Positions 1-7,916 of a stretch of DNA of 7,916 nt are shown here, one piece after another. Origin of the DNA: a virus (taxonomy: Duplodnaviria; Heunggongvirae; Uroviricota; Caudoviricetes); the IMG/VR virus record IMGVR_UViG_2711768056_000001, positions 1-7,916 of that record, one strand, 5' to 3'. The position numbers and the translations under genes were made by a program. The notes beneath the pieces are model-generated. The model was not told the DNA's origin, did not search any database, and was given only the letters and a program-made list of their open reading frames with translations. How positions within the stretch are numbered: position 1 is the first letter of the stretch; every line of letters begins with the position of its first letter.

Positions 1-10
1 ACCAGGATTT

Positions 11-37
11 AGCCTCGCATTTGCGGGGCTTTTTATT
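11..37 (+). terminator. Rho-independent terminator: 8-bp stem AGCCUCGC/GCGGGGCU (one G-U pair), 4-nt loop, then UUUUUAUU
   Basis: Read directly: agcctcgc-attt-gcggggct followed by a T-run. It lies 18 nt upstream of the ORF starting at 56 and is oriented for the + strand (U-tract 3' of the stem). Confidence 0.7.
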
Positions 38-55
38 GCAACAAAGGTAAAGACG

Positions 56-343
56 ATGGATGAAGAATATCGTAAAGACCTGCAACTGTGGTTTGGTCTT
101 ACGCATGCGCCGTTCTGCGTGATGCCGCGAGTATTCATGGAGGCTATGCCGCCAGAATGGCAAGAGAAGATGGCTCAGTTGCTTTTTGAGTATAGCGACA
201 CAATCAAAACGGATGTCTGCGGAGTTCACAGCTGTTTTGTTACTGCCAAAGACGGCAACAACCGCTTTATGAGGATGCCAGAAGATATTCTGAACTATCG
301 TCATCCCCGACGTGAATTCATCGAATCAGTTCTGAAGAAGTAG
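56..343 (+). CDS. Hypothetical 95-aa protein, candidate accessory (moron-like) gene upstream of the packaging genes
   Basis: ATG-initiated ORF on the same strand as the operon, sitting between two hairpins (11..37 and 352..373). Only a weak AAGG about 9 nt upstream as a ribosome-binding site. No family recognised; contains Cys21/Cys55/Cys60 and His17/His58. Confidence 0.5.
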   Translation: MDEEYRKDLQLWFGLTHAPFCVMPRVFMEAMPPEWQEKMAQLLFEYSDTIKTDVCGVHSCFVTAKDGNNRFMRMPEDILNYRHPRREFIESVLKK

Positions 344-351
344 CCATTACA

Positions 352-373
352 AAGCCCATCTACGGGTGGGCTT
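352..373 (+). other. Perfect 7-bp inverted repeat AAGCCCA(N8)TGGGCTT, 9 nt after the stop of ORF 56..343; hairpin without a clear U-tract
   Basis: Read directly; the two arms are exact reverse complements. The downstream sequence gataatg is not T-rich, so it is not a canonical intrinsic terminator. Confidence 0.4.
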
Positions 374-545
374 GATAATGAAACCGGAATTTATTCTGGG
401 AAACCAGTTACGGCAGTACAGCGAAACAACCCAAGCCAGAAAGTGGGGAAATAACACTGGCAGCCACTGAAAGATGAACCTCCTGCCTTATGGCAAAAAA
501 GATTCTTTGTGGTGGCGGACTGATGGAAAGACATCGGTTATTGCA

Positions 546-568
546 GAGACCATTCAATGAGTGGTCTC
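546..568 (+). other. Perfect 7-bp inverted repeat GAGACCA(N9)TGGTCTC in the non-coding spacer; candidate RNA hairpin or protein-binding palindrome
   Basis: Read directly; exact reverse-complement arms, no U-tract following. Confidence 0.4.
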
Positions 569-637
569 GACAATGGCTTATACCCTACACGGGATAACTT
601 AACTGATATCCCTTTTAACGGATAAACGGAGCCAACA

Positions 638-880
638 ATGGCAGAGATTATTCCCATGACTGAAGAACAGAAATTCCAGTTAGAGATTTACAAACTGGTC
701 ATGAACCAGAACGCAGCCGCAGAAGAAGCATTTCAATTCATTGGCACTGACGAGCTGAAGCTTGAGCTATTCAAAATTCACTTCCAGTCAGGTGGCGCTA
801 ATTCGGATATCACGACCCGCACTATCGAAGCGGTGCGTAAATCGAAGGAAGCGTTAGACCTGTTCACTACCGGAGCATAA
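638..880 (+). CDS. Hypothetical 80-aa protein, predicted helical, immediately upstream of terS
   Basis: ATG with a GGAG ribosome-binding site 6 nt upstream. Its stop (878..880) is 2 nt before the terS ATG, and the terS ribosome-binding site (GGAG 871..874) lies inside its 3' end, suggesting coupled translation. Small conserved ORFs occur at this position in P22-like phages (from memory, unverified). Confidence 0.6.
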   Translation: MAEIIPMTEEQKFQLEIYKLVMNQNAAAEEAFQFIGTDELKLELFKIHFQSGGANSDITTRTIEAVRKSKEALDLFTTGA

Positions 881-882
881 AC

Positions 883-1323
883 ATGGCGCGCCCAACGAAG
901 TATCAAGAGGCGTATGCCGAACAGGCACGCAAACTGTGCTTGCTGGGCTATACAGACGCCGAACTTGCTGATTTCTTTGAAGTCAGTGAGTCAACTATTA
1001 ACAAGTGGAAGCTTGATTATCCTAAGTTTTCGGAGTCCATAAAAAAGGGTAAGGCCGTCGCTGATGCAGAAGTTAGTGATCGTCTTTATCAACGCGCTAT
1101 GGGCTTCGTGTCTCCAGACATCGATATTCGTGTTATTGAAAACAGGATTGTCGAAACTCCGCTTGAGAAGTATTACCCGCCTGATACAACAGCTGCCATC
1201 TTCTGGCTTAAGAACCGACAGAAGGATAAATGGCGCGACAAGGTTGATCACGAGCTAACAGGCAAAGACGGCGGCGCAATCCAGATTGAAACATCACCGA
1301 TGAGTACTCTATTCGGAAAATGA
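883..1323 (+). CDS. terS: Terminase small subunit (146 aa) with N-terminal helix-turn-helix-like DNA-binding segment
   Basis: Sits directly upstream of the large terminase, with its stop overlapping that gene's start (ATGA at 1320..1323). The N-terminal segment GYTDAELADFFEVSESTINKWK resembles helix-turn-helix motifs of phage small terminases; size is typical. Confidence 0.8.
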   Translation: MARPTKYQEAYAEQARKLCLLGYTDAELADFFEVSESTINKWKLDYPKFSESIKKGKAVADAEVSDRLYQRAMGFVSPDIDIRVIENRIVETPLEKYYPPDTTAAIFWLKNRQKDKWRDKVDHELTGKDGGAIQIETSPMSTLFGK

Positions 1324-2735
1324 CCTCGATTAATCCTATCTTTGAACCGTTCATTGAGGCGCATCGCTACAAAGTCGCCAAAGGCGGTCGAGGTAGCGGT
1401 AAGTCATGGGCAATTGCGAGGCTGCTTGTTGAAGCGGCGCGTCGTCAGCCAGTGCGTATTCTCTGCGCTCGTGAACTGCAAAACAGTATCAGCGATTCGG
1501 TAATCCGGTTGCTTGAAGACACCATAGAGCGGGAAGGGTATTCGGCTGAGTTTGAAATTCAGCGTTCAATGATTCGTCATCTCGGAACGAATGCTGAGTT
1601 CATGTTCTACGGCATCAAAAACAACCCGACGAAGATTAAATCGCTCGAAGGCATTGATATCTGCTGGGTGGAAGAAGCGGAAGCGGTAACGAAGGAATCA
1701 TGGGATATCCTGATACCAACCATCCGTAAGCCGTTCTCTGAAATATGGGTGAGCTTCAACCCGAAAAACATCCTCGACGATACCTATCAGCGATTCGTCG
1801 TAAACCCTCCTGATGATATTTGCCTGCTGACGGTGAACTACACCGACAACCCGCACTTTCCTGAAGTCCTCCGTCTGGAGATGGAAGAGTGCAAGCGCAG
1901 AAACCCGACACTGTATCGTCACATCTGGCTTGGTGAGCCAGTAAGCGCAAGTGATATGGCAATCATCAAACGTGAATGGCTTGAAGCCGCAACCGATGCG
2001 CACAAGAAACTCGGATGGAAAGCGAAAGGCGCTGTTGTCTCTGCGCATGACCCGTCAGATACAGGACCAGATGCTAAAGGTTATGCATCGCGTCACGGTT
2101 CGGTAGTTAAGCGCATTGCCGAAGGTCTGCTGATGGACATCAACGAGGGTGCTGACTGGGCTACTTCGCTGGCGATTGAAGACGGCGCTGACCATTACCT
2201 GTGGGATGGTGATGGTGTTGGTGCCGGGCTACGCAGACAGACAACGGAAGCGTTCTCCGGCAAGAAAATCACCGCCACGATGTTCAAGGGCAGCGAATCG
2301 CCGTTCGATGAAGATGCACCGTATCAGGCCGGAGCATGGGCTGATGAAGTCGTGCAGGGCGACAACGTTCGCACTATTGGCGATGTGTTCCGCAATAAGC
2401 GAGCGCAATTCTATTACGCGCTGGCTGACAGGCTGTATCTGACATATCGGGCGGTTGTCCACGGTGAGTATGCAGACCCCGACGACATGCTGAGTTTCGA
2501 CAAAGAAGCGATAGGCGAGAAGATGCTGGAGAAGCTGTTTGCAGAACTGACGCAGATTCAGCGCAAATTCAATAACAACGGGAAGCTGGAGCTTATGACT
2601 AAGGTCGAAATGAAGCAAAAGCTCGGGATCCCATCTCCTAACCTGGCTGATGCGTTGATGATGTGTATGCATTGCCCGGAGTCGGCTGCGCAACCCGACT
2701 ATTCCAGTTACTCAATTCCTTGTGGTGTAGGTTGA
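1320..2735 (+). CDS. terL: Terminase large subunit (471 aa), ATPase plus nuclease; resembles the PBSX/Sf6-type (Terminase_3-like) family
   Basis: Walker A GGRGSGKS at residues 22-29 (nt 1383..1406). Walker B-like hydrophobic stretch ending in acidic residues (IDICWVEEAE). Acidic residues in the C-terminal half fit an RNase H-like nuclease. Positioned between terS and portal. Confidence 0.95.
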   Translation: MTSINPIFEPFIEAHRYKVAKGGRGSGKSWAIARLLVEAARRQPVRILCARELQNSISDSVIRLLEDTIEREGYSAEFEIQRSMIRHLGTNAEFMFYGIKNNPTKIKSLEGIDICWVEEAEAVTKESWDILIPTIRKPFSEIWVSFNPKNILDDTYQRFVVNPPDDICLLTVNYTDNPHFPEVLRLEMEECKRRNPTLYRHIWLGEPVSASDMAIIKREWLEAATDAHKKLGWKAKGAVVSAHDPSDTGPDAKGYASRHGSVVKRIAEGLLMDINEGADWATSLAIEDGADHYLWDGDGVGAGLRRQTTEAFSGKKITATMFKGSESPFDEDAPYQAGAWADEVVQGDNVRTIGDVFRNKRAQFYYALADRLYLTYRAVVHGEYADPDDMLSFDKEAIGEKMLEKLFAELTQIQRKFNNNGKLELMTKVEMKQKLGIPSPNLADALMMCMHCPESAAQPDYSSYSIPCGVG

Positions 2736-2736
2736 T

Positions 2737-4935
2737 ATGGCAGAAAAAAAGATGACTGACTGGCATCGCAAGGTGCTGTGCAACTTTGATAATGCCTGGT
2801 CAGCAACGCAGGATATGCGTGAGCAGATTATTGAGGCTCAACGTTTCGTCAGGGTGTCCGGCGCACAGTGGGAAGGTAGCACAAACGCTGGTTACTCATT
2901 TGATGAAGGCAGGTTTGAGCATTACCCGCGATTTGAACTGAATAAGATTGCCCGTGAATGTGATCGCATCATTGGCGAGTATCGACAGAATCGCATCAGC
3001 GTTAAATTCAGGCCTAAGGATGACAAGGCATCGGAAGCGTTAGCCGAAAAAATGAACGGCAAATTCCGCGCTGACTATCAGGAAACATCCGGTGGCGAAG
3101 CGTGTGATAACGCATTTGATGATGCTGTAACGGGCGGATTCGGTTGTTTCCGCATGTGTGCCGATTACGAAGATGAAATGGATCCGAGTAATGAGCAGCG
3201 GCGCATCAGCCTTCTTCCTGTTTACGACCCGGCGACATGCGTCTTCTTCGATCAGGACAGCAAGCAATATGACCGCTCTGATGCTATGTGGGCTATGGAA
3301 ATGTTCTCCATGACGCCTAAAGCGTTCGAGGCTGAATACCCTGATTCCATCGCGGCAAGCCTTTCTCGTGATGACGCTGGCACTCAATATGACTGGTCAA
3401 CGCCAGATGCCATCTATGTTGGACGCTACTACGAAGTTCGCATAGAGAAGGTGAAGCTCACGGCGTGGCGCAACCCTGTCAGCGGAGAAACGGCAATCTA
3501 TGATGAAGAGCAAATCAAAGATATTGTCGACGAGCTAACCGATGGCGCATTCGAACTGATTGGTGAGCGGACAGTGAAGAAACGCCGCGTTTATTGCGGA
3601 CTTCTGTCTGGCGCTGAATGGCTGGAAGAACCGAAGCGTATTCCGGGCGAACATATTCCTCTCATCCCGGTATATGGGCGTCGCTCATTTGTTGATAATC
3701 AGGAGCGAATCGAAGGCCACGCAGCAAAAGCGATGGATGCACAGCGTCTTGAGAACCTGATGGTTTCCATGATTGCAGATAACGCTACTCAGGCTGGCGG
3801 TGATGGCATTCCTGTAGTTGATGTTGACATGATTCCTGGTTCTCTCGCTACTCATTGGGCGGAGCGCAACAAAAAGCGCCCGGCGTTCCTGCCGATGGTA
3901 AGTCTGAAAAACAAAAACGGAGATATTACTGCGCAGGCTCAGGTCAGCAGTTATACACCACCGACACAAATGCCTCCTGCTCTTGCCGGGCTATTGCAGT
4001 ACACCGGAACGGCTATTCAGCAAATTACAGGTGCGTCGCAGCTTGAGAACATGCCGAGCAACGTCGCCACCGATACCGTTGATAGCATTTTTAACAGGAT
4101 GGACACGCAGTCCTATATCTACATGGACAACATGGCTAAATCCATGCGTCGCGCTGGCGTTGTGTGGCTTTCTATGGCGCGTGAGGTCTATGGCAGTGAT
4201 ACGCCGATGCGTATCGTTAATGAGGACGGCAGCGATGACGTGGCGCTGATGACTGGTGAAGTGGTTGACCGTCAGACAGGGCAGGTTATCGCGCTTAATG
4301 ACCTTTCGCAGGGCAACTATGAAGTGACTGTCGATGTCGGTCAGTCGTTCGCTACTCGCCGTGATGCAACGGTTAAGTCGTTACTTTCCATGCTGGCACT
4401 TATCCCACCAGGAACGCCGAAGCACGACCTTGTATCGTCGATGATTCTCGACAATATGGACGGCGAAGGGATGGACGACCTTAAAGAATACAACCGCAAT
4501 CAGTTGCTTCTGTCTGGCGTTATCAAGCCGAGAACGCCAGAAGAGCAGCAAATGGTTGAGCAGGCGAAACAACAACAGGCCAGTCAGCCAGATCCGGCTA
4601 TGGTTGCTGCGCAAGGTCAGCTTCTTGCTGGTCAGGCTGAATTGCAGAAAGCGCAGAACGAACAGGCAGCCATTCAGGTTAAAGCATTCCAGGCACAGAC
4701 TGATGCTCAGGTTGCAGCGGCAAACGTTGTGAAAATCCTCGCATCTGCCGATAGCCAGCAAAAATCTGATATCCGTGAGGCTCTGAAACTGCTCGGACAG
4801 TTCCAGCAACAGCAAGGAGACAATGCCCGTGCTGATGCAGAGCTTGTCCTGAAAAGTCAGGCACAGGGCCATGCACAGCGCATGGACATCAGCAGGATCC
4901 TGCAAAAATCAACTCAGCAACAACCGCAGCAGTAA
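2737..4935 (+). CDS. Portal protein (732 aa), P22 gp1-like, with a long Gln/Ala-rich C-terminal helical extension
   Basis: Starts 1 nt after the terL stop. Size matches the P22 portal (about 725 aa). Recognisable similarity to P22 gp1 motifs (GEHIPLIPVYG core; C-terminal PEEQQ...DPAMV.AQG.LL.GQAEL.KAQN ... ARA.AEL.LK ... QRMDI..ILQ). Confidence 0.93.
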   Translation: MAEKKMTDWHRKVLCNFDNAWSATQDMREQIIEAQRFVRVSGAQWEGSTNAGYSFDEGRFEHYPRFELNKIARECDRIIGEYRQNRISVKFRPKDDKASEALAEKMNGKFRADYQETSGGEACDNAFDDAVTGGFGCFRMCADYEDEMDPSNEQRRISLLPVYDPATCVFFDQDSKQYDRSDAMWAMEMFSMTPKAFEAEYPDSIAASLSRDDAGTQYDWSTPDAIYVGRYYEVRIEKVKLTAWRNPVSGETAIYDEEQIKDIVDELTDGAFELIGERTVKKRRVYCGLLSGAEWLEEPKRIPGEHIPLIPVYGRRSFVDNQERIEGHAAKAMDAQRLENLMVSMIADNATQAGGDGIPVVDVDMIPGSLATHWAERNKKRPAFLPMVSLKNKNGDITAQAQVSSYTPPTQMPPALAGLLQYTGTAIQQITGASQLENMPSNVATDTVDSIFNRMDTQSYIYMDNMAKSMRRAGVVWLSMAREVYGSDTPMRIVNEDGSDDVALMTGEVVDRQTGQVIALNDLSQGNYEVTVDVGQSFATRRDATVKSLLSMLALIPPGTPKHDLVSSMILDNMDGEGMDDLKEYNRNQLLLSGVIKPRTPEEQQMVEQAKQQQASQPDPAMVAAQGQLLAGQAELQKAQNEQAAIQVKAFQAQTDAQVAAANVVKILASADSQQKSDIREALKLLGQFQQQQGDNARADAELVLKSQAQGHAQRMDISRILQKSTQQQPQQ

Positions 4936-5025
4936 TTAACCCATAACGTGCAATGGCTGTCTTTATGAGGCCTGGCACCCTATTGCCTTCCGATGGGCTG
5001 AACATCGAGTAAACAGGGGTAACAA

Positions 5026-5919
5026 ATGGACCAGATGGCAGAAAACACACCAGAAGTTGAAATCGAAACCGATACATCAGAGCAGATTCCTGATGATGTC
5101 GAACTGGCTGAAGAAGTCGAAACAGAAGATGGCAGTAAGTCCTCCGGCGATGATGCAGAGGAAGCTACTGAAACTGATGACGACGAATCAGAACAGGAAT
5201 TCTACTTTGGTGACGAAAAGCTGGATTCGCCAACCAGCGAAGATGGCGCAGAGCATGGACTGGTAAAACACCTGCGCAAGACGATTAAAGAGAAAGACCG
5301 TGAGCTGAAAGAGCTGATGCGTCAGTCTCAGAAACCCGTCGAGCAGCAGCCGGTAATCACTCAACCACCGCGAATGCCAAAACTGGATGATGAGGACATC
5401 GGTTTCGATGAAGAAATCTATCAGCAACGCATGGCTAAGTGGGCAGAGGATAACGGCAAGTACCAGCAACAGGAGATGGATCGCAAGCAGAAGGAGCAGG
5501 CGCTTCAGGCTGCCTATCAAGAGCGATTATCCAAATATCAGCAACGTGTTAAGGCTCTCAAGGTTCCTGGCTATCAGGAAGCAGAACAGGCCGTACTCGA
5601 GGAAATCCCCATCGAGACACAAAACGCGATCCTGTTTGAGTCAGAGAAGCCGGAAATCGTTGTTCTCGCGCTCGGTCGCAACGCTGAACTGCGCAAGCAA
5701 CTGGCAGAAGCTACCAACCCCGTAGCAATTGGTCGTCTGCTGGAACGTATCGAATCGAAGGCCAGGATCATGCCAAAAGCAAAAACCACGGCAGCCACAA
5801 CCCCGACAGTTAAGGGGAGCAACGGCGTAGTAATCAATAACCTCGACAAACTGAAAGCCAAGGCGCTGGAAACTGGTGACTGGACGCCGTATTTCGCCGC
5901 TAAAAAGGCAAAAAAATAA
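5026..5919 (+). CDS. Scaffolding protein (297 aa), P22 gp8-like
   Basis: Lies between portal and coat. Strongly acidic N-terminus, charged helical middle, and a basic C-terminus with a KLKAK motif like the coat-binding C-terminal helix-turn-helix of P22 gp8. Ribosome-binding site AGGGG 5 nt upstream. Confidence 0.85.
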   Translation: MDQMAENTPEVEIETDTSEQIPDDVELAEEVETEDGSKSSGDDAEEATETDDDESEQEFYFGDEKLDSPTSEDGAEHGLVKHLRKTIKEKDRELKELMRQSQKPVEQQPVITQPPRMPKLDDEDIGFDEEIYQQRMAKWAEDNGKYQQQEMDRKQKEQALQAAYQERLSKYQQRVKALKVPGYQEAEQAVLEEIPIETQNAILFESEKPEIVVLALGRNAELRKQLAEATNPVAIGRLLERIESKARIMPKAKTTAATTPTVKGSNGVVINNLDKLKAKALETGDWTPYFAAKKAKK

Positions 5920-5937
5920 CCTATCGGAGCATTAAGC

Positions 5938-7191
5938 ATGGCTAACCAATTAGCAAAAGACCTTGAAATCATGTTCGAAAACTACGTTGAAGGCTTTGAG
6001 GCCGCCTGCGTAGTTTCCCGTAACGCTAAAAAATTCCGTCCCAGTGATACCGCAATGCAGCGAGCAGGTGATGTTCTGTATCGTCCGCAGCATTACCACA
6101 TGAACATTGAGGAAGGCCTCGATCTCAGCAGCAAAACGCCAACAGCACTGGTTCAGCGCCTTGTTCCTTCTGTATTCAAGGAGCCGAAAAACATTCTGTA
6201 CACTCTGGATGCGCGTGAAATGCGTGACCCTGAGCATAAAACTGAAGCTGGTCGCGCCGCAGGTATGCGCCTTGCTGCACAGATTGACTCTGACCTGATT
6301 TCCATGGTCACGCAGCGTGCTACTAACGTGATCGCAATGGCTGACTCAACCACTGGTTCACAGGGCCGCGATTTGTGGAACTGTGCGGCAGGTATTGATG
6401 CCACCATGACGGCGATTGGTGTACCGCAGGGTATCAACCGTCGCTCTTTCTGGAACCCCTTCAACTACAAAGACCTTGCTGGCGAGCTTGGTCACCGTGC
6501 CTACGCTCAGGGCGCAACCCTGACAGCATACGAAAAAGCGCAGATCCCTCCGGTTGCTTCCTTTGATAGCTACAAGACCGATATTTCTGGTCGATTACCG
6601 AAAGGAAGCACTGAATCCTTGACAGTATCAGGCCAACCTGAACACAAGGTTGAAGCGAAAGATTCAAATGGTATGCCAGTTGATAACCGACAGGGGACTA
6701 TTACGGTATCTGCATCTGGCTTGCAGGTTGGTGATGCGTTCACCATTGCCGGTGTGAATTCCGTACACCAGATCACAAAAGATACCACCGGTCAACCGCA
6801 GGTATTCCGTGTTCTGGCTGTTAGCGGAACTACCGTAACAATTTCTCCAAAGATTCTCCCTGTTGAAAATACTGATGTTGCGAGTCGTCCATATGCAAAC
6901 GTCGATGCCAAACCGGCAGAATCAGCAGCAATCACCATTCTCAACAAGAACGCAGCACCTGCTAACCTCTTCTGGGCTGATGGTTCTGTTGAGCTGATGT
7001 ACGGCAAACTGGCATTCCCGACAGGTCAGGGTCCACAGGTAATGACAGCAACCACCGAGCAGGGCGCTACGCTGATCATGTCTTATGCCTTCGACCACAT
7101 CAAAGGCGTAACCACTGCTCGTTTCACCACTCTGTACGGTTGCTCTGTACTTGTTCCTGAATATACGGGCATCGTTATTGCCGGGCAGTAA
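5938..7191 (+). CDS. Major capsid (coat) protein (417 aa), P22 gp5-like
   Basis: Similarity to the P22 coat C-terminal region (F.V..V.G..V.I.PK ... YANV ... NILN ... FWAD motif pattern). Directly downstream of the scaffold gene, GGAG ribosome-binding site 8 nt upstream, and followed by a strong terminator. Confidence 0.92.
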   Translation: MANQLAKDLEIMFENYVEGFEAACVVSRNAKKFRPSDTAMQRAGDVLYRPQHYHMNIEEGLDLSSKTPTALVQRLVPSVFKEPKNILYTLDAREMRDPEHKTEAGRAAGMRLAAQIDSDLISMVTQRATNVIAMADSTTGSQGRDLWNCAAGIDATMTAIGVPQGINRRSFWNPFNYKDLAGELGHRAYAQGATLTAYEKAQIPPVASFDSYKTDISGRLPKGSTESLTVSGQPEHKVEAKDSNGMPVDNRQGTITVSASGLQVGDAFTIAGVNSVHQITKDTTGQPQVFRVLAVSGTTVTISPKILPVENTDVASRPYANVDAKPAESAAITILNKNAAPANLFWADGSVELMYGKLAFPTGQGPQVMTATTEQGATLIMSYAFDHIKGVTTARFTTLYGCSVLVPEYTGIVIAGQ

Positions 7192-7195
7192 TTTT

Positions 7196-7221
7196 GGTGG
7201 GGCTTCGGCCCCATTTTTATT
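7196..7221 (+). terminator. Rho-independent terminator just 3' of the coat gene: GGGGC-UUCG-GCCCC stem-loop (UUCG tetraloop) followed by UUUUUAUU
   Basis: Read directly: ggtggggc-ttcg-gccccatttttatt, 5 nt after the coat stop codon (7189..7191). Confidence 0.8.
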
Positions 7222-7232
7222 GGGAGAAGACA

Positions 7233-7421
7233 ATGGCACGAACAATGCTCTATAAGCCTGGCAACATGATCACCTGTGGTCAGTTTGCTGTCGATTACGT
7301 CATTGTTGATGACGAAGAAGTTAAATCTCACCTGAAAAAAGGTTGGGTAAAAACTCCTGAAGAAACCGCAACGAAGCAAAAAGTGGCTAAGGCGGAAGAA
7401 GATGGCGAAAACGAAGGGTGA
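7233..7421 (+). CDS. Hypothetical small protein (62 aa) with acidic C-terminus, between coat and gp4-like gene
   Basis: The track ORF 7194..7421 starts at a TTG inside the terminator hairpin. The in-frame ATG at 7233 has a GGGAG ribosome-binding site 6 nt upstream and is the more plausible start. P22 carries a small ORF of similar size at this position (from memory). Confidence 0.55.
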   Translation: MARTMLYKPGNMITCGQFAVDYVIVDDEEVKSHLKKGWVKTPEETATKQKVAKAEEDGENEG

Positions 7422-7863
7422 TCTCGTTCTAAAGTCTTTACGAAAAGCCGGGCTGTATTCCAATGCCACGTTGACAGATGCTGACCCTCAGGCAATTGAA
7501 GATGCCATTAATGACCTCGAAGACATGATGGCAGCATGGCAGGCTAAAGGTATCGAGCTTGGGTATCAGTTTGCTGATACAGAAAACGGCATCATGCCGT
7601 TACCTGACGATGATTCAGGTATCCCTGCATGGGCAAATGATGGCGTCGCTTTGAAACTCGCTGTGCAAGTGTGCATGGATAACGTCATTCAGCCGTCGGA
7701 TGCTCTCCTTACCGCTGCTGACAGCGCATATCAGACAATCTGTATCGCTTTAACCAAAATACCACCACTTGAGCGGCGAAATGATATGCCTCGCGGTAGT
7801 GGTAACAAAAGCGCGTTTACGTGGAATCGGTTTTACATCGAGAAAGATGATCCGAGTACGTGA
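7402..7863 (+). CDS. Head-completion / tail accessory protein (153 aa), P22 gp4-like
   Basis: N-terminal pattern KTKGDLV..L.K.G...ATLTD..PQ...DA..DLE.MMA.W matches my recollection of P22 gp4. Position (after coat, before the gp10-like gene) and size (P22 gp4 about 166 aa) agree. Overlaps the upstream ORF by 20 nt. Confidence 0.72.
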   Translation: MAKTKGDLVLKSLRKAGLYSNATLTDADPQAIEDAINDLEDMMAAWQAKGIELGYQFADTENGIMPLPDDDSGIPAWANDGVALKLAVQVCMDNVIQPSDALLTAADSAYQTICIALTKIPPLERRNDMPRGSGNKSAFTWNRFYIEKDDPST

Positions 7864-7872
7864 GGTGAATAA

Positions 7873-7916
7873 ATGCCGATTCAGCAACTTCCGCTTATGA
7901 AAGGTGTCGGCAAAGA
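7873..7916 (+). CDS. 5' end (partial, 14 codons) of a gp10-like tail hub / head-completion protein gene, truncated by the window edge
   Basis: ATG at 7873 with a GAGGTG ribosome-binding site 5 nt upstream. Translation MPIQQLPLMKGVGK closely matches the N-terminus I recall for P22 gp10. Confidence 0.6.
   Translation, partial: MPIQQLPLMKGVGK

Follow-up and report, generated by a model that had tools for sequence, protein, structure and literature searches.

A 95-residue cargo gene at the lysis-to-terminase junction of a P22-like phage belongs to a widespread phage protein family

The 7,916-nucleotide stretch analysed here (the window) represents late-region DNA from a P22-like podophage of the Lederbergvirus type. 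Near its left end lies an open reading frame of 95 codons, ORF95, followed after a spacer of 294 nt by a DUF2560 gene and the packaging and head genes (Table 1). The DUF2560 gene, found in the relatives examined, anchors the junction on its right as a conserved element immediately 5' of the small terminase gene. A sequence-only reading had reported ORF95 together with an upstream terminator and a downstream hairpin at 352-373, and all three are present, the terminator with its stem at 11-30 and a T-run to 35.

Table 1 Features of the window (nucleotide positions) and of the predicted ORF95 structure (residue positions)
Feature	Position	Strand	Remarks
Intrinsic terminator-like hairpin and T-run	11..35	+	stem 11-30; conserved left flank of slot A
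Exchangeable cassette (slot A)	38..340	.	Shine-Dalgarno and ORF95; blastn homology breakpoints
Shine-Dalgarno AAGGT	44..48	+	7 nt 5' of ATG-56; read from the sequence
ORF95	56..343	+	ATG start, stop 341-343; 95 aa
Conserved non-coding junction spacer	344..637	+	two further insertion points, empty in the window
Stable hairpin	345..380	+	inner stem 352-373, no U-tract; conserved right boundary of slot A
Candidate small ORF	523..597	+	24 codons; by-eye reading of the sequence
DUF2560 gene	638..880	+	P22 orf80 / Sf6 gene 67 homologue; Pfam PF10834, E = 1e-43
Small terminase	883..1323		
Large terminase	1320..2735		
Portal	2737..4935		
Scaffold	5026..5919		
Coat	5938..7191		
Predicted short helix	residues 9-12		ORF95 model
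Predicted extended conserved segment	residues 13-24		ORF95 model
Predicted helices	residues 25-30, 33-49, 52-55		ORF95 model
Predicted small beta-hairpin	around residues 62-70		ORF95 model
Predicted helices	residues 76-79, 86-92		ORF95 model

Other 95-aa reading frames occur in wrong frames of the window, so that the length of ORF95 by itself is not beyond chance. We nonetheless regard ORF95 as a genuine, translated-type gene under purifying selection because of its conservation, the selection acting on it and its conserved translation-start context. Compared with the copy in a prophage of E. coli O104:H4, to which it is 95% identical, ORF95 differs by 9 synonymous and 5 non-synonymous changes, giving a dN/dS of 0.12. 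The homologues in Sasha and Carvaje, unrelated siphoviruses with 60-63% amino acid identity, keep the translation-start context aaaggtaaaggcgATG; the motif aaaggtaaag(a/g)cgATG is retained, and the DNA further upstream is otherwise unrelated, which supports ATG-56 as the start codon. Escherichia phage HF4s carries a near-identical gene (98.9% amino acid identity), and an index of public assemblies lists the exact ORF95 protein in 1,328 blocks. A comparison of composition, proposed by the sequence-only reading, gave no sign of foreign origin: the GC (0.47), GC3 (0.53) and codon usage of ORF95 are indistinguishable from those of the structural genes.

The stem of the upstream element consists of 8 bp, including six G-C pairs and one G.U, closed by a 4-nt loop and followed by TTTTTATT, with a folding energy of -15.2 kcal/mol (z = -3.1). 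This G+C-rich stem-loop and U-run are predicted to form an intrinsic terminator, and the epsilon34 record labels this sequence a Rho-independent terminator, downstream of an annotated PR' and qut. Positions 1-34/37 are 92-100% identical in Sf101, epsilon34, 720R6, Kapi1 and Huey, all of which carry other cargo, and the variants seen preserve the stem, as in the change from U.G to C-G in locus L017. The downstream hairpin has an inner stem of 9 bp including one G.U (352-360/365-373) with a UACG loop, and an outer stem of 5 bp (345-349/376-380); it folds with -20.6 kcal/mol (z = -4.7). Kapi1, Huey, Dewey and HK97 share it, again with other cargo. Its commonest variant, C357T, was found in 8 of the 21 copies tallied and preserves the pair as G.U; in a few rarer variants the outer stem is altered or, in HK97, inner-stem pairs are broken, and the copies across loci are too similar for a real covariation test. 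Because both hairpins are common to phages with different cargo, they form part of the conserved flanks, placing the swapped unit at about 38-340. Thus the description of ORF95 as bracketed by hairpins is right as to their presence, but they belong to the flanks and not to the cassette.

The suggestion that variable cargo sits at this lysis-to-terminase junction was borne out by comparison with relatives, whose homology to the window ends at 34-37 and resumes either at 340 (Kapi1, Huey, HK97 and others) or at 403-410 (Sf101, epsilon34, 720R6 and P22/BTP1). Of 203 phage records sharing the flanks (those matching window 1-900), HF4s alone has the gene, and among 5,426 complete E. coli genomes the ORF95 cassette was detected in 72, at 74 places. 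The same position, from the post-lysis terminator to the conserved spacer, is held in the same orientation by its usual occupant, the anti-repressor-like protein Rha, in Sf101, 720R6, BTP1 and P22 (orf201), by a GIY-YIG nuclease in epsilon34 (gp68) and g341c, by a phrog_872 protein in Kapi1 (Kapi1_043) and Huey, and by gp73 in HK97. These other occupants are larger than ORF95, at 160-240 aa. Kinship with Rha was rejected, as ORF95 gave no Phage_pRha (PF09669) hit at E <= 1 and hhalign against Sf101 Rha returned a probability of 0.07%; nor is there any sequence relationship to the other occupants, HK97 gp73 and Kapi1_043 included. The Huey occupants of this slot and of a second one described below are labelled 'anti-CRISPR', a label that we set aside as evidence because PHROGs v4 does not back it and lists both as unknown.

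An identical ORF95 protein accompanies three terminase types, in both P22-like and lambda-like prophages. The lambda-like prophages, one of them in O104:H4, share a unit that runs from window position 1 to 378-380, comprising terminator, gene and hairpin, and is always preceded by Rz and a 50-aa ORF. ORF95 is thus very probably a horizontally exchanged accessory gene, occupying the first of at least three slots in a hypervariable lysis-packaging junction. For the mosaicism of lambdoid phages, recombination has been proposed to take place at conserved 'boundary' sequences between modules, and the flanks of slot A fit this picture.

The two other slots lie in the spacer. Slot B, at 535/537, holds a gene of the gp49/Sf6-gene-66 family in loci L014, L015 and L019 and in Huey, and slot C, at 596/624, holds the pid locus in BTP1/P22. 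The spacer itself had been named alongside ORF95 as possible novel cargo, which it is not: of the 5,426 E. coli genomes, 2,556 contain the spacer or parts of it, at 3,466 places in all, making it a conserved junction sequence of about half of the complete genomes of this species, and the part at 344-719 is about 95% identical in HK97-like siphoviruses. A search of window 1..1000 against Rfam gave no hit. The candidate small ORF within the spacer runs across slot B as far as the left edge of slot C (596). We tentatively regard it as the counterpart of P22 orf25 and of Sf101_0064, a 75-nt CDS at the equivalent place; P22 orf25 likewise falls under the spacer matches.

A consensus scan of both strands of window 1-1400 found no sigma-70-like promoter, compared with 2.1 expected in shuffles, and only 20 nt separate the T-run from ATG-56, which makes ORF95 most likely a passenger of the late operon. 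RNA polymerase modified by Q or gp23 resists terminators in lambda and P22. ORF95 is probably expressed by late-operon read-through: during lytic growth, Q-modified RNA polymerase would read through the terminator at 11-35 into ORF95, which would have no promoter of its own.

A classical moron, in the Hendrix-Juhala concept, has its own promoter and terminator. Like genes of morons and other accessory regions, ORF95 is a variable gene inserted between conserved flanks, patchy, horizontally spread among mosaic relatives and probably dispensable; unlike a classical moron, it has no promoter detected by the consensus scan, and it may also have no terminator of its own, the upstream terminator and the downstream hairpin, which is stable but followed by no U-tract, belonging to the flanks. 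ORF95 might still be expressed from the prophage and serve superinfection exclusion, defence or lysogenic conversion, as do pid, bor and sieA, given that it is common in prophages, sits at the junction that carries the pid moron of P22 and is isolated by the terminator from upstream transcription. We consider this very unlikely in view of the missing promoter-like site, the short distance from terminator to start codon, the orientation with the late operon, unlike that of pid, the absence of any match to PADLOC models at E <= 1 and the homologues in early and replication regions of the isolated phages Stenotrophomonas QDWS359, Pseudomonas Jeremy and Pseudomonas Dolphis. The closest precedent, pid of P22/BTP1, is a small (86 aa), non-essential ORFan moron that acts on the host dgo operon (Cenens et al. 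2013, PMC3573128; PMC8835761). It occupies the same junction between the lysis genes and orf80 (DUF2560), and is absent or replaced in related phages. In contrast to ORF95, which is co-oriented with the late operon, pid uses the other insertion point (596/624), runs antisense and has its own promoter and Rho-independent terminator. A relationship between the two proteins was rejected, with hhalign of the family profile against BTP1 Pid giving a probability of 0.5%.

The designation of ORF95 as an orphan proved incorrect. Its residues 1-95 match positions 139-230 of the 233-position HMM of PHROG 3527 (E = 1.6e-54, 186 bits), a family that PHROGs lists without function and to which phrog_33008 and phrog_10794 are related. 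The same conserved pattern runs through the family and ORF95 (WFGL, PR, MP..WQ, LL..Y, NYRHP), with ORF95 representing a minimal stand-alone form that matches the C-terminal part of the profile only. Whereas a single-sequence search recovered 43 relatives, nearly all of 94-105 aa, a profile search recovered 1,880, and 1.84 billion cluster representatives (50% identity), searched exhaustively with HMMER, yielded 1,605 clusters at E <= 0.001, of which 621 reached E <= 1e-10. Members are found in isolated phages of Klebsiella, Salmonella, Cronobacter, Vibrio, Pseudomonas, Stenotrophomonas, Acinetobacter and Caulobacter, in genomes of Gamma-, Alpha- and Betaproteobacteria, and in metagenome-assembled genomes labelled Verrucomicrobia, Desulfobacula, Actinomycetota, Methylomirabilota and Parabacteroides. 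The ORF95 family is thus widespread in phages of several bacterial phyla.

In the family alignment R25, W35 and Y81 are invariant, and the columns at W12, F13, L15, P24, M31, P32, Q36, L42, L43, V62, P75, R82 and P84 are at least 90% conserved; N80 is conserved at 88% and H83 at 75%. The sequence-only reading had noted that C21, C55, C60 and H58 lack a canonical zinc-finger spacing. The positions are correct, and the residues are indeed no zinc site: they vary across the family, being conserved in an enterobacterial subgroup only, and none is among the columns conserved at 75% or more. A zinc finger or zinc ribbon was therefore rejected for lack of a conserved Cys/His ligand set across the family.

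The ORF95-type domain is nearly always C-terminal; it usually stands alone or else follows N-terminal extensions of 0-320 aa (median 4 aa) that are extremely diverse: among 65 extended members, the largest similarity group has three. By eye, many of the extensions resemble coiled coils. Pfam identified fusion partners in a few of the 65, namely a Lar zinc ribbon in two, DUF4406 in one and NlpC/P60 in one. The two Lar fusions join a Lar-type zinc ribbon (PF14354) to the N-terminal side of the domain, unlike ORF95, which has neither a Lar domain nor conserved Cys/His residues. Searches of Pfam with ORF95 (E <= 1), 114 diverse members and the 65 extended members returned no family for the domain itself, no NCBIfam model matches ORF95, and a literature search found no paper naming the ORF95 accessions or PHROG 3527. 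With Pfam and PHROGs, we likewise agree with the sequence-only reading that no structural or lysis family fits.

Diverged members lie at other lysis-to-terminase junctions, in Morganella and in a different E. coli prophage whose copy is frameshifted, and in Vibrio phage Seahorse a member is located directly 5' of the small terminase gene. Elsewhere the surroundings are of other kinds. Salmonella and Klebsiella prophages carry members in early accessory operons near the integrase gene, with Ead/Ea22-like, ParB-like, DndB, PAPS-reductase and methylase genes as neighbours; in Sasha and Carvaje the gene belongs to a divergent small-gene cassette within the head module; and in Stenotrophomonas, Pseudomonas and Acinetobacter phages members adjoin replication genes. 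Of the neighbours in 34 dereplicated family clusters, none is shared by more than four clusters, the most frequent being lysis genes, HNH endonucleases and terminases. The family has no obligate or conserved partner gene.

These contexts bear on whether ORF95 is instead a late-stage helper that modulates packaging or lysis through the terminase, concatemer protection or lysis timing. Such a role would explain its place at the start of the packaging module, where it would be co-transcribed with the late genes, and would suit the Seahorse arrangement and the members flanked by lysis and terminase genes in P22-like, lambda-like, Morganella and HNH-terminase-type prophages. We judge it unlikely, however, given that a single one of the 203 related phage records has the gene, that the identical protein occurs with three unrelated terminase types, that many members lie in early or replication regions or near an integrase, and that the junction is a general cargo hotspot also home to unrelated genes.

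AlphaFold produced a moderate model of ORF95 with a 47-sequence alignment (pLDDT 77) and a confident one with a 114-sequence alignment (pLDDT 89.7, pTM 0.72), in which the protein is predicted to form a compact single alpha+beta domain. ORF95 has a mass of 11.4 kDa and a pI of 5.9 and is predicted to be soluble. The homologues in Sasha and Solent are annotated as transmembrane proteins, an assignment that we rejected for ORF95: the maximum 19-residue Kyte-Doolittle mean is 0.95, and the flagged 'membrane' segment holds the invariant P24-R25 within the confidently modelled (pLDDT ~90) single domain. No PDB sequence scored below E = 0.37 in a profile search, and Foldseek of the model against BFVD retrieved only its own homologues. 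No sequence or fold similarity was detected to known anti-defence proteins with solved structures, including anti-CRISPRs, Ocr/ArdA-type mimics and nucleotide sponges.

Across the family the domain is near-neutral (median pI 6.1, net charge about -1), which sets it apart both from typical, basic DNA binders and from strongly acidic mimics of DNA. This charge, together with the lack of any detected HTH or other DNA-binding family or fold and of a consistent replication partner, speaks against ORF95 being a nucleic-acid-directed accessory factor for replication, recombination or regulation. In favour of that role, the gene adjoins DNA polymerase, primase/helicase, replication initiator, ParB-like and HNH or endonuclease VII genes in several distant phages; on balance we hold it to be quite unlikely.

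The confident fold prediction also argues against ORF95 being a chance reading frame or the C-terminal piece left by decay of a longer protein. That idea could draw on the restriction of the PHROG match to the C-terminal part of the profile, on the frameshifted E. coli copy and on the longer gene calls in some databases, which span 114-172 aa (114 aa in HF4s, 172 aa in P0054) and cross the terminator. These calls are gene-calling artefacts, because their extra residues translate the terminator itself. Homologues are for the most part separate proteins of about 95-105 aa, so that a fragment of a longer gene was rejected, and with the low dN/dS and the conserved Shine-Dalgarno and ATG context a non-functional ORF95 is effectively refuted.

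Phage proteins of host takeover or counter-defence are usually small, soluble and near-neutral, show no enzymatic signatures, are patchily distributed with recent horizontal spread between phage types, and reside in accessory regions (for the general framework see bioRxiv 10.1101/2023.04.06.535777). ORF95 has this profile, and we therefore favour a stoichiometric binder. ORF95 would thus be a stand-alone protein acting by binding rather than catalysis, with a contact surface likely formed by the conserved polar residues R25, Q36, N80, Y81, R82 and H83. It would bind some conserved macromolecule of the host (or of the phage) stoichiometrically and would be a dispensable factor of the host-takeover or counter-defence type. 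Action alone by binding is in keeping with the lack of a recurrent neighbour, of an enzymatic, defence or curated family match and of a transmembrane segment, and with the compact single domain predicted by the model. Accessory regions of enterobacterial phages have been reported to be rich in counter-defence genes (bioRxiv 10.1101/2023.04.06.535777), and a counter-defence context is suggested by the accessory runs with Ead/Ea22, methylase and DndB-like genes and by the rare Lar fusions.

Several observations count against this explanation. Expression timing is not uniform in the family, with a late junction here and early operons in other phages; Lar fusions make up just 2 of 65 extended members; and the family motif was not found in the supplementary sequence files of two accessory-gene screens. 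In addition, the small cluster of invariant R/Y/H/N residues might just as well serve catalysis or ligand binding, and the adjacency to lysis and terminase genes in several diverged clusters could mean a late-stage role rather than a hotspot effect. We therefore regard the binding or counter-defence mechanism as possible, and the explanation as a whole, in which an exchanged cargo gene is a late passenger encoding a host-takeover or counter-defence binder, as having somewhat less than an even chance. More doubtful is the specific proposal that ORF95 represents, in its minimal form, a phage domain so far unrecognised and of novel fold, which would neutralise a broadly conserved component of bacterial immunity or housekeeping and so make up a new class of counter-defence or host-takeover protein.

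A variable cargo gene in a hotspot of the lambdoid late region is a kind of feature that is already well known, with pid, only a few hundred bases from ORF95's slot, as the experimental precedent. What is mildly notable here is the size and breadth of a family that has no curated domain or structural analogue. An 'orphan ORF' becomes an exchangeable cargo gene with precise boundaries, lodged in a hotspot of several slots that about half of the complete E. coli genomes possess, and new mechanisms of host takeover and counter-defence are now emerging from such conserved, unannotated families. ORF95 is small, soluble and cheap to test, and it occurs in pathogen lineages that include E. coli O104:H4 prophages; should it have no phenotype, it would be one more hypothetical phage protein. 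Regardless of that outcome, the junction map, with its three slots and conserved boundary hairpins, is useful for the annotation of lambdoid prophages.

Comparison of the gene occupying slot A, the first of at least three cargo insertion points in the lysis-to-terminase junction, with its homologues suggests that this cassette moves as DNA. The Sashavirus homologue (Sasha 4988-5251) aligns with window 43-306 at 69% nucleotide identity over a stretch that includes the ribosome-binding site of ORF95, the 95-aa cargo gene; this level of identity suggests that P22-like phages, which are podoviral, and Sasha-like phages, which are siphoviral, have exchanged the cassette at the DNA level. At least one ORF95-type copy is decaying, that of E. 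coli 2017C-4173W12 (positions 4013-4299 of the compared locus), which is 83% identical and annotated as frameshifted. The prophage that carries this copy is of another type, having a GH19 endolysin and a terminase region of the HNH type.

Several database entries for ORF95-type genes differ in their start or description. Starts have been set upstream, through the terminator, giving 114 aa in HF4s (2499-2843) and 172 aa in the homologous protein P0054, and these upstream starts are probably mis-annotated. The label 'membrane protein' carried by the homologue in the Sasha and Solent records was unsupported by either hydropathy or the predicted model. In the neighbouring lysis genes, the HF4s record designates a 50-aa ORF after Rz as the o-spanin, and the Sf101 and epsilon34 records have Rz1 embedded within Rz.

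Downstream of ORF95, we located two further insertion points and several smaller features.

Features mapped in and around the junction (window coordinates)
Feature	Position	Strand	Details or basis
Slot B, second cargo insertion point	535/537		Inserts in relatives; empty in window
Slot C, third insertion point	596-624		pid insert in P22 and BTP1
Candidate 24-codon ORF	523-597		Within conserved spacer; reading by eye
Terminator-like hairpin	479-500	minus	Inside spacer; 9-bp stem, z = -3.4
Imperfect direct repeat	264-292 and 370-398		29 nt, 72% identity

Relatives carry at slot B either a gene of the gp49/Sf6-gene-66 family (PF13876) or other ORFs. The slot A and slot B genes of Huey (1996-2496 and 2731-3111) bear an unverified 'anti-CRISPR protein' label in the record; PHROGs v4 gives their families, phrog_872 and phrog_322, as function unknown. 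Directly beside slot B lies a near-palindrome (540-556/558-574) with 17-nt arms, 82% complementary, and a 1-nt gap. The slot C insert is 629 nt long, lies between the counterparts of 596 and 624 and bears pid, an ORFan moron, in antisense; the window shows the same 'empty' state at this slot as reported for PS34.

By eye, the candidate ORF looks like a counterpart of P22 orf25 and Sf101_0064. Instead of a gene, it may be what is left of one, because the epsilon34 record likens the matching stretch to the N-terminus of ST64T orf118. The terminator-like hairpin points away from the DUF2560 gene and may have arisen by chance, as two such sites were found against 1.5 expected. The first copy of the direct repeat falls close to the ORF95 3' end; the second begins inside the downstream hairpin, in its 3' arm, and extends beyond the hairpin. 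The repeat may reflect chance or may have been left by the recombination event that brought the cassette in. Beyond the spacer, the small terminase (883-1323) is identified by PHROG 309 alone (E = 1.6e-67), with no Pfam match reaching the gathering threshold and weak matches to HTH, Terminase_5 and GP3_package.

Window 344-719, made up of the spacer and ~80 nt from the start of the DUF2560 gene, is ~95% identical in the HK97-like siphoviruses HK97, mEp234, HK140, mEpX2 and HK446, where the counterpart is flanked by gp73 and the HNH gene gp74. This junction DNA is common to different virion types.

Follow-up and report, generated by a model that had tools for sequence, protein, structure and literature searches.

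A family of conserved hairpins in a non-coding spacer between the lysis and packaging genes of a tailed phage

The two palindromes in the 294-bp non-coding spacer of this phage DNA are paralogs of a single conserved RNA hairpin family, the members of which were found in prophages across Enterobacterales. The spacer is best explained as a modular stretch of non-coding sequence that is transcribed within the Q-dependent late operon of lambdoid phages. The preferred reading, to which a probability of roughly 0.45 was assigned, is that the hairpins are non-terminating RNA stem-loops that punctuate and stabilize the late polycistronic mRNA and that serve incidentally as recombination linkers for accessory genes. 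The NCBI PGAP annotation had no feature under the best matches, and a literature search found the element undescribed, the known phage sRNAs mapping elsewhere. The element is real and uncatalogued, though probably an ordinary form of mRNA punctuation.

Location and structure of the spacer

The window, the whole stretch of 7,916 nucleotides that was analyzed, contains the spacer at positions 344-637, exactly the interval given in the preliminary description, between the TAG stop codon (341..343, + strand) of an accessory ORF (56-343) and the start of a DUF2560 gene at 638. The statement that all other gene junctions were overlapping or 0-20 nt long was slightly overstated, since gaps of 90 nt at 4936-5025 and of 42 nt, with a terminator, after the coat gene are also present, but the spacer remains the longest non-coding stretch of the window. 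The upstream ORF matched phrog_3527 (C-terminal part only) and its stop codon lies 1 nt before the base of hairpin 1. A terminator scan located an intrinsic terminator upstream of this ORF (11..35, + strand), annotated as such in epsilon34, that forms the left edge of the accessory cassette whose end is hairpin 1. The first gene 3' of the spacer (638..880, + strand) encodes the DUF2560 protein, a homolog of P22 orf80 (Pfam PF10834, E = 1e-43). The folding energy of the whole spacer was -99.8 kcal/mol, compared with -69.6 kcal/mol for shuffled sequences (z = -5.5).

Both inverted repeats, AAGCCCA(N8)TGGGCTT at 352-373 and GAGACCA(N9)TGGTCTC at 546-568, were exact as first reported, and neither is followed by a U-tract, again as the preliminary description had it; the 3' flanking sequences are GAUAAUGAAAC and GACAAUGGCUU. 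The hairpins folded with energies of -15.8 and -15.5 kcal/mol (z about -4.5 each), and none of 200 shuffled controls was as stable. They are the two strongest hairpins of the window and also its longest inverted repeats. Only seven perfect 7-bp repeats of the hairpin type occur in the entire 7.9-kb window; two such repeats within 294 nt were obtained in 1.1% of 2000 dinucleotide shuffles (mean 0.12).

With G.U pairs included, the stem of hairpin 1 is 9 bp long and closed by a UACG loop, that of hairpin 2 is 10 bp long and closed by a 3-nt loop, and in both cases an outer stem of 4-5 bp lies across a 2x2 internal loop (345-349/376-380 in hairpin 1 and 540-543/571-574 in hairpin 2). Hairpin 1 (345..380, + strand), designated family type a, consists of the lower stem CAUUA/UAAUG, the internal loop CA/GA and the upper stem AAGCCCAUC/GGUGGGCUU. 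The corresponding elements of hairpin 2 (539..575, + strand), designated type b, are the lower stem (U)AUUG/CAAU(G), the same CA/GA internal loop, the upper stem GAGACCAUUC/GAGUGGUCUC and the loop AAU.

A strand-specific hairpin family

The plan of the family spans about 36-40 nt and reads CAUUA, CA, a variable 7-10-bp stem, the loop, the second strand of the stem, GA and UAAUG. Both hairpins scored about 62 bits with one shared covariance model, on the + strand only; the values obtained were 62.5-63.1 bits for hairpin 1 (16 bits on the - strand) and 62.9 and 49.6 bits for hairpin 2. Among 36 distinct copies, 96.5% of the cells were paired, six pairs had changed on both sides and the covariation score was matched by none of 500 shuffles. 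A set of 55 copies from many genera gave 96.8% paired cells and changes on both sides at 11 of 15 pairs; the observed value on any of five measures was reached by none of 500 shuffles, and slid controls paired at 30-52%. Pairing was retained through compensatory and wobble changes. The compensatory changes in hairpin 2 were at 543-571, 546-568, 548-566 and 549-565, where A-U, G.U and G-C were all seen, and in hairpin 1 one-sided C-to-U changes preserve G.U pairs. Comparison of HK97, P22 and L showed the series A-U, G.U, G-C at one pair, the changes being non-synonymous in the overlapping ORF.

The pattern of changes points to an RNA of the sense strand. There were 104 G.U cells versus 8 A.C cells, and the wobbles fell almost exclusively on the sense strand of the late operon. 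The + strand was the more stable in 48 of the 55 copies (mean -18.4 versus -14.2 kcal/mol) and the orientation of the hairpin was always that of the flanking genes. A U-tract was sought 3' of the family copies and was found in none of them.

Placement after stop codons and action on the mRNA

In 29 of 69 distinct contexts the hairpin follows, at a distance of 0-6 nt, the end of an ORF of 50 or more codons on the same strand, compared with 3.7% at random positions, the most frequent distance being 1 nt. The spacing from stop codon to hairpin is usually 0-2 nt and recurs across many unrelated contexts, in which the upstream genes include Rz/Rz1 spanins, Rha, DUF2560 and the major tail protein; other copies are flanked by KilA-N, Sf6 gp66 and a pectate-lyase-like gene. 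The sequence GTAG, the tetranucleotide conserved at the 5' end of REP/BIME elements and here including the stop codon, lies 1 nt before the hairpin in nine of the 29 ORF-adjacent contexts, and the rest have TAA or TGA. Hairpin 2 is preceded by a non-coding core, not by an ORF. Genuine terminators lie directly upstream of some family copies.

The whole HK97 genome has two copies, both at this locus and none after the major structural genes, so that in this phage the family is not a general late-operon device. The HK97 annotation places "putative terminators" after several late genes, including those for the major head and major tail proteins, and the one 3' of the major tail gene is without a U-tract.

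RNA processing or stability, which the preliminary description listed as one of several possible roles, is the option favored by the covariation, the G.U pairs on the sense strand, the orientation with respect to the genes and the placement after stop codons, and we infer that the hairpins act on the mRNA, by blocking nucleases, by directing processing or through some effect on expression. Each unit has one copy at its 3' end: hairpin 1 follows the accessory ORF and hairpin 2 the core. Without a U-tract, the hairpins would let RNA polymerase run on into the essential packaging genes, and they may serve as barriers to 3'-to-5' exonucleases or as landmarks for processing; the stability of the upstream cistron would thereby be fixed irrespective of the downstream sequence. 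The segment downstream may be capped by a second small hairpin by the ribosome-binding site. The family hairpin, being short and common to many phages, would double as a patch of homology for the exchange of accessory genes, and exchange at this homology would account for the mosaic joints at the edges and apex of the hairpins.

The closest parallels to such punctuation are the REP/BIME elements of E. coli, likewise imperfect palindromes that are situated shortly after stop codons in intergenic DNA and are transcribed. REP/BIME and the HK97 post-gene hairpins share with the family the sense orientation, the stability (-14 to -20 kcal/mol) and the lack of termination; those after HK97 gp5 and gp12 are a likeness within the same phage group. 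The REP/BIME sequences are unrelated, however, and number hundreds per chromosome compared with 1-3 per phage here. Unlike REP, the hairpin family conserves its internal loop and lower stem, is confined to prophage late operons and is not known to be associated with a RAYT-type transposase, and a stabilizing role here would be by analogy with those elements.

Distribution and mosaic joints

The spacer is present at 90-99% identity in about 209 phage records and in 2556 of 5426 complete E. coli genomes (47%), with a median of one place per positive genome. The carriers, which include headful P22-like phages, the cos phage HK97, ES18 and Stx2 phages, have unrelated packaging and virion genes. 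Each locus has 1-3 copies of the family, and the flanking genes, where identified, are phage genes. The genes found at this site between the lysis and packaging modules include P22 pid, a gene annotated as anti-CRISPR (phage Huey), Rha and homing endonucleases. Homology of the window to other phages begins at 337-345, next to hairpin 1. Gene cassettes are inserted immediately 5' of the hairpin-2 position and, in an Stx2 phage, a single hairpin is fused without interruption to the sequence that lies 3' of hairpin 2. This exchange of genes at the palindromes and the paralogy of the two were overlooked in the preliminary description.

Such joints raise the alternative that the palindromes act on the DNA, as linkers or cassette-exchange sites, perhaps through extruded or single-stranded hairpins, and that the folding of the RNA is incidental. 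We consider this unlikely. The many unrelated genes that end 0-2 nt from a hairpin are in keeping with it, as are the cassettes of one ORF, some with their own terminator, that are each succeeded by a hairpin, the recombinant type-c/type-b chimeras with the crossover in the loop, the presence or absence of the core and hairpin 2 as an exact unit, the internal breakpoints at 535-540 and 558-559, and an Enterobacter prophage in which accessory genes are flanked by three copies. The plan of the hairpin also resembles that of integron attC, an imperfect hairpin at the 3' end of a cassette in which the outer pairing is conserved (as in the lower stem here), the inner stem varies and unpaired nucleotides separate the two, and integron arrays similarly hold cassettes of unrelated function in one orientation. 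However, the attC R''/R' cores, RYYYAAC ... GTTRRRY, were absent as judged by eye, the outer arms here being CATTAC ... GATAATG; no IntI-type integrase was seen in the inspected loci and no dedicated recombinase is associated with the hairpins. In addition, the strand asymmetry, in contrast to attC, matches the transcript. An RNA element would be expected to show the strong excess of G.U over A.C and a constant orientation with respect to transcription, neither of which would be required of a double-stranded recombination site; selection for "evolvability" by itself is a weak means of holding a 40-nt element in half of the E. coli genomes; and a copy between the major tail and chaperone genes involves no accessory cassette. 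Homologous or microhomology recombination adequately accounts for the cassette exchange.

Linker or boundary sequences in lambdoid phages were reportedly proposed by Susskind and Botstein and are said to have been debated by Juhala and colleagues in 2000. The family shares with these linkers the short conserved sequence at gene boundaries where mosaic joints cluster, but it is a structured, strand-specific and covarying hairpin, which suggests that some function of the hairpin itself, and not recombination, is the reason for its maintenance.

Recognition of the lower stem and internal loop

A second alternative is that a specific RNA-binding protein or ribonuclease, such as a translational regulator or an RNase III-type enzyme, uses the hairpins as its operators and reads the lower stem and the CA/GA loop; this we regard as doubtful. 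The sequence AUU-N-CA ... GA-N-AAU and the 2x2 loop are constant where the upper stems differ wholly, including in copies found without a pattern constraint. The search pattern of the genome scan contributes to the apparent lower-stem conservation. Retention of the lower stem and the CA/GA loop while the upper stem drifts argues for sequence-specific recognition by something, and one leader holds two copies. A plain exonuclease barrier requires just a stable stem and leaves the fixed lower stem and CA/GA loop unexplained.

The R-sites of the T7 early mRNA, which likewise separate cistrons of a long phage transcript, have the same succession of upper stem, internal loop and lower stem, and after their cleavage the upstream mRNA retains a protective hairpin at its 3' end. 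The coaxial helix here is shorter, however, at only about 15-17 bp; typical E. coli RNase III substrates are longer. It also differs in its symmetric 2x2 CA/GA loop and has no sequence similarity to the R-sites, and cleavage here would be by analogy with T7, where the design of the RNase III sites between mRNA cistrons was reportedly described by Dunn and Studier in 1983. No phage-encoded candidate for the binding protein was found, the sole neighbor weighed, DUF2560, being a mere 5' fragment in HK97, so that a binding factor would have to come from the host.

Two forms of translational control were also considered and rejected, the first of them as the main function. Coupling through the AUG in the 3' strand of the lower stem would involve only non-conserved frames of 3-48 codons that are out of frame with the downstream genes. 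For programmed readthrough or bypass of the stop codon next to the hairpin, inspection by eye showed neither a conserved extension nor matching take-off and landing codons.

The core and the leader of the DUF2560 gene

The hairpins bound a conserved non-coding core, designated X (381..538, + strand), with predicted helices at 384-399, 435-461, 463-516 and 518-539. The 158-nt core is acquired or lost as one unit with hairpin 2; it is missing from Stx2 phage WGPS6 and from mEp043, and in ES18 it is cut at window position 456. The diversity (pi) was 0.025-0.030 in the core and 0.017 in the leader versus 0.090 at the third codon positions of the adjacent gene, in loci that were picked by a 24-mer from the core.

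The core together with hairpin 2 may be an ncRNA cut from the late transcript, possibly kin to Proteo-phage-1, that acts in trans or as a sponge. This is improbable. The core is non-coding and yet less diverse than the neighboring third codon positions, the two bounding hairpins could set the ends of the molecule, and the cassette at the same site in one locus (L035) holds a curated RNA motif, int-alpA (RF02996). The spacer of the window and those of 20 related loci gave nothing at the gathering score of Rfam 15, only weak matches to Proteo-phage-1, RT-17 and b55, and the match of positions 430-465 to Proteo-phage-1 (RF03044) was 16.8 bits (E = 1.1-3.4), well under the gathering score of 42. 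Proteo-phage-1 RNAs have a conserved 3' tail, GGAAA(A/U)AACACCGGCAGCC, which recurs at 447..465 (+ strand) as the block GGAAAUAACACUGGCAGCC, 18 of 19 positions being identical to the tails of three copies (L241, L242 and L314), a post hoc match that may be due to chance. Local alignment to real Proteo-phage-1 copies, also post hoc, gave a z of about 9 against shuffles. The two internal hairpins of Proteo-phage-1, located between its 5' CCCCAG and its 3' tail, are missing, however, with 6+6 nt in place of 28+26 nt. Proteo-phage-1 is, like the spacer, a non-coding RNA of phage late operons, but in four of five loci, the flanking ORFs of which were assigned by eye, the genuine copies have a putative Q-like regulator gene on one side and holin-like membrane proteins on the other, in high-GC phages, in contrast to the spacer, which lies between lysis and terminase genes. 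Moreover, the core itself carries neither a promoter-like nor a terminator-like signal, its fold was marginal relative to shuffles (z only -1.7), and several phages do without it. No covariation was seen in the core among full-length copies, which are too similar to one another because the core hardly varies.

Of comparably low probability is a dedicated machinery that recognizes the hairpins. It might be an attC-like system of single-strand recombination by which accessory and anti-defence gene cassettes are placed right behind stop codons of late operons, or an RNase or RNA-binding protein of the host for which the CA/GA loop is the signal and which sets the stoichiometry of the late genes, in which case the core might be a diverged relative of Proteo-phage-1 that shares its functional tail.

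The DUF2560 leader (576..637, + strand) contains a Shine-Dalgarno sequence, ACGGAG, at 626-631 and two small, mutually exclusive helices, 591-596/607-612 or 607-611/620-624, the second of which is of the "UAUCC...GGAUA" type. Related hairpins, UAUCCCC-loop-GGGGAUAAA, occur directly after family-1 hairpins in other prophages. The UAUCC...GGAUAAAC hairpin was considered as a mimic of the CRISPR type I-E repeat (an RNA anti-CRISPR) and rejected, as there were five mismatches over the last 14 nt of the repeat in an ungapped comparison made by eye, and the stem of the window copy has only 5 bp and contains A/U pairs. Better copies of UAUCC...GGAUAAAC occur in other loci.

Coding capacity, termination and packaging

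No conserved ORF was found in the spacer. A 9-codon mini-ORF (572-601) begins at the AUG inside hairpin 2, and in relatives, which have indels of 1-2 nt, the same ATG gives 3, 9, 21 or 30 amino acids. The ORFs at 378-470 and 490-597 matched no Pfam or PHROG family, and the minus-strand ORFs of the spacer appear to span positions of indels found in relatives. A small protein was rejected as an explanation because the spacer ORFs have no family and are frameshifted or cut off in relatives.

A decayed gene remnant, as suggested in the preliminary description, or neutral recombination junk is very improbable and largely refuted as an explanation of the spacer. The region is a patchwork of segments, the truncated 5' fragment of DUF2560 just downstream in HK97 indicates that relics do persist there, and the epsilon34 annotation cites a likeness to the N-terminus of ST64T orf118. 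The last of these is artefactual, ST64T "orf118" being an 80-aa DUF2560 homolog with a spurious in-frame N-terminal extension. No frame is conserved and the hairpins covary, the diversity is one third of that at the neighboring third codon positions, and the spacer persists in nearly half of the E. coli genomes.

Intrinsic terminators, or packaging elements of the pac or cos type (the preliminary description had suggested recognition elements near the packaging genes), would fit stable, GC-containing stem-loops that follow genes near those for terminase, but this is the least credible reading, since there is no U-tract, the essential genes downstream require read-through, and the same spacer, in some phages without the core, accompanies the mutually unrelated terminases and differing packaging modes of P22-like phages, HK97, ES18 and Stx2 phages. 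The pac site of P22 and Sf6 is said to lie inside terS, as Wu and colleagues in 2002 and Casjens and colleagues in 2004 reportedly found, and the P22 pac sequence had no match in the window. A consensus-based scan found no promoter-like sites in positions 1-1400 and no + strand terminators in the spacer. A promoter at the GATAAT of the 3' arm was rejected because it has no -35 partner and the scan was negative, and a Fur-box or IHF-like reading of GATAATG/CATTAC because, by eye, the spacing and order are wrong.

Significance

The carriers of the element include about half of the complete E. coli genomes as well as the model phages P22, HK97, Sf6, HK620, ES18 and the Stx2 phages. The hairpins are landmarks for the annotation of moron and other accessory cassettes, and they help to avert false ORF calls such as ST64T orf118, P22 orf25 and small ORFs in phage Dewey. 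If they are mainly recombination joints, they would provide a concrete, testable case of the long-debated lambdoid "linker" sequences. If a dedicated machinery exists, the phage "cassette boundary" that they form, as RNA or DNA, would be a class of element that is new and extends across the Enterobacterales. If, as the preferred reading has it, they stabilize or process the late mRNA, they would give access to the means by which temperate phages adjust the expression of accessory genes that lie between the lysis and packaging modules.

The spacer and its two palindromes

The phage is P22-like (Lederbergvirus-type), and the window corresponds to its late region. An intrinsic terminator (11-35) and an accessory ORF (56-343) matching only the C-terminal part of phrog_3527 were followed, after a gap at 344-637, by a DUF2560/P22-orf80 homologue (638-880), terS (883-1323), terL (1320-2735) and then the portal, scaffold and coat genes, which were assigned from position and size. 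In relatives, the holin, endolysin and Rz/Rz1 genes lay directly upstream of the matching region. The 95-aa product of the accessory ORF aligned to no more of the phrog_3527 profile (233 positions) than 139-230 and may be a truncated or domain-only form of a longer phage protein.

The preliminary description had put the gap at 294 bp, with two exact 7-bp inverted repeats and no U-tract after either; the size was exact, the repeats were found at 352-373 and 546-568, and no U-tract followed them. Its figure of 0-20 nt for the junctions elsewhere was slightly overstated, since a 90-nt non-coding gap (4936-5025) separated the portal and scaffold genes and the gap 3' of the coat gene (7192-7233) held a canonical terminator-like hairpin (GGGGCTTCGGCCCC + TTTTTATT) before a small ORF starting at 7234.

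The palindromes were the longest inverted repeats of the 7.9-kb window, and dinucleotide shuffling of the spacer produced two such repeats in only 1.1% of cases. Fold energies were compared with shuffled controls, as had been proposed, and hairpin 1 (345-380) and hairpin 2 (539-575) both folded at about -15.5 kcal/mol (z = -4.5), which none of 200 shuffles equalled. Counting G.U pairs, one stem had 9 bp with a UACG loop and the other 10 bp with an AAU loop, each with an outer stem of 4-5 bp beyond a 2x2 internal loop. The entire spacer folded at -99.8 kcal/mol, as against -69.6 when shuffled (z = -5.5); this excess came mostly from the hairpins, since the core between them (381-538) gave only z = -1.7 when folded alone. 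No promoter or + strand terminator was called in the spacer.

One hairpin family

Both palindromes are copies of one element. Alignment of the two hairpins gave the common reading (C/U)AUU-N-CA-[stem]-loop-[stem']-GA-N-AAU(G), and the sequences of hairpins 1 and 2 were designated types a and b. In phages with an inserted gene, a third sequence type (c) occupied the hairpin-2 position, and more types occurred elsewhere. With a covariance model made from 36 distinct copies, both window hairpins scored about 62 bits on the + strand, as against 16-20 on the - strand, and no further match was present within the window. In the 36-copy alignment, 96.5% of cells were paired and six pairs were changed on both sides; the covariation score was 0.40 compared with 0.24 for shuffled alignments (0/500), and slid controls were paired at 32-52%. 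Pair 549-565 of hairpin 2 was A-U, G.U or G-C according to the phage, and three other pairs showed a joint switch from G-C to A-U. Substitutions in HK97, P22 and L were wobble or compensatory changes for the helix and mostly non-synonymous in the overlapping frame.

A scan of the Enterobacterales, one genome per species, with the exact pattern CATTACAAAG-N10-26-CTTGATAATG yielded about 45 matches that folded at -13 kcal/mol or better and had diverse upper stems, together with non-folding chance matches. The genera with folding copies included Enterobacter, Leclercia, Kluyvera, Pantoea, Serratia, Budvicia, Morganella, Xenorhabdus and Siccibacter. In a model-guided alignment of 55 distinct copies, which was fitted to the model and in which the scan pattern itself fixes the outer 10+10 nt, 96.8% of cells were paired, 11 of 15 pairs were changed on both sides, and none of 500 shuffles attained the observed value on any of five measures. 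Copies free of the pattern (type b, type c and those at loci L169:156-196 and L139:3549-3583) retained the CA/GA loop and the AUU...AAU ends; another, at L056:8751-8790, retained the ends, with AU in place of GA. In Siccibacter colletis (L207, 5565-5630), the 3' half of the hairpin (GTTACGGTCGCCCTTGATAATG) was tandemly duplicated directly after a complete hairpin.

G.U cells outnumbered A.C cells by 104 to 8, and the + strand folded better in 48 of the 55 copies. This asymmetry, and the fact that the hairpins always had the same orientation as the flanking genes, suggest that the element functions as the sense-strand transcript.

Placement after stop codons

An ORF of 50 or more codons on the same strand ended 0-6 nt 5' of the hairpin in 29 of 69 distinct upstream contexts, with a mode of 1 nt, while 3.7% of random positions in the same loci had an ORF end that close. 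The upstream genes were mutually unrelated and included those for Rz and Rz1 spanins, Rha-type regulators, DUF2560 proteins and several of unknown function; Sf6 gp66 (Gp49 family) ended 1 nt 5' of a hairpin. Other copies were flanked by KilA-N and pectate-lyase-like genes, and in Xenorhabdus a hairpin lay between the major tail protein gene and the following tail gene. Matching ORFs of 248-250 aa, which were compared as ORFs and not searched against families, occupied the same upstream place in Morganella, Siccibacter and one further Enterobacterales genome, and Serratia had a 5'-truncated copy there. In one Siccibacter prophage the hairpin followed a canonical terminator, 16 nt upstream of the terS start codon, and in one Enterobacter prophage the accessory genes that separate the lysis module from the terminase module were bracketed by three hairpins. 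Complete HK97 had only two family copies, both at the spacer locus, where an unannotated ORF (L216, ~38400-38660) ending ...RRRKRAEAKAKAK stopped 1 nt before hairpin 1.

The adjacent stop was TAG in 9 of the 29 contexts, always as GTAG exactly 1 nt 5' of the hairpin, compared with a TAG share of about 13% among the long ORFs of these loci, an uncertain enrichment in that some of the cases are one and the same gene.

The spacer is non-coding

The frame from ATG 378 encoded 3, 9, 21 or 30 residues depending on the phage, and every variant in the 9-residue frame from ATG 572 was non-synonymous. Indels of 1-2 nt were present in the spacers of P22, HF4s and HK97, and neither small ORF had a Pfam or PHROGs match. 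The likeness of the spacer to the N-terminus of ST64T orf118, recorded in the epsilon34 annotation, was rejected as evidence for a gene: orf118 is an 80-aa DUF2560 homologue (MAEITALTELQQ...) whose frame a 45-nt deletion has connected to an ATG further upstream, within the spacer, making the likeness an annotation artefact. In ST64T/L (phage L cII-101: L005, 1648-2004; window 490-597), orf118 was annotated 38 codons too long at its upstream side, through the spacer. False calls of this sort probably also account for P22 orf25 and for two small ORFs of phage Dewey. In HK97 (38956-39053), the first ~85 nt of the DUF2560 gene persist as a fragment directly before gp74.

Core and leader

Among 90 distinct sequences, the core had a nucleotide diversity of 0.025-0.030 and the leader (576-637) one of 0.017; the adjacent DUF2560 gene had 0.090, 0.025 and 0.011 at codon positions 3, 1 and 2. 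The low diversity of core and leader suggests purifying selection, in a sample where most loci were fetched by an exact 24-mer of the core. No covariation was visible in the core, the full-length copies being too similar.

Positions 447-465 matched, at 18 of 19 nt, the 3' tail that is conserved in Proteo-phage-1 RNAs. The Rfam match was only 16.8 bits (E ~1) and both hairpins of the motif were absent, making the likeness a lead, not membership. Putative Proteo-phage-1 RNAs were fetched by the tail pattern from high-GC IMG/VR phages (L238, L241, L249 and L253) and grouped by similarity. At four of five high-GC loci with flanking ORFs listed, they were flanked, by eye, by a putative Q-like regulator gene on one side and holin-like membrane proteins on the other. 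They follow a terminator in the position of a late-operon leader, suggesting a role like that of lambda 6S RNA or an antitermination RNA.

Two helices, 591-596/607-612 and 607-611/620-624, can form in the leader but exclude each other. The second is one of the recurrent UAUCC(CC)-loop-(GG)GGAUA-AA hairpins, which in other prophages lay directly 3' of a family hairpin and 5' of the Shine-Dalgarno sequence. This second small family, followed by AAA and a Shine-Dalgarno sequence, was seen at window 607-624, L156 (reverse complement, 1136), L129 (2039), L132, L211 and L213. Its best copies (GCGGGGAUAAA) were similar to the type I-E CRISPR repeat in the 3' half of the latter; the copy in the window is far weaker. 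An anti-CRISPR-annotated gene is present at the spacer locus of phage Huey.

Spread and mosaic joints

About 209 phage records matched the spacer at 90-99% identity by BLAST. The carriers included P22-like podophages (P22, Sf6, HK620, CUS-3, epsilon34 and L/ST64T), HK97-like siphophages (HK97, HK140 and mEp234/235), ES18 and Stx2 phages, groups whose terminases and virion genes are unrelated. Of 5426 complete E. coli genomes, 2556 had the whole spacer or part of it, with no annotation under the best matches. Sub-segments were also found apart, and gene insertions occurred at recurrent points.

Homology to other phages began at 337-345 regardless of the upstream sequence. Internal breakpoints were clustered at 535-540, just 5' of hairpin 2, and at 558-559, its apex, with others at 393/403, 408-410, 589 and 626. 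The inserted units consisted of an ORF, at times with its own terminator, with a hairpin copy at the end, and included Sf6 gp66, a DUF551 gene, which an int-alpA RNA motif precedes, and the gene of a trypsin-like peptidase. One locus had a chimeric hairpin with a type-c left arm and a type-b right arm. In Stx2 phage WGPS6, a single type-a hairpin was fused straight to the sequence 3' of hairpin 2 in the window, and consequently the core and hairpin 2 (381-574) were taken as a unit gained or lost.

The int-alpA motif (RF02996; L035, 2722-2784; 45.1 bits, gathering score 35.8) stands first in a cassette whose insertion point lies just 5' of the hairpin-2 position; since the DUF551 gene and a terminator come next, int-alpA may be a 5' leader of DUF551 genes. 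The 246-aa trypsin-like peptidase (PF13365; L057, 9668-10408), with its own terminator, forms a cassette at the hairpin-2 position and is possible defence or anti-defence cargo. After the terminator at 11-35, window 26-48 reads ATTGCAACAAAGG, similar to the T-tract and 5' arm (TTTATTGCC-ATCACAAAAGCC) preceding type-c hairpins (model R1, 9.6 bits, E = 0.7); the left edge of the ORF 56-343 cassette may carry a relic half-hairpin here.

Proposed role of the hairpins

The best-supported reading is that the hairpins are non-terminating stem-loops at cistron ends in late mRNA. In this model, all functional steps of which we infer, they would act as a barrier to 3'-to-5' decay or as a processing landmark, and the hairpin beside the ribosome-binding site would cap the downstream segment. 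Several observations fit an mRNA stem-loop, 1) the strand asymmetry and the placement after stop codons, 2) the absence of a U-tract in an operon that needs read-through to terS, 3) the true terminators directly upstream in some cassettes and 4) the hairpin after the major tail gene. HK97 supports it as well, with annotated hairpins after the major head and major tail genes, one of them lacking a U-tract.

An mRNA stem-loop as such leaves the retention of the lower stem and CA/GA loop unexplained, and a specific reader, either a host RNase or an RNA-binding protein, is for this reason a serious variant. The coincidence of hairpins with mosaic joints is real; we read it as a consequence, in that recombinants survive where gene ends have a 40-nt sequence in common. 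A primary role at the DNA level is less probable.

Searches of the published literature gave no description of the element, which is also absent from Rfam and unannotated where E. coli genomes match best. It holds up as a real and conserved feature with structural support, and most likely falls into the well-known class of intercistronic mRNA hairpins, with a side-role as cassette boundary.
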